The notes beneath the pieces were generated by a model. The model saw nothing but the letters and a program-made list of their open reading frames with translations, ran no database searches and had not been told where the DNA came from. Shown here one piece after another: positions 1 through 53,007 of a stretch of DNA of 53,007 nucleotides. A program made the position numbers and the translations under genes. Source of the stretch: a virus. Its lineage: Duplodnaviria; Caudoviricetes. The stretch lies in the IMG/VR virus record IMGVR_UViG_3300020045_012277, positions 1 through 53,007 of that record; one strand, given 5' to 3'. Position 1 is the stretch's first letter. Each line of letters begins with the position of its first letter.

Positions 1-121
1 GATGAGAGCTTTTGCGTAACTGTTGCCTCCATGAAAGTGTCTTATAATGACATATCAAAACTAAGCAAAATATTTATTAGATAATCAAAATAATTATTTT
101 CATCCGTTCTGACTGTATTTT
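1..121. repeat. Terminal direct repeat, left copy (circular assembly overlap)
   Basis: 1-121 identical to 52887-53007. Confidence 0.97.
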
Positions 122-518
122 CTCACATCCCCGCAAATGAAGTTCTGAAAAAATAGAAATTATTTTGTGCAAAAATTCTGAAACCCGCTACCAGTAAGCG
201 TTTTATTATGTTTTCACAAGCTTTTCCACATTCTGTTGATTTCTAAACGGCAGAAATATAAAAGGCGTTTATGATATTAGCATCGGTATGAAAAAAGAAA
301 TTGCCGCTTGCTTGTGATGAAGCAACGGCAACAATTGGTCGAATAAAGATCAGGACAACAAAAGGTCCACACTTTGAGCCCCTTTAAAATGTCGGCTGAT
401 TAATCCCTGGGGCCCTTCCATAAGGCCCCTTTTTTGTTACAATGTAAAGAAAGGGAAAAACGTCTTTCAGTTACTATTTTTTTTATCCCACATGTTTCAA
501 AAAATGTGGATTATGCTT

Positions 519-827
519 CTAATACGCTGTAGTGGCTGTTTTGGCAGCCTTCATATTTATTTGGTGTTCAAACTCCTTCATCTCCTTTGCGCTTATTTCC
601 ATGTCCTTCATTTTACTTTCAAATACCAAATAGTAAACCGGTTTTTTCAGGTTGGTGCCGTTCAGTATCGGCTCACGAAAAAACTGATTCATCAGCATCT
701 CAACCAGCCTGGCACGTTCCATTATCGTTTCTTCCCATGTTGCGGCTTCTATTTGCATAAGATCAAATCCACCCAAAGGCAGTCTTATAAAAAGTTCGTT
801 GTTGGTATGGATCTCTATGAACTGCAC
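519..827 (-). CDS. Hypothetical protein
   Basis: 102 aa ORF packed 3 nt after the HNH gene, same strand. Confidence 0.7.
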   Translation of the reverse strand: MQFIEIHTNNELFIRLPLGGFDLMQIEAATWEETIMERARLVEMLMNQFFREPILNGTNLKKPVYYLVFESKMKDMEISAKEMKEFEHQINMKAAKTATTAY

Positions 828-830
828 TAC

Positions 831-1403
831 TTACAATTTATATTCCCATATAAATTTTTTAGGATTTTCTGTCCCGCCTTTTGCACATCTGCATATAGTA
901 GCTTTAGGCTCACCTGTTTCTATAAAAGCTGTTTTAATTGAATCAAATTCTTTGATAAAGTCGCCTGATAAACTTTTTTGTATAACAGGTTTCCTTTTTA
1001 ATGGTTGTTGTGTTGATTTACTAATCAATCCTGTTGCAAAACCGTGTTTTATATTTTCCGAAGGTGTACACCATTCAAGATTTTTGACTTCATTATCTGA
1101 CGGATTCCCGTTTTTATGATTTACATACTTTAAATTATTTGGATTAGGAATAAACGCTTTTGCTACCAGGCGATGCGCATAATGGCTTACAGTTTCTTTT
1201 CCATCACGAAGTTGATAATGTCTGTAATCCCCCTTTTTTAATGGGGATAAAATCCTCTGCTTTATTTTCCTTTTAAATCCATTGCCCCCTTTTATTGATG
1301 TATTAGTATTCCTTTCAAGTGACATTACCCTTCCCATTGAAGATATTTTATACATTCCTTCATAACCTTCAATATCTTTCCAAATTTCATTTACATTATC
1401 CAT
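831..1403 (-). CDS. NUMOD4/HNH homing endonuclease with C-terminal NUMOD1-like domain
   Basis: [21 protein letters not shown] (NUMOD4); [28 protein letters not shown] (HNH); [11 protein letters not shown] (NUMOD1-like). Confidence 0.92.
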
Positions 1404-1824
1404 TGACTTTTTTATTTATTATGTGACGCAAATCTTGCAGACTTTGTTTATAATTCAACGGTGTATAAGACAATACTACCCACCCTTCTTTTTGGGCAAT
1501 ATTTATTTTTTCCTGATCTCTTGAATATCCTGTAATGGATGTATGCCTTGATTTTTCTGACATGATGCCGTTATATTCTATTGCAATCTTAATAGCAGGA
1601 AAACAATAATCAAATCTGAATTTCCTTTCATTGTGAAACTTAAATTCTTTTTCAAGCGATAACGATAATTCATTTGCAAGAAACTGCAGGTTCCAGTCAA
1701 GCCAAATCAATGCACTTGGTTTTGGTACAGGTATTAATTTTAACCGGGTTGTTTCAAGTGCAGAGTGCCCCCTTATCCTTCCGATTGCGGCCAACTCTCT
1801 TATATTTTTTTCGGTGAATCTCAT
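1396..1824 (-). CDS. PD-(D/E)XK nuclease, DUF559/Vsr-like (possible resolvase)
   Basis: [38 protein letters not shown] pattern. Confidence 0.75.
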
Positions 1825-2021
1825 TTCAAATAATTTCCCATTACATAAATCATCTTACACAGTTCTATCAGTTCATCTTTTCCCTTGCCTGAGTATGTTT
1901 CCTTTGTCAACTGCCACCATTCTTTTTTTTCAGCTTCAGGTAAATTTTCCAACGGTGTCAACTTTCTGTAAATAATCATCGCTTCTTTTCTTACCACCGT
2001 ATTACCGGCAAGTTGTTTCAA
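1821..2021 (-). CDS. Hypothetical protein (may be the 3' part of 1821-2078 interrupted by TAG)
   Basis: ATGA overlap with next gene; upstream in-frame GTG at 2078 with TAG at 2034-2036. Confidence 0.55.
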   Translation of the reverse strand: MKQLAGNTVVRKEAMIIYRKLTPLENLPEAEKKEWWQLTKETYSGKGKDELIELCKMIYVMGNYLK

Positions 2022-2067
2022 TCCGTACTTTCCCTAGTTTATATCTTCAGCAATCCTTTTTAAAAAT

Positions 2068-2748
2068 TCATCGCTCACAGACATAAATATTTTCCTTTTG
2101 CTTATTCAATGCATTTACAAAAAAATCATCTGCTTCACCCAGTTCTTTGATCAATCCGTCTTTCCTCAAAATTTCTCGGCTGTAAGCAGGCACATTCTTC
2201 ACTATTCCCCTTTTTATTTGCTGGTAAAATTCTTCCGTCCATGCCCTGTGCAGGTTATCTATTTCTTCATCAGAATAAATTCTTGTTGGCGGCGGCTGAT
2301 CCTTTTTTTCTTCTACTTCATGGCTTAGCCTGAATCTTTCTTCCATATAAGGGATCATTACTTCATCTATCAGAGCCAGGTTCATAGCCTTGCCCCAATC
2401 TTTTACCGTGGTTCCAAAGTTTCTGAAAGCATATCCCCACTCTTCAGGATTTGTATTAGGATAGCTTTCTTTTATTTTTTGAATGAACTGATCCAAAAAT
2501 ATTTTCATCATATCATCAGTTGGTATGGTCCATCCGGTGATCACATGAATTTTTAAAAGAGTGGCTTTTGCAAAGGCCCAAAGGTTCTGTTCGCTCATTT
2601 TGCCGAATTGCAAAGCCTGGTATTTTACCCTGATCATTTCATGTTCCGGATGCTTCAATGTCGCTCCGGAGACTGTCAAGGAGCTGTTCGGCTCCTTCGC
2701 TTTTTCTAACGATAGGTTTAATGATTCCGAGATGTGCTTTGTTTCCAT
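2068..2748 (-). CDS. Hypothetical replication-module protein
   Basis: 226 aa ORF directly downstream of and overlapping the initiator. Confidence 0.7.
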   Translation of the reverse strand: METKHISESLNLSLEKAKEPNSSLTVSGATLKHPEHEMIRVKYQALQFGKMSEQNLWAFAKATLLKIHVITGWTIPTDDMMKIFLDQFIQKIKESYPNTNPEEWGYAFRNFGTTVKDWGKAMNLALIDEVMIPYMEERFRLSHEVEEKKDQPPPTRIYSDEEIDNLHRAWTEEFYQQIKRGIVKNVPAYSREILRKDGLIKELGEADDFFVNALNKQKENIYVCER

Positions 2749-3316
2749 GTTCTTTTTTTTGCCAGTGATGAAAATATTTTTTGTACTCTAAAGGATTAAA
2801 TTCATAGATCCCTTGCCCTTCCAGGTAGTCATTGAATTTTGCCAAAATTTCCGGCGAGGCTTTATTTTTCCTTGCCCAGCGATCATCATTCATGGCAACT
2901 GTAAGACAGTGCTCAATTGGAAATTTTATATTTTGGTCTGTATTAAATTCTTTTACATTAACAGTATCATTTACATTAACAGTTACATTAACATTATCAG
3001 CTTCGTTTGCTTCGTTTTTTGAAGCACTGCTTCGTTTTGCTTCAGACCTTCTTGATTTTCCGCTATTTATACCGCCCTTTTTACCTGCTTCTGACCTTTG
3101 CTTCGTTTCTGCTTCCCATTTTTTTAAATCACGCTTCAACTGAATCTTGATAGGTTCAAATGCAACCTGCAACAAAATATCTTCAGTTTCAGGGTTTTTA
3201 TCGTTCACATAATCGAACACTAATTTTATTAATTTACCGGCTTTTGCATCTGGTAGTTTATTGAATAATCCTATCCAATCTGAGTACAGTACGAATGATT
3301 CTTTATTTTCTGCCAT
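2639..3316 (-). CDS. Phage replication initiator, DUF6291-like N-terminus
   Basis: KESFVLYSDW..LPDAKAGKLIKLVFDY..AFEPIKIQLKRD..RSEAGKKGG; internal low-complexity NVNV linker with DNA repeats. Confidence 0.8.
   Translation of the reverse strand: MAENKESFVLYSDWIGLFNKLPDAKAGKLIKLVFDYVNDKNPETEDILLQVAFEPIKIQLKRDLKKWEAETKQRSEAGKKGGINSGKSRRSEAKRSSASKNEANEADNVNVTVNVNDTVNVKEFNTDQNIKFPIEHCLTVAMNDDRWARKNKASPEILAKFNDYLEGQGIYEFNPLEYKKYFHHWQKKEHGNKAHLGIIKPIVRKSEGAEQLLDSLRSDIEASGT
2953..3108. repeat. Iteron-like repeats inside initiator gene (putative origin)
   Basis: TTACATTAACA at 2953, 2971, 2983; GCTTCGTTT at 3000, 3009, 3029, 3100. Confidence 0.55.
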
Positions 3317-3319
3317 GAT

Positions 3320-4105
3320 TTATATTTTATTAAATTCTCTGATCATTAAATCATCTGGTATCGGTTGAACTTTGTCAATCTGCTTCATAAAAAAAGGTAC
3401 ACAGGCGACACCACATTGGTTTCTTATTGACCTTGCCCATTCAATATCCATTGACCTTTTTCCATGTCCGCTTTCTCCGCCGCAGATTACCCAATCCAAC
3501 AATGCTCCATACTGAACCGTGCCTTTTCCTGTCGGGTAATCTTTCAATAAATCAACCGGGCCTAACATAGGTTCGATGCTTAAAAAATGCTTCCCATTTA
3601 CTTGCATCAATTGGGGAAGTAGTGTGTCAAGCGTTTGTTGGTCACATGGACTTGTACCAAACATCACATTCGCCGGTGGGTTTTGTTTCCAATCTTCAGG
3701 AATCATTTTATTGATATTGCCGGGTCGTTTTGTCAACATCAGATGAAGAAGATTCGGTGTATTAGGAACAATAATGTTAAAATATCTATCCCGGATTATT
3801 TGTGTTGAATAGGCAACATCGGAAGACTTCATTAATGGCATTGGCTTTTCAAAAATATCCATCATGCTACCTACAAATACCCGGTGCATTTCTCCGGCTG
3901 CTTTCGCCAACTTCTGATATTTGTCAAGGTCATTCCATACAGATTTTATTTCCATCCTGGGCTTATCGTTCCCCCAAATATCCCGGCCATATCTTTTACT
4001 TAGTGTTTCTGCATAGCAATGATCACAGCCGGCATGAACTTTTGTACAGCCATGCCAAAGGTTTGCCGTGTGATGCGTCCATTCTATTTTGCTGTTTTGT
4101 GCCAT
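3320..4105 (-). CDS. DUF5131 / phage Gp37-Gp68 family protein
   Basis: SKIEWT..TANLWHGCTKVHAGCDHCYAE, SIEPMLG, DWVICGGESG, VPFFMKQ; start MAQNSK at 4105. Confidence 0.9.
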   Translation of the reverse strand: MAQNSKIEWTHHTANLWHGCTKVHAGCDHCYAETLSKRYGRDIWGNDKPRMEIKSVWNDLDKYQKLAKAAGEMHRVFVGSMMDIFEKPMPLMKSSDVAYSTQIIRDRYFNIIVPNTPNLLHLMLTKRPGNINKMIPEDWKQNPPANVMFGTSPCDQQTLDTLLPQLMQVNGKHFLSIEPMLGPVDLLKDYPTGKGTVQYGALLDWVICGGESGHGKRSMDIEWARSIRNQCGVACVPFFMKQIDKVQPIPDDLMIREFNKI

Positions 4106-4149
4106 ATATATTTCATTCAAAATTTATAATTCAACATTTATCATTTCCA

Positions 4150-4536
4150 TCATAATTTCATCCACACACTGGCATTTGCGCCATGTGCTGTTTTATTTTT
4201 TACCTTGTCTTTCCTTACGAACTGAAAATATTTTCCCTGCCCACGTTTTGGTATTACACCAAAGGCCCGGTTACTTGGCGGATCATCCAGCAGACCCATT
4301 ACTTTCACATGCATACGGAAATCTTCTATCATAAATTCACTGCCACGCTTTACATTCCTACGCAGCCATACCAGGAAGAGTTGCCAGCAAAGCGTGGTCC
4401 ATCCTTTTTCCTTTTTCTCCGCTGTTTCAAGTGCTAATGATAAACCAACATCAGCCAGCTTTTTACCTTCAACCATGTCAAATACAATGGCCGGTTGGTC
4501 AAATAAAGAATACTGATATGGATTTACTGATGGCAT
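4150..4536 (-). CDS. Hypothetical protein
   Basis: 128 aa ORF coupled to upstream stop. Confidence 0.75.
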   Translation of the reverse strand: MPSVNPYQYSLFDQPAIVFDMVEGKKLADVGLSLALETAEKKEKGWTTLCWQLFLVWLRRNVKRGSEFMIEDFRMHVKVMGLLDDPPSNRAFGVIPKRGQGKYFQFVRKDKVKNKTAHGANASVWMKL

Positions 4537-7052
4537 TAAATAGCTTCATCCAATACAAAGTCAAATAATGTAGGTACTGATAATTTGTGCAGCATAGCCT
4601 TAATGTAATAATGTCCATCATTAAAATATTCGCTGTTCAATTCTACACTCACTGCTTTTCTGCCAAGTTCTAAGGCCTTATATGCTGTACTGAATAAACC
4701 TCCGAAAGGATCATCTATTAATTCGCCTTTCATAGAATACCTGTTTATCAATCTTTCAATAATATCAAACTGAAGTGGACAAATATGTTTCTCTTTTTTA
4801 CCGTTCACCTGCTTTGCATTTAATGTATTCATCCGGTTTATATCCGTCCAAACCATATCATTATTACTATGCACGGGCAATGTCATAAACGTGCTGCTTA
4901 ATTTTTCCATCTCGTCCAGATCCTTGCAAACTCTCAGGTGTTCATTGAAATCATACAGCTCAGTGCTATTGTGTTTTTTCCAGGCAGATACTATTCTTTT
5001 CAGATCAATAGCCTGCAGTTCTTCTTTGCTTAAAAAACGGTCACCGTTGCTTCTTTGGTAGGCATGTGCATCCAGTTGCCAAAGTGCTTTTGTATAATCA
5101 GATTTTTCTTTTTGTACAGGATGATCTGCATAAGCATTATTCATTTCACTTGGCGCTTTTCTAAATAGTAAAACATACTCAGGAAGTCCAACTCCCATTT
5201 TGCTTGCATCCTTACATTGTTCTGTCCATCCTAATCTGTAAGTCTGGTTATTTTCAGCCACCACATCAGTAGTCACCGTTATTTTACCCATCAGGTAAAA
5301 ACCATGTTTAATAAAATGCTGTACGGTTTGACCGGAAAAATCTGATATCGTTGTAAAAGATGTGCCATTCTGATAGCTGTATCTTATCCTGTCCTTTACA
5401 TGAATAGCAGCTACCCGCCCAGGTTTTAATACTCTAAGCAGGTCAGGAGTTAAAAAATCCATCTGCTTAAAGAAATTATCATTGCCATGATTATGACCAA
5501 AATCATTATAGTTGTCGCTGTACTCATAATGATCTCCAAAAGGGATTGATGTCAGGATCATGTCCACTGAATTATCAGGCATTTCTTTTTTATCACTATG
5601 TACCGCAACGGTATCATTGTTATAGATAGTTACATTATCATAAGTGATCTTCTTTCCGTTTTTAAAAATTTGTCTTGCCATTTGTGATTTTATTAAGTCT
5701 GAGTTAAGCCCATTTTCTTTTACCAGGGCAATCATTTGTTTATTTAGTTCAAGGTGTTTTGCCCACTTAGCTTTAAGTGTTTTCAATACCTCATATTCGT
5801 TTTCTGTATAAATTATGTGAATGTTTACAGGTTCTTTTTGTCCGAAGCGGTAACACCGGTGAATAGCCTGTATGAAATCATTGAATTTGTAATCTATCCC
5901 GGCGAAAATCATATTGTGACAGTAGTCCTGAAAGTTGCAACCGGATCCTGCAATCTTTGGTTTTGTAAGCAGGTATTTATACTTGCCTTCGCTGAAGGCG
6001 ATCAATAGTTTTTCTTTCAGTTCATTCGGCTGGCTGCCATATACACTGGCAAATGATTCACCTTTAAAATCAGCTTCCAATACTACCCGTTCAGCTTCTA
6101 AATGATGCCAGATAATTGTATTTTCATTGATAGTTTCTGCAATTTCACAGGCTTTATTTATCCTGGCTGCGAGGCTGTCTCTTTTTTCCCTGCTTACTTC
6201 CAATAGAGATTTTGACAGGTCTTTAAAAAGAATTGGCACTCCCCATTTATCTTTTGGCTGTTCTTTTACATTGTAGCTTATACAATGCTCAATGATGTTT
6301 AATTCAGGTAAAATATATTCGCTGTCATCATAGCCAAGATCAGCAGGCGTATTGATAAACGCTGCCCAGGTACTTACCCATTGCCAAAATTCTTTTTTCT
6401 TATTATCATAGAGTTTCAGGTTACCTGCTTTTGTAGAGTCTCTTTTGAAGAACCTCGTTAAAGCATGACCTCTTGAAATCACTCCTAAATAATCTGCATA
6501 GTTCAGTATCTCAATAAAATCATTTGGGGTAGGTGTGGCAGTGGCAACAAACCTGTAGTTTACTTTTTTAAAATACTTTAAAACATAATTGGTTGTTTCC
6601 GTCTGCAGGTTTCTTAAAATAGAGGCTTCGTCAAAAGACACTCCGCAAAACATTTCAGGGTTTATATCTCCCATTCTTACCCGTTCATAATTGGTAAGAT
6701 AGATCTGCACATTTGCGTTTTCAAAGTTGTCAGTATCGGTGATGTAATCAATTTTTAATCCAGTGTTCAGTTTCCTGTTATCCCGTTTAAATTCACCCGA
6801 TACGCCAAGCGGACAAACAATAAGAAAAGGTTTATTGTATTTGGCAATTAACTGTTTTGCAATTTCAAGCTGCATAAAAGTTTTACCAAGACCGAAGGAT
6901 GCGAATATAGCACGGCGGCCACCCTCCAGGCAAAAGTTTACAATATCCTTTTGATGTGGGAAAAGCTTTTCTGAAAATATTAAGTTATCGGTTTCCATTC
7001 CGAACTTTTCAGCTATCACCACTTTTGATTTTAAAAACTCGTTATAATTCAT
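4536..7052 (-). CDS. SNF2-like helicase fused to N4/N6 DNA methyltransferase
   Basis: FGLGKT, DEAS, TATP, QAIHRCYRFGQ helicase motifs; C-terminal TSIPF and DPFGG methyltransferase motifs. Confidence 0.88.
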   Translation of the reverse strand: MNYNEFLKSKVVIAEKFGMETDNLIFSEKLFPHQKDIVNFCLEGGRRAIFASFGLGKTFMQLEIAKQLIAKYNKPFLIVCPLGVSGEFKRDNRKLNTGLKIDYITDTDNFENANVQIYLTNYERVRMGDINPEMFCGVSFDEASILRNLQTETTNYVLKYFKKVNYRFVATATPTPNDFIEILNYADYLGVISRGHALTRFFKRDSTKAGNLKLYDNKKKEFWQWVSTWAAFINTPADLGYDDSEYILPELNIIEHCISYNVKEQPKDKWGVPILFKDLSKSLLEVSREKRDSLAARINKACEIAETINENTIIWHHLEAERVVLEADFKGESFASVYGSQPNELKEKLLIAFSEGKYKYLLTKPKIAGSGCNFQDYCHNMIFAGIDYKFNDFIQAIHRCYRFGQKEPVNIHIIYTENEYEVLKTLKAKWAKHLELNKQMIALVKENGLNSDLIKSQMARQIFKNGKKITYDNVTIYNNDTVAVHSDKKEMPDNSVDMILTSIPFGDHYEYSDNYNDFGHNHGNDNFFKQMDFLTPDLLRVLKPGRVAAIHVKDRIRYSYQNGTSFTTISDFSGQTVQHFIKHGFYLMGKITVTTDVVAENNQTYRLGWTEQCKDASKMGVGLPEYVLLFRKAPSEMNNAYADHPVQKEKSDYTKALWQLDAHAYQRSNGDRFLSKEELQAIDLKRIVSAWKKHNSTELYDFNEHLRVCKDLDEMEKLSSTFMTLPVHSNNDMVWTDINRMNTLNAKQVNGKKEKHICPLQFDIIERLINRYSMKGELIDDPFGGLFSTAYKALELGRKAVSVELNSEYFNDGHYYIKAMLHKLSVPTLFDFVLDEAI

Positions 7053-7057
7053 TATGG

Positions 7058-7300
7058 TTATTTTTTATAAATCCAATACAATCCGTTTCTTATAAAATCT
7101 GCTTTATTTTCAATTACCATCTTATTCATTATCAGTTTGAAATAAAAAGCGATCACTCCATAATTGTATTTATGCCTGCAAATCTGCCATACCTCATTAG
7201 TAGTAATGCTACCAAGCTTTTTCAACCGATCTTTCAGCATTTCTTCAATGTCTTGCTGCTTATATGCTGCTGATGCTTTTCTTAATTCTGCTAATTCCAT
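7058..7300 (-). CDS. Hypothetical protein (possible winged helix)
   Basis: 80 aa ORF in tight operon. Confidence 0.65.
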   Translation of the reverse strand: MELAELRKASAAYKQQDIEEMLKDRLKKLGSITTNEVWQICRHKYNYGVIAFYFKLIMNKMVIENKADFIRNGLYWIYKK

Positions 7301-7494
7301 ATAAAAAATTCACTTTCTTTTTTGAATACTTCTTTCAATGGTTTATTCGTGTCATAGGTTCCTTTACTTACATGCCAGGCAGTTGAAAAACTTACTCCCG
7401 ACAGCCTTGCCGCCTCTCTTATCGATGTTCCTTTTGATAAGTAATTCTTTATCTTATCCACTTCCTGTTCATTTATCTTTCTTGCTATTCTCAT
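7291..7494 (-). CDS. Small helix-turn-helix protein
   Basis: GTSIREAARLSGVSFSTAWHV. Confidence 0.8.
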   Translation of the reverse strand: MRIARKINEQEVDKIKNYLSKGTSIREAARLSGVSFSTAWHVSKGTYDTNKPLKEVFKKESEFFIWN

Positions 7495-7558
7495 CTCGTT
7501 TTTTTAAAAGCCGGCCATTTTAGAAACAAAGCCGGGTAGTGTATGAAAATCGAGAAAC

Positions 7559-8722
7559 TTAATTCTTACTGAATGTTACATCGGTCAACTGTCTGCCATT
7601 ATTCCAGATGCTATATTTCTTTCCTTCCTTCATTATCTTCATCGTTTCTATCTTACCAAACTTTTTTATATTGCCACCCAGGTCCAATACCCATCCTTCT
7701 TTTTTAGTTCCATCTTCGTACATAAAAGGACGCATCACCCTGCCAATGATCTGGTAATAAAGTGCAAGGCTCATGGTGCTTCTTGCCAGCAATACAGATT
7801 CCAAAGCAGGGAAATCAAAACCGGTGGTGAGCACTCCTACGTTTACCACACATCTTATTTCGCCGCTTTTAAAAGCGGCAAGTATCGTTTCCCGTTTTGC
7901 TTTATCAGTTTCTCCGGTAAGTAATACGGCACCCGGTATGTATTGCAATGCTTTTCTTGCTTCATCCAGTAACGAACAAAACACCAGGCAATTTTTTCTT
8001 TTGGAAAGCAAATAATTGGCCCACTTGGCAGTCAGCTTTTCAAAATTTATTTTCCGGTACAGAAAACGAAGTGAATCAGCTGTAAAATCATTTCCCTGCC
8101 TGTTTACCTGCAGCATACTTCTGTCAATGGCATCTATGGAAAAATATTTAAGCGGGGCAAGGTATCCTGCATCAAACAACACGCTGTTATCAATATAATA
8201 AAGCACCTCGCTGAATACCTTTTCATTGGTGGTAGTTATCCATTCCAGCACAGCACCTTCAAAAGTGGAAGTAAGCCGGTAAGGTGTAGCCGTAAGGCCC
8301 AATACTTTTGCATGTGATATTGAATCAAGAAAATCCTTATACATGCCATTGCTTGCATTCACCAGGTGTGCTTCATCTATGATGATATTCTCAAAGCTTT
8401 TAAATAAATGATGCTTGCTGGCCACACTGCCGATCGTGGCAAAAGTGATATCATCCACCATTTTGCTTCCTGCAGATGCACTATATATGCCGGCACGATA
8501 TCCATAGCTGATAAACTTTGCATAATTCTGTTCCAGGATCTCTTTGCTGGGTTGAAATACAACGGTCTTGCCACGAAGTTCCTTTGCAATGTTGGCAATG
8601 ATAAGGCTCTTGCCACTTCCGGTTGGGTAGATCATCAGCCCATGATCTTTTCGTTCTTCATTGAAAAAATCAACGGCTTTTGTTATGCCTTCGGTTTGAT
8701 ATGGTCTTGGTATGAATGCCAT
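7559..8722 (-). CDS. SF2 DEAD/DEAH helicase (RadD/ResIII-like)
   Basis: PRPYQ, PTGSGKS, IIDEAH, GLTATPYR, VLTTGFD, QIIGRVMR. Confidence 0.92.
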   Translation of the reverse strand: MAFIPRPYQTEGITKAVDFFNEERKDHGLMIYPTGSGKSLIIANIAKELRGKTVVFQPSKEILEQNYAKFISYGYRAGIYSASAGSKMVDDITFATIGSVASKHHLFKSFENIIIDEAHLVNASNGMYKDFLDSISHAKVLGLTATPYRLTSTFEGAVLEWITTTNEKVFSEVLYYIDNSVLFDAGYLAPLKYFSIDAIDRSMLQVNRQGNDFTADSLRFLYRKINFEKLTAKWANYLLSKRKNCLVFCSLLDEARKALQYIPGAVLLTGETDKAKRETILAAFKSGEIRCVVNVGVLTTGFDFPALESVLLARSTMSLALYYQIIGRVMRPFMYEDGTKKEGWVLDLGGNIKKFGKIETMKIMKEGKKYSIWNNGRQLTDVTFSKN

Positions 8723-9921
8723 TACATTACAGCTTCTTCAAATTCTTTTTCAGTTTTTACATCCGTTTCAGTTTGTTTGAAAAGATCTCCCTGCCGTTCA
8801 TCGGGTTCTTCTTCTTCCTTCTCTACCGGCGTATAGTTACCTTCTTTATACAGGCTTACTTCTTCCCTGGCATTGTCCGTTGCGGTTTTCAATTCGTTCC
8901 ACCATTTGTAAGATGACAGGCTGTCAAGCGTTATCTCCGGACTTTTGATCTCCATCCAGCCGCCTGCAGAACTTACATACTTCATACCCGAAAGCCTGAT
9001 GGTATCATAACCCTTGCTTGCTTTTACCTTTACTCCATGCACACGGTAAAGCGATGTGAGTTCATCACCGTGCATCATATCAATATCCTCCACCTCAATT
9101 TTACTGTGTTTGAATACTTCATTAATACAAGCCAGGTGCACATTGAAGTTTGCAAATGCTGTAAGCAGTGAATCTTTTACAATACCGGACCCGGTAACAT
9201 TGTGCTGGTCGCCAATGCCGATCCCTTTAATTACTTCATACTTGTAATTGCAGAATTCATCTTTAATGGTAGCTTCTATAATGGAGAAGCTGCGGCCATC
9301 TTCGGTGAATTCCTCTTTTATCCAATGGTCAAAATAGGTGAGATAGAAATTTGCCAAATATTGGCTCAGATAATTTCCGATAGGTAAGCCAGGAGCACTA
9401 TCAATGATCTCATCTAACAACCATAACAGGTTATTATCTTTTATTTTCCTTCTTAATAATAATTTTAATATTTTATGATCAATGGAAGGATAGAATTTCC
9501 GTAGATCCATTTTTAAACAATACTGCGTACCAGGCACATCACGCAAAGCCTGTTTAACGGCATTTGCGGCGGCATGTATGCCTCTTCCTTTTATGCAACT
9601 AAAAGTATCTTTTGTAAAAACTGATACAAATACCGGCTCCAGCAAATTCATTATTGCATGATGAGTGATCCTGTCTGGAAAATAGGGAAGACGATAGATC
9701 ACTCTTTCTTTTGGTTCATGAACTGTAAAAATTGTATAAGCAGATGTTGAATAAATTTTATTGATCAGCTGAGTATGGAGAGTAAATAAATTAGATTCAC
9801 GATTAATATCATGTATCTGAATTCCATACTGCCAAGATTTACCTTTTCTTGCCTTTTTATCAGCCAGCAATAAATTTTCGATGCTGCAGATGTATTTATA
9901 TATGTTACTTATTCTTTGCAT
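8722..9921 (-). CDS. DGR reverse transcriptase N-terminal half (aa 1-204, no YxDD) fused in frame to an unrelated ~195 aa phage protein
   Basis: EPKERVIYRLPYFPDRITHHA, SCIKGRGIH, KMDLRKFYPSIDH, GLPIGNYLSQYLANFYL..FDHWIKEE; the sequence then switches to non-RT FTEDGRSF.. Confidence 0.9.
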   Translation of the reverse strand: MQRISNIYKYICSIENLLLADKKARKGKSWQYGIQIHDINRESNLFTLHTQLINKIYSTSAYTIFTVHEPKERVIYRLPYFPDRITHHAIMNLLEPVFVSVFTKDTFSCIKGRGIHAAANAVKQALRDVPGTQYCLKMDLRKFYPSIDHKILKLLLRRKIKDNNLLWLLDEIIDSAPGLPIGNYLSQYLANFYLTYFDHWIKEEFTEDGRSFSIIEATIKDEFCNYKYEVIKGIGIGDQHNVTGSGIVKDSLLTAFANFNVHLACINEVFKHSKIEVEDIDMMHGDELTSLYRVHGVKVKASKGYDTIRLSGMKYVSSAGGWMEIKSPEITLDSLSSYKWWNELKTATDNAREEVSLYKEGNYTPVEKEEEEPDERQGDLFKQTETDVKTEKEFEEAVM

Positions 9922-10135
9922 TATCGGCGCTTTGCTTTCAAAGACTCATCTTCGTTTTCACTACCAATGAATCATGTTATTGATTTATTTTTTGCCAAGA
10001 GGCAGGGTCTGCGCCGCATTTATTATTTCAGCAGAGGTGAGAGCTGACATTCGAATTCGAGTTCTGATTATCGTAGTCGTTGTACGACAGACTGGAACCT
10101 GAAGAAGGCCGCTCTTGCAGCACACCACCCATTCC
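9922..10135 (-). ncRNA. Putative DGR template RNA (TR plus spacer to the RT start)
   Basis: Non-coding interval holding TR, followed by ACCCTGCCTCTTGGCAAAAAAT..TTGGTAG..CGAAG, resembling DGR spacer sequences. Confidence 0.7.
10031..10105 (-). repeat. DGR template repeat (TR)
   Basis: 75 nt, AAC/AAT-rich, 19 adenines; differs from both VRs almost only at adenines. Confidence 0.95.
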
Positions 10136-10137
10136 TG

Positions 10138-10524
10138 CTATTTCAACAGAAAATATGTTTCATATAGTTTCAAAAATTGTTTACCTGCATATTCTGCCAG
10201 TTCTCTGCTTTTAAAGCAAAGGCGAGAGCCGACAGCCGAACCCGAGCCCCGATTATCGCAGACGTAGTACGACAGACCGGAACCCGAAGACAGGTCAAAC
10301 CATGGGTAGTATTTCCATTCACTACTATCCGACCAATTAGGTTTCCATGTGTTGTTATCATTATTCACTTTGTTCAATGCTTCGGTAATTATGATAAGCT
10401 TTGTATGCGCTATCATTGCATCCTGATGATGCTTTGGAAATGCAGAAAAATCGGGTAAGACTTTTACTGCATCTAATTTGAGTGCCTTACAAGCAGCTTC
10501 AAACGTTTTGATTTTTTGTGCCAT
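10138..10524 (-). CDS. DGR target protein 1
   Basis: Contains VR1; ends YYPWFDLSSGSGLS..VGSRLCFKSRELAEYAGKQF. Confidence 0.92.
   Translation of the reverse strand: MAQKIKTFEAACKALKLDAVKVLPDFSAFPKHHQDAMIAHTKLIIITEALNKVNNDNNTWKPNWSDSSEWKYYPWFDLSSGSGLSYYVCDNRGSGSAVGSRLCFKSRELAEYAGKQFLKLYETYFLLK
10216..10290 (-). repeat. DGR variable repeat VR1
   Basis: 14 substitutions at TR adenines plus one C>T near the 3' end. Confidence 0.95.
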
Positions 10525-10533
10525 TATTTTTAT

Positions 10534-10998
10534 TTATAGTGTGAAAAAATCTTCATATAGTTTCAAAAATTGTTTACCTGCATATTCTGCCAGTTCTCTG
10601 CTTTTAAAGCAAAGGCGAGAGCCGACACTCGAAGCCGAGTCCCGATTATCGTAGCCGTCGCACGACAGACCGGAACCCGAAGACAGGTCAAACCATGGGT
10701 AGTATTTGTACTGGTTGGGATTTTTCCAGTCAGGTTTCCAACCTTCATTTAAAATTTCTATTATTATTTTAAGGATTTTATATGCCATCTCATCAGGCGT
10801 ATCATTATCATTTACAATACTCGAAATTGTTATTCCCTTAATTTTAAAAGCATCTTCAGCAGTTTTTACACGATCCATTATCCCCTTTGTTTTAAATAAT
10901 TCCATTCCAAAAAGGTTTTCAAGAACTTTTTTTACATCAGGGCATCCATTGTTGTATGCTACGAGAGCATTTTCTTTTGTTATTTGTAAATTTTCCAT
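10534..10998 (-). CDS. DGR target protein 2 (paralog of target 1)
   Basis: Contains VR2; shares a 156 bp block (10552-10707 vs 10159-10314) with target 1. Confidence 0.92.
   Translation of the reverse strand: MENLQITKENALVAYNNGCPDVKKVLENLFGMELFKTKGIMDRVKTAEDAFKIKGITISSIVNDNDTPDEMAYKILKIIIEILNEGWKPDWKNPNQYKYYPWFDLSSGSGLSCDGYDNRDSASSVGSRLCFKSRELAEYAGKQFLKLYEDFFTL
10609..10683 (-). repeat. DGR variable repeat VR2
   Basis: 12 substitutions at TR adenines plus the same C>T near the 3' end. Confidence 0.95.
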
Positions 10999-11009
10999 CA
11001 GTTTGTTTT

Positions 11010-11753
11010 TTAAAACGGGGTTTTATTAAAAGGAATTCTCATTCCCGCATCAGCCACATGTACAGTTTTTCCGGTTGCTTCTTCCACTTCTGATTTAAAC
11101 CTTGCTGCATGGCTGTTGCTTTCGCTTAAATGGATCAGCACAATATTGTTGACAGCACTCAGGTCGTAGGATTGCAGCGTAAGCTTGCAGGTGGCCAGGC
11201 TCATGTGGCTGGTGATCACACGGTCCCTCAGAAACTTTGGATTCACACCATCGGCCAGCCGCTTATCAAGTATGGTTTGGCAGTAGTTGGCCTCAATGAT
11301 GATATTGTTAAGCCCTGCGAAATTGTACTCACAGTAATAACTATCCGTAAGGAATAGAACAGTGCCACATTCTTCATGCTGTACCAGGTAGCCAAGCGGT
11401 TCTTTGCAGTCGTGTTTTGTTTCAAAACATTTTACCAGGAAGCCACGCATCACAGCCGTTTTATCTATATCCATATATCTTGCCCTGTGGTGGGTAGCTG
11501 TTCCCATTTCACTATGCGTGCCTTCTGAGGCCCATACATTAATGCCGGCTGCCAGTACATCTTTCACCGCTTTGCAATGATCCTGGTGCTCATGTGTAAC
11601 AATACATCCCACTACTTTCAGCAGGTTATAACCAAGTGCCTGTTTTATCCGGTCAAACCGTACACCGCATTCAATGAGTAACGCTTCGCCGCTGCTGCTT
11701 TGCAGTATGTAAGCGTTACCCGCTGAATTGCTGTTGATGATGATTAATTCCAT
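11010..11753 (-). CDS. MBL-fold metallo-hydrolase (phage exonuclease, YycJ-like)
   Basis: SNSAGNAY, THEHQDH, HDCKEP, IEANY, HMS, HLS motifs; adjacent to RecT. Confidence 0.9.
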   Translation of the reverse strand: MELIIINSNSAGNAYILQSSSGEALLIECGVRFDRIKQALGYNLLKVVGCIVTHEHQDHCKAVKDVLAAGINVWASEGTHSEMGTATHHRARYMDIDKTAVMRGFLVKCFETKHDCKEPLGYLVQHEECGTVLFLTDSYYCEYNFAGLNNIIIEANYCQTILDKRLADGVNPKFLRDRVITSHMSLATCKLTLQSYDLSAVNNIVLIHLSESNSHAARFKSEVEEATGKTVHVADAGMRIPFNKTPF

Positions 11754-12559
11754 TAGAAGGGTGCTGCTGTTTCTGCAGCCGGTTGCTGATTATTTATTTT
11801 TGTTCCTACTACTTCAGCATTGTCAAAACTCATCGGCTTTGAGTTGCCGTTGTTTCTTACCTCTGCCATTACTTTATCCGCCGCATCTTCATCCACATCT
11901 GTTTCAATGGCGTTGGCCATTTCTACACTCAGGTAACCATATTTGCTCAGCAGGTTTCTCAATACCGTTTTCAATGCCATGGCATCAAACTCGTTTTTCC
12001 AGGGTGATCCGTTGAAGGAATAAGATTTAGAATACTTGGCAGCATGGGCCGTCACTCTTTCTTTGGTCATGTACAGGGTTTTGCTAAAGCCGTTCAGCAG
12101 TTCAAAATGTGCGAAGTAGCCTATCACGGTTTCGCTTTTCTTTTCACCGGTCAGGTCAAATTCACCCGTGAGCTTATTAGCGGTTTTATATTCACCTTCA
12201 TACACCACATCTGCATTCATAAACCTGTACTGCCCGGTACGCAGCGCTAATTGTATTAATCCTTTGTACCCGATCTGAAACTGTGGCACTCCTTTGTATG
12301 CCACTATCCAGGCAAAACCAAGGCTTTTATTAATAGGCAGTTTCAGAATGGCGGCTTTCATCGTTTGCATGATCACCTGCTTGGGATCACATTCCTGCAA
12401 ACTCTTTTCTCCCGCATACAGATCTATGATGGAGGCGGCAAATGCATTGCGGCTTTCACCAAGTGCATTCATCAGCTGGTTCTGTACATAATCTTCGTTG
12501 ATGGCAAGCTTCAGGGAGTCTATCCGCTGAATGGCCATGCTTTTGTTTTCTGTTGTCAT
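11753..12559 (-). CDS. recT: RecT-family single-strand annealing recombinase
   Basis: LPINKSLGFAWIVAY, QFQIGYKGLIQLALRTGQY, PWKNEFDAMALKTVLRNLL. Confidence 0.93.
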   Translation of the reverse strand: MTTENKSMAIQRIDSLKLAINEDYVQNQLMNALGESRNAFAASIIDLYAGEKSLQECDPKQVIMQTMKAAILKLPINKSLGFAWIVAYKGVPQFQIGYKGLIQLALRTGQYRFMNADVVYEGEYKTANKLTGEFDLTGEKKSETVIGYFAHFELLNGFSKTLYMTKERVTAHAAKYSKSYSFNGSPWKNEFDAMALKTVLRNLLSKYGYLSVEMANAIETDVDEDAADKVMAEVRNNGNSKPMSFDNAEVVGTKINNQQPAAETAAPF

Positions 12560-12591
12560 AATTTTTATTTGATTTGATTTTTAAAAAAGTT

Positions 12592-14604
12592 TTATACCTC
12601 TGCCATTTCTGCTTCAGATGCAGTTACCCTCAGCTTTTTATCTGATGCGGATACGATCAGGTTGATCAACTGGCAATCTGTTTCGGGCAGGTTGATCACA
12701 CTCTCCCGGTTATCTACCCATACCGGTGCCTGCACATCGTAGTATTCAGAAAGTGTATTGATGATATCAAGACCAGCCTGAATTTTTGCAGCAGTGTTAG
12801 CATCAGCATAGGGCACACCGTTGATCAGCGTGGTGCAGGCTTCTGTCTGTCCTCCGTTTATTTGCTCTTCAAACATTTTGAAACGAACTATTTTGAAACG
12901 GCCATTGATACGGTTTTCCAGTGTGTCCATCTTTGCTTTGGTAAACTGTTCTATGGAGAATTCAACACCTTCAAGACCGGCAAGCTCCTGCGCCATGGTG
13001 GCTTCCTGCGTTTGCAGTTCATCAATTCTTGCCAGTTGTTTTTCACGCTGGCCCCTGGCAGATAAGATCTGTTTCAGATCGTCCACCTGCGCCTGCAGTT
13101 CTTTTTTACGTTGTAGCAGGGCACTGTTATCATCTGCTTTGTATGGAGTATTTATTTGTACGTTCAGCGTTTCTATCTGTTCCAGATGTGTGCTGTATTC
13201 AATATTGGCAGCAATCGCATCTTTCACCTGCTGATCTTCCGCATTGCTTAGCCTGGCATGTTCTGCTTCCAGCGTTGCAATATCATTTTGCAATGTTTCT
13301 ATTTCAGCTTTCAGCAAACTGCCCGCTTCTTTTGTGTTTGCTAATTTTGCTTGCAGCACGGTTATTTCATCGGCAAGCAATTTTCCTGCATCTACTATTT
13401 CATCAAGGCGTTTTGATTTATTGCTGTTGAAGTTGGCGGTCAATTCTGCTTTTTTTGCCTCCACATCATTGGTTTCATAGGCTCTTTTGCAGGCCGGACA
13501 ATGAAATTCTTTATCATTAAAAATTAATTCCTCTTTTGCAACGGTTTCCCAACGATTGACAAGCTCTTCTTTTTCTTTCTCAATTTTGCTTAGTTTTTCT
13601 GCGTCTTTGTTGTAGTTTACAAGCAGATCATTTTTTGCATCCTGCTTACTGCGGAGGGCAGATTTTTTATTGATAATGAACTGCTGCCTGTCACGGCTTA
13701 TTTGCTGCACATTATTTTTTACTTCAAATTCTATTTGCTGATTGCGTGCCCGCAGATCACCGGCTTCTTTTATTTTTTCTGTGATGGATTGCTGGTGTGC
13801 TTTTGCTGCCTGTGATTTATTCATCAGCAAGCTGTCCACGTTTTCTATATCAGCATTCAGCGCCGTTATTTCTGCTTCTGCCTGGCTATAATCTTTTTCT
13901 TCAGGTAAGGCCCTGTTTGCTTCTTCAATACGTGAGGGAAGGAGGATCAGTTCATCTTTCAGCTTTTTCTTTTTAGCAGAAATTTCTTTTTTAAATTCAT
14001 CTATTGTTTTGTCTGCTTTCAAGGCATTGATCAGTTGTGTAAAATCATAGCTGGTTCCATTATTCAGTATCTCATCCAGGACAGCATCATCTGAAATATT
14101 TCCGGCCATTTGCATCAGCACTGCACGGCGGTCCTGCCATTTCAGGCTATTGAAATACATGGTATTGGTGATCAGTTTAAAAAGCTTTTCATCCAGCAGG
14201 GTAGCGATCTTTGCCTGGTATTCTTCCTGCTTCATCGGTACATCATTCCAGAAGTATGCTGTTTCATGTCCGCTGAATTCGCTTTCTGTGGATCCTCTTT
14301 TCTTTGTCCATTTTTCTCTGAAGCTGCGGCGCAGTTGTATTTCATTTCCGTTTACAAGCAGCACTGCTTCTACTTCGTGATCCAGTTTGTGAAAGGGTTG
14401 ATTGTTTGCATCCAGGGTTTTAATTTCAAAATCTTTCCTGTCTGTGCTGTCTTTTCCAAACAGCAACCATAGGAAAGCGTCCATTAACGTGGTTTTTCCG
14501 GTGGCATTTTCGCCAAAGATGTTTGTGATGTGTGTAAACAGGATGGTAAATGACCGGATCCCTTTGAAGTTGGATAGACTGAGTTTTTTAATTTCAATTT
14601 TCAT
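12592..14604 (-). CDS. SbcC/Rad50-like AAA ATPase
   Basis: LSNFKGI, GENATGKTT, long coiled coil with CPAC zinc hook, VWVDNRESV. Confidence 0.88.
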   Translation of the reverse strand: MKIEIKKLSLSNFKGIRSFTILFTHITNIFGENATGKTTLMDAFLWLLFGKDSTDRKDFEIKTLDANNQPFHKLDHEVEAVLLVNGNEIQLRRSFREKWTKKRGSTESEFSGHETAYFWNDVPMKQEEYQAKIATLLDEKLFKLITNTMYFNSLKWQDRRAVLMQMAGNISDDAVLDEILNNGTSYDFTQLINALKADKTIDEFKKEISAKKKKLKDELILLPSRIEEANRALPEEKDYSQAEAEITALNADIENVDSLLMNKSQAAKAHQQSITEKIKEAGDLRARNQQIEFEVKNNVQQISRDRQQFIINKKSALRSKQDAKNDLLVNYNKDAEKLSKIEKEKEELVNRWETVAKEELIFNDKEFHCPACKRAYETNDVEAKKAELTANFNSNKSKRLDEIVDAGKLLADEITVLQAKLANTKEAGSLLKAEIETLQNDIATLEAEHARLSNAEDQQVKDAIAANIEYSTHLEQIETLNVQINTPYKADDNSALLQRKKELQAQVDDLKQILSARGQREKQLARIDELQTQEATMAQELAGLEGVEFSIEQFTKAKMDTLENRINGRFKIVRFKMFEEQINGGQTEACTTLINGVPYADANTAAKIQAGLDIINTLSEYYDVQAPVWVDNRESVINLPETDCQLINLIVSASDKKLRVTASEAEMAEV

Positions 14605-14644
14605 ACCTTTGATTATTATTTGTTATAAAATAGATTTGATTTTT

Positions 14645-14679
14645 AAAGGACCCGCCGACTCGTAATCAGCGGGTCTTTT
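14645..14679. terminator. Hairpin, possibly bidirectional terminator
   Basis: AAAGGACCCGC-N13-GCGGGTCTTTT. Confidence 0.6.
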
Positions 14680-14682
14680 GTT

Positions 14683-14796
14683 TTAGGCTTCGCCGCCAAG
14701 TTCTTCACCAGTTTCTGAAGTCGTTTCTTCAGTAGTGGTTTCTTCCGGTGTTTCTTCACCGTCTTTTGGGTCTTTGTAGTTCGTGTACTTTTTCAT
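14683..14796 (-). CDS. Acidic 37 aa microprotein
   Basis: MKKYTNYKDPKDGEETPEETTTEETTSETGEELGGEA; A-rich leader; followed by hairpin; below ORF-track cutoff. Confidence 0.6.
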   Translation of the reverse strand: MKKYTNYKDPKDGEETPEETTTEETTSETGEELGGEA

Positions 14797-14818
14797 TTAT
14801 GATTATTGATTTGGTGAC

Positions 14819-15124
14819 TTAATTAATTGCCCAATAAAGTTTCCAGGGCTCATCACAGATCGTTGATGTGTCTTTTACATGATCCAGATACCAGTTAAGA
14901 TCCGGTTGCATTATCACACCAAAATCTTTTACCAATTCTGTTCTGATATATTTCCATTCAGCTGTGTTATTGAATACTTTTTTGTACTGCTTTACGATTG
15001 CACTTTCAGGTCTTGGGTTATTTACATAGGTTACTTTGGTGCATCCAAACATGCAGATCAGCACGAATACAACTATTAATAAGAGGCAACCGCCATAACC
15101 GTCTTGTTTGTTTTGTGTTTTCAT
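14819..15124 (-). CDS. Putative lipoprotein
   Basis: Hydrophobic stretch ending ICMFG-C. Confidence 0.65.
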   Translation of the reverse strand: MKTQNKQDGYGGCLLLIVVFVLICMFGCTKVTYVNNPRPESAIVKQYKKVFNNTAEWKYIRTELVKDFGVIMQPDLNWYLDHVKDTSTICDEPWKLYWAIN

Positions 15125-15327
15125 CTTACATGTTTTTTATCAGGGTTGTCACCGCAAAAACGTGGGTCCGGTGTTGGAAATGCTTCGTCAAGTTCTTGCT
15201 GTGAAAATTTTTTATCATTCCATCTGTAAAAAGATTTGCCACCATGAATGCAAAAGGTGAAATCAAACATCTTTACTGATCTGTTTTTTACATAATCGGA
15301 AACGGTTATTTGTTTTAATGCAGGCAT
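15121..15327 (-). CDS. Hypothetical protein
   Basis: 68 aa, ATGA overlap with next gene. Confidence 0.7.
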   Translation of the reverse strand: MPALKQITVSDYVKNRSVKMFDFTFCIHGGKSFYRWNDKKFSQQELDEAFPTPDPRFCGDNPDKKHVR

Positions 15328-15529
15328 ATTATTTTGGTTTAATAATTTTTAAAGAGACCCCGATGTGGAAACACCGGGGGATTTTTACCCTAACTAATCG
15401 CTATGAAAACGATCTTTAAAAGCGGCCACCATTCGCCGGGATGACCGCTTTACTGCTGAACAATTCACTCCGGAAGGGCAACCAGATCCCTTGTTTTTTA
15501 AATTGAGTCAGCAGAATTATTTTAAAGAA

Positions 15530-15655
15530 CTATTGATCTATTCCGTGCCGTCTGAAAAAATCTGTTCTGTCGTTTCCGAAATTTTTAATTTTGAAAATCA
15601 TCCACACTGAAAACAATACCACTATTACGAATACTGCGATCAGAATAATTTTCAT
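15530..15655 (-). CDS. Small membrane protein (41 aa)
   Basis: MKIILIAVFVIVVLFSVWMIFKIK..; ATGA overlap with upstream gene. Confidence 0.6.
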   Translation of the reverse strand: MKIILIAVFVIVVLFSVWMIFKIKNFGNDRTDFFRRHGIDQ

Positions 15656-15948
15656 CCTACTTTTTTTAGTTGGTTAAGTGTTGAGTTTTCCAATACAAAG
15701 TTTTCCAGGTCTTTCAGGTAGAATCTGTATTCCTTACCCGTTTTGCTCACGTTAAAATTCCCTTTGCGTAACACTGTTCTTTCCATCAGTGCAGATTCTT
15801 TCAATCCGGTTATTTCCATAGCTGCTTCTTTACTTACCCATTTTGGTTTGATGGCCATATCCATTTTCACAATTAGGAGCTGCTTTAAGTCTTTCAACTC
15901 TTTTTCCATTTTCATTTGCCGGTTCAGTATCATTTCCAGTTCTGCCAT
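15652..15948 (-). CDS. Excisionase-like helix-turn-helix protein
   Basis: WVSKEAAMEITGLKESAL..GKEYRFYLKDLENFV; in the early lytic operon. Confidence 0.7.
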   Translation of the reverse strand: MAELEMILNRQMKMEKELKDLKQLLIVKMDMAIKPKWVSKEAAMEITGLKESALMERTVLRKGNFNVSKTGKEYRFYLKDLENFVLENSTLNQLKKVG

Positions 15949-15950
15949 TG

Positions 15951-16091
15951 TTAGTTCAGTTGTGATCTGAATAATTCATATTGAGCAATAGCCTTTCTCA
16001 TCTGTTTCCAGGTAAAGAAGGGAATATTGTTTGCCAGGGCCCATTGTTTAATGGGCTTCAAGTAGGCAATTGCTTTATAACTTATTTCCAT
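15951..16091 (-). CDS. Hypothetical 46 aa protein
   Basis: MEISYKAIAYLKPIKQWALANNIPFFTWKQMRKAIAQYELFRSQLN; ends 2 nt before the next start. Confidence 0.55.
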   Translation of the reverse strand: MEISYKAIAYLKPIKQWALANNIPFFTWKQMRKAIAQYELFRSQLN

Positions 16092-16161
16092 GATTATTTT
16101 TTAATGACCAAAATCATATACCATACAACTAAGTGGGTATTGTTTTCGGGTGAAAAATGTG

Positions 16162-16395
16162 TTACCTTGCTTGACTTACTTCCTCGTTAGATTCTTGCTC
16201 TATTACATCCTCGGGCTTTAATCCCAAATGATCGGCAACCATTACCACGATGCTGTATTGGTTTAAATTGTTACTGTTCCTGTCCAATGTAACCGGTAAA
16301 GAAGTTGGCTTTAATTTCAGAGCTTTCGACACTAATGCAAAGAGGTCTGGGTCCGATTTAATCTTATCCAAAACCTCTTGTTTAAACTTTGCCAT
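16162..16395 (-). CDS. Cro-like regulator
   Basis: 77 aa, divergent from cI, first gene of the early operon. Confidence 0.65.
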   Translation of the reverse strand: MAKFKQEVLDKIKSDPDLFALVSKALKLKPTSLPVTLDRNSNNLNQYSIVVMVADHLGLKPEDVIEQESNEEVSQAR

Positions 16396-16419
16396 GTGAA
16401 TTGTTTTTCGTTAAATTTG
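16388..16419 (+). promoter_or_regulatory. Bacteroidota sigma-A-type promoter for the cI operon
   Basis: TTTG(16388)-N20-TAAATTTG(16412). Confidence 0.65.
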
Positions 16420-16443
16420 AATTGTTATAACACTAAGACATAA

Positions 16444-16476
16444 CAAATATACAAAACAATATTTCGTGTTTCCAAA
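16444..16476 (-). promoter_or_regulatory. Bacteroidota sigma-A-type promoter for the cro/early operon
   Basis: Minus strand TTTG-N21-TATATTTG. Confidence 0.7.
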
Positions 16477-16492
16477 TATTTTACGAAATATT
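16458..16492. promoter_or_regulatory. Putative repressor operator (inverted repeat)
   Basis: AATATTTCGT-N15-ACGAAATATT overlapping the early promoter. Confidence 0.55.
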
Positions 16493-16528
16493 TTTCCAGT
16501 TTTTATTTCGCATGAAAATCAATTACTT

Positions 16529-17242
16529 GTGAGTAGGCCAGAAGAAATTTTAAGAATTGCAAGAGAAAAAGCTCGTTATACACAAGCTGAAATATCAGAG
16601 AAATTAGGTATTTCCAGCAGGCATTATCAGAATATTGAAGAGGGAAAATTCCCAAAATTTAAGGGGGATATTATTAAGAGTATTGATAAGTTACTCAACT
16701 TACATCTTTACGAAATAATTTATGAACAAAAAGTTCCACGTGAAGTCGGTCATCTTGAATTGCAGGAAGATCAGCCCGCCTACTTTCAGGACCACAAAAC
16801 CCGTTCCCGGTCAATAAGGCTTAATCTTAAACACGGCAGTAAGCCTATCCCGGTTTTCAACGGCAAAGCCTCTGCTGGTTCCATACAGCTTGTAAATGAT
16901 GAGCCTGAAGTTATCCTGGGATATATAGATTATCCGGAAATAGGTCGTACAGATGGCACGGCAGAGGTAGTAGGGCATAGCATGTACCCTACCTTCAGCA
17001 ACGGCACCAGGGTAGCCATAAAAAAGGTTGAAGATTTCGACATGCTGGTTCCCGGCAATTACTACTGGTATATAGATAAAGAATTTAACGGCTATGTAAA
17101 AAGACTTGGCAGAAAGATGAAAGAAGGTATTGTTACCTGGTTCAGCGACAATCCGGATCAGGATAAATTCCCGCCGTATGACATTAAGCTGTCAAAGGTG
17201 CTGGCGGTTTTTAAAGTGGTGGCTGATGTAAATAAGAGGTAA
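16529..17242 (+). CDS. cI: CI-like repressor (XRE HTH plus S24 autopeptidase)
   Basis: LRIAREKARYTQAEISEKLGISSRHYQNIEEG; VVGHSMYP (Ser) and YVKRL (Lys); GTG at 16529 preferred over the ORF-track start 16466. Confidence 0.9.
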   Translation: MSRPEEILRIAREKARYTQAEISEKLGISSRHYQNIEEGKFPKFKGDIIKSIDKLLNLHLYEIIYEQKVPREVGHLELQEDQPAYFQDHKTRSRSIRLNLKHGSKPIPVFNGKASAGSIQLVNDEPEVILGYIDYPEIGRTDGTAEVVGHSMYPTFSNGTRVAIKKVEDFDMLVPGNYYWYIDKEFNGYVKRLGRKMKEGIVTWFSDNPDQDKFPPYDIKLSKVLAVFKVVADVNKR

Positions 17243-17253
17243 ATCGTTTAACC

Positions 17254-17814
17254 ATGAAACATATATTTTTATTAGCTTACTTTTTATTCCCCTGTTTCAC
17301 AAAAGGGCAGGACAGTACCATTCAGCGAAGCAAGTTTGAAGAGTTTACAAGTAGAACAGGTGTTTTAATAAAAACAGAAACTTTTGAAGCAGGGAATCAA
17401 AAAGATTATAAGGTAAGTGTTACTAAAGCAACTGATATTGAAAGCAATCTTTCATCAAAGGCAATTTATATTTATCAAAGTAAGAACATGATTTTTGTAG
17501 GCCCTTACAAGGTCAGTGTTCTTTACATAGATTGGGAAGAAGTTCCGGCTTTTATAAAAGCTTTAAAACTACAGCAATCACTACTTGACACTAAACCTCA
17601 AAACGAGATTGATTATACATATACAACTGTTAACGGTGTTGTAGCTACATGCTCTTACACAGTTGACGGGGTATCTAAGGGATGGGTTATAACCTTTCAT
17701 AAAATATACAAACATCTTGGAACTATGGTCGCAAATAGCTTGGTTATGGTAAAAAAGAAAGATTTTGAAGATATAATAAGCCTTCTTGATGTTGCAATTA
17801 AAAAAGATTATTGA
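17254..17814 (+). CDS. Exported protein (signal peptide), lysogen-expressed
   Basis: MKHIFLLAYFLFPCFTKG-Q signal peptide; 11 nt after cI. Confidence 0.75.
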   Translation: MKHIFLLAYFLFPCFTKGQDSTIQRSKFEEFTSRTGVLIKTETFEAGNQKDYKVSVTKATDIESNLSSKAIYIYQSKNMIFVGPYKVSVLYIDWEEVPAFIKALKLQQSLLDTKPQNEIDYTYTTVNGVVATCSYTVDGVSKGWVITFHKIYKHLGTMVANSLVMVKKKDFEDIISLLDVAIKKDY

Positions 17815-17835
17815 TAGCAAATAAAACAGTTAGCT

Positions 17836-18417
17836 ATGAAACATATATTTCTAATCGGACTGTTATCCTTATCGCTGATTTCGTACTCTCAAAAAGGGAG
17901 TTATTTAAAATTTGCACCCGGTATCTTGTTGGTAAAAGACGGAGATCCTACTTTCAACGGATTTTTTACAGCCGGGAAATCATTTGCAAATTATTTTAAA
18001 GCTGGATTGTCGGCAGGGTATTATAAATTCAGTGGTGCTGATAAGGCTGTGATACCTGTAGGATTAGATTTTGCTTATCTGAATGTAAACTCAAAGAAGA
18101 TCAGCCCTTACTTTACCGCCGGTGCTTATTACCCGATTTATAGCAGCAGAAATACATTTTCTTCTCCCGGTGTTTATGTTACCAGCGAATCAAAAGGAAT
18201 TTATCAGTTCAAAATAGGTGCAGGGATTGCATTACCTATTGAACAGTTGCATCAAATCATATTATCCGGTGCTTACATGCCTGCAAAATTTAATATAACA
18301 ACAGCTACTTCTACTTACGGGGTAGGCCGTCCGGCTACTTATACTGTAAAAGAAATAAGCACCACAACTGACATGTTTTCTATAACGCTTGAATTTATAC
18401 TTTTCGATGGCAAATAA
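17836..18417 (+). CDS. Putative small outer-membrane beta-barrel protein
   Basis: Signal peptide ..SYS-Q; alternating beta strands (SPYFTAGAYY, FKIGAGIAL, FSITLEFILF). Confidence 0.7.
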   Translation: MKHIFLIGLLSLSLISYSQKGSYLKFAPGILLVKDGDPTFNGFFTAGKSFANYFKAGLSAGYYKFSGADKAVIPVGLDFAYLNVNSKKISPYFTAGAYYPIYSSRNTFSSPGVYVTSESKGIYQFKIGAGIALPIEQLHQIILSGAYMPAKFNITTATSTYGVGRPATYTVKEISTTTDMFSITLEFILFDGK

Positions 18418-18426
18418 AATTAGCTT

Positions 18427-18687
18427 ATGAAGATCTATTACTCAAATGAACCAACTGGAGATGATAACGCAGATAAAATACTTAATCTGGTTTTAGAAAA
18501 ATGTAAGTATCAAATCATGTGGCATCTCAGGCATTTGGAAGATGAAATAAATAATGAAAAAGAAGGGATAATTACACTTGTAATATCAGACAATAAAAAG
18601 GGAGTAGGGTTAAAGGGCTTTTCTAAAGAACTTGCTGAAAAAATTCTTGACATAGTCAATAAAATTGATCTCAGATTTCTTTCTTGA
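18427..18687 (+). CDS. Hypothetical protein
   Basis: 86 aa ORF in the cI operon. Confidence 0.65.
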   Translation: MKIYYSNEPTGDDNADKILNLVLEKCKYQIMWHLRHLEDEINNEKEGIITLVISDNKKGVGLKGFSKELAEKILDIVNKIDLRFLS

Positions 18688-18788
18688 AAACCTTTTAATT
18701 ACTGCATTTCGTACTTTTTTAAGTTCGGGTAATTCAAGAAAGTGATCAAATTCATCATTGTCCATAAACACAAAGTTATAAAAAAATA

Positions 18789-19100
18789 ATGTCGGTCAAA
18801 ATACCAATATGGAACCAGCGAATGATCCTGTTAATGAAGCACTGTAAAGAATCAGGGTTAGTTCATACACAAAAAGAGTTTTTTGAATCGATAGATTTTG
18901 CAGAAACGAATTTAAAAGATGTTCGTAAAGGGATCCGGAGCTTTACCCTGGTTCAGGTTATTACCGCTGCTAAGAAGTATAATATAAATATGAATTGGAT
19001 TGCCGGTTTGGATAATGAAATGAAGCGCCGCAAATCGGTGAAAAGCCTGGATCTATTGAAAGAAGCTGTAAAAGCAGTACAAGCAGAATACGGAAAATAG
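18789..19100 (+). CDS. XRE-like helix-turn-helix protein
   Basis: TQKEFFESIDFAETNLKDVRKG..KYNINMNWIAG. Confidence 0.7.
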   Translation: MSVKIPIWNQRMILLMKHCKESGLVHTQKEFFESIDFAETNLKDVRKGIRSFTLVQVITAAKKYNINMNWIAGLDNEMKRRKSVKSLDLLKEAVKAVQAEYGK

Positions 19101-19106
19101 GAGTAG

Positions 19107-19340
19107 TTTACTTTAACAGGAAAATTAATTTAGCTGATTGTCATTGTAGTTGTGAAAGAAATGAGCGACCCGTCCGGTCCGCACACATACACTCTCACAA
19201 TTACTTGATGGTCAACTAACACGTTGGCCATCCTCCTTTTAAGGGAGACACTCCACCCGATTTTAAAACACAGGAAGGCACACAAAGACACAGGAAACAC
19301 CCCTGTTTACTTTAACATGCCAAGAACATTTACTTTAACA
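19107..19340 (+). other. attP region (core, arm-type repeats, phased accessory sites)
   Basis: CCCGTCCGGTCCGCA at 19169-19183; TTTACTTTAACA at 19107, 19306, 19329; ACACAGGAA at 19268, 19288; directly upstream of integrase. Confidence 0.7.
19207..19240 (+). terminator. Hairpin after att core (possible replacement tRNA terminator)
   Basis: GATGGTCAAC-N6-GTTGGCCATC then CTCCTTTT. Confidence 0.5.
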
Positions 19341-19355
19341 TTTTAAAACTTAAAC

Positions 19356-20561
19356 ATGGAGAACATCAACACATTCCCGATGATTTACAAACACCGGATC
19401 AACTCAGCCGGCATGGTTCCAATTGTCATTTGCATTACGATCAACAACAAACCCGTGGCCTATGAGCCACTGCACAAAAGAGTATTGCTATCCGATTGGG
19501 ATCCTGAAAAAAGAAAAGTAAAAGACGACCTGCTCAATTCGCTTATCAAAAAAAGAATTGCGGAGTTGGAAGAGATCTTTATAAAAAAGATGCTGGCTGA
19601 TGAAAGCATCACCGGACCAATGGTAAAAAAAATACTGGCCGGCGAACATCAGCCGAAAAACTTCTTTGAGTATGCTGAATACATCATCAATAATAAAACT
19701 CTTGCGGATGGATTACCGTACAATGATGACACCAGGCGCCGGTATCGTGATGAAATTAAAAGACTGAAGCAATTCCAGCCACATCTCTTTCTTTCCGATA
19801 TAACTACACCGTTCCTTAATCAGTACCGCAAATGGCTGCTAAATGATTACAGGAAGAAAGATAAAACCAAACTTCACAAGAACAGCATCTGGAAAACATT
19901 CGGATTCATCCGCATGATCTGGCGCTGTGCCGACAAAGACCGATTGGTGAAGCATGAAAACAATCCTTTTCAAAACTTTGAAGTGGGATCCTTTGAAACT
20001 GACCTGCAGAAAATAAAGTACCTTGAACTGAGCCAGCTCGAGATAATAGAACAAACACTCATCACTAAAGAATCACTGATGGATCCTTTTACGATTAGAG
20101 TAGGGTGGCGTTTCCTGGCCATGTGCGTGTTTGGCTTACGAATAAGCGATGCCATGAGATTGGATGAAGGATTTATAAACGATGCCGGTTATCTTGATTT
20201 CACTCCATTCAAAACACGCCGGCACGGTAACACTGCACAAGTGCCCATTGTAAACGACCGGCAAAAAAGATACCTGAGTAAAACATTTGAACTTCCCTTG
20301 CCCGCAAAGAATCATAAATCATTCAGAACGGACTTTAATGATCACCTGAAAATAATCACTGCCATGTCGGGAATCTCTATTCATCTTACATCACATGTGG
20401 GTCGTCATACTATGGGATCTTTCCTGGTTGATGGTGATGTAACGGAAAAATCAGCAATGGTGATGCTGGGAGTAAAAAGCGATCGGGTAATAAAAACGTA
20501 TATGCATTTGAAACAAAGTAAGCTTATTTCGGAGGCAAATAAACTCAACAATGTAATGTGA
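19356..20561 (+). CDS. int: Tyrosine integrase with N-terminal arm-binding and SAM-like domains
   Basis: FGLRISD (R), FKT (K), SHVGRHT (HxxR), TYMH (Y); Bacteroidota-type N-terminus. Confidence 0.93.
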   Translation: MENINTFPMIYKHRINSAGMVPIVICITINNKPVAYEPLHKRVLLSDWDPEKRKVKDDLLNSLIKKRIAELEEIFIKKMLADESITGPMVKKILAGEHQPKNFFEYAEYIINNKTLADGLPYNDDTRRRYRDEIKRLKQFQPHLFLSDITTPFLNQYRKWLLNDYRKKDKTKLHKNSIWKTFGFIRMIWRCADKDRLVKHENNPFQNFEVGSFETDLQKIKYLELSQLEIIEQTLITKESLMDPFTIRVGWRFLAMCVFGLRISDAMRLDEGFINDAGYLDFTPFKTRRHGNTAQVPIVNDRQKRYLSKTFELPLPAKNHKSFRTDFNDHLKIITAMSGISIHLTSHVGRHTMGSFLVDGDVTEKSAMVMLGVKSDRVIKTYMHLKQSKLISEANKLNNVM

Positions 20562-20588
20562 TTTTTATGACAACTTAATTTGATTTTT

Positions 20589-20705
20589 ATGTATGACCCG
20601 TCAAAAAGAAGTGATACCGGCTGCCTGTTTGCCTTATTTCAAGGACTGTGGCTGCTGATCAGTGAGCCAGTGAAATGGGTGTATAAAAAGCTAAAAAAGC
20701 ATTAA
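20589..20705 (+). CDS. Hypothetical 38 aa peptide
   Basis: MYDPSKRSDTGCLFALFQGLWLLISEPVKWVYKKLKKH. Confidence 0.45.
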   Translation: MYDPSKRSDTGCLFALFQGLWLLISEPVKWVYKKLKKH

Positions 20706-20954
20706 ATGGTGCATTTTTTGTAAATTAAATGCAATTTTTTAAAAAAACTTTTGAAAGTATAATTGATAGATTAATTCCAACTACTATATTTACATTGACT
20801 AACGGATAAACCAAGCTTATGATAGCGCATTACCCACCTAATCACCTCAAAGGTATTACACCTATCATAATTATTTATTCCGGTAAAGAAACAACGGAGC
20901 ATCAGAAATAAATTAGATGCTGGTTCGTTATTTGTATAGTTCTTAATATAGTGC

Positions 20955-20994
20955 AAAAGAAAAGACCCCCGCAGCTGAGAACTTTGGAGGTCTT
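20955..20994 (-). terminator. Intrinsic terminator
   Basis: Minus: AAGACCTCC-N15-GGGGGTCTT then TTCTTTT. Confidence 0.6.
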
Positions 20995-21186
20995 GGCCTG
21001 ATTTAACTGTCAGGCGACAGCTTGAAAAACCGTGTCCTTATTTTGTGCAACCTGGACATGGAAACTTGAAAACGCCGGTTGGGTGGTAAATCACCTTTCC
21101 CTTTACAGTTATGTAAGGAGTGAAGATGAAACCATCACAACAACGACCTTTACAGGTTTTTTTGTATGGATCTGACATCAAAAAAA

Positions 21187-21259
21187 TGCTCCCGTCGGGA
21201 TTCGGACCCGAATTTCACATCTTAGCAGGAAGGCGTTCTATCCGTTGAACTACAGGAGC
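21187..21259 (-). tRNA. Atypical tRNA, anticodon GCT (Ser) on a short-variable-arm, Arg-like body; possibly degenerate
   Basis: GCTCCTG TA GTTC AACGGATA GAAC G CCTTC CT GCT AA GATGT GAAAT TCGGG TCCGAAT CCCGA CGGGAGC A; acceptor, D and T stems pair, anticodon stem 3 of 5. Confidence 0.8.
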
Positions 21260-21269
21260 GAAACAAGCT

Positions 21270-21301
21270 AAAGCCTTGACACGAAAATGTCAGGGCTTTT
21301 T
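21270..21301 (+). terminator. Hairpin with T-tract
   Basis: AAAGCCTTGACA-N6-TGTCAGGGCTTT TT. Confidence 0.55.
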
Positions 21302-21498
21302 AATATAACATAATTCAAATTATAAGAAAACATGGGTTTAATTTATTGATAATAAAGAATTTAGCCACGCTGCTCGTGGGAACTCCGATCCCTTACTTTC
21401 TTGTTTTGATTTGCGTACCTTAATGGAAACTAACTGTTTTATGAATAATTCAAAAATCCTTTATGTAGATAAAGGATTTTTTAGCCTTTACTAATAAA

Positions 21499-21834
21499 AT
21501 GGACAAGATAAAATACAACTGTGATTTAATAAATGAGAACCTTTTATCGAAGTCTGCTGATTTAATTTTGATACACGAAGACATTACAAGTTCATTTGTC
21601 GCTGGTAGATATGTCTGCTTTCTATCCCTCTCAATAAGTGCAGGTAAGTTTGATTTAATGTTTTTCGATTTCAAAAACAGCGATAAAAGTTTTCAGAATT
21701 TCTTGCATTATTATAAAGACGTAGTTAGTAATTATGCTGAAAAACTTAAATATTCTTTTGATTACCTGAAGTCTGAATATGATAAAAACTATAATGAGTT
21801 TTTGCTAAAAATTGGAGACCATCCGCCCTTTTGA
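21499..21834 (+). CDS. Hypothetical AT-rich moron protein
   Basis: 111 aa ORF. Confidence 0.55.
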   Translation: MDKIKYNCDLINENLLSKSADLILIHEDITSSFVAGRYVCFLSLSISAGKFDLMFFDFKNSDKSFQNFLHYYKDVVSNYAEKLKYSFDYLKSEYDKNYNEFLLKIGDHPPF

Positions 21835-21974
21835 ACTGCTGCAATAAATCTTCTTAATTTTTTATATGCAGCTTTGCTATTAGTTGTGTAAAAAGAAATA
21901 CCATCAGCATCATATACTTTTGAAATTGAATTCTTCTTTTGCTGATTATGGTTTGAAGTTTGTTTATTCGCCAT
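21789..21974 (-). CDS. Hypothetical protein
   Basis: MANKQTSNH.. 61 aa; convergent overlap with 21499-21834. Confidence 0.5.
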   Translation of the reverse strand: MANKQTSNHNQQKKNSISKVYDADGISFYTTNSKAAYKKLRRFIAAVQKGGWSPIFSKNSL

Positions 21975-22017
21975 GATGAAAAATTTAATGAACAATCCGT
22001 ATTACAAGAGATTGCTT

Positions 22018-22191
22018 TTAGGTGAATCTCCTGCTAAGCCTTTGGAATAATTCAGATGCAATTAATGCTCTTATTGTAGTTCCATTTAATTCGATAACAG
22101 TTTCATTCGGCTTCGCCTCATACTCACTGCGTTCGTTCCTAAGAAATTCTTTATTAAGAGTGTCCCCAAATAAGGATTTTTTCCGCTTCAT
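22018..22191 (-). CDS. Hypothetical 57 aa protein with hairpin-enclosed start
   Basis: MKRKKSLFGDTLNKEFLRNERSEYEAKPNETVIELNGTTIRALIASELFQRLSRRFT. Confidence 0.5.
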   Translation of the reverse strand: MKRKKSLFGDTLNKEFLRNERSEYEAKPNETVIELNGTTIRALIASELFQRLSRRFT

Positions 22192-22229
22192 TATTATTGA
22201 TGACAGCGCAGAAAAAATCCTTATTTGGG
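22165..22229. repeat. Perfect 19 bp inverted repeat, 27 bp spacer
   Basis: CCCAAATAAGGATTTTTTC (22165-22183) and GAAAAAATCCTTATTTGGG (22211-22229). Confidence 0.9.
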
Positions 22230-22622
22230 CACATGGTATGTCTTCTTATAATTGTCGTTATGTATAAATAGGCGCACACAGCATCCCTTCACGTTGTCGT
22301 TATAAAAAACTTACGACAACGGCTAACCTAAATAACATAACGCATGACTATAAGTAAAGGGAAAACTTGTTTATAATTTTAACTGTACCAGTGAAGAAAT
22401 TTTTTCCAGAGGGTACTATTTTTGCATCAGATTAAATCAAAGAACTATTAACGATCCCCAAGAGCCGACAAACTTCTGGGGATTGTTCTTTTACAAAGGT
22501 AGAACCAATGCATACTTTTTTTCTGCAGTTTCATTCATATTATATCCACAATTGGTAGAAAGTTTTTTTTAAAGTAAAAATTCTTAGCAGCAAAAGAAAT
22601 CGTTATTTTCGCACTCGCAAAT

Positions 22623-22652
22623 AAAAAAGCCGCCTTACATTGGGCGGTTTTT
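22623..22652. terminator. Bidirectional intrinsic terminator
   Basis: AAAAAAGCCGCC-TTACATT-GGGCGGTTTTTT. Confidence 0.75.
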
Positions 22653-22945
22653 TATTGTCCTTTTTTTAATTCATTATGGGATCGGTTCTTTTTTGCTGCA
22701 AATGACTCCTGCAGCACCCGCATGAAATCTTCCGGCAATCCCGGCTGGCCTTGCTGCAGATCCTCTGTCAATATTTTTGTAGTTCTGTTATAAATCAAAT
22801 GAAGGATCCTTTTCTTTGTCCAGACAAACCAGGTTTCTTCTCCGATATCATATCCGATCATTTTTGCAATATAGCTGTACTCAAATCCTTTGTATTCGAT
22901 AATGAGCCTGTATTCGTTGGTGATGGGATTGATTACTTTAATCAT
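22652..22945 (-). CDS. Hypothetical protein
   Basis: 97 aa ORF followed by terminator. Confidence 0.65.
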   Translation of the reverse strand: MIKVINPITNEYRLIIEYKGFEYSYIAKMIGYDIGEETWFVWTKKRILHLIYNRTTKILTEDLQQGQPGLPEDFMRVLQESFAAKKNRSHNELKKGQ

Positions 22946-23268
22946 GAATAAAAACAGTTGGTATTTAATTATTACCCCGGTGCACTTTCAACACAACTTG
23001 CAAGGTGATGAGCCTGCTGCTTTTCCTTTTTATTAAGCTACGGGGAAATATACCAACTGTTTTCTCCTGTGAAAGGCATCAGTTTTTTTTTAATGTTAAA
23101 GATTTACATTTTCAATTTGAAATTATTAGATGATAAAGATACGAAAAAGCCATCCCGAATAATCGGGACGGCTACCATTAAATTAATAAAACACAAAACA
23201 AAAAAAAACGGGCCCGTATGGAAATACAGGCCGTTACCAAAATCAACTGCTTATGAGAAAAAGGTTAT

Positions 23269-23907
23269 TCATAAAACATACTTTTTACAAAGCTGATAAT
23301 ACCGGTCACGATCCTGCATCCCGGTAAATCCTCCATTTATCTTTCTCACGATCTCTTTCATGTTATCTGCCAGTGCCTCGTCGATCAGTTTTTTACTGAT
23401 CGCAAAGATCCAGCAGGCAGAATGAATAGCATACTCATCATTGGTTCGTAAAAGATCCGCCCACTCTGCCAATGTTTTCTGTAGATTGAATTTTGAACGC
23501 ATATACGCTGCAAAGGCCGTGAAATTATACCGGCCCGTCATTTGTATTGGCCCCGAACCACGAAACATAAAGCCATCACCAGGCTGCACATTGCCAAGAT
23601 CTTTACGGCCGCCATATACTTTTTCAGCCAGCTTTGCCGGGTTCTTTTCATAAGGCAATGCAGCATCAAGTGTTGGGAAACGAGTCTTCCACACCTCGGT
23701 CATTCGTTTAGCCGTATAGTTCAGGTTTTCTTCGTACTTGGTAAATTCTCTGCATTCATGTGCCAGGTTTGCCAGAAACTCATGAAAGATATCCGGTGTG
23801 TCTATTCCGTATTGAGGACAGATTTTATCCAGATAGTCAGCCAGCTTATCAGCCCTCTCAGTATTCAGCTTTGGGCAGATCAGTTTTAAGATGGTGCCTG
23901 TTATCAT
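23269..23907 (-). CDS. Endolysin, glycoside hydrolase family 19
   Basis: FLANLAHEC, EENLNY, GDGFMFRGSGPIQMTGRYNF, RKINGGFTG..DR. Confidence 0.92.
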   Translation of the reverse strand: MITGTILKLICPKLNTERADKLADYLDKICPQYGIDTPDIFHEFLANLAHECREFTKYEENLNYTAKRMTEVWKTRFPTLDAALPYEKNPAKLAEKVYGGRKDLGNVQPGDGFMFRGSGPIQMTGRYNFTAFAAYMRSKFNLQKTLAEWADLLRTNDEYAIHSACWIFAISKKLIDEALADNMKEIVRKINGGFTGMQDRDRYYQLCKKYVL

Positions 23908-24030
23908 TTGCCTTTTTTAAGTATTGTGAAAAATGTATTTTCTCATCAATCATCCTGGCAAGCCTTTTCTTCTCGGCATCAGCTATTAGCTGCCGTTGCA
24001 CGATATACGCCGGGATCTTCGGACCATCCT

Positions 24031-24273
24031 TTACCATCCCTTGTCCGTTCTGCTTTTCACAAACCGGGATACCGCTTTACGGGAGTGCCCCACTCGCTTC
24101 ACACCCTCAACCACTTCACCCCTTGTCGTACCCATTGCCTTCGCAGCCGACCTTACCTCATGCGGTTGCTTTGCAGCGATCAGCTTCCTGTCTCTTGACA
24201 ATGATTTTTTCTTAGCAGGCTTACCGGTAGATTTTTTATCCACCGCCTTCTTCACGGTTTTTTTCTTTATCAT
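24031..24273 (-). CDS. DUF3606-like protein with Lys-rich N-terminal tail
   Basis: RDRKLIAAKQPHEVRSAAKAMGTTRGEVVEGVKRVGHSRKAV. Confidence 0.6.
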   Translation of the reverse strand: MIKKKTVKKAVDKKSTGKPAKKKSLSRDRKLIAAKQPHEVRSAAKAMGTTRGEVVEGVKRVGHSRKAVSRFVKSRTDKGW

Positions 24274-24314
24274 ATAAAAAATTATTAATTACAAATTATA
24301 ACTCACCACCCCTT

Positions 24315-24977
24315 TTAGTCTGTATTTTCATGTTCATATTTTTTACTCATCCAGCAAAGCCACCTGTACAGAAGAAACGCCCCCACCAACATTCCCGCGG
24401 CAAACCATGCAATAAATATCCACCAGGGAAATACACTCGTCTTCTTCTCACTCTCACTATGGGTTTTACCAGAGCTTTTTTTTAACTCCCTTATCGTCGA
24501 GTCCTGCTTATCCACTATCAGCCTCAGCTTTGTAGTGGAGTCAGCGCTTTCTTTCAATTGTTGCCGGAACCATACGATCTGCCCTTTGTAGGTAGTAGAT
24601 CCGTCAGCATGTGTCGTCACTTCGTTTGTAGGCACCACACCGGCCTTTATTAAATTCAGCCGGTCAATGATATTTTGCTTTTCCAGCTCACTGGCAAAAT
24701 TTGCATTTTTCAGGTCATTGATAATGGCCCGCAAACTATCATCATCACACTGCCGCACATTGCCAAATTGCACATTCGTTTCCAGCTCTTTTATCCTTTT
24801 CAGAAATACCTGGTACGTAGAGTCGGATATCCGCTTACTTACCAGCGCCTCTTTATAGGCCGAACTATCAAAAGAAGATTCACTTTCTGAATGTTTAAAA
24901 ACATTGCAGGATGAGCTTACTGCAGCATAGCAGATCACCATCAGGGTTATTAACAGGGCAGCATATATCTTATTCAT
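24315..24977 (-). CDS. Putative unimolecular spanin (lipoprotein plus C-terminal TM helix)
   Basis: MNKIYAALLITLMVICYAAVSSS-C lipoprotein signal; C-terminal FPWWIFIAWFAAGMLVGAFLLYRW; within lysis cassette. Confidence 0.65.
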   Translation of the reverse strand: MNKIYAALLITLMVICYAAVSSSCNVFKHSESESSFDSSAYKEALVSKRISDSTYQVFLKRIKELETNVQFGNVRQCDDDSLRAIINDLKNANFASELEKQNIIDRLNLIKAGVVPTNEVTTHADGSTTYKGQIVWFRQQLKESADSTTKLRLIVDKQDSTIRELKKSSGKTHSESEKKTSVFPWWIFIAWFAAGMLVGAFLLYRWLCWMSKKYEHENTD

Positions 24978-25093
24978 GTTAAAAATTTTATGCCAAGCCA
25001 AACGACAATGGCAAGTACAACAATAATTACGATCGCAACTTTTATAATCGTTTTACCGATTCCGGAAAATTGGCCACCGTCAAACATGATCAT
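24974..25093 (-). CDS. Small membrane protein (39 aa)
   Basis: ..KTIIKVAIVIIVVLAIVVWLGIKFLT; ATGA overlap. Confidence 0.55.
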   Translation of the reverse strand: MIMFDGGQFSGIGKTIIKVAIVIIVVLAIVVWLGIKFLT

Positions 25094-25273
25094 TTTTTTA
25101 TAAAGTGAGCATTCATACCTATCCATGCAGCATAGCAGATGGTGGCAAAAACCACAATAGGAAACAATACCACAATCACCAGTACAATTTTTTCAACCGG
25201 GTGCAATGCTTTCCATTCTTTCTTTATGGTTACCTTTTTCATTCCATAATAACTTTACTATTATCAGACTGCC

Positions 25274-25471
25274 CTACTGCTGCACATCCCCACCCGTCAC
25301 ATTGCTATCTTTCGCAAACACTAAACCAATACCAGTAAGCACAGCCGATATGGTTGTGATAATAGATTCTTCGGTATAGTTGCCGCTTTTAACAGCAAAT
25401 AATAACCGGGTAATACCTCCGGCAATTAATAATATACCGGTACTTGTCGTTTTCCAAGATTTAAGTTTCAT
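25274..25471 (-). CDS. Putative holin
   Basis: 65 aa, two TM segments, SWKTTSTG..GIGLVFAKD. Confidence 0.7.
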   Translation of the reverse strand: MKLKSWKTTSTGILLIAGGITRLLFAVKSGNYTEESIITTISAVLTGIGLVFAKDSNVTGGDVQQ

Positions 25472-25478
25472 AATTATA

Positions 25479-25733
25479 TTATTTTAAAAATTTGCCAATT
25501 ATAACAAGTGCAACCGCCCCAACAGCACTAAGGAATATCCATATCATTTTATCCCTACCCTTCGTCTTATTATCATCGTCTATCAATCCCGATAATCTTT
25601 TGCTGTGATTATCAACTCTGGTTTCGAGATTACCAACTCGCCCATTAGTTTTTGTAGTTTGGATGAGTATCTGCTCAATCTTATCATCCATTTTTTCCAG
25701 GCGATTTAATATTTGCTGTTCCATTGGTTCCAT
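25479..25733 (-). CDS. Lysis-cassette coiled-coil protein with C-terminal TM (XhlA-like)
   Basis: QTTKTNGRVGNLE coiled coil plus C-terminal hydrophobic helix. Confidence 0.65.
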   Translation of the reverse strand: MEPMEQQILNRLEKMDDKIEQILIQTTKTNGRVGNLETRVDNHSKRLSGLIDDDNKTKGRDKMIWIFLSAVGAVALVIIGKFLK

Positions 25734-25757
25734 AATTTTTAAACTTTATCCTATCTT

Positions 25758-26267
25758 CTACAAATCATATTTTGCCCGATAAACATCATTGCCCGATACT
25801 GTGTACCCATAAATAGAACTAACATAAGCTGCATTGGGGTTTGTACCCTGAAGCGCACCTTTAAAAAGCGATTCGCCGTTCGTTGCAGCCCTTCTTGCCA
25901 GTGCAATCAGGTTTGTAAAAGAAGCCCCTGATGGGAAAACTACTGCAAACCCTGCCCTGATATTTGCCTGTGTAGCATTTACAAAAGTTCCTTTTACAAG
26001 CAATAAAAAAGTATTTTGAAGTACCGCCGTTTTTGTAGCAAAAACAGAATAGTCAATGGCTGCGGTTACTTCTTCAACAGGGATATCCGGTTTCCAAAGA
26101 TCCACTTGCGGAGTTGCAATCGTGTTATAATACGCTGCTAAGTTTTCTGTATCATTATCATTCCAAAGCTGCAAAAGTGTTTTACCGTTGTAAACGGTGG
26201 CTGCATGATTAACTGTAATATCTGTTTTTAAAATCTGAAGTTGTGCTGCTGTCATGATGGAGTGCAA
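25758..26267 (-). CDS. Hypothetical tail-region protein
   Basis: ORF after LamG gene; likely start MTAAQ at 26255. Confidence 0.7.
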   Translation of the reverse strand: MHSIMTAAQLQILKTDITVNHAATVYNGKTLLQLWNDNDTENLAAYYNTIATPQVDLWKPDIPVEEVTAAIDYSVFATKTAVLQNTFLLLVKGTFVNATQANIRAGFAVVFPSGASFTNLIALARRAATNGESLFKGALQGTNPNAAYVSSIYGYTVSGNDVYRAKYDL

Positions 26268-27025
26268 TATGTTGGAGTTAATAATCCGATGTTTGGTTGT
26301 GAGTAGAGTTGTGAAATTTCTGTTTGAGTTAATGCCCGTCTGTAAATAATAACCCTGTCTATTGAACCTAATAATGGTTTGTTTACAGTTGTTTTACCTA
26401 ATCCAAAAATATATCTTGGCGTTGTATATCCGGCATATCCAGTACCAACAGCCGCAGAATTTTCCAAAACCCCGTTAATATAAATATAACCGACATCGTT
26501 TCTAATTACCCCGCATATAAAAACCCATTTCCCTGTATCTATATCAGATAAAGATGTAACTGTATATCCTATACTTCCGGCTGCATTTGTTATATATAAA
26601 TCAACTTTATGTGCCGTTGTTCTACCCATAATTAAAGACCTGTCATAAATAGCTGCTGGTGGTAATCCGTTTTCGGTAGTAGTTATAAACTGTAATGCCG
26701 TGCTTGAGGCTATGTTTACCCATGCACAATGTGATTGATTACCATTTATAACTGAAATAATAGGACTATATGTGTAATCATCACTACCATCAAAATTTAA
26801 TGCGCCACCAGTCGGACTTCCAACCCAATTACTTGTTGCACCACTTAAAGCAAAGTTTGTAAGCGTACCATGATTACCGTTACCACTATAATCATTAAGC
26901 CTTCTTCCCGATTTTTCGTTGAATAACCAATAACCAAATAACCCCCGATTAATCGGATGCCCGTAATCTATCTGGCAACCGGGAGGCGGTTTTATAAGTC
27001 CGTAATCTGTGGTTATTATTGACAT
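26252..27025 (-). CDS. LamG / concanavalin A-like domain protein (receptor-binding candidate)
   Basis: GYWLFNE..DYSGNGNHGTL, ALNFDGSDDY, YINGVL, GSIDRVIIYRRALTQTEISQLY. Confidence 0.88.
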   Translation of the reverse strand: MSIITTDYGLIKPPPGCQIDYGHPINRGLFGYWLFNEKSGRRLNDYSGNGNHGTLTNFALSGATSNWVGSPTGGALNFDGSDDYTYSPIISVINGNQSHCAWVNIASSTALQFITTTENGLPPAAIYDRSLIMGRTTAHKVDLYITNAAGSIGYTVTSLSDIDTGKWVFICGVIRNDVGYIYINGVLENSAAVGTGYAGYTTPRYIFGLGKTTVNKPLLGSIDRVIIYRRALTQTEISQLYSQPNIGLLTPTYCTPS

Positions 27026-27198
27026 TTCCTAAGATATTTTGGTAAAAACCAATAAGCATTTCCGTCAGAAAACTCAATTCGGTACGAGTTATCAAACTCC
27101 CTGTATTCAATTACTATCCCTTCCTTATTAGGAAAAGAAGGATGAGATTTTACAATCATCACTTTATCAAACCCGTAATATTTTTGCTTTTTTGCCAT
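27016..27198 (-). CDS. Hypothetical small protein (SH3/KOW-like)
   Basis: 60 aa, overlaps both neighbours. Confidence 0.55.
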   Translation of the reverse strand: MAKKQKYYGFDKVMIVKSHPSFPNKEGIVIEYREFDNSYRIEFSDGNAYWFLPKYLRKCQ

Positions 27199-28265
27199 TA
27201 TGTTATTGAATCTAATAATGAATATTTACCCTCAGCCACTATGGTCTGCCCTGATAATGCATACGCACAATCCACAACCATTCTCATTCTCATATACGAA
27301 CCAACTTGGATTTTTACAGGCCAGTAATCTGCCTTGCTCCATACTTTTGTTGTTGTAATTGTGTGAGCATAAGTGCAGCCCTCTTCCACTACTATCGATG
27401 TATTTGTATTGATAGTTATTACCCTTCTAAACTCTGAATTTGTTTCCGCACCTGCCTCTCTTATATAAACAATATCGCCAATCAGGATGGCGGCAGTTGC
27501 AGTCATGGGTAATGTGGTTGCCGCTGCCGATGTGCCAGTGGTCAAAGTGGCCGTTGTGGTTGATGCTATTGTTGAGGATAGAAATTCTGCTATACTCATC
27601 CAACTGTCGTTACCCGATGCTTCAGTGCTTACCTCTATTCTTATTTTAGCCGGGTTTGTTAAAGCTGTTGCCACCGTTCTTCCAATATGGACAATTATAG
27701 ATACTTCCAATTTGCCAGAAATATCAACAGGCGACCCGATCACTACTGCACCGCTGGCACAGGTTTGTAAGGATAGCAAAGTGCCGCCGCCTGTTTTGTT
27801 TGGCGTGGCAACAATTCTTGCGCCTACATACACCGGCAATCGATCACTAACAAGTGCAGATGGTAATCTTGAAAGAAAGTTTACAAACAATTTCACTAAG
27901 CCCCTTAATTTCCCGCTTATAGTTCCTGTGGTGTCTGTATCAACTGCTGCATCAGTAGTTGCACCTTCCACTATATTTGCCCCGTCTGCTATACTTTCAC
28001 TTGTGCCGCCAATGATGATCTGCAATGTGTCAGCATTATTCATTGCGCTGGTATTATAAGCCAGCGTAAGTACCAGTCCGGTAAGTGATCCGCCTTTTGC
28101 TGCATCAAAAGGATCGTAGATTATTGTGGCAATCGTGGATTTAACGTTTGTGATAAGCATTATTTCACTCAATGCAATGCCCGTATAGTTTGCACTCAAT
28201 GTTACGGTCCCAGCCGTTTTATCAAACGTGTAATCCGCCGCCGGTACTACTCCTTTTTTTATCAT
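27198..28265 (-). CDS. Tail fibre/spike-like protein
   Basis: Thr/Ala/Gly-rich beta protein in tail module; YTFD..ITNV..IIYD..LTLAYNTSAM..DTLQI N-terminus. Confidence 0.65.
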   Translation of the reverse strand: MIKKGVVPAADYTFDKTAGTVTLSANYTGIALSEIMLITNVKSTIATIIYDPFDAAKGGSLTGLVLTLAYNTSAMNNADTLQIIIGGTSESIADGANIVEGATTDAAVDTDTTGTISGKLRGLVKLFVNFLSRLPSALVSDRLPVYVGARIVATPNKTGGGTLLSLQTCASGAVVIGSPVDISGKLEVSIIVHIGRTVATALTNPAKIRIEVSTEASGNDSWMSIAEFLSSTIASTTTATLTTGTSAAATTLPMTATAAILIGDIVYIREAGAETNSEFRRVITINTNTSIVVEEGCTYAHTITTTKVWSKADYWPVKIQVGSYMRMRMVVDCAYALSGQTIVAEGKYSLLDSIT

Positions 28266-28274
28266 AATAAATAT

Positions 28275-28499
28275 TTATAAAGCTGTTGCCATTGCTATTA
28301 CAAAACTTTTACTTACACCGCCGCCGCTGTTGGCATCCACATATGTTTTCACCGCCTTTTGGCTGGCGATCATTGTATCGCTGTTGGCTGCCAGTGTGCC
28401 ATCAGTATCCATCTCCACATAGGCAGCACCCAAAGTGTCACCAGATGCAAACTCCTGCACCTGCCCCGATTCTATTTTAAGTGGTTTTTTATTTGCCAT
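28275..28499 (-). CDS. Short tail-fibre-associated protein
   Basis: DTDGTLAANSD..ASQKAVKTYVD fibre-type motif; ends FVIAMATAL. Confidence 0.65.
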   Translation of the reverse strand: MANKKPLKIESGQVQEFASGDTLGAAYVEMDTDGTLAANSDTMIASQKAVKTYVDANSGGGVSKSFVIAMATAL

Positions 28500-28524
28500 G
28501 TCTTTTCATTTTATCAGCATCTTC

Positions 28525-28561
28525 CCAAGTCTCCCCCACAGGAGGAGATTTAGAGGGGGCT
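28525..28561 (+). repeat. REP-like palindromic element
   Basis: CCAAGTCTCCCCCACAGGAGGAGATTTAGAGGGGGC at a gene end. Confidence 0.55.
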
Positions 28562-29078
28562 ATGCCAGTACAATTGTATCCTGAACTTCAACGATCATTT
28601 CTGTGGCAGATACTGCCTTGCCCAGCCGCTGCACGATATAGGCTGCTGTGGATGGCGCTGTCTCCGTTCTTGCACCAGGTGTAGATCCACTCAGGTATTG
28701 TACGGCACCTTTGGTCATGCCACTTAGCTGGTTATTTATATTGCCATAATACACCGTAGCATTTGCCCCAGTAAGCACCGTAGCCAATACAAAGCCATCC
28801 GCTTTCTTAGCATTGCCGCCACTGGCATCAGCCTTGCGAACTTTGGTAGTACCGCCGTCATTAAACACATTCACAAAATCACCGGCTGCCAGGTCCTCGT
28901 AAGCAACGATGGTTTGCGTTTCAGCACCCACACCGGATGGCATCATGGATGTGTCAAGCCTGCCCGAACTGTCCAGGGCAGGTATTTTACCCGCATCACC
29001 GGCACCGGCTGAGGTTTGTATAGCGGCCTCTTCGGTTATCTGTCCGCTGCTGTTTTTGAGATACTTGTTACCTGCCAT
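28560..29078 (-). CDS. Virion structural protein (DUF2190/cement-like)
   Basis: AYEDLAAGDFVNV..VRKADAS..ADGFVL..YLSGSTPG..VQRLGKAVSATE. Confidence 0.6.
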   Translation of the reverse strand: MAGNKYLKNSSGQITEEAAIQTSAGAGDAGKIPALDSSGRLDTSMMPSGVGAETQTIVAYEDLAAGDFVNVFNDGGTTKVRKADASGGNAKKADGFVLATVLTGANATVYYGNINNQLSGMTKGAVQYLSGSTPGARTETAPSTAAYIVQRLGKAVSATEMIVEVQDTIVLA

Positions 29079-29088
29079 TTTTTAAAGT

Positions 29089-29595
29089 TTATATTGTTAA
29101 AATATTTATGTCAAAATTTATTATCAGCTTGTTGGCTGCTATCGCATGGCCCACACGTTGTACTATCAGTGAGCTGGGTGTTGTGGTCAATGCTCCATTT
29201 GCCCCTACATAGTACACGGCTCCAGGTGTCAGGTTATTATCAGGCCAGCTCATCACACCGGATAATTGCACATTCACATTACTGCCCGTAAGTGCAGCGT
29301 TTTTTGTCACCCCTAAAGTCCTTCCATATAATGCCGCATCGGAAGGATCAAAATAAAATGCCTCATCATTTTCTATATACACCACTCTGCCCTGCGAGGT
29401 ATTTTGTCCAGCAATGGCAGCGTATATAGACCAGCTATCACCCTTCGGCCCCACATTCCCAAACTCAATACTGATCACCGGTGCTGTTGGTTCTGTAATG
29501 CTCAGCTCCACCGGCGGCGCAGCCGCATAAGCCAGCTCCAGCTCCACAGCCGGTACGTTGTCAAAATCAAGTGTTATGTCAATAGTGCTTGGCAT
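29089..29595 (-). CDS. Virion structural protein, paralog-like to 28560-29078
   Basis: Shared C-terminal pattern LTPGAVYYVG..IVQRVGHAIAA. Confidence 0.6.
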   Translation of the reverse strand: MPSTIDITLDFDNVPAVELELAYAAAPPVELSITEPTAPVISIEFGNVGPKGDSWSIYAAIAGQNTSQGRVVYIENDEAFYFDPSDAALYGRTLGVTKNAALTGSNVNVQLSGVMSWPDNNLTPGAVYYVGANGALTTTPSSLIVQRVGHAIAANKLIINFDINILTI

Positions 29596-29950
29596 TGATA
29601 TTATATATTACATAAGCATAAGTTTTACCATCGTCATCTGTCACCACTTGCACCAGTCTCAAAGGCACACCCTCCACAGCATTATCCCGTATATCTTCAA
29701 ACATCAGTTCCATATTCAGCACATTCACACCGGCACCTGTTTTACTCAGGTAAGTGGCGCTCAGATCCCCCGCATCAATGGTATAAGTTTCTATCACCGC
29801 CCCTTCCTGGTAAAGAAAAAATTCAAACTTATAATCCGTCAGGTCAATAGGCGAAGCACCGCTGGTATAAGTACCTGCCAATGGAATATTATCGTAGTTG
29901 AATATATCAACCGATACCTGCTGTGCCCGTGATGTATTGATGTTTTCCAT
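29579..29950 (-). CDS. Hypothetical tail protein (BppU-N-like)
   Basis: PIDLTDY motif; tail module. Confidence 0.55.
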   Translation of the reverse strand: MENINTSRAQQVSVDIFNYDNIPLAGTYTSGASPIDLTDYKFEFFLYQEGAVIETYTIDAGDLSATYLSKTGAGVNVLNMELMFEDIRDNAVEGVPLRLVQVVTDDDGKTYAYVIYNINAKHY

Positions 29951-30012
29951 TTAGTTTTTAATTTTTCATAAAGTCTTTCCGTTCATAGTTCACCAAGTAC
30001 CTTTCAGGGGAT

Positions 30013-30720
30013 TCAGGGACTGTTTATTAATGTTGAATGTGTACCCGATTGCCTGAACAATAAACCAATCCCTTTCCAGTTGCTCGAACTTGCTGTGATC
30101 CCCGCCGTATTATCATCTGTATTTATTCTGTCCATCACATAGTATCCTGATGTATAAGTGGCGCACCCAACATCTACAATTTCAGACCACCCGCTCTCAG
30201 CTGATCCAGAAAATGGGTTTGCATTATTGCATAAAAAAGTCATGGCCGCATTTCGTTGACCCATTGAACCAAATGTTATTACCGGATCTGCAGCATTTGC
30301 AGAATCATATATTACCTGTTTAATAGCATTGCTACCATTGCCACCAGTTTGTACATTGGATATCTCCCAAAGAGTACCGTAAGAATCAGCGATGCCACCA
30401 GAATAAGTTGCCGTAACTGTTTCGCTCCCATAATTTGATGTTGGCATCAGTCTGTATAAATGAATTGCGCCTGTAGAATTACCCACCCGGCCAATAAAAA
30501 CCCATGTCAAACCATTTGAAGAACTTATCGTTGGTTCGTTCCATACATGCGTAGCCCAAAAAGAAGCGATATATAGTTTATTAGCCGTCAATGGCTGCAC
30601 CAATGGAATACCGCTGGATAATCCTGCTGAACATCCAGAGTAATTATAAATACTGGAAATAGTAATTTGCCCTATGGCATATTGACTAAGAAACATGAAT
30701 ATGAATAATATTTTTTTCAT
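30013..30720 (-). CDS. Tail-module protein with Sec signal peptide
   Basis: MKKILFIFMFLSQYAIG-Q; Ser/Gly/Thr-rich beta protein. Confidence 0.75.
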   Translation of the reverse strand: MKKILFIFMFLSQYAIGQITISSIYNYSGCSAGLSSGIPLVQPLTANKLYIASFWATHVWNEPTISSSNGLTWVFIGRVGNSTGAIHLYRLMPTSNYGSETVTATYSGGIADSYGTLWEISNVQTGGNGSNAIKQVIYDSANAADPVITFGSMGQRNAAMTFLCNNANPFSGSAESGWSEIVDVGCATYTSGYYVMDRINTDDNTAGITASSSNWKGIGLLFRQSGTHSTLINSP

Positions 30721-32711
30721 CAGTCTTCGCTAAAGTTTAAAGTAAAATTTGCCCCTCGCACCACACCACTCTGCGCCGATACCACTATCCAAACCCATTC
30801 GCCGGATGCAATTGTATTATCCGAAAATGTACTTGTATCACTGCACCCCGTAGTAGTGCTGGTACATGTTTTACTCGCCGTAAAAAGTGCAGTGCCGCTG
30901 TTCGTTCGGTCGCTGTTATGATAAAGTTGATAGGTAATGCTGGGTGATGTGTCACCAATTAATACAGATTCAAGACTTGATACAGTCATGTTTGCCCACG
31001 CCTTGAACATGATAAGCGTATCGCCGCTGGTCGCAAAAGGAAGAAAACCTGATTTTGTTTGTGTGATCCCACTCAGATCTGTTGACCCCGTACTATCCTT
31101 TATCGCATACCTCGTTCCCCCAATAAAAAATATGATGGAGTCTTTACCCGCAGTCCTGGTTATGCTGTTTACCCATTTCCCAGCCGTATCAGCAGTATTT
31201 AATTTTAAATCAATATTCGCCTGCAAACTATCCCTCACTTTGTTCAGATCCCAGCCGGTTGTATAGGCTGTAGTTGTTCTGCCACTGTCTGTTTTATTTT
31301 TAAAAGCATCACCGCTGATAAATACATTTTTTCCAGTTGCCCGGGTTGTAATTCCATCTTCGCCATTTATACTGAATACATCATTTTTCTGCGTAGCATC
31401 AGCACTACCTACATCCGTGGCTACAGATGCATACCAGCGATCATTGCCGCCGCCGGGAGTTGGTTGTTTTATTCCGCCCTGCCAGCCTATCTCATCCAGG
31501 TAAAAATCTGTTTCAAAATTTTGGGTGACATTTAGGAAAAATAAAGACATGATGCTATCACCCTGTATAGCAAAATCAGCTTTCGGTATAGTGATATACT
31601 GCCAGTTGGCATTGGTAGTATCAAAATTATATGTGCCATGTCTTAATACCACGGGAGTGGATACAGGCACAAATGACCGTGTAGGTGATGTGCGGGTGGT
31701 AAAAAATATATTCAGTCCTTCACTGCCCCAGGCTGTGCCTTTTATTTTAAACGTGAGTACATCATAATCTTTATGTACAATAGGCGTATCGACACTTAGC
31801 GTAACAAAGTCGTAAAAATTTGCACCGGTAAAGCTGATGGATTTAGTACCGCTGCTGGCTTCGGCTGTGGAGGCTACATCGATCGGGGTTTGCGGCACAG
31901 CATCATACTCTGCCTGCTGGCCAAGATCTTCATCATAAATTTTACTGAAAGTGCTGCTGCCGTTGGCATTTACACAACTACTATCACCCGGAATAATGAG
32001 CCTTGAAAACAATTCTATCTGATTAGCTCCTAAACCGGGAGGTATCGGATCAGCACTTAATTCGCCTACAAGCGTATCAACCCCCAGCGTATTGAGTATT
32101 ATTTTTTCATAGCGTTCTAAAGTAGCATGTGGATAATCCAATGTGACGGAATCCATATTTGTGTAATAAAGAACACCACCCATCCTGAATACAGATGGAC
32201 TGATATAATACTTTTGACCGTCACCACTGCAGGTGATGGTGCCGCCGCTTAACAGCCCGTCTTTTTCGTAAGTATTTAATTTGCCTCCAAAATATTCTGT
32301 GCCGTCTATCCTGTATAAAAGAGAATCATTTCTTAAAAAAACAGTATCAACATAAATAATATTATCAGCTATTTTGATGAACTGAAAACCGGTATGTACA
32401 TAAACAGAACTGTCCTCTTTTTTATACCTTACCTGGGCAGTGTCATACCCGTTGCTGATCGATGGTAAGGAAACTGATGTTCTTTTACCATCATTGGATC
32501 CTGTAAGCCCGATAGGTAACTGAAATACACTGTCCGCCCTTACCCTGTTTTTTCTTTCACCGTAAAGAAGCGGGTTTTGGTATATCTGGGAAAAAGATAC
32601 CAGCGGCAAAGCCCCCAGGGTCAGGGCCCCCAGAAAAATAACTAATTTGAAAATACCTACTCCCCTGAAGGGGGGTTTGGTATATCTTGCTATCCGATCA
32701 GTTTTTTTCAT
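30720..32711 (-). CDS. Tail fibre-like protein with Sec signal peptide and carbohydrate-binding-like domain
   Basis: ..FKLVIFLGALTLGALPLVSFS-Q; NWQYITIPKADF..FYLDEIGW CBM-like segment; 13 D(S/T)(A/I/L/V/M/T) sequons. Confidence 0.75.
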   Translation of the reverse strand: MKKTDRIARYTKPPFRGVGIFKLVIFLGALTLGALPLVSFSQIYQNPLLYGERKNRVRADSVFQLPIGLTGSNDGKRTSVSLPSISNGYDTAQVRYKKEDSSVYVHTGFQFIKIADNIIYVDTVFLRNDSLLYRIDGTEYFGGKLNTYEKDGLLSGGTITCSGDGQKYYISPSVFRMGGVLYYTNMDSVTLDYPHATLERYEKIILNTLGVDTLVGELSADPIPPGLGANQIELFSRLIIPGDSSCVNANGSSTFSKIYDEDLGQQAEYDAVPQTPIDVASTAEASSGTKSISFTGANFYDFVTLSVDTPIVHKDYDVLTFKIKGTAWGSEGLNIFFTTRTSPTRSFVPVSTPVVLRHGTYNFDTTNANWQYITIPKADFAIQGDSIMSLFFLNVTQNFETDFYLDEIGWQGGIKQPTPGGGNDRWYASVATDVGSADATQKNDVFSINGEDGITTRATGKNVFISGDAFKNKTDSGRTTTAYTTGWDLNKVRDSLQANIDLKLNTADTAGKWVNSITRTAGKDSIIFFIGGTRYAIKDSTGSTDLSGITQTKSGFLPFATSGDTLIMFKAWANMTVSSLESVLIGDTSPSITYQLYHNSDRTNSGTALFTASKTCTSTTTGCSDTSTFSDNTIASGEWVWIVVSAQSGVVRGANFTLNFSED

Positions 32712-32756
32712 AGTATAAAAATAAACATTTTAATCATTTTATAATCAAATTAATCA

Positions 32757-33977
32757 TCACACTTTTACCGCCATCCAGGCAATGCTCAGTGTTTGCGTTT
32801 CTGCACTCACTTCCTGCAGGCTGATATAAAACTTGTTCGGCTTATCTGTGGCGTGATGATACCAGGTGCCACAGATCTTGTTATTTCTGAAATAAGTCGT
32901 TACATCATTGCTTTCGATAGACCAGAAAACCAGATAATCACCACTGATGGCAAGGTTATGAGTGATCGTATAAATAGGATCACCGGGAGGTACATCACCT
33001 ACATTATAACGGCCTACTCCTAAAGTAGTTCCCGCCGCTACCGACCCCGCCCCGTTTACCCATGTACTCTCCGATAAATAAACCACATTCCAATTTGTAC
33101 CGTCCCAAACAAAAGCCCCCTCTGAATATCTTGGAATGTCAATACTTGTTTTTGGAGAGCCAGCCCACAATAAACTGCCATTGAGAAAACTTATACTTGG
33201 TGTGCCTGAACTGCCGAAATGCTGAAAAGCGAAAATGTATCCCTCAGGAATTTCATCTAAAGCCGCAAAAGTATATACAGGACTTCCGGAAAACCGGATC
33301 AGCTTTCTTAAATGTGCAATGTCGTAACTTGTATTTGCCGACACATCAACAAAACCGCCGAATAATTTACCGACTACACTATCGTTAATCACCGTTGTTA
33401 CCGCTTGCGGATGTCTTTGTATGGTAAATTCTTCATCTGCTCCAAACAGATCACCGCCCTGCAGCTGCCATTCTCCCGTACCTGTATTGAACGTAAAATG
33501 AAATATCGGGTTTGCAGGAATATCGGGTAGTAAGAACCCGTAATTATTTCTGTGAATGGTAAACTGATCTTCTGTAAGCCCTGCCAGTTCAGGTGTGGTG
33601 CAGGTATCTGTATCAACTGCCGGTGTATTAGCACCGCCATCACCGATCTTGAATTGAATAGGTGCAAAGATGGTTACCAGGCTTTCGCTTAATGGTTCGG
33701 TTTCGTATTCGTGCAAAAGATTAGCAGAAACTGCTCCGTACATTCTGATGATATGCACTACGCTGTCAAGCCCTGATTGTATAATGGTTTCAATAACCTG
33801 GTGACCTGCGCCGGGAGTGGGCACACCGGATCCGTTCTTTTCTACCAGTGTAATATCCGGAACCACCTGCGCCCCGCTTTCCGCTTCATATATCCTCACC
33901 ACAAAATCTTCTGTGATGGCTGATGTGCTGATGTGATATTTTAATACCATAGTTTTAAGATTGTTCTTCGATGTCAA
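32757..33977 (-). CDS. Tail structural protein
   Basis: Position after tail-tip genes; likely start MVLKY at 33950. Confidence 0.7.
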   Translation of the reverse strand: MTSKNNLKTMVLKYHISTSAITEDFVVRIYEAESGAQVVPDITLVEKNGSGVPTPGAGHQVIETIIQSGLDSVVHIIRMYGAVSANLLHEYETEPLSESLVTIFAPIQFKIGDGGANTPAVDTDTCTTPELAGLTEDQFTIHRNNYGFLLPDIPANPIFHFTFNTGTGEWQLQGGDLFGADEEFTIQRHPQAVTTVINDSVVGKLFGGFVDVSANTSYDIAHLRKLIRFSGSPVYTFAALDEIPEGYIFAFQHFGSSGTPSISFLNGSLLWAGSPKTSIDIPRYSEGAFVWDGTNWNVVYLSESTWVNGAGSVAAGTTLGVGRYNVGDVPPGDPIYTITHNLAISGDYLVFWSIESNDVTTYFRNNKICGTWYHHATDKPNKFYISLQEVSAETQTLSIAWMAVKV

Positions 33978-34869
33978 TTACAGGAACGAGTGAACCCGGT
34001 CCAAAAAATGCTGTTTCTATATTATAAGCCGTCACAAGCCCTGTTGATAATGGTGTGGTATCTGAGAATTCCTGACTCATGGCATTCACCGCCTCCACTA
34101 TCTCGATACTTCCGCCTATCAATGGAAAACCTTTTATCCTGGTTACTTCCCATTTTGAACCTTCATTGCTTTGATAATATTTTCCTTCGATGTTGATACT
34201 GTCACAACAAAATATCCTGTTTAGCAGATCAATGATATAAGGAGCCACGCCGGGAGCTTCACCAATGTATAACTTGAATGTTCTGTAAGGAACACCGGAA
34301 AGATTTTCCACATCATGGATCTGATTTACATAAGCTGATCTATCCCTCTCAGGATTGTAATCCATTATCCCCGCTTCGCATCTGAACTTAAATTCTACTC
34401 CTGTACTGAAGGCAACATCCTGATCGTTGTAACTGTTTTTATAAGTGATCAACAATGTATTTGACCAGCTTGCTTTGCTGTGTATCGGTTCGCTGATGGC
34501 TTTCCAGTCAATGCTCAAAAGCGTTACTCTTTGGTATAAATAATAAACACCTTCGGCCAGATCGCTTATATCGAATGTGGTTTCATAAATACTGTAATTA
34601 GTACCCGAGTAAACGGCTGACCAGGTAAATGTTTTTACCTGTATGCCGCTTGAATTATATACTTTAAGTGTTTCCGGTGCAATGCTGCTTTCAATTTGCA
34701 GTTTGGTAGTTTCTGATTTTTTCCATTTTTGTTTGTAATACACATTTCTTTCAAAGCTCTTAATCTGTTCACAGGCCCATGCCCCGTCAAAGTCGCTGAC
34801 AACATTTGGCGTAGCTGTGGATGGTACAAACTTGAAAGGGTTTAAGAATGGTATTTTAAAATGGTTCAT
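33955..34869 (-). CDS. Tail structural protein
   Basis: 304 aa, coupled to upstream gene. Confidence 0.7.
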   Translation of the reverse strand: MNHFKIPFLNPFKFVPSTATPNVVSDFDGAWACEQIKSFERNVYYKQKWKKSETTKLQIESSIAPETLKVYNSSGIQVKTFTWSAVYSGTNYSIYETTFDISDLAEGVYYLYQRVTLLSIDWKAISEPIHSKASWSNTLLITYKNSYNDQDVAFSTGVEFKFRCEAGIMDYNPERDRSAYVNQIHDVENLSGVPYRTFKLYIGEAPGVAPYIIDLLNRIFCCDSINIEGKYYQSNEGSKWEVTRIKGFPLIGGSIEIVEAVNAMSQEFSDTTPLSTGLVTAYNIETAFFGPGSLVPVIDIEEQS

Positions 34870-37154
34870 TAGTTTTTAAATTTATTCATGTCGTTTTCCG
34901 ATGCTGATAATAACTTCCATGTTTGTGCATCCTGCGTAGCCGGTGCAATACCGCCATCCATCAGGTAGCCATAAAACTCATTATCGTTATAGGTAAACTT
35001 TACTTTACCGAACGGATTGTCTTTGATCAACGCCAAAAGATTTATCGGCACTTTGGTTTTGAACTGTATGTAATAAGGCTTGAAAAACTTAGTACCTAAA
35101 CCGCCTATCTGTATATCTTCGTTCTCGTCAATGGTAACTCCCGCAAGTGTGGTGCTTAAATCAATGTTCTTATCTGCACTTTCCAGCTTCATCAGGTTTG
35201 CATCCTGTAAATCCAGACATGAACGAATAGGAGATCCGTTATTTATCAACCCTCTTTTTGGTGAAAATTCCACATTGAAAATATTATCAGTATCTGGCAC
35301 GCCTGAGATAGCTGTATAAGCCGGTCTTTTCAATTCATAAACGCCCCCGCTTAAAAAAGTTACCGTTATGGTGGCTGCTGATTCATCAACCAAAGCCGGA
35401 CCGGAAGGATCAAACTGTACAATATTGACACCTACGGCAGCAACTAAGAAGGTATTATTATTACTTACACTTCCTGTTATCGTAACTATATCACCCGCCT
35501 TGAAAGGAATATCATCAGGGTTTGTCATGTATATCCCTGAATTGAAAAAATCAACTGTGGTTTCAACCGGTGAAGGATCTGATTCGATATTTAAAAAGAA
35601 CGTATCGTTATCTGAACTTTTATCTGTGGAATCTTTGCCATCAAAGTTTATCCTGGTAAATTCTATACCACAGGGATCTGCACGGTATGGACTGGCAAGA
35701 TCCTGTTCTTTGATCACTTTCTTTATAGGAGTAGACCATATTTGCCCCTGGTTTACTTCTGTTTTTCCGCTTACATCTTCATAGTCCTGTTTGGCATAAC
35801 CCGCTTTAATTGTATTGAACAAAATATCTTCTGCAAGGGTTATTTGAATGTCATCTACATTACCGAGATCTACAAGGGTAGTGCTGTTAAAAAAATAACT
35901 GAGCCTTTCAATTATTAAAGTTTTTTCTGAAATGGTTAAACCTATTGAAAAGAAGTTAAGAGCCTTGAAAAACTCCGACATGGAAGTTTTTATACTTGCT
36001 GCAAAAATCTTTCTCAGTGCATCACCGCTGGTTATACATACATCGGTTAAAGAATCAAGGAAAGAAGATGCTAATAAATATTCAGTACTATTCGTTGTTA
36101 ATTTATTCAGTATCTCTTGTAAAAGGTCTTTGGCATAAAAGCCTTTTATATAGGTAGTCCTGTGATGATAAACGAATGAAAGTTTTATGTTTGATTCTGA
36201 AAATAAAATATTCTTTGGTCCGGAAGCGTTTTGAAAATAATACAATATCATGTGTCCCTCTGCCGGCAGGGAAGCTGTAAAATCAAATGTGAATACGTTT
36301 CTTCCTGTATAGTTTATATATGGTAATTGATAATAAACGGTTGCGGGATTTGCATAGTCCCCGAATATGAATGAAAACTCATTTGTACCTCCGAGAATAT
36401 CCACAATGATCTGCCCCTGTACTCTTACATCTCTGGCTGTTTTTGTGTAAAAAAAGAAATTAGTATTATCGGTGCTGAATAAGGGACCTGAATTTAAGTT
36501 TTGAGAAAAATATGCCACATCCTGTGCGCTGAATCCTTCTTTGTTAATAAAAGTAATTGGCATGTCAAATTGCAATCCGTCAGTATAAGGGATATACTGA
36601 TCTATCATTATATAATTTCCTGTAATGTCAAAATCCATCCCGTCCATCTTTACGTTTATATGCTTTGGATTTTCTCTTATCGGTATCGTATAAGTAGTAT
36701 TCTCATTTGCCTTTAATAATTTGGATAAGCCGCCTTCCAGTGCTTCTACCTGTACCGTGTCTTTTGTCTGAACGTATTTGGAGAAATTGATTTCGCTTAA
36801 ATACCAGCTTTCATAATTATACGGTAAACCGGTTCTGTTTAGTTTGGCTACTCCCAAATAACAAACCGCTTCCACGCCGTCTTTCCACATCAGGTGTCTC
36901 AGGATCTTTGCACCGTCACCCGTGAATTTCATAGGCACGGACATGTCACGAAACAGCCCCCAATATTTTATATTCCTTGCATATTTTACTAAAATATCTT
37001 TCCATCCATCGGGTGAATATTCAAGGTGCGCCGGCTGTCCGTTTGGCTTCGTATAACTGCCGGGGTCACCTTCCTGTACGTTTCCGTTGTCATCTACATA
37101 CAGGGGTGCTTTGTTAGCTGAAAAGAGATAATATAAAAAGCCTTTGCGTGCCAT
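34869..37154 (-). CDS. Tail tip/baseplate protein
   Basis: 761 aa directly after tape measure; SPDGWKD..RNIKYWGLFR N-terminus. Confidence 0.7.
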   Translation of the reverse strand: MARKGFLYYLFSANKAPLYVDDNGNVQEGDPGSYTKPNGQPAHLEYSPDGWKDILVKYARNIKYWGLFRDMSVPMKFTGDGAKILRHLMWKDGVEAVCYLGVAKLNRTGLPYNYESWYLSEINFSKYVQTKDTVQVEALEGGLSKLLKANENTTYTIPIRENPKHINVKMDGMDFDITGNYIMIDQYIPYTDGLQFDMPITFINKEGFSAQDVAYFSQNLNSGPLFSTDNTNFFFYTKTARDVRVQGQIIVDILGGTNEFSFIFGDYANPATVYYQLPYINYTGRNVFTFDFTASLPAEGHMILYYFQNASGPKNILFSESNIKLSFVYHHRTTYIKGFYAKDLLQEILNKLTTNSTEYLLASSFLDSLTDVCITSGDALRKIFAASIKTSMSEFFKALNFFSIGLTISEKTLIIERLSYFFNSTTLVDLGNVDDIQITLAEDILFNTIKAGYAKQDYEDVSGKTEVNQGQIWSTPIKKVIKEQDLASPYRADPCGIEFTRINFDGKDSTDKSSDNDTFFLNIESDPSPVETTVDFFNSGIYMTNPDDIPFKAGDIVTITGSVSNNNTFLVAAVGVNIVQFDPSGPALVDESAATITVTFLSGGVYELKRPAYTAISGVPDTDNIFNVEFSPKRGLINNGSPIRSCLDLQDANLMKLESADKNIDLSTTLAGVTIDENEDIQIGGLGTKFFKPYYIQFKTKVPINLLALIKDNPFGKVKFTYNDNEFYGYLMDGGIAPATQDAQTWKLLSASENDMNKFKN

Positions 37155-40019
37155 TTAATATTTCATATTCTTTTGATACCATGCCGTAACTTCAACCGGT
37201 GTATTTGCATGAATTATTATTCTTGACTTTTTATTTAATTCCCTCAATTCTCTCACTGTACTTTCCAATAAATCCCGGTTATCAGGAACGGACATACTTA
37301 CATTACTGTTATATGATTTCATTAAACTGCTTCTTTCCGTTTCGGCAGCGTTCAGAATATCTTTTGTAACATTTGCCGGGAATATCTTTGTTCCCTTAGA
37401 TAAGTAGGTTAATGTCCGCTTATCATAGATTTTAGCTTTGCCTCTTGAATCAATGGCAAGCTCCGGACCTTGTTCAGCTACCTCTGCAAAGCCTTCAGGT
37501 GATGAGTGTGTACCTTTTGCAAACTTTGGAATTGGTTGAGAAGCAACCCGGGCAAGCTGTAAAGCACCAAGAGCAATAATGAACGGAATTAACGCCGGTG
37601 ATTTTACAGAATTAGCAAGGACAGAAACTGCAGTTTGCTGAATGATATTTGCGATCGCTTCAGCTTTATCAAACTTGGCTTGTTTTAATCTTAAATCTCT
37701 TTGCCTTTTTTCCAGTTGTTCTCTCTCTGCTGCTGATCTTGCTTCAAGTATGGTAACCTTTGCCGCTTTGTCCTGTTCACTTAAAAGACTTTGGTTAATA
37801 ATTTCAAGTTCTTTTTGTTTCTTCTTTTCAAGCATGTCAATCTCATCCTGGATAGCGTTTTGTTTTCTTACAGATTCAGCATCTATAAGGTCAAAACCTA
37901 ATCCAACGCCTTCACCAACTATTTGAGCTATCATCCCTTCTTTTAAATCTTTTAAGGCTTTCGCAGCTTCCTCTTTTGATTGAGCTTCCTGAAGTTTATT
38001 AACTACCCCTTTTATTAATGATACACTAAAGTCACCTCCTATTTTTTCAGCCTCTGCGCTTAGTGCAGCTACATCAACAATATCCGGCACTAATGGTTTG
38101 CTTTCATTAAATTCAAGTTTTACACCACTTGCAATTGCATCAAATATTTTTACTCCTTCATTTGCAACCTGCTGTTGCCTTAACATTAACTCTTCATCAG
38201 AAAGGTTTGATTTTAAAAGTGCATCCCTCCTTAATCTTAAATATTTTGTAAGGGCATTAAGTCTTTTTTCAAGAGATATATTTTCTGTTTCGGCAATTTC
38301 TTTTTGAAGATTAATAGCATCTTCTGCTTCTTTTTTAGCATCATCTTTTTTTGACTTATCGATAATCCTTTCTGGTTTTAAAGGTGTTATTTTTTTGTTA
38401 TTTATAGTATCAAAGAATCCCTGATTTGCTCCAATGGTTTGCAATGCATTAGCTAATGCAATTCCCTCTTCTTTTGTGTTTTTAAAATCCTTTCTAAGCC
38501 TTTCAACTTCTGCCTGTGCTGCTTTCATGTTTGCCTGTGTTGTGGCTAAAAATATATTTGTGTTCCTTGAAAGAAGTAACTGATCAGCTGTACTATTTGT
38601 AAGTTTTCTTCCAAGTGATTTTTCAATTTCTTTTGGAATATTTTTATAAGTATTAACCCGCTGATCTACTAATTGTTTTATAATAGATTGCTGACTTGTA
38701 TTATTGTCTAAAGCATCTTTATTGATGTTGAAGAATCCAGAACCACCGCTTATTACTTCTCTAAAACCTTTGGCAAAATCTTTCAGACCGTTTCCTGCTT
38801 TTGATAAAAAGGATAATATCCCATTAAGTGCAGGTAATAACCCTCCCCCGATTTCTTCTTTCAGATCTTTAAACTCTTGCTTTGCAATTGCCAGTCCGCC
38901 TGCTGCCGATTCTTTAAATGCTTTTCCAACTCCATCAACTCTCGGTGCAAGCTCCCTCATTAATAAACTAAATGATTCCCCAGGGCCTTTAGCATCTTTC
39001 ATGTTAATTCCAAATTCACGTAATGACTTACTATTTCCTTCGAGTGCTTTAGTAATTACAGATGTTGCAGAGGCTAAATCCTGACCTGTGGCGGTTGCAA
39101 AATTTATTATTACGGGTACTAATTGATTTATCTGATCTTCGGTTAATTTACCGTAAACTATTAACTGATTGAAAGTTTTTAAAATATCATCATTATCTAA
39201 AAACTTAAACTCTTCTGCAAGGCTATTTGCAGCTATTTCTATCCTTCCAAATGCTTCCGGTATGCCCAGGTTTTTTAACGTGTTTTGTAAAATTCTTACG
39301 TTTTTATCCATCTCAATAAATTCATCAACTGATGAACTTAATATTGCACCTGTTCCGACAATACCGATAAGTGAAAGGAAATTCGTAGCAAGGTTTTTAA
39401 TACTTAAACTTGCTTTATCAAAGGCACTTGAATAGTTGCCTATATTACGTTGATGATTACCTATTGATGCATCAATGTTTTTAAGTTCATCATTTAATTT
39501 ATTAGCTGTTCTTGCTGCTTCCTGTGACCTCTTATCCATTCTGCCATACTGTGCTGCTAAGTCCTGTGCATTTTTTGAAGCAGCAGCAAATGCAAGTGCA
39601 AGTTTTTTATATGGTCTCTCTTCTTCCGCTGCCTTCGCTGCCGCCTTTGCAGATTCTTTTGATGCTCTCTCTTTACTTTTGGCTAATTGATCTGCTGCTT
39701 TTGCTTGTATCAATGTAGCTTGTGCAGATTCTTTAGATGCTTTTGATTGCAAAAACAGTGTTTGCGTAAACTCTTTACTTTGACCGTTTAACTGAGTTAT
39801 TCTCTGTTGAACGATCTTTGTATTTTCCTCTAATACGGTTGTAGCTTTTGCCACTTCATCCACTTGTCTTTTTGATGCAGCTCCGTCAATAATGGAAATT
39901 TTTGTATTAAGTGAAACTGTTTTTACTTTTATTTCTTCCATCATTTTCAATACAGCTTCTTTCTCTGCATTGAGTTTCTGTAGGTCGGCGAAGTGGTCAT
40001 ATAGTTGATCCTGCGGCAT
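37155..40019 (-). CDS. Tail tape measure protein
   Basis: 954 aa helical; IGNHQRNIGNY; C-terminal PIPKFAKGT..VAEQGPEL. Confidence 0.88.
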   Translation of the reverse strand: MPQDQLYDHFADLQKLNAEKEAVLKMMEEIKVKTVSLNTKISIIDGAASKRQVDEVAKATTVLEENTKIVQQRITQLNGQSKEFTQTLFLQSKASKESAQATLIQAKAADQLAKSKERASKESAKAAAKAAEEERPYKKLALAFAAASKNAQDLAAQYGRMDKRSQEAARTANKLNDELKNIDASIGNHQRNIGNYSSAFDKASLSIKNLATNFLSLIGIVGTGAILSSSVDEFIEMDKNVRILQNTLKNLGIPEAFGRIEIAANSLAEEFKFLDNDDILKTFNQLIVYGKLTEDQINQLVPVIINFATATGQDLASATSVITKALEGNSKSLREFGINMKDAKGPGESFSLLMRELAPRVDGVGKAFKESAAGGLAIAKQEFKDLKEEIGGGLLPALNGILSFLSKAGNGLKDFAKGFREVISGGSGFFNINKDALDNNTSQQSIIKQLVDQRVNTYKNIPKEIEKSLGRKLTNSTADQLLLSRNTNIFLATTQANMKAAQAEVERLRKDFKNTKEEGIALANALQTIGANQGFFDTINNKKITPLKPERIIDKSKKDDAKKEAEDAINLQKEIAETENISLEKRLNALTKYLRLRRDALLKSNLSDEELMLRQQQVANEGVKIFDAIASGVKLEFNESKPLVPDIVDVAALSAEAEKIGGDFSVSLIKGVVNKLQEAQSKEEAAKALKDLKEGMIAQIVGEGVGLGFDLIDAESVRKQNAIQDEIDMLEKKKQKELEIINQSLLSEQDKAAKVTILEARSAAEREQLEKRQRDLRLKQAKFDKAEAIANIIQQTAVSVLANSVKSPALIPFIIALGALQLARVASQPIPKFAKGTHSSPEGFAEVAEQGPELAIDSRGKAKIYDKRTLTYLSKGTKIFPANVTKDILNAAETERSSLMKSYNSNVSMSVPDNRDLLESTVRELRELNKKSRIIIHANTPVEVTAWYQKNMKY

Positions 40020-40759
40020 TATTTATCCATTTGTTTTAAAGCCTCGTTATAGGCTATGAAAGAATTAACGATACTGCAGTACTCGAGCACCGTTATTTCC
40101 TTTGCCTTTATTGAATAACCCATGTGCTTACTCAGCATGGCCAGTTCATTTATATAATCCTGGTAATTGGTAGAGGCTGCTTTTCCGTCCGGTGCAAGTA
40201 TCTTGTATTCACTTACAGCCATATTCAGTAATACGATCAGTGTTTTTGCTTCTGTTCTTACTCTTTTTATCCGGTTCAGGTATACTTCTGTGTCCTCATC
40301 ATAGGTGATCATGGTATAACCCATGTTTGCGATCACTGCGGCAATTTCTTCATCAAATTGTTTTTCCAGAAACATCAATCCTGCATCAATGATCTGTATC
40401 TGCGCCTGCAGTCTTACTATTTTTTTATAGCAGTCAAAAACAGACCGGCTGCGGTTGTTCTTGATCGCTTCTGCATATTCTTCTGTAATGGTTTCCCAGG
40501 CTGTTATCAGTTCATCAATAGGAGGGGTGCCGGAAATGATCAGCGGGGCAAGCTCCCCGTTAGTAATAACGTTCAGGAAATCTTCATAAAGAAGTGTCCT
40601 GATACTGCGGTGTAATGTATAATCGGACGGGATATCCTTGTGCTGCTGATGCAGGTAGGAAACAACATTGTCCGAATTCATTGTACCAGATGGCTTGCCA
40701 TTCGCCTGTTTCTTTTGCTTTTTGATAAGCCAACTGAAATATTTTCTTTTCCAGTTCAT
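40019..40759 (-). CDS. Putative tail assembly chaperone (start uncertain)
   Basis: Directly precedes tape measure; 5' part overlaps the upstream ORF. Confidence 0.55.
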   Translation of the reverse strand: MNWKRKYFSWLIKKQKKQANGKPSGTMNSDNVVSYLHQQHKDIPSDYTLHRSIRTLLYEDFLNVITNGELAPLIISGTPPIDELITAWETITEEYAEAIKNNRSRSVFDCYKKIVRLQAQIQIIDAGLMFLEKQFDEEIAAVIANMGYTMITYDEDTEVYLNRIKRVRTEAKTLIVLLNMAVSEYKILAPDGKAASTNYQDYINELAMLSKHMGYSIKAKEITVLEYCSIVNSFIAYNEALKQMDK

Positions 40760-40799
40760 TAGCAGCTTTTATTTTTTCAATACAACTCTCACAAGACAT
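40584..40799 (-). CDS. Hypothetical protein
   Basis: MSCESCIEK.. 71 aa starting 1 nt after the upstream stop. Confidence 0.55.
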   Translation of the reverse strand: MSCESCIEKIKAANELEKKIFQLAYQKAKETGEWQAIWYNEFGQCCFLPASAAQGYPVRLYITPQYQDTSL

Positions 40800-40800
40800 G

Positions 40801-41253
40801 TCATTTATGAATTTGTGAAATAATATTATCCGTTGCCTTTGGCCCCATGTCATTGGTAGCATAGATAGCGGCGTATTCTTTATTCAGTCCGAAAATATCT
40901 TCACCGTATCTGTCGATCAATGAACCTGTTTTTTCATCCGTACTGTCAATGATCACTTTGCCGGCTTCAGCTTTTATAGTTATCCCTCTATGAAAGCTCA
41001 TGGTATCTCTTAATGTTACACGGTCCGTTGGCTGATTCTTTAACCTCTTTACCGAAACTGTAAACGGTGCATATATTTCATATTTCCCATCCAGCCTTCT
41101 TATCTTTTCTCCATCAGATCTTTCTCCTTTTAAGAACATCTGTTGCTGCTGATAATTCTTTATTTCTTCTGTCGTTTCCGTTACGGCTTCCTGTATCACT
41201 TCTTTCATGTTCACCTTATCCAGGTTTCTCATCAGGTGTTCAATGGTTGCCAT
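40801..41253 (-). CDS. Neck/tail completion protein (HK97 gp10-like position)
   Basis: Y..FTV..KR..NQPTDRVTLRDT..F..YGEDIFGL pattern. Confidence 0.65.
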   Translation of the reverse strand: MATIEHLMRNLDKVNMKEVIQEAVTETTEEIKNYQQQQMFLKGERSDGEKIRRLDGKYEIYAPFTVSVKRLKNQPTDRVTLRDTMSFHRGITIKAEAGKVIIDSTDEKTGSLIDRYGEDIFGLNKEYAAIYATNDMGPKATDNIISQIHK

Positions 41254-41267
41254 ATTTCTTCTGATAT

Positions 41268-41483
41268 TTAAATGTGATCAACAAATGGTTCAATGCCGGG
41301 GAAGTAACTTATATGCAACGTGATCATGTTATCTTCTTTGGGCAGTTCCTTACCCAATAAACGGTACATCACTATATCATCATCCTGCCAGCCTATCAGT
41401 TGTATTGTGTCGCAGATGCCTGCCAATAATATCCACATCGTTGGCCAGGCTAAATGCATTCTATGTACACCTACAACTGCCAT
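41268..41483 (-). CDS. Hypothetical protein
   Basis: 71 aa ORF in tail operon. Confidence 0.5.
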   Translation of the reverse strand: MAVVGVHRMHLAWPTMWILLAGICDTIQLIGWQDDDIVMYRLLGKELPKEDNMITLHISYFPGIEPFVDHI

Positions 41484-41501
41484 ATGAAAACCTCCCCCGG
41501 C

Positions 41502-41738
41502 CTAAAGGCCACCCCCTCCAAAAGAGGGGGATAAGAAGTCCCTAACTTCCTCTTTCGATTCCGGTTCGGGACTTTTATAATTAGGATTAATAAGCCGGTA
41601 TGCTTTCTTTGCCCACTCTTTTTTATCCTTCTCTGTACTACCGGGAACAAAGCCATCGGCAATCATTGCTTTGATGGCTTCATTCTCCTTCATGGCTCCG
41701 AAATGTGCTGCATTAATATTGATGCCGTCTATTAACAT
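41502..41738 (-). CDS. Hypothetical protein, C-terminus encoded by REP-like palindrome
   Basis: 78 aa ending LSPSFGGGGL. Confidence 0.6.
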   Translation of the reverse strand: MLIDGININAAHFGAMKENEAIKAMIADGFVPGSTEKDKKEWAKKAYRLINPNYKSPEPESKEEVRDFLSPSFGGGGL

Positions 41739-41741
41739 GGT

Positions 41742-42695
41742 TTACGGTTTTTCTACTATTACAGGAATCATTTCATAAGGCGCTACACCCGCTGCGGTCA
41801 ACGCTGCTGCGGTTGGCCCATTGATCTGCACCTGGTCACCGCTACTTAAAGCAGTCCACTGAGTACTGTCAAGCGTTACCAGGTAAGCATCATCACTTGG
41901 TGCATCAGCCACCGAAGTAACTGTATGTGCCGCCCCTGTCTGTAAATTGGTAGCCGTCCATGTCAATGCTGAAATGTCCGTTGTGTAAAGTGGTTCCAGG
42001 TTAGTACCTCCGTCTGCAATTGCCAGTACTTTTACAGCTCCACCGGTTTTGCTCAGTTCAGAAAGCTGAACATTTACAAGTCCTACAGCTGCAAGCAAGC
42101 CCACATTTGCCACTACATACAAAGACTGATCTCTGTACTCTGCAATACTGCCCAGCGTTACACGGAAACGATACTGATTAACAGCATCACTCACGATGAA
42201 CTTGGATGTATCTGCATAGGCTTGAATAAGGCTGAAGCCTCCAAACTGACCCTCTGCAACCTGTGTACCATATACGGCATAGGCTTCATCCACAAAGAAG
42301 ATGTCAAGGCTGGCACCGATCATGCCGGCAATCCTTTTGTGTCTTGCTTCTGTACCGTTATATCCAAAGCTGAAAGAAGGAATAGCATCGGATGTAATGA
42401 TGGTAGCTGTGGTAAGATTACCGATCGACCCTGTAGAAGGATCCCCGGTGTTATCTTCGAAATTCAATATATCCCAGATAGGATATACACGACTGCCCCG
42501 GGCCGCTGTCGTTGCTGTTTTTACTGCTGCGATAAATGCAGCAACAGAAGCAATATCCGATCCTGAAAAGACAACGCCTTTATCAGCGAATATCACTCCC
42601 TTCATTTTTTTCTTAGCCAAATCGCAAGGCGGGACACCGACATTAAAGACGGAATCCGGACTGGCACAATTCGCTAAGTCTAATATGTTTGCCAT
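41742..42695 (-). CDS. Major tail (tube) protein
   Basis: 317 aa after head-tail connectors; Ala/Thr/Val-rich. Confidence 0.7.
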   Translation of the reverse strand: MANILDLANCASPDSVFNVGVPPCDLAKKKMKGVIFADKGVVFSGSDIASVAAFIAAVKTATTAARGSRVYPIWDILNFEDNTGDPSTGSIGNLTTATIITSDAIPSFSFGYNGTEARHKRIAGMIGASLDIFFVDEAYAVYGTQVAEGQFGGFSLIQAYADTSKFIVSDAVNQYRFRVTLGSIAEYRDQSLYVVANVGLLAAVGLVNVQLSELSKTGGAVKVLAIADGGTNLEPLYTTDISALTWTATNLQTGAAHTVTSVADAPSDDAYLVTLDSTQWTALSSGDQVQINGPTAAALTAAGVAPYEMIPVIVEKP

Positions 42696-42698
42696 TTT

Positions 42699-43232
42699 TT
42701 AAAAGTTTTTGAAAGGTGTACAATTTGTTTTTTTATTGATCCGCAGTTTCAGCGAACCGATCTTGATGCAATCAACCGCATCATTCAAAACCGACTTCTG
42801 ATCTTCTCCCCAATAATATCCGTTGGTTACTTTATGCTCTATCAATTCTGCAGCTTGCTCACTGAATACGGGGCTTATCACGATCTGTTCCAGCAATTCC
42901 ATGTATATGGGCAGTAAAACAGGTTTGTAATTATTCTCCATCCTTTCAGATGCTTTCCATGTTTTATCTGTGCTGTTTATGATATAGATGTTTGGATTTA
43001 CGGTGCCATACCAGGCGGCATTTCCTCTCACCGTATCATAAGGCTCTTCCACCCATACCAGGGGAAATTTTTTGTAAAATTTCGTTGGATCAGTTTCGTA
43101 TTGCTTCAGCGTTTCATTCAGCTCGTTTACAAACCCATACTGATAATTAAGCTCAGAAAGTTCCAAAGCTGTTTTTACAGCTTCCACGATCGTTGCCATT
43201 TCATCAGTCAGTATGTATTGTGGTTTGTCCAT
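42699..43232 (-). CDS. Tail terminator / head-tail connector
   Basis: Position; KFPLVW, ERMENNYKPVLLPIY, DAVDCI. Confidence 0.65.
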   Translation of the reverse strand: MDKPQYILTDEMATIVEAVKTALELSELNYQYGFVNELNETLKQYETDPTKFYKKFPLVWVEEPYDTVRGNAAWYGTVNPNIYIINSTDKTWKASERMENNYKPVLLPIYMELLEQIVISPVFSEQAAELIEHKVTNGYYWGEDQKSVLNDAVDCIKIGSLKLRINKKTNCTPFKNF

Positions 43233-43774
43233 TATATGCCCAACGTGTTTTGCTTTTTCAGAAGACTTTTGGGGATCCGTCCATATTGATTCGTGAACTC
43301 CGGGTATTCCGTTATGTTGGTCAACAGAAATTCTATAAGCTCATGTATCCAGTCTACCATCTCATTCCAGGCACTCACCATTTTTATCATGGCAGATGCA
43401 TTAATGGCATTTTGATTTTGAGGAATTTTTTCACCGGTGCCGGTTGTTACTGTCATTTCATTTTCCATATAATGCCAGTACACGTAATTGGCGATCATAC
43501 TTTTTTTGGTTTGACCGTCAGTAAACTTCAAGCCTTTCCATTTTGTCAATATGCCTGCACGGTTTGTATATTCCTTTCCATCACGTATGTCAATATATTT
43601 TTGAGTACTTGCGGCAATTCCTGTCTTGTAAGCTTTATAGAGTTCATAGCCCAGCAGATCAGTAAGCAGGCGGGGTTCCATTTCATCAAGGAACCAGGCT
43701 ACCCCGCCACTTACGTTAGATTTCTGAGCAATGTTCAGAGAACCGAAAAAATATGTGATGTCGATCGTTGACAT
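43232..43774 (-). CDS. Head-tail adaptor protein
   Basis: EPRLLTDLLGYELY..SMIANYVYWHY..AWNEMV; position after capsid. Confidence 0.7.
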   Translation of the reverse strand: MSTIDITYFFGSLNIAQKSNVSGGVAWFLDEMEPRLLTDLLGYELYKAYKTGIAASTQKYIDIRDGKEYTNRAGILTKWKGLKFTDGQTKKSMIANYVYWHYMENEMTVTTGTGEKIPQNQNAINASAMIKMVSAWNEMVDWIHELIEFLLTNITEYPEFTNQYGRIPKSLLKKQNTLGI

Positions 43775-43775
43775 G

Positions 43776-44207
43776 TTAGTAAGCGAACAGGTGACATTTC
43801 ATACTTGCTGACATGGTACCTGTACCGGTATAGTTTACACGGTAATAATACCATCGTTCAGTAGTATTGAACCCATAATTTGCCGTTGCATCTGTTATTG
43901 TACCGGTAGTATCAACGGTTACCCAATTAGTCCCGTCCAGGCTTCCCTGAAGTACAATAGTGCCACCAACGGTTCCGGATATCTTTGTCACAACTACTGA
44001 AGCTGTAACACCTGTTTTCCATGTAGCAACCCTGCCTTCAGAAGTGGTAGTTACATGTGTTTCAGTATTATCAACGGTGTCCAGTGCATTTCCGTAAGCA
44101 GTTGTTGTCAACGCCTTTGGCACTGCCCATTGTGCATTTATGCTTTCTGTCGGAATGAATGCACATAACAGTGCAAACAACCCGGCTAATAAAAAATATT
44201 TTTTCAT
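43776..44207 (-). CDS. Head-module protein with Sec signal peptide
   Basis: MKKYFLLAGLFALLCAFIPTESINA-Q; LQGSLDGTNW..YYRV beta-sandwich motif. Confidence 0.75.
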   Translation of the reverse strand: MKKYFLLAGLFALLCAFIPTESINAQWAVPKALTTTAYGNALDTVDNTETHVTTTSEGRVATWKTGVTASVVVTKISGTVGGTIVLQGSLDGTNWVTVDTTGTITDATANYGFNTTERWYYYRVNYTGTGTMSASMKCHLFAY

Positions 44208-44425
44208 TGCTTAAATTTTTTAGAAGATTTTTTAATTTTTGTTTCCTCTTTTGCTTTTGCCGTCACGGTTTCATGTGCTTTCTGCAGCTCAGCATCTTTA
44301 TACGTTGCCACTCCTTTTCTTACGAGAGAAGACGCAAGCATGCCATCACATGAAAACTCATCACCGGATTTCTTTGTGGCATAGTCTTCGGTGAATACAA
44401 CGGTTTTAAAATTGGATACTTTCAT
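44204..44425 (-). CDS. Small basic protein after capsid gene
   Basis: VFTEDYATKKSGD..LASSLVRKGVA. Confidence 0.7.
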   Translation of the reverse strand: MKVSNFKTVVFTEDYATKKSGDEFSCDGMLASSLVRKGVATYKDAELQKAHETVTAKAKEETKIKKSSKKFKQ

Positions 44426-44429
44426 GGTC

Positions 44430-45821
44430 TTAGCTTGCTAATGTTGTTAATGCAGCGTCTATATCAGTTACTTCCAGCCAACCTGTACGATCCACGTTAC
44501 GGATAAGCAGGTTCAGTCTTTTACGGGCTTTCAGGCTCATCATATCGCTTTCAAAATCGCCGGTAGCATACCCGGTTTCTATTTCTACATCACCAGCTTC
44601 GTAAATGGCGCCAAAGCGTCTGTCACCTACCGCCATTGTATTTGCAGTAAATGCGTTGCATTCTATCACTGTAACACCATCCACCAGGTTTCCGGATGCA
44701 CTGTAAAAAGGAGGAAGCACATAATTATTATTCTGATCTTTTTTCAACTTCATGCGGTTGATATCAGTAATGTTCATCAGTGCAACATCCGGATTATACT
44801 TGCTGCCATAAGAGGATGTAATGGATTCTCTTACTTTCACAATCAAATCGTAAATGCTTGCATCAATAATGCCGGCAGCAGATGCTGTATAATTTGGTAT
44901 CTGATTTTTAATACCATTCAGATTTGGAGATGAACCATTACCATCAACCAGTCCTGTATCTACTACTATCTGGATGTTTACACGAAGAAAGTTTTCAAGT
45001 TCAGCCGCAAACATGGCAGCATCATACATCATCTCAACTGACATAGGTATGATATCACCTGTCTTTTCCAGATTCAGTGTATAGGTTGCCCATTTTGCAG
45101 TGCTTTCGTTAAATGTGCCGCCTTCAGATTCAGCAGCCGCAGCTCTTACAGTTGTTGCTAAATCCCAATCCACATAACGAACAACTCCGTTTGAGTTAGC
45201 AGGTACAGGTACTTTGCGGAATATGTCATACACCGTAAGTTTTCTGTGTGCCAATTGGCCTATATCTTTCAAATCAAGTGCACTTGGATTGCTTGTAATA
45301 GATGAACGAAGTGTATCGGCTTTGATCGTAAACGTAAAATCTTTTCCTTTTTTGGTAGATGCTTTGATATCGTTAATGTGTTTTTCAACAACACTTAAAA
45401 GAGTCTCTGCATTTACGCTTGTATTACCTTTCAGTTTAAGATCGGCCAGCTCAGTACCCTGTGCTTTTGCGATATCGTCCATTTTTTTCAAATCATCTTT
45501 AATGGCTTTTAATTCTTCGCCGGTGAAGCTTTCTTTAAAATCTTTTGTGGCCTGCGTCACAAGGGCCGAAATTTCATCCTTGCTCATGATCCCTTTTTTA
45601 AAATCTTCCAATCCCTGGCCAACCATTTTTTTCATTGCCAGGAAAGCTTTTTGTTCGCTTTCAGAAAATCCGGCTTTCTCTTCTTCTGTAAGCGATATAA
45701 CAGCGCCGGCAGTCATTGTAACTGCGCCGGCATCATGTCCCTTGCCAAAGGCAAACAGGGCTACTGCGACAAATAAGCCCAATGCAAGGGCAAAGTATTT
45801 GTTCATTTTAATACGTTTCAT
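44430..45821 (-). CDS. Major capsid protein (HK97 fold) with hydrophobic N-terminal extension
   Basis: AESEGGTFNES, SVEMMYD, LVDGNGSSPNLNGI, LKKDQNNNYV; coiled-coil delta domain. Confidence 0.88.
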   Translation of the reverse strand: MKRIKMNKYFALALGLFVAVALFAFGKGHDAGAVTMTAGAVISLTEEEKAGFSESEQKAFLAMKKMVGQGLEDFKKGIMSKDEISALVTQATKDFKESFTGEELKAIKDDLKKMDDIAKAQGTELADLKLKGNTSVNAETLLSVVEKHINDIKASTKKGKDFTFTIKADTLRSSITSNPSALDLKDIGQLAHRKLTVYDIFRKVPVPANSNGVVRYVDWDLATTVRAAAAESEGGTFNESTAKWATYTLNLEKTGDIIPMSVEMMYDAAMFAAELENFLRVNIQIVVDTGLVDGNGSSPNLNGIKNQIPNYTASAAGIIDASIYDLIVKVRESITSSYGSKYNPDVALMNITDINRMKLKKDQNNNYVLPPFYSASGNLVDGVTVIECNAFTANTMAVGDRRFGAIYEAGDVEIETGYATGDFESDMMSLKARKRLNLLIRNVDRTGWLEVTDIDAALTTLAS

Positions 45822-45834
45822 TACTTTAAAATTT

Positions 45835-46719
45835 TTAGTGAGTTAATATTTTGTTCGCTATCTTATCCCAGTTCACACCTTCCGGCTTCTCTTCTTTTAC
45901 CTCAGTGCCTTGCGGCGGCTGATTCTGTTCAGTGGATATCTCCGGCTGAACTGATTTAAAACCTATGGTTGGTGTTATGATGTTGCTGCCGATAGGCACA
46001 GCACTTCCTTCAATGATTTTTGCTTCTATTACTGCCCAGAAATACCCCTGTTCTTCCGCTTTATCTTTATTCACGATCATCGGGGCATACAGCACCCAGT
46101 TAGCATATTCTTCTTTGTAGTATTCTTCATCAGGTTCGTTTACACAAAACTTTATCACTACATAGCGCATGCCTACACTATGATTTTTTACATATCCTTT
46201 CCGGTATTGATCTTCCATATATGCATTGCGGCCAATAAGTGGAGAGGCGAATATCAAAGCCTCAGTTACGCCAGGCGCTTCCATGCCAAGATCTTTCCAT
46301 TTTATTTTTTCCGTATATCCTTTGGCGTTATCGCTGATGATATGTGTAAAAGACATTTCATGCTCTTGCAAATGCGTGAATATCTTTTTTTCTTTTATTG
46401 ATTTATCCCATAGCCCCGGTATATGCACATCATCATGACTGTCGAGCCAGTTGGTAGTATTGATCACACAAAGAACTGTTTCGGCTTTGTTCATGTCCGT
46501 TTGTATATCAGCCGGCGCTTTTATTAGCTTACCTTCTTTGTCAATGAAATACTTGGATTGAATATCTGTATGTATGGAAAATGCATCACTGTTTTTCTGA
46601 GCAGATTTTTTTTCTGCTATCAGTGTGGCTTTGTTTTCCACCATCCAGCGAATAAGTTCCTTGCCTTTCAGATCTGCCGGCACGGTAACATTGCCAAGTT
46701 TTATAACGGGCTTGCTCAT
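45835..46719 (-). CDS. Prohead protease
   Basis: NTTNWLDSHDDVH, LQEH, NHSVGM, IIEGSAVPIGSN..TPT. Confidence 0.8.
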   Translation of the reverse strand: MSKPVIKLGNVTVPADLKGKELIRWMVENKATLIAEKKSAQKNSDAFSIHTDIQSKYFIDKEGKLIKAPADIQTDMNKAETVLCVINTTNWLDSHDDVHIPGLWDKSIKEKKIFTHLQEHEMSFTHIISDNAKGYTEKIKWKDLGMEAPGVTEALIFASPLIGRNAYMEDQYRKGYVKNHSVGMRYVVIKFCVNEPDEEYYKEEYANWVLYAPMIVNKDKAEEQGYFWAVIEAKIIEGSAVPIGSNIITPTIGFKSVQPEISTEQNQPPQGTEVKEEKPEGVNWDKIANKILTH

Positions 46720-46814
46720 TTATTTACGGTTTGATTTTGTTTGATCAATTTCTCTTTCTTCTTTTTTATAGCTTCCAACTCTTCTTTGGTCAGCTTTTTT
46801 TTATTGTTACTCAT
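46716..46814 (-). CDS. Basic 32 aa peptide
   Basis: MSNNKKKLTKEELEAIKKKKEKLIKQNQTVNK; ATGA overlap with protease. Confidence 0.55.
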   Translation of the reverse strand: MSNNKKKLTKEELEAIKKKKEKLIKQNQTVNK

Positions 46815-46821
46815 AAAAAAA

Positions 46822-47196
46822 TTATTTCGTTATATACAATGCATCCTCTTCGATCTTTTTTACCCGCTGCATGGTGATCACTCTTGGTTTCTTCTTCAGC
46901 ATTTTCTTACGGCCATCCGTCATCTTTTTATTGCTCTTATTCTTACCCGCTGATGCTGCCCGCTTCAATGTTTTTTTTTGAATGGGTTCAAATTTTCCAC
47001 CTACAGTATTGAACACCACCATGTTTTTACGTTTCGTTTCTTCTTTATCCTTATCAGCCTCATCAATTGCCTGCCTCAAAGAATGTATCTGCAGCTTTGC
47101 CCTTAGAGCCAGCAGCCATTTTATTATCTGCTTTCTAAATGCACGGATCACTAAAAGCAAAGTGGCAATAATTAATATGATGAGTATATAGATCAT
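46822..47196 (-). CDS. Membrane-anchored basic protein
   Basis: MIYILIILIIATLLLVIR N-terminal TM; ATGA overlap with portal stop. Confidence 0.7.
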   Translation of the reverse strand: MIYILIILIIATLLLVIRAFRKQIIKWLLALRAKLQIHSLRQAIDEADKDKEETKRKNMVVFNTVGGKFEPIQKKTLKRAASAGKNKSNKKMTDGRKKMLKKKPRVITMQRVKKIEEDALYITK

Positions 47197-48575
47197 TGCT
47201 GTACTGGTTCTGGTTGTTGTACGGGTTGTTGATTTGTCTGCGTTGTGTTTCCAAATACCCACCCCGCTGCTTTCAGCTCATAAAAATATTTATCTCCATA
47301 TTCAGTTGTCAGTGGATCATCTCCATTTGCCACTCTCCATTCATTCAGTGTACACAGGTTATTATAAAACTCAATTTGCCTGGCTTCGTTCCTCGTTTTA
47401 CGTGCCGAAGCTGCTTTCTGCTGATCATCCTGCAAAGCCGCTATATGACTGTAATCCTTATTGATGTATATGTCATATTTATACAATCCGAAGATCTTAT
47501 CCCATTGCTCACAAATATTATCGGCCTCTGGTATGATGGCATCCTGGTATAACAACTTTTTTGCTTCATAAATATTATTCCCTCCAAGGCTGTTGGTTCT
47601 GTTGCTGGACATCAACGGGTATGGGAAATTGTAACTGTCACACATCCGCATGATATTGTCTTCTATTTCTTCAAAGAGCATCAGGTCCCTTGTAGGAAAA
47701 CCCATTTGGCTCCACTTAACAGATGCATTGGAGATGATATAATTATATTGATTTCGCTTAGTGCCATACTGCAAAAAATCTTTTTGAATATCTTTTCTGT
47801 CATCTTCTTTCAGTGGCACCGGACCACCGGCATCTTTGGCATCGGGAGATATGATACCGAGTGCTCCACGATAATCAATAAGCTTACCACGGCTCTCATA
47901 AGCGCCGATCGTATTGTTTATTGGATATTCAAGGGAACACGTCCTGCTTTCCGGAAACAGAGGATTGCTGAACGATACTGTCAGGTCTTTAACAATGTAG
48001 CAATCGGAAAGTGGCAGCTCAGATCTTTCACCGCCGAAATCAATAACAATTTTCTTTACTATTTCTTTATTAGTTTCAGCCAGCAGCCAGTTGGCTTTTG
48101 TTTTTTCAATATCGATCATGCAGGGTGGTATATTCCACATCCGCTTAGCTTCTGTAAAATCATAGCCCACTGGTTTACCGCCAAAAAATAAAACACTGAA
48201 ACCCCATAGCTGCATGTATGTGTACATCTGCGCCTCAAATTCCTTCTGGCTTTGAAATGGATTTGGATTTGCCAGCAGGTCACGAACACGTACTGCTACT
48301 TCTGTATATGATTCTTTATCCTTTGCCTTGCCCTTTTTATTCAGGATCCAAGTCTTGCCGTTTATAAAAGCCTGTGCCTTTTTATTGATGATCGCTGCAA
48401 GTGGCGGGCATTTCAAATAAGCTTTCAAAGAACTGTTTTGACCGGTGAAGGTGATCTTATAGTCTTCACCGTCACTATGGAAGTACACGAATTCCCTGGA
48501 TCTGTTAGTGAATGAGCTGGATATTTGCACATCACCCTTCAGCGTATTACCCTTTACTTTTGCAAGAATGCTCAT
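47193..48575 (-). CDS. Portal protein (HK97-like)
   Basis: LLANPNPFQSQKEF, GALGIIS, MCDSYNFPYPLM, TLNEWR. Confidence 0.88.
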   Translation of the reverse strand: MSILAKVKGNTLKGDVQISSSFTNRSREFVYFHSDGEDYKITFTGQNSSLKAYLKCPPLAAIINKKAQAFINGKTWILNKKGKAKDKESYTEVAVRVRDLLANPNPFQSQKEFEAQMYTYMQLWGFSVLFFGGKPVGYDFTEAKRMWNIPPCMIDIEKTKANWLLAETNKEIVKKIVIDFGGERSELPLSDCYIVKDLTVSFSNPLFPESRTCSLEYPINNTIGAYESRGKLIDYRGALGIISPDAKDAGGPVPLKEDDRKDIQKDFLQYGTKRNQYNYIISNASVKWSQMGFPTRDLMLFEEIEDNIMRMCDSYNFPYPLMSSNRTNSLGGNNIYEAKKLLYQDAIIPEADNICEQWDKIFGLYKYDIYINKDYSHIAALQDDQQKAASARKTRNEARQIEFYNNLCTLNEWRVANGDDPLTTEYGDKYFYELKAAGWVFGNTTQTNQQPVQQPEPVQQ

Positions 48576-48811
48576 TCAGGTTTTTTATTTTTGTCTGCCG
48601 GTTGTTGCCAATATGATCTTACTTTTTCTGCCCATGCGTTTACCAGTATATACAGCACTGTGCCAAAAGAAAAAACAGAAAGCAAAACACAGTTCACTTC
48701 ATCGCCGTTTGTTACTATTCTACCCTCGGCTTTATGCTCCGTCTTCAGCATCCACCTGCTAAGGAGGAAACCAGCCAGCCATACTATTGCGATCATGTAC
48801 TGTACTATCAT
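48572..48811 (-). CDS. Small two-TM membrane protein
   Basis: Two hydrophobic segments; ATGA overlap with portal. Confidence 0.65.
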   Translation of the reverse strand: MIVQYMIAIVWLAGFLLSRWMLKTEHKAEGRIVTNGDEVNCVLLSVFSFGTVLYILVNAWAEKVRSYWQQPADKNKKPE

Positions 48812-48905
48812 ATAAATAAAAAAGGGCCGTCATCGCTGTTATACGATACCGGCCCTCCTGGGGCTCTTGAATTTTTTTTTGTCAGTTACCGGGGCTATTC
48901 ATTTT

Positions 48906-49157
48906 CTACCTGAACCGCTGGATCAGCATGGCCGCTCTTTTCAGGCTTATGCCGTGCTGCATCAATTCTTTTTGCAGTTCCTCATCTGTCACAATACCCT
49001 CTGTCCTTAATGTTTCAGCTTCAAAGGTGTTCATCGTTCCGCATCTGCACTTAATCTCCACCTTTCCGATCTTAATGCTTGCCTTTGCAAGCAATAAGTT
49101 ACAGTTACTACATCTTTTTTCGGTTAATTTTTCATGTACATTGGTTTTTTGTGTCAT
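48906..49157 (-). CDS. Mu Com-like zinc-finger regulator
   Basis: RCSNCNLLLAK..VEIKCRCGTMNTF; ATG 49157 preferred because TATATTTG promoter lies at 49170-49177. Confidence 0.75.
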   Translation of the reverse strand: MTQKTNVHEKLTEKRCSNCNLLLAKASIKIGKVEIKCRCGTMNTFEAETLRTEGIVTDEELQKELMQHGISLKRAAMLIQRFR

Positions 49158-49169
49158 TGATTGCGTACA

Positions 49170-49177
49170 CAAATATA
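49170..49177 (-). promoter_or_regulatory. -7 element TATATTTG upstream of Com-like gene
   Basis: Matches the TAnnTTTG consensus. Confidence 0.55.
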
Positions 49178-49246
49178 ATTATTTTGCTAATTTAATGAAT
49201 AAAATAATTATTTCCCCATTTTAGTTTATTAACAACTGTTGAAAAA

Positions 49247-50548
49247 CTACCATAATCTTCCCTTTGCCGTCACTACATTTCTTATCCAGTCCATGTGATG
49301 ATTATTATTATCTTCCGGCGTATTGGTAGGATTCTTGTCTTTATCCAGGGCCCACTTATAATCCCGGTATTCATTCCAGATATTTACAGAATCATCCGTA
49401 ACATAAACCTCCATATCCTTAACTGCTTTTATACCAAAATCAATACTACCTGGTCCGCCGATGGAAGCCAAAATATAAAATCCTTTAGTTAATTGCGGGT
49501 ATAACTCACCTTCTTTATCAGACAATGAATCCTTTTTCCAACCGTTTCGAAGTTTATTTATGGAAACGGGATCCTCTTTATCTGCAATGATCAATTCATT
49601 TCCTGTGATCCCCAGCTTGCAATACAATATCCCGATTTCCTTATCAGTTAATGGGTCATAGTTAAATTCACGGATATAAATTTTGTTCTTTATGCTTTTC
49701 AGACCGCCACATGCAGCAGGATCTACAGTTCCAAAGTCCTGTCCTATTATTTCTCTTGCCTCAATCTTTTTATATTCTTCAAGCGTTATGGGTTGCCATC
49801 CCGTGTATATTCTGCCCCGCTGTCCTTCGCTTACAAGGCCCATGATGATGGTGTAATAATATTCCTCATTCGTTTTTAGATAGCTTTCCCATTTCTCAAT
49901 TTTTGCAGGCGTTATGTTCTGAATATTTTGTTTATAGGTACCAAAAATACTCAGCATGTTCACTTCCTTCTTGGGTACGGCTTTCCAATAACCTTTTATC
50001 TCACTCTCCACCAGGTTGTAATTTTTCCATATCCAGTGCATACGACCAGGAGGATTAAATATCATGATCACTTCAGGCGGTGGTCCCTTTACTGTACGGA
50101 GCGAATCATCGATCATATTAAACTCATCCTCCGACAGCTCATCCGCCTCTTCTATGATGATCAGGTTATAGCCGGCCAGTGATTTTAATTTTGCTGTACG
50201 TCCGCCTTCTGCTTTTACACCAAATGAATTGATCGTATTGCCTGTGGGTTTAAATGTGCAGCGCATTTCGTGGTCAGCCATTTCAAACAGATCATCTGAC
50301 AAACCAGATTCTGTTATCCGGTCTTTAAAATCTGCCCATAGTGAATGCCTGACATCTTTATAAACTTTACGGAGAAATGCGATACGATAATAAACGGGGC
50401 TGCTCAGCCGCATGAGTGCATACAGTGTGCCTTCATGGCTGCCTCCCCGGCCACGACCACCCCACAGATCCTTGCGGGCTGCATGGATAGTGTATAAAGG
50501 TTCGTACTGATACTTGGGTGATATATTAATGGTGAGCTCACCGGTCAT
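49247..50548 (-). CDS. terL: Terminase large subunit (PBSX-like)
   Basis: GGRGRGGS, IIIEEADE, FNPP, GQDFGTVDP, PEDNNNHHMD. Confidence 0.9.
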   Translation of the reverse strand: MTGELTINISPKYQYEPLYTIHAARKDLWGGRGRGGSHEGTLYALMRLSSPVYYRIAFLRKVYKDVRHSLWADFKDRITESGLSDDLFEMADHEMRCTFKPTGNTINSFGVKAEGGRTAKLKSLAGYNLIIIEEADELSEDEFNMIDDSLRTVKGPPPEVIMIFNPPGRMHWIWKNYNLVESEIKGYWKAVPKKEVNMLSIFGTYKQNIQNITPAKIEKWESYLKTNEEYYYTIIMGLVSEGQRGRIYTGWQPITLEEYKKIEAREIIGQDFGTVDPAACGGLKSIKNKIYIREFNYDPLTDKEIGILYCKLGITGNELIIADKEDPVSINKLRNGWKKDSLSDKEGELYPQLTKGFYILASIGGPGSIDFGIKAVKDMEVYVTDDSVNIWNEYRDYKWALDKDKNPTNTPEDNNNHHMDWIRNVVTAKGRLW

Positions 50549-50560
50549 TTTATACCGTTA

Positions 50561-50986
50561 TTATTCTCCATCACATTTTTTAAAGTTGATATTGTGTGTG
50601 ATGGCCGGGAAGATAGATTTACCTTCATTATCTGTGAGTGCAAGTTTCTTTGGTCTTTCCAAACCTTCCAGTTTAATGATCTCCTTTTCTACGGATAGCA
50701 CTGCAAATATCCCCTGCGGAGTTCCCTTATATCTTTCCTGCAGGGATCGCTTTAGTTTTTTGAATCCCTCCACTTTCAATATTCTTTTGCTTTCCATCAC
50801 ATCCTGCTGATCTCTCACCCATCTGTCTTTTGCTTCTGCCACATATCTTTTTGCCTGCCGGTCCTCTATACCCCATTTGGCTTTTATCTGCGTGATGATA
50901 TCGGAATAGGGCCAGTCCTCAATGATCCATTCCTGCACTATCCGTATGCGTTTTTCATATTCAATATTGTCAACCTTTTTCGCCAT
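50561..50986 (-). CDS. Putative terminase small subunit
   Basis: Directly upstream of TerL; HTH-like N-terminus, helical core. Confidence 0.65.
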   Translation of the reverse strand: MAKKVDNIEYEKRIRIVQEWIIEDWPYSDIITQIKAKWGIEDRQAKRYVAEAKDRWVRDQQDVMESKRILKVEGFKKLKRSLQERYKGTPQGIFAVLSVEKEIIKLEGLERPKKLALTDNEGKSIFPAITHNINFKKCDGE

Positions 50987-51236
50987 TCTTTTTTACTTTT
51001 TTCTTTTCCGTTGTTGCCGGCTTTGGTTCTATGTAAAAAGATTCGATGGCCAGCAGGTTTTCTTCGTTGGCCTGCAGCTCGGTGCTCAGACGTATATAAT
51101 CCATCTGCAGGTGAGGGCTGTTCTTTGCCATATCCTGCATGATGGGAGATTCATAAGCTTTCAGCTTTTCTTTCAGGTTGTCAATTTTTGCCTGCAGGTA
51201 CTCTATTATTTTTTTCACCTGTGTATCTTTTTGCAT
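50970..51236 (-). CDS. Hypothetical coiled-coil protein
   Basis: 88 aa ORF. Confidence 0.65.
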   Translation of the reverse strand: MQKDTQVKKIIEYLQAKIDNLKEKLKAYESPIMQDMAKNSPHLQMDYIRLSTELQANEENLLAIESFYIEPKPATTEKKKVKKNGEKG

Positions 51237-51394
51237 CCTGTCCGGTTTTAATGAACAGGAAATTTAATAAATCTTATTCAACCGGCACAGCGGCCCGATG
51301 GACCGCCGTGTTATTTTTTCAGTGGTTTTTATCCGGGTCAAAACCATCTCAAAAAACTACTTATTCAGTAGAAAAAATACAGCATAAGACCCCG

Positions 51395-52918
51395 TCAATC
51401 ATCAAGGATCGACTGAGCAATATTGGGTTGATAATTCAACTGCTGCAAGTCTTCCACCATATTTATCTTTGGAAATTCATCTTTTATTTTCCTGTGATCA
51501 CCTTTGTAAAACACCAATACATTCTGATGCATCTTGCCCACCTTTCTGCCGCCTTCAAACTGCCGTCCTACTCTTATCGGTAAGGATCCTGCTACATTTA
51601 TCAGAATAATTTCATTATATAACAATGCTCCTGATTCATTGAAAGATTCTATAGTTTCACTAACAAAGTTTCTGTAAAATCCGTTTTCATCTCTTATATC
51701 ACCAACTACAAAGCAAGCAAATCGATTTTCTTTTAACCTTGCGATTGTTTTTTGAATGATGGATCTGTACACTGTTTTGAATGATCCATAATCCATATTA
51801 CTCAGGTCCGCCGGATCATCACTGTATTGTTCCAGGTCGTGGTAGGGAGGGCAGGAAAAAATGAAGTCGTAATTCTCTTGTATTTCATCCAATACCTTAT
51901 TGCTATCACCGCTGATCCATCCAATGGCTGAACCACTCATGCCCGTTTTACTTACTTTACTCCATTGGTTCCTGTTTTCTTCTACCTGGTCATTTCTCAG
52001 GTCAATGCCAATATAATCAAAGCCAAGCACCCCGGCCACTATGCCACGCACCGAGCCTCCGGCAAATGGATCAATTATGGAGCCGCCTGCAGGACAAAAC
52101 CATTTATAACAGATCTCACAAAGCACAGGATCAAATGTGCTGGCTCCTTCATATAGGTGCATGCCCTTTTTTCTTGCCTGCTCTATTATTTCATCCCATT
52201 CAGGTTCACGGCCCAGCAGATCTCTCATTTCATTTCTTAATGCATATACAGCCGGAGATTGTCCGCTTTTAGCTATCAGTTCCACTTCTTCACGTGTGGC
52301 CTGGCTATTAAAGCCAAGCGATTGCCACAGTTTCTTTCTATCCTGCCAATATCCCTGCCTGCTGTCAAAAATGGAGAAGGGAGGAATAATAAAACGCTCC
52401 TGCAAAGAGGAAATTATATATGTCTTATCCTCTCCGTCCGTATTCTTCAGCATGGTTTCAAAATCCATCGTGTCAAACCCGGGTAGGTCAACTGTCATCT
52501 TCAGGTTTTCATAGTCGAGTTCATAACTCTGAATGAAGTCAAACAAACCCTGCTGCGTTACTTTGGCATAGATGGAAGAATAAACCAATACCATGGCAGC
52601 TGCTTCCTTTTTATTTCTGCAGTATATAAAGGTGGCGGGCAGCATGTCCGGCACTTCTGTGCCTTCACTCTTCAGCTGTTCCAGTATGCGGGTTCTGTGG
52701 CGGCCATCCAGGCAGTAATTAATGTTTTCAGCATCGCAGTGCCACACATAAAAAGGTTGGGTAAAATTATTTTCCAGGATAGAAGCCCGCAGTTTATTTT
52801 TTGCCTCTGGTGGTAGTTCTTTAAAATCTTCCTGCTGTATGTACCTGAATTCCTTCCAATTTGCAGGCTCGGTGAGTAGTACCCGTGATGAGAGCTTTTG
52901 CGTAACTGTTGCCTCCAT
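51395..52918 (-). CDS. ParB-like nuclease domain fused to DNA methyltransferase
   Basis: LRASILENNF..LDGRHR (ParB-N); IDPFAGGSVRG and FSCPPY methyltransferase motifs. Confidence 0.88.
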   Translation of the reverse strand: MEATVTQKLSSRVLLTEPANWKEFRYIQQEDFKELPPEAKNKLRASILENNFTQPFYVWHCDAENINYCLDGRHRTRILEQLKSEGTEVPDMLPATFIYCRNKKEAAAMVLVYSSIYAKVTQQGLFDFIQSYELDYENLKMTVDLPGFDTMDFETMLKNTDGEDKTYIISSLQERFIIPPFSIFDSRQGYWQDRKKLWQSLGFNSQATREEVELIAKSGQSPAVYALRNEMRDLLGREPEWDEIIEQARKKGMHLYEGASTFDPVLCEICYKWFCPAGGSIIDPFAGGSVRGIVAGVLGFDYIGIDLRNDQVEENRNQWSKVSKTGMSGSAIGWISGDSNKVLDEIQENYDFIFSCPPYHDLEQYSDDPADLSNMDYGSFKTVYRSIIQKTIARLKENRFACFVVGDIRDENGFYRNFVSETIESFNESGALLYNEIILINVAGSLPIRVGRQFEGGRKVGKMHQNVLVFYKGDHRKIKDEFPKINMVEDLQQLNYQPNIAQSILDD

Positions 52919-53007
52919 GAAAGTGTCTTATAATGACATATCAAAACTAAGCAAAATATTTATTAGATAATCAAAATAATTATTTTCATCCGTTCTGACT
53001 GTATTTT
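52887..53007. repeat. Terminal direct repeat, right copy
   Basis: Identical to 1-121. Confidence 0.97.

Follow-up and report, generated by a model that had tools for sequence, protein, structure and literature searches.

A probable decayed copy of a conserved diversity-generating retroelement with two small targets among the early genes of a Caudoviricetes phage

The described systems closest to the locus studied here are the diversity-generating retroelements (DGRs) of phages. The DGR of Bordetella phage BPP-1 comprises Mtd, Avd, a template repeat (TR) and the reverse transcriptase (RT) bRT. The available text of Roux et al. (2021) reports that viral DGR targets are mostly tail proteins (PMC8144416), and that of Wu et al. 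(2018) records two targets in 50 of 372 DGRs (13%), as well as VR classes (UVR2, 3, 5 and 6) that match nothing known (PMC5758913). According to the accessible part of Benler et al. (2021), the Quimbyviridae have a DGR target outside the structural genes, in a defence-related island; the Quimbyvirus targets are C-type lectin proteins, one of them beside tail genes, and the RT is encoded in three overlapping frames (PMC8008677). The DGR RTs of crAss-like phages, for example that of cr55_1, are the closest to the RT described below (50-63% identity over residues 1-204). The cr55_1 RT follows a gene annotated as 'tail protein', whereas the RT here follows small tandem targets.

We analysed a genome of 53,007 bp (IMG/VR record IMGVR_UViG_3300020045_012277, Caudoviricetes), referred to here in its full length as the window, which carries direct terminal repeats and to which CheckV assigns 100% completeness. 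It encodes a DGR-like cassette on its minus strand, with the following features.

12592 to 14604, minus strand: SMC/LmuB-like ATPase, the first gene of the series in the early operon
11753 to 12559, minus strand: RecT, upstream of the targets
11010 to 11753, minus strand: MBL-fold hydrolase, between RecT and target 2
10534 to 10998, minus strand: target 2, the long form, 154 aa (PHROG 11581, E = 5.6e-30)
10608 to 10683, minus strand: VR2, 76 nt, inside target 2
10607 to 10623, minus strand: 17-nt IMH-like element (GSRLCF codons) at the 3' end of VR2
10552 to 10707, minus strand: 156-bp shared block, target 2 copy
10138 to 10524, minus strand: target 1, the short form without the N-terminal helices, 128 aa (PHROG 11581, E = 4.9e-26)
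10215 to 10290, minus strand: VR1, 76 nt, inside target 1
10214 to 10230, minus strand: the same IMH-like element, VR1 copy
10159 to 10314, minus strand: 156-bp shared block, target 1 copy
10030 to 10105, minus strand: TR, 76 nt, non-coding, between target 1 and the RT
10029 to 10045, minus strand: IMH*-like divergent version of the element in the TR
9310 to 9921, minus strand: RT remnant, codons 1-204 of a 399-aa ORF, with the RT motifs as far as IGNYLSQ but lacking the YxDD box
8722 to 9309, minus strand: downstream gene 'X' in the same 399-aa ORF, joined in frame to the end of the RT remnant and missing roughly 20 codons at its start
7559 to 8722, minus strand: superfamily-2 helicase, downstream of the RT/X ORF

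The order on the minus strand is SMC-like ATPase, RecT, MBL hydrolase, target 2, target 1, TR, RT ORF (9921 to 8722) and helicase. An integrase is encoded at 19356-20561, and the terminase, portal, major head, tape measure and other virion genes lie at 30-50 kb, so the earlier note was right to place the targets after recT and the MBL gene, far from the tail genes. The cassette differs from that of BPP-1 in several respects. Its targets are not a tail fibre and number two per TR, no Avd was found and relatives carry instead an unrelated post-RT gene of about 100 aa (phrog_19665), the target models have no C-type lectin match, and the RT is truncated. About 24 codons also follow the VR (24 after VR2, close to the 25 given earlier), so that any cis element falls in coding sequence. 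The window resembles the Quimbyviridae in being a Bacteroidota phage with a non-structural DGR target; the part of that work available to us proposes that the Quimbyviridae protein is involved in phage-host conflict (PMC8008677). Unlike the targets described there, the two here are small paralogues in tandem, belong to a family that lacks annotation and immediately precede the TR and RT. The combination of a long and a short target with a position in an early operon finds no mention for the multi-target DGRs in the available text of Wu et al. (PMC5758913).

Read in the VR frame, the TR translates as SSGSSLSYNDYDNQNSNSNVSSHLC. We compared the three 76-nt repeats in an ungapped alignment. VR1 differs from the TR at 15 positions, 14 of which are among the 19 TR adenines (hypergeometric P = 2e-10), and VR2 at 13 positions, 12 of them TR adenines (P = 2e-8). 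This adenine-restricted pattern (14/15 and 12/13) is the one expected of a DGR, and the alignment returned the adenine counts that had been read from the sequence alone. The sole non-adenine mismatch is the same C>T in VR1 and VR2, at TR position 72 of 76; this shared change near the 3' end had also been noticed. Common A>G changes had been put at five, and the alignment gives seven. The two target genes share a 156-bp block in which all 8 differences (8/8) fall at TR adenines, exactly as first described. Outside this block their identity drops to background, and the block continues past the TR homology for 24 nt on its upstream and 56 nt on its downstream side. Searching the entire 53,007-bp genome on both strands, tail genes included, with adenines left free and up to 8 other mismatches permitted, turned up no fourth repeat copy or remote target. 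This cassette, in which one TR serves two tandem small targets, is a true DGR.

The same arrangement recurs widely. Homologues of the targets comprise 1535 of 1560 candidate proteins at E <= 0.001, mostly of 150-160 aa, and by a pattern scan relatives are encoded in at least 448 stretches of viral DNA and in 206 of bacterial species genomes. We examined 80 viral and 79 bacterial-genome loci, near-duplicates among them. An RT lies just after the targets in 71 of the 80 viral and 58 of the 79 bacterial-genome loci. From 1 to 5 small targets, usually a long then a short one, precede a single TR and RT, and of 42 distinct loci with two targets, 40 have the longer one first. To be accepted, a VR needed a length of 50 nt or more, 5 or more mismatches at adenines and no more than 2 elsewhere. 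By this test 139 of 147 viral targets beside an RT are variable and 8 fail; since it caps non-adenine mismatches, the pooled count of 2038 adenine against 47 other mismatches overstates the specificity. Two variable targets were found in 56 viral loci, three in 6, four in 1 and one in 3; among the 58 RT-bearing bacterial-genome loci, 41 have two and 9 have three. Family members also occur in stretches in which no RT was found (9/80 viral and 21/79 genomic loci), indicating that the target protein exists without a DGR as well. Where a title names the host, it is almost always one of the Bacteroidota, among them Chitinophagaceae, Flavobacterium, Chryseobacterium, Dyadobacter and Pedobacter. The literature search returned no description of this target family, which the supplements of large DGR catalogues may nevertheless list. 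This DGR type is conserved and widespread in Bacteroidota phages and is apparently undescribed.

Comparison across the family points to a boundary on either side of the diversified sites. We placed 120 unique TR/VR pairs on a common coordinate in which 0 is the first base of the Gly codon in VGSRLC. The variable core extends from about -41 to -5; each of the four bases is found in it, and about 10-70% of pairs retain adenine, depending on the site. Flanking sites behave as fixed TR/VR differences. Downstream, within the IMH-like element, these are at relative positions 0 (A>G, 96/96), +7 (A>G, 86/86) and +11 (A>T, 68/70), and upstream they are at -48 (A>G, 50/50) and -55 (A>G, 32/34). Four of the seven A>G changes shared by VR1 and VR2 are at these fixed sites, and the C>T of the window sits at +11. 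At the level of sequence, these four changes and the C>T site are best read as family-fixed differences rather than as fresh mutagenesis. The earlier suggestion that selection or shared ancestry explains the common changes is only partly right: four of the seven belong to a TR-versus-VR difference that the whole family carries.

Over 98 distinct sequences of the family, the stretch GGCTCNCGCCTTTGCTT is conserved to at least 90% at the DNA level, and this extends to most third codon positions. At the invariant Gly126 of the VR, Ser is encoded by 63 of 67 unique TRs, and at the invariant Arg128, His or Gln by 56 of 67. Because the change at +11, and that at -55 in the window, are synonymous, selection on the protein alone does not explain these fixed sites. 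A conserved stretch with fixed TR differences fits a putative IMH in the VR and IMH* in the TR, and the VR 3' end of the window differs from the TR in this way at the sequence level; the 3' C>T that had been called IMH/IMH*-like does fall within this stretch. RNAalifold on the 98 family sequences gave no consensus structure after the VR, and the window by itself folds a 7-bp stem just past the IMH-like element. On a more speculative and doubtful reading, the fixed A-to-G flanks around a 37-nt core would be hard limits of information transfer, a feature that to our knowledge has not been described for other DGRs.

The RT had been taken as intact. Instead, everything from the YxDD box onward is absent, and what is left is fused in frame to another gene. 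The N-terminal part, adjacent to the TR, belongs to the DGR clade of RTs: PHROG 1423 'Reverse transcriptase' matches the ORF at E = 1.4e-79, the closest matches are phage RTs, and residues 181-187 (IGNYLSQ) correspond to the I/LGxxxSQ motif typical of DGR RTs. Pfam RVT_1 aligns residues 73-205 to profile positions 10-145 of 205, and all RT profiles end at residue 203-213 of the 399-aa ORF. The 441-aa RT of cr55_1 aligns through its residues 28-232 only and matches nowhere else in the complete 53-kb genome, in which we found no second RT. In a tblastn search of phages with the RT ORF, 131 of 131 matches cover about 51% of it and none (0/131) reaches 80%. By contrast, the RT extends to at least residue 338 of the cr55_1 RT in 123 of 129 RT-bearing loci, the other 6 meeting the end of the stretch.

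A related and syntenic locus, L042, shows how the fused ORF may have arisen. Residues 1-203 of the ORF are 66% identical to residues 24-226 of its 343-aa RT, which continues ...FDHWIKEN-KEVKYYFRYADD, where the window has ...FDHWIKEE-FTEDGRSF; the YADD of relatives is about 15 residues beyond the point at which the homology stops. Residues 210-398 of the ORF correspond to residues 22-198 of a 198-aa protein that L042 encodes in a gene of its own. The order in L042 is RT, a 98-aa gene (phrog_19665), a NinB/Orf homologue, one more gene, the 198-aa gene and a helicase. Gene X has 228 representatives at E <= 0.001, which among the matches listed are mostly stand-alone genes of about 200-220 aa; it has no Pfam or PHROG family, and a scan of viral contigs found no relative. 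The window genome contains no homologue of the small post-RT gene of relatives. It likewise contains no match to the accessory protein Avd (PF05635) at E <= 10, a search that found Avd in 3 of 14 control genomes.

With RT homology stopping at residue 203-205, short of a catalytically complete enzyme with a YxDD box, the RT appears to be broken in this genome, its catalytic half gone. The window would then hold a DGR remnant, not a complete DGR. The cassette in this genome is probably inactive, as an RT without the YxDD box and what lies beyond it would most likely leave it dead. The complete lack of non-adenine TR/VR mismatches outside the IMH site suggests that the loss was recent relative to the last homing event.

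Alternatively, the DGR may still be active, either because the truncation is an assembly artefact or because the full RT of a co-infecting phage or prophage acts in trans. The perfect conservation of the TR and both VRs at non-adenine positions (outside the IMH site), with the VRs differing at adenines only, counts in favour of this. Provision in trans has a precedent in the Bordetella phage, where avd, TR and brt work from a plasmid, as related in the available text of PMC5758913. An assembly join could account for the deletion in that no sequencing run examined contains the window itself (word shares 0.06-0.08). Close relatives with an intact RT continuation also exist. Contigs from three freshwater metagenome runs match positions 9310-9400, with 1 difference in 91 nt in two of them (X1 and X2), and diverge from the window exactly at 9310-9314 (breakpoint 9310/9309); on the minus strand, in the RT frame, their overhang opens a ...YYFRYA box. 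These independent contigs are at the same time evidence for the truncation of the RT in the window. Against this, the reading frame of the ORF continues uninterrupted through the junction, and its residues 210-398 match a gene that syntenic relatives carry further downstream, the outcome expected of a simple deletion. The record moreover has terminal repeats, is rated complete and has no second RT, and the post-RT gene is missing too. We therefore consider continued activity unlikely and prefer the reading of a decayed cassette.

The two targets are small paralogous proteins. Both match PHROG 11581, a group of phage proteins of unknown function, and the last 71 residues of target 1 are 73% identical to target 2; profile searches assigned neither to a Pfam, NCBIfam or PADLOC family. 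Their Kyte-Doolittle maxima over 19 residues are 0.56 and 0.75, with no hydrophobic or membrane segment in either, in agreement with the previously remarked lack of signal peptides, and the maximum exceeds 1.6 in 0 of 117 and 1 of 50 relatives. AlphaFold models of the targets (mean pLDDT 85.3; pTM 0.69 and 0.81) consist of helices, a low-confidence variable loop and two C-terminal helices, with a short beta hairpin in the 154-aa protein. Neither model matches any solved fold, C-type lectin included. The minimal C-type lectin fold raised as a question in the earlier note was thus not found in either prediction, and display of the VR on such a fold is something that these targets may do, as far as models can tell.

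That the targets could act as a pair, an idea already put forward, is strengthened by the long/short order in the 40 of 42 loci and by a heterodimer model that passed its controls. The model reaches an ipSAE of 0.63, compared with 0.00 for the best of 3 controls; among solved complexes 58 of 80 attain that mark, and among mismatched pairs 2 of 110, a calibration that is only rough here because the dimer was built on our own alignments. At least 88% of contacts recur between runs, and the pLDDT of the partners is at least 80. In the model the VGSRL segment of each chain packs against the C-terminus of the other, from which the invariance of VGSRL would follow. Because the chains are paralogues, the heterodimer result may reflect homodimers, which are equally possible. 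We predict that the targets probably form a dimer with their variable loops exposed. Charge complementarity of the pair was considered and rejected: the pI values in the window are 5.1 and 8.9, but the first target is the more acidic in only 21 of 42 pairs.

The placement of related loci bears on what the targets do. These loci are situated in early, replication or transposition modules. Some have as neighbours a Mu-type transposase, a MuB-like ATPase, DUF3164 and DUF4494, and others an exonuclease, a primase and a methyltransferase, or an SMC-like ATPase, an MBL hydrolase and NinB/Orf. In every annotated context, across at least three unrelated phage backbones, the cassette is on the strand of the early or DNA-metabolism genes. 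A distant DGR-free homologue in Bacteroides phage LoVEphage is found among methyltransferases, a resolvase and a tRNA ligase. Together, these early and DNA-metabolism contexts and the LoVEphage neighbours support a non-structural role. As the targets are encoded among early DNA-metabolism genes, we infer that they act inside the cell, as binders, and this gene position would make counter-defence or host takeover their likeliest role, at somewhat below even odds.

Other functions were weighed against this one. The targets could serve the lysogen as variable prophage sensors or decoys that recognise rival phages, leading to superinfection exclusion. Such a role would suit the integrase of this phage and the many relatives that are Mu-like or reside in bacterial chromosomes, and DGR-diversified putative antigen sensors have been described in bacteria (PMC10907252, in the part accessible to us). 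The proteins have, however, no effector domain and no PADLOC match, and their genes are within a lytic early operon rather than a moron-like island, which makes this role improbable. The targets could also be virion-associated, as small receptor-binding or adaptor proteins that switch host range in the manner of BPP-1. The invariable association of the cassette with early or DNA-metabolism genes on those three or more backbones, the gap of over 19 kb that separates it from the closest virion gene of the window and the lack of any structural annotation in PHROG 11581 argue otherwise, and we regard a virion role as distinctly improbable. Finally, although the 156-bp block exceeds the TR homology on both sides and indicates that gene conversion occurred between the targets, the proposal that the three repeats are merely paralogous sequence diverged by chance or gene conversion, and not a DGR, is refuted for practical purposes by the adenine restriction (P = 2e-10 and 2e-8) and by the same pattern beside a DGR-type RT in 129 other loci.

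Given these comparisons, we propose, with a probability of roughly 60%, that the window carries a decayed copy of a conserved DGR cassette of Bacteroidota phages. In the intact cassette, the non-coding TR would be transcribed and then copied by an error-prone RT that misreads adenines. The resulting cDNA would overwrite a core of about 37 nt (about 13 codons) in the two paralogous small targets just upstream, and the 17-nt element with the GSRLCF codons, with its fixed TR differences, probably acts as the IMH that makes the transfer one-way. The targets themselves would be soluble proteins of about 125-155 aa, built of helices, a short beta hairpin and a loop that bears the variable residues. 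They would probably dimerise with the invariant VGSRL of each chain on the C-terminus of its partner and the variable loops exposed, and may work inside an infected cell or a lysogen, binding adaptably to some variable factor of the host or of a competitor. The more specific picture of a dimeric, cytoplasmic, 'antibody-like' early binder on a scaffold other than the C-type lectin, aimed at variable host immunity or nuclease proteins, is doubtful.

In the lineage of the window, an in-frame deletion of roughly 1.5-2 kb would have joined RT codon 204 to about codon 20 of gene X, which sits 1-2 kb downstream of the RT in relatives. It would have removed the YxDD box, the rest of the RT and the small post-RT gene that most relatives have. 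The cassette would then be a recently inactivated relic in which the two VRs are frozen in their last states. As such, the window offers a natural 'off' state, with a dead RT and an intact TR and VRs, for comparison with intact relatives.

In the usual view, phage DGRs almost always adjust host range by way of tail proteins, and this family breaks that picture. Here the proteins that carry the hypervariable loop are small and soluble, their genes stand among those of early DNA metabolism, and they usually come as a long and a short partner. If the targets bind host factors, they would be naturally occurring binders that are programmable and act inside the cell, and DGR-based protein evolution would gain a new scaffold. 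If their reading as cytoplasmic binders is true, targeted hypermutation in phages would serve counter-defence as well as adsorption.

In the family survey, fixed differences between the template repeat (TR) and the variable repeats (VRs) lie at adenines on both sides of a variable core of ~37 nt. At a site where all VRs have Gly, 63 of the 67 unique TRs encode Ser, and at another, where all VRs have Arg, 56/67 encode His or Gln. The 17-nt element at the 3' end of each VR (IMH-like) and its TR version (IMH*-like) were located in the window, as was a hairpin (7-bp stem, 3-nt loop), which directly follows the IMH-like element on its 3' side in both targets and is absent from the TR. No structural conservation of this stem was detected among 98 family sequences.

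10029-10045, 17-nt element, TR version (IMH*-like)
10214-10230, 17-nt IMH-like element of VR1
10607-10623, 17-nt IMH-like element of VR2
10596-10612, minus strand, 7-bp stem

Immediately 3' of the reverse transcriptase (RT), 49 of the 80 viral loci encode a protein of ~100 aa assigned to phrog_19665 (for example, L042:8022-8318 and L006:7239-7541). The gene matches no Pfam family and was not found in the window. We suggest that it may take the place of Avd as an accessory factor of this type of DGR. Some loci, namely the viral locus L028 and the bacterial-genome loci L107 and L150, carry four or five targets per single TR; two of the L028 targets are located upstream of the cassette, at a distance of 3-6 kb.

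The following genes of the window, the first two from the target operon, were also annotated:

11010-11753, minus strand, MBL-fold hydrolase adjoining the targets
12592-14604, minus strand, AAA_23 ATPase (670 aa), first in the operon
4536-7052, minus strand, SNF2 helicase fused to an N6/N4 DNA methylase (838 aa)
51395-52918, minus strand, ParB-like nuclease fused to a DNA methyltransferase (507 aa)

Over residues 16-65 alone, the hydrolase weakly matches the anti-Pycsar protein Apyc1 (PF23023), with a score below threshold (20.1 bits; cut-off, 50) that probably reflects generic MBL similarity. The ATPase resembles SMC, Rad50 and RecF, and in PADLOC it matches the Lamassu protein LmuB best (E = 4.8e-18).

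The pair of AAA_23 ATPase and MBL genes recurs next to the targets in five viral loci. Members of the target family also occur 3' of SMC-like and MBL genes, sometimes with RecT, in one viral locus (L047) and five bacterial-genome loci (L145, L151, L153, L162 and L164), with no RT within the stretch examined; Alistipes putredinis DSM 17216 provides an RT-less example. Thus, we conclude that the target family is a regular member of the recombination module even without a DGR.

What the first reader, a model, noticed from the sequence alone, without database searches (positions are those of the whole stretch)
21187..21259. tRNA with arginine identity elements but a serine anticodon
Seen: a 73 nt cloverleaf with anticodon GCU, a 5 nt variable loop, D-loop AACGGAUA (A20) and discriminator A. 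Established: bacterial SerRS needs the long variable arm, while ArgRS reads A20, C35 and U/G36, all present here. Inference: if functional it would be charged with Arg yet read AGC/AGU Ser codons (a mistranslating tRNA). It could instead be a decoy for anticodon nucleases. Caveat: two anticodon-stem mismatches and a UCCGAAU T-loop may mean decay.
Basis: partly seen in the sequence, partly recalled or inferred. Interest (0 to 1): 0.7.

Follow-up and report, generated by a model that had tools for sequence, protein, structure and literature searches.

The report
Phage arginine-type tRNA with serine anticodon
A temperate phage carries a single tRNA gene built like an arginine tRNA but bearing a serine (AGC/AGU) anticodon, and similar genes recur in dozens of other viral and metagenome contigs, so it may be a kept oddity and not simply a broken gene.

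Summary
Window 21187-21259 (minus strand) is the only tRNA of a complete 53-kb temperate Bacteroidota-type phage. It has anticodon GCU, a 5-nt variable loop, A20, A73, two anticodon-stem mismatches and C55.

- **Arg-type body.** Its D-arm word occurs in 64 IMG/VR loci. All 63 tRNAs called there are tRNA-Arg.
- **Not the attachment site.** A 16-nt copy of a tRNA-Asp 3' end lies 172 bp upstream of the integrase gene.
- **Not a code change.** The phage's own AGC/AGU codons fall on conserved Ser/Thr positions in the integrase and the capsid protein.
- **Not private.** Arg-body tRNAs with GCU or ACU occur in 4 other viral and 37 metagenome loci (36 distinct sequences). Acceptor, D and T helices are kept by compensatory change. 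The anticodon stem often carries mismatches. With position 34 removed, the window's tRNA falls in an all-purine-34 group of 24, with weak support.

Charging by ArgRS and Ser-to-Arg decoding are inferred from known identity rules and were not tested. No expression data exist. A decaying tRNA-Arg(UCU) gene or a non-decoding role remain live rivals. My searches found no published description of this class.

The parts
21187..21259 (-). tRNA gene: Arg-type body (A20, A73, 5-nt variable loop), anticodon GCU, C55, two anticodon-stem mismatches
   Evidence: ARAGORN. Rfam RF00005 at 52.5 bits, E 9.6e-10. Sequence read. D-arm word is Arg-only in 63 of 63 called viral tRNAs.
21224..21226 (-). Anticodon GCU (tRNA positions 34-36)
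   Evidence: The plus-strand letters are AGC.
21273..21301 (+). 9-bp hairpin followed by a T run on the plus strand. It lies 14 nt upstream of the tRNA's 5' end as read on the minus strand. Terminator-like for transcripts coming from the integrase side.
   Evidence: Read directly from the sequence. The consensus scan did not list it.
19356..20561 (+). Tyrosine integrase of the Bacteroidota type. Its stop codon lies 626 bp from the tRNA's 3' end, and the two genes converge.
   Evidence: Pfam Arm-DNA-bind_5, Phage_int_SAM_5 and Phage_integrase. 93 homologs, two named Ferruginibacter and Segetibacter.
19169..19184 (+). Candidate attP core: 16 nt identical to the 3' end of a tRNA-Asp(gtc). This is context showing that the GCU tRNA is not the attachment site.
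   Evidence: In L192 (integrase 50% identical) the same 16 nt end a full tRNA-Asp that lies 176 bp upstream of the integrase gene. In the window the spacing is 172 bp. The 16-mer is unique in the window.
16466..17242 (+). cI-like repressor (HTH plus S24 peptidase). Context: marks the phage as temperate.
   Evidence: Pfam HTH_3 and Peptidase_S24.

Best explanation
This is a real, phage-borne gene of the tRNA-Arg(NCU) lineage whose wobble base is G.

**Where it sits.** It is cargo in the integrase-proximal region of a complete temperate siphovirus-like phage of a Bacteroidota host. It is not the phage's attachment site, and it does not signal a changed genetic code.

**What it belongs to.** It is one of a recurrent set of Arg-body tRNAs with a purine at position 34 (GCU or ACU), found in phages, IS-linked modules and unassigned metagenome contigs. 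These tRNAs keep acceptor, D and T helices through compensatory changes. They usually carry non-Watson-Crick pairs in the middle of the anticodon stem.

**Inferred mechanism, not shown.**
- The host ArgRS should charge it, because A20, C35, U36 and A73 are present.
- SerRS should not, because the long variable arm and G73 are absent.
- On the ribosome it would pair with AGC/AGU and insert Arg for Ser.
- The phage itself reads AGY as Ser, and the anticodon helix is weak. The most likely outcome is therefore an attenuated, low-level Ser-to-Arg missense tRNA, kept for a benefit that is not yet known.
For: **Shown**
- The tRNA call and its anatomy.
- The record is a complete virus genome with terminal repeats and holds this tRNA alone.
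- Arg-type D arm: all 63 tRNAs called in 64 loci are tRNA-Arg.
- The attP candidate lies elsewhere, at 19169-19184, and matches a tRNA-Asp 3' end with the same spacing to the integrase gene as in a related prophage.
- AGY means Ser in this phage.
  - Integrase has 7 AGY codons. Four sit where 20 to 29 of 29 homologs have Ser.
  - Capsid has 14 AGY codons. Homolog residues there are S/T 206 and R/K 7 of 360.

**Recurrence of the purine-34 class**
- 10 called short-arm GCU tRNAs with an Arg-type D loop among 22 viral hits.
- 5 of 35 called C55 Arg-body tRNAs carry ACU or GCU.
- The D-arm-plus-RCU pattern gives 4 viral and 37 metagenome loci, 36 distinct sequences including the window, with 17 A34 and 19 G34.
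- Three other complete phage genomes hold such a tRNA and no other that was detected.

**Signs of selection**
- In the 36 distinct family members the non-canonical cells are: acceptor 19 of 252, D 0 of 144, T 6 of 180, anticodon stem 48 of 180. Each helix position shows 3 to 6 canonical pair types.
- One mismatched anticodon arm is shared by tRNAs with different acceptor stems. Another occurs with both G34 and A34.
- With position 34 removed, the window's tRNA falls in a group of 24 rows, all purine-34. The label needs 12 changes on the tree against a mean of 29.2 in shuffles, and 0 of 500 shuffles were as low.

**From established knowledge**
- E. coli-type ArgRS reads A20, C35 and U/G36.
- Bacterial SerRS needs the long variable arm.
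Against: - There is no evidence of transcription, processing or charging. No RNA run holds the locus.
- No Bacteroidota-type TAnnTTTG motif lies within 261 nt upstream.
- The anticodon stem does not form in the MFE fold.
- The window's exact anticodon arm is seen in no other locus. Its nearest relatives are only 75-79% identical.
- G34 rests on one assembly. The single other contig that covers it has three unlisted differences near its end.
- Efficient Arg insertion at AGY would damage the phage's own conserved Ser positions.
- AGA and AGG make up 341 of the phage's 595 Arg codons, which fits an ancestral UCU tRNA that has been lost to mutation.
- Sampling is biased. The metagenome scan asked only for purine-34, so pyrimidine-34 relatives that might break up the 24-row group were never fetched.
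- The group has SH-aLRT 82, below the starred level, and starred branches alone force only 3 changes.
- The pattern fixed C32, U33, C35, U36, A37 and A38, so conservation of the loop cannot be judged.
- Anticodon-stem mismatches also occur in 8 of 45 ordinary YCU Arg tRNAs.
Confidence: 0.45

Rival explanations
1. Decaying gene. The ancestor was an ordinary phage tRNA-Arg(UCU or CCU) that served the phage's many AGA/AGG codons. A wobble mutation to G, plus anticodon-stem damage, has inactivated it, and it now persists as a neutral or slightly harmful relic.
For: - Two anticodon-stem mismatches, and no anticodon stem in the MFE fold.
- AGA and AGG are 341 of 595 Arg codons.
- No canonical promoter motif upstream.
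- The exact anticodon arm is unique to this locus.
- Purine-34 tRNAs also appear scattered among YCU tRNAs on the tree, so the change arises repeatedly.
- A few family members are clearly broken: L260, L266, L282/L291.
Against: - The acceptor (7 of 7), D (4 of 4) and T (5 of 5) helices are intact, and all damage sits in one arm.
- The same pattern holds across 36 distinct relatives, with compensatory change in the other helices.
- 24 purine-34 tRNAs with both A and G at position 34 group together.
- 5 of 35 called C55 Arg-body tRNAs carry purine-34. That share is high for a lethal-type mutation.
Confidence: 0.25
2. Non-decoding tRNA. The molecule is made, and perhaps arginylated, but works off the ribosome. 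It could be a decoy or competitive inhibitor for a host tRNA-directed nuclease or another tRNA-binding defence, or an Arg donor or regulator. The weak anticodon helix would keep it out of translation.
For: - The anticodon stem is the only variable or mismatched helix. In one sub-lineage with identical acceptor, T and D arms it is the only part that differs, as expected for a contested recognition surface.
- The phage cannot afford AGY misreading.
- One viral locus holds three tandem Arg-body tRNAs with aberrant anticodon loops.
- Phage tRNAs have been proposed to counter anticodon nucleases (PMC10264068, abstract and passages read).
Against: - No nuclease, defence gene or partner gene is conserved next to these tRNAs. 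The recurring neighbours are transposases.
- A decoy for tRNA-Arg would not need a purine at 34.
- A mimic of tRNA-Ser(GCU) does not explain the ACU members.
- The phages that carry it hold no replacement tRNA-Arg.
Confidence: 0.2
3. Attachment site. The tRNA is the phage's attP copy of a host tRNA gene and is kept for integration, not for making RNA.
For: It lies 626 bp past the integrase stop codon, with its 3' end facing the integrase gene. That arrangement is common for tRNA-targeting integrases.
Against: - A 16-nt copy of a tRNA-Asp 3' end lies 172 bp upstream of the integrase gene.
- A prophage with a 50% identical integrase abuts a full tRNA-Asp at the same spacing.
- The 26-nt 3' half of the GCU tRNA has 0 matches in IMG/VR.
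Confidence: 0.02
4. Code change. The phage, or its host, reads AGC/AGU as arginine, and this tRNA is the cognate decoder.
For: Only the anticodon-and-body combination itself supports this.
Against: - AGY codons align with conserved Ser/Thr in the integrase and capsid. Capsid homolog residues are S/T 206 against R/K 7 of 360. Integrase S264 is Ser in 29 of 29 homologs.
- AGY aligns with TCN Ser codons in the transposase genes next to related tRNAs.
Confidence: 0.02
5. Assembly or sequencing error at position 34 of an ordinary tRNA-Arg.
For: The window is a single metagenome assembly. The one other contig that covers the anticodon does not settle the base.
Against: The same combination is seen in 36 distinct sequences from many contigs. 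The other odd features, the anticodon-stem mismatches and C55, are shared with that class.
Confidence: 0.03

Closest known systems
Phage-encoded tRNA-Arg(UCU/CCU)
   Same: - The D arm is identical to 63 viral tRNA-Arg genes.
- A20, C35, U36, A73 and a short variable loop are shared.
- It is often the only tRNA of a phage.
- C55 and a 29:41 mismatch also occur in some ordinary members.
   Different: The wobble base is G, so the anticodon matches Ser codons AGC/AGU and not AGA/AGG. Anticodon-stem mismatches are much more frequent in the purine-34 set: 29 of 42 against 8 of 45.
Bacterial tRNA-Ser(GCU)
   Same: The anticodon loop CUGCUAA and the codons it would read.
   Different: There is no long variable arm, the discriminator is A73 not G73, and the D loop is Arg-type. 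By established identity rules SerRS should not accept it. Genuine long-arm tRNA-Ser(GCU) genes lie beside the Arg-body tRNA in L272 and L216 and look quite different.
tRNAProX / ProRSx deliberate-mistranslation tRNAs of Streptomyces and other bacteria (PMC10404621, search listing and abstract start; review PMC11415595, passages)
   Same: A natural tRNA whose body identity and anticodon disagree. It is kept in genomes and has A34 in some members.
   Different: Those are Pro-identity tRNAs encoded together with a dedicated synthetase. Here no synthetase gene accompanies the tRNA, the identity would be Arg, and the carriers are phages and mobile elements. Mistranslation is not shown here.
Phage tRNAs with altered anticodon loops proposed to escape host anticodon nucleases (PMC10264068, abstract and passages)
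   Same: A phage-borne tRNA with unusual anticodon-arm features.
   Different: Those tRNAs keep their cognate anticodon and so can replace the cleaved host tRNA. This one cannot read Arg codons.

Membership tests
tRNA (Rfam RF00005) | Cloverleaf match above the curated gathering score | tested here: met
   52.5 bits against 29, full-length match, E 9.6e-10. ARAGORN also calls it.
tRNA-Arg (substrate of a bacterial ArgRS) | A20 in the D loop | tested here: met
   The D loop is AACGGAUA, with the GGAUA motif. The identical D arm is found only in tRNA-Arg, 63 of 63 called. The identity rule itself is recalled from the literature.
tRNA-Arg (substrate of a bacterial ArgRS) | C35 and U36 or G36 in the anticodon, with A or G at position 73 | tested here: met
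   Anticodon GCU and discriminator A.
tRNA-Arg (substrate of a bacterial ArgRS) | Is actually charged with arginine | not testable with these tools
   Needs an aminoacylation assay. tRNAscan-SE isotype models were not available. A nearest-neighbour check by overall identity was not decisive: best Arg 0.79 tied with one Ile at 0.79.
tRNA-Arg (decoder of Arg codons) | Anticodon that reads an Arg codon (NCG or YCU) | tested here: not met
   The anticodon is GCU.
Bacterial tRNA-Ser | Long variable arm (class II tRNA) and G73 | tested here: not met
   5-nt variable loop and A73.
attP copy of a host tRNA | The sequence matches the host tRNA at the prophage junction next to the integrase gene | tested here: not met
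   The junction-type match is to tRNA-Asp at 19169-19184. The 3' half of the GCU tRNA has no match in IMG/VR.
Arg-body tRNAs with purine-34 (class defined here) | Arg-type D arm, RCU anticodon, short variable loop, intact acceptor, D and T helices | tested here: met
   On the tree the window groups with 23 other purine-34 rows, SH-aLRT 82.
tRNA pseudogene | Loss of helices or conserved positions across the molecule, and no expression | tested here: inconclusive
   Only the anticodon stem is weakened. Expression is unknown.

The most novel reading that the evidence does not exclude
Phages and IS-linked mobile modules maintain a family of tRNAs that host ArgRS charges but that carry AGY (Ser) anticodons, GCU or ACU, on a deliberately weakened anticodon helix. 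One reading is that they cause programmed, low-level Ser-to-Arg missense translation during lysogeny or infection. The other is that they act as arginylated, non-decoding tRNAs that interfere with a host tRNA-directed function. Either way this would be a natural identity/anticodon-mismatched tRNA class carried by viruses.
Probability: 0.3. Interest if true: 0.85.

Novelty: new variant of a known kind. Interest (0 to 1): 0.6.

Why it matters
Natural tRNAs whose amino-acid identity and anticodon disagree are rare. The known bacterial cases come with a dedicated synthetase.

A virus-borne class that relies on the host ArgRS and targets Ser codons would be a new route to regulated mistranslation or to tRNA-based conflict between phages and hosts.

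There is also a practical point. Annotation pipelines label these genes tRNA-Ser from the anticodon alone, which is very likely wrong.

The case is directly testable with a charging assay and a reporter carrying AGY codons.

Tried and rejected
- **attP reading.** Rejected after finding the tRNA-Asp 3'-end copy upstream of the integrase gene.
- **Code change.** Rejected for the integrase and the capsid and for IS1-like ORFs beside related tRNAs.
- **C55 as a marker of the GCU class.** Rejected. 30 of 35 called C55 Arg-body tRNAs carry UCU or CCU.
- **Streptomyces phage Sham 'tRNA-Ser' as a second case.** Rejected. Its note gives anticodon tct, so the label is a slip.
- **Bacteroidota genomes.** They could not be reached.
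- **Purine-34 pattern in cellular genomes.** Not found in the 401 genomes searched of the phylum of a Woeseiaceae MAG, nor in 5 other genomes. This is not evidence of absence elsewhere.
- **Sequencing runs.**
  - One freshwater-sediment DNA run holds a small share.
  - Its 151-nt contig covers 21086-21236 with 4 differences, of which only one is listed. It neither confirms nor contradicts G34, and it shows no junction.
  - No RNA holder is listed.
- **Shared genes.** No window ORF matches the flanks of 13 related viral loci. The earlier tblastx attempt printed nothing.
- **Leader-trailer complementarity.** Seen around the tRNA in one locus, but it is not a general feature.
- **Terminal inverted repeats.** None were found around the tRNA-plus-IS1-like units.
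- **PHROG matches.** Only 4 of the 10 largest ORFs from ten metagenome loci matched a PHROG family. The viral origin of many family members is therefore unproven.
- **Literature.** Searches found no description of Arg-body tRNAs with GCU or ACU anticodons. Supplementary files were not open and might list such tRNAs.

Full report
**What is there.** The window is a complete 53,007-base virus record with direct terminal repeats. ARAGORN finds one tRNA in it, at 21187..21259 on the minus strand, and calls it tRNA-Ser(gct). Rfam's tRNA model matches the same 73 nt end to end at 52.5 bits against a gathering score of 29, E 9.6e-10.

- a fully paired 7-bp acceptor stem, a 4-bp D stem and a 5-bp T stem;
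- the D loop AACGGAUA, with A20;
- the anticodon loop CUGCUAA;
- a 5-nt variable loop, discriminator A and no encoded CCA;
- two anticodon-stem mismatches, C27.U43 and U29.U41;
- the T loop UCCGAAU, with C in place of the near-universal U55.

By energy alone the anticodon stem does not form. The MFE structure holds only the other three arms, z -1.59.

**The carrier.**
- The genome encodes an integrase with the Bacteroidota-type arm-binding and SAM-like domains at 19356-20561, and a cI-like HTH/S24 repressor at 16466-17242.
- It also encodes a tape-measure protein, an HK97-type major head protein, a portal and a large terminase.
- GC content is 35-46%.
- Named integrase relatives come from Ferruginibacter and Segetibacter, and a capsid relative comes from Pedobacter.
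- I infer a temperate siphovirus-like phage of a Bacteroidota host.

**Is the body Arg-type?** The 21-nt word spanning the D arm occurs in 64 IMG/VR loci.
- In 63 of them ARAGORN calls a tRNA that contains it, and all 63 are tRNA-Arg: 34 tct, 24 cct, 4 tcg, 1 acg.
- The uncalled occurrences shown are truncated 5' copies in L139, L144 and L181.
- The closest tRNAs in GenBank phages, at about 75% identity, are annotated tRNA-Arg in 7 of 8 records. The eighth, phage Sham, is a labelling slip, because its note gives anticodon tct.
- A cruder nearest-neighbour test by overall identity among 391 distinct viral tRNAs did not discriminate. The best Arg scored 0.79, tied with one Ile.
- The Arg assignment therefore rests on the D arm and on the known ArgRS identity set: A20, C35, U/G36 and A/G73. 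That set is recalled knowledge, not a call.
- The long variable arm and G73 needed by bacterial SerRS are absent.

**Is it the attachment site?** I first favoured this, because the tRNA's 3' end faces the integrase stop codon 626 bp away. It is not.
- A prophage with a 50% identical integrase (L002/L192) abuts a complete tRNA-Asp(gtc) whose 3' end lies 176 bp upstream of the integrase start.
- The window carries the last 16 nt of that tRNA at 19169-19184, 172 bp upstream of its own integrase start. The 16-mer is unique in the window.
- Three further relatives begin exactly at the integrase gene, as expected for proviruses cut at that end.
- The 3' half of the GCU tRNA has no match in IMG/VR.

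**Is it a code change?** It is not, in the two genes tested.
- The integrase has 7 AGY codons. Four lie where 20, 25, 26 and 29 of 29 homologs have Ser.
- The capsid has 14 AGY codons. Homolog residues at those columns are S/T 206 and R/K 7 of 360. At AGR codons they are R/K 108 of 145.
- AGY makes up 476 of 1,109 Ser codons in 74 ORFs, and AGA/AGG make up 341 of 595 Arg codons.
- A UCU tRNA would therefore be useful to this phage, and an efficient Arg-inserting GCU tRNA would harm it.

**Is GCU a private mutation?** It is not.
- A scan of IMG/VR for an Arg-type D loop, anticodon GCU, a short variable region and a T loop gave 22 loci. Ten are ARAGORN-called short-arm GCU tRNAs, several with flawless helices. 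Twelve hold a tRNA-like core without an acceptor stem.
- Fixing C55 and freeing position 34 gave 36 loci: 19 tct, 11 cct, 3 act, 2 gct and 1 uncalled. C55 is therefore not specific to GCU, but 5 of the 35 called tRNAs carry a purine at 34.
- The pattern for the window's D-arm type with RCU gave 4 viral loci and 37 metagenome loci.
- Of these 41 loci plus the window, 41 could be parsed, because L277 is cut by its contig end. They give 36 distinct sequences, 17 with A34 and 19 with G34, and 15 with C55. Contig GC ranges from 0.30 to 0.64.
- Three other complete phage genomes carry an ACU member. It is the only tRNA that Rfam found in two of them. In the third, G002, ARAGORN found it in the 12-kb stretch examined while Rfam found none.

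**Signs of constraint.**
- In the 36 distinct sequences, without any filter, the non-canonical cells are: acceptor 19 of 252, D 0 of 144, T 6 of 180, anticodon stem 48 of 180.
- The paired helices show 3 to 6 canonical pair types per position, which means many compensatory differences.
- Among 87 distinct Arg-body tRNAs that passed one common filter, anticodon-stem mismatches occur in 29 of 42 purine-34 tRNAs and 8 of 45 pyrimidine-34 tRNAs (Fisher p 1.4e-6). A 29:41 mismatch occurs in 18 of 42 against 3 of 45.
- Part of this is a lineage effect, because ordinary UCU/CCU tRNAs with the same D arm show mismatches in 7 of 23.
- One mismatched anticodon arm is shared by tRNAs with quite different acceptor stems. 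Another occurs with either G or A at position 34.
- Conversely, in one sub-lineage with identical acceptor, T and D arms, the differences are confined to positions 26-48. I cannot explain this mixture.

**Tree.**
- The tree covers the 87 sequences, uses 72 columns and omits position 34. It places the window's tRNA in a group of 24 rows that all carry a purine at 34. Five of the 24, counting the window, come from the viral collection. None of the 44 viral pyrimidine-34 rows falls in the group.
- The purine/pyrimidine label needs 12 changes, against a mean of 29.2 and a minimum of 22 in shuffles. None of 500 shuffles was as low.
- Support for the group is SH-aLRT 82, below the starred level. Starred branches alone force only 3 changes.
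- The metagenome scan fetched purine-34 sequences only.
- Other purine-34 tRNAs are scattered among ordinary Arg tRNAs, so the change also arises sporadically.

**Context of relatives.**
- No window ORF matches the flanks of 13 related viral loci.
- Among the 41 parsed loci (the window plus 40 others), an IS1-family transposase-like ORF starts 90-150 nt after the tRNA on the same strand in 5 loci. An IS1595-family transposase lies nearby in 5 others. I saw no terminal inverted repeats.
- Genuine long-arm tRNA-Ser(GCU) genes lie next to the Arg-body tRNA in L272 and L216.
- Only 4 of the 10 large ORFs tested from ten metagenome loci matched PHROGs, so not all members are shown to be viral.
- The pattern was not found in the 401 plus 5 cellular genomes searched. 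None of these could be drawn from Bacteroidota.

**How it most likely works.**
- Shown: a structurally sound tRNA gene of Arg type with a Ser anticodon, which belongs to a recurrent class.
- Inferred from identity rules: ArgRS would charge it, SerRS would not, and it would read AGC/AGU.
- Inferred from the weak anticodon helix and from the phage's own Ser usage: decoding, if any, is inefficient. The effect would be low-level Ser-to-Arg missense, or the RNA acts off the ribosome.
- I put 0.45 on a kept, Arg-charged purine-34 tRNA, 0.25 on a decaying UCU gene, 0.2 on a non-decoding role, and small odds on attP, a code change or an assembly error.

**Expression and independent confirmation.**
- No RNA run holds the locus.
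- The one DNA run with a share of it yields a 151-nt contig over 21086-21236 with 4 differences. Only one of them is listed, so G34 is not independently confirmed.
- No TAnnTTTG motif lies within 261 nt upstream.

**Literature.** Five searches and passages of two papers turned up no Arg-body tRNA with a GCU or ACU anticodon. The two papers were PMC10264068 on phage tRNAs and anticodon nucleases and PMC11415595, a review of tRNAs in mistranslation. The nearest concept is the tRNAProX family, which comes with its own synthetase. Supplementary tables were closed and might list such tRNAs.

Noticed in passing
window 19169-19184: A 16-nt copy of the 3' end of a tRNA-Asp(gtc) lies 172 bp upstream of the integrase start. 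It is the likely attP core, so the phage probably integrates into a host tRNA-Asp gene.
   Followed up: partly
L195, L197-L200, L202, L203, L205, L210, L212, L213, L215 (e.g. L197 280-321): Twelve viral contigs hold a tRNA-like core with an Arg-type D arm, the loop CTGCTAA and a good T arm, but no acceptor stem. The core comes in two variants that differ by a compensatory T-stem change.
   Followed up: no
L208 12958-13186: Three tandem Arg-body tRNAs have aberrant anticodon loops: one GCU, one loop lacking U33 and one 8-nt loop.
   Followed up: no
L257, L270, L274, L279, L288; L243/L289, L256/L280, L267: IS1-family or IS1595-family transposase ORFs lie next to the purine-34 tRNA in 10 of 41 loci. 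The IS1-like ORF starts 90-150 nt downstream on the same strand, behind a palindromic motif. No terminal inverted repeats were found.
   Followed up: partly
L272 2085-2271; L216 2113-2603: A genuine long-arm tRNA-Ser(GCU) gene lies 21 nt (L272) or about 330 nt (L216) from the Arg-body ACU/GCU tRNA.
   Followed up: no
L193 (GenBank ON645339, Streptomyces phage Sham): The record labels anticodon tct as tRNA-Ser and acg as tRNA-Thr. These are annotation slips. The homolog in phage Annadreamy is labelled tRNA-Arg(tct).
   Followed up: yes
window 21273-21301 and 22161-22233: A 9-bp hairpin with a T run lies directly upstream of the tRNA (on the minus strand) and is terminator-like on the plus strand. 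Separately, a 26-nt inverted repeat, 92% complementary, gave spurious microRNA matches in Rfam.
   Followed up: no
L139, L144, L181: Truncated 5' copies of a tRNA-Arg are followed by unrelated sequence. In two loci the copy lies about 128 nt from a full tRNA-Arg, as expected at integration junctions.
   Followed up: no
L255 5970-6077: In one complete phage (G002) the ACU tRNA is flanked by about 16 nt of extra leader-trailer complementarity that extends the acceptor helix. This is not a general feature of the class.
   Followed up: partly
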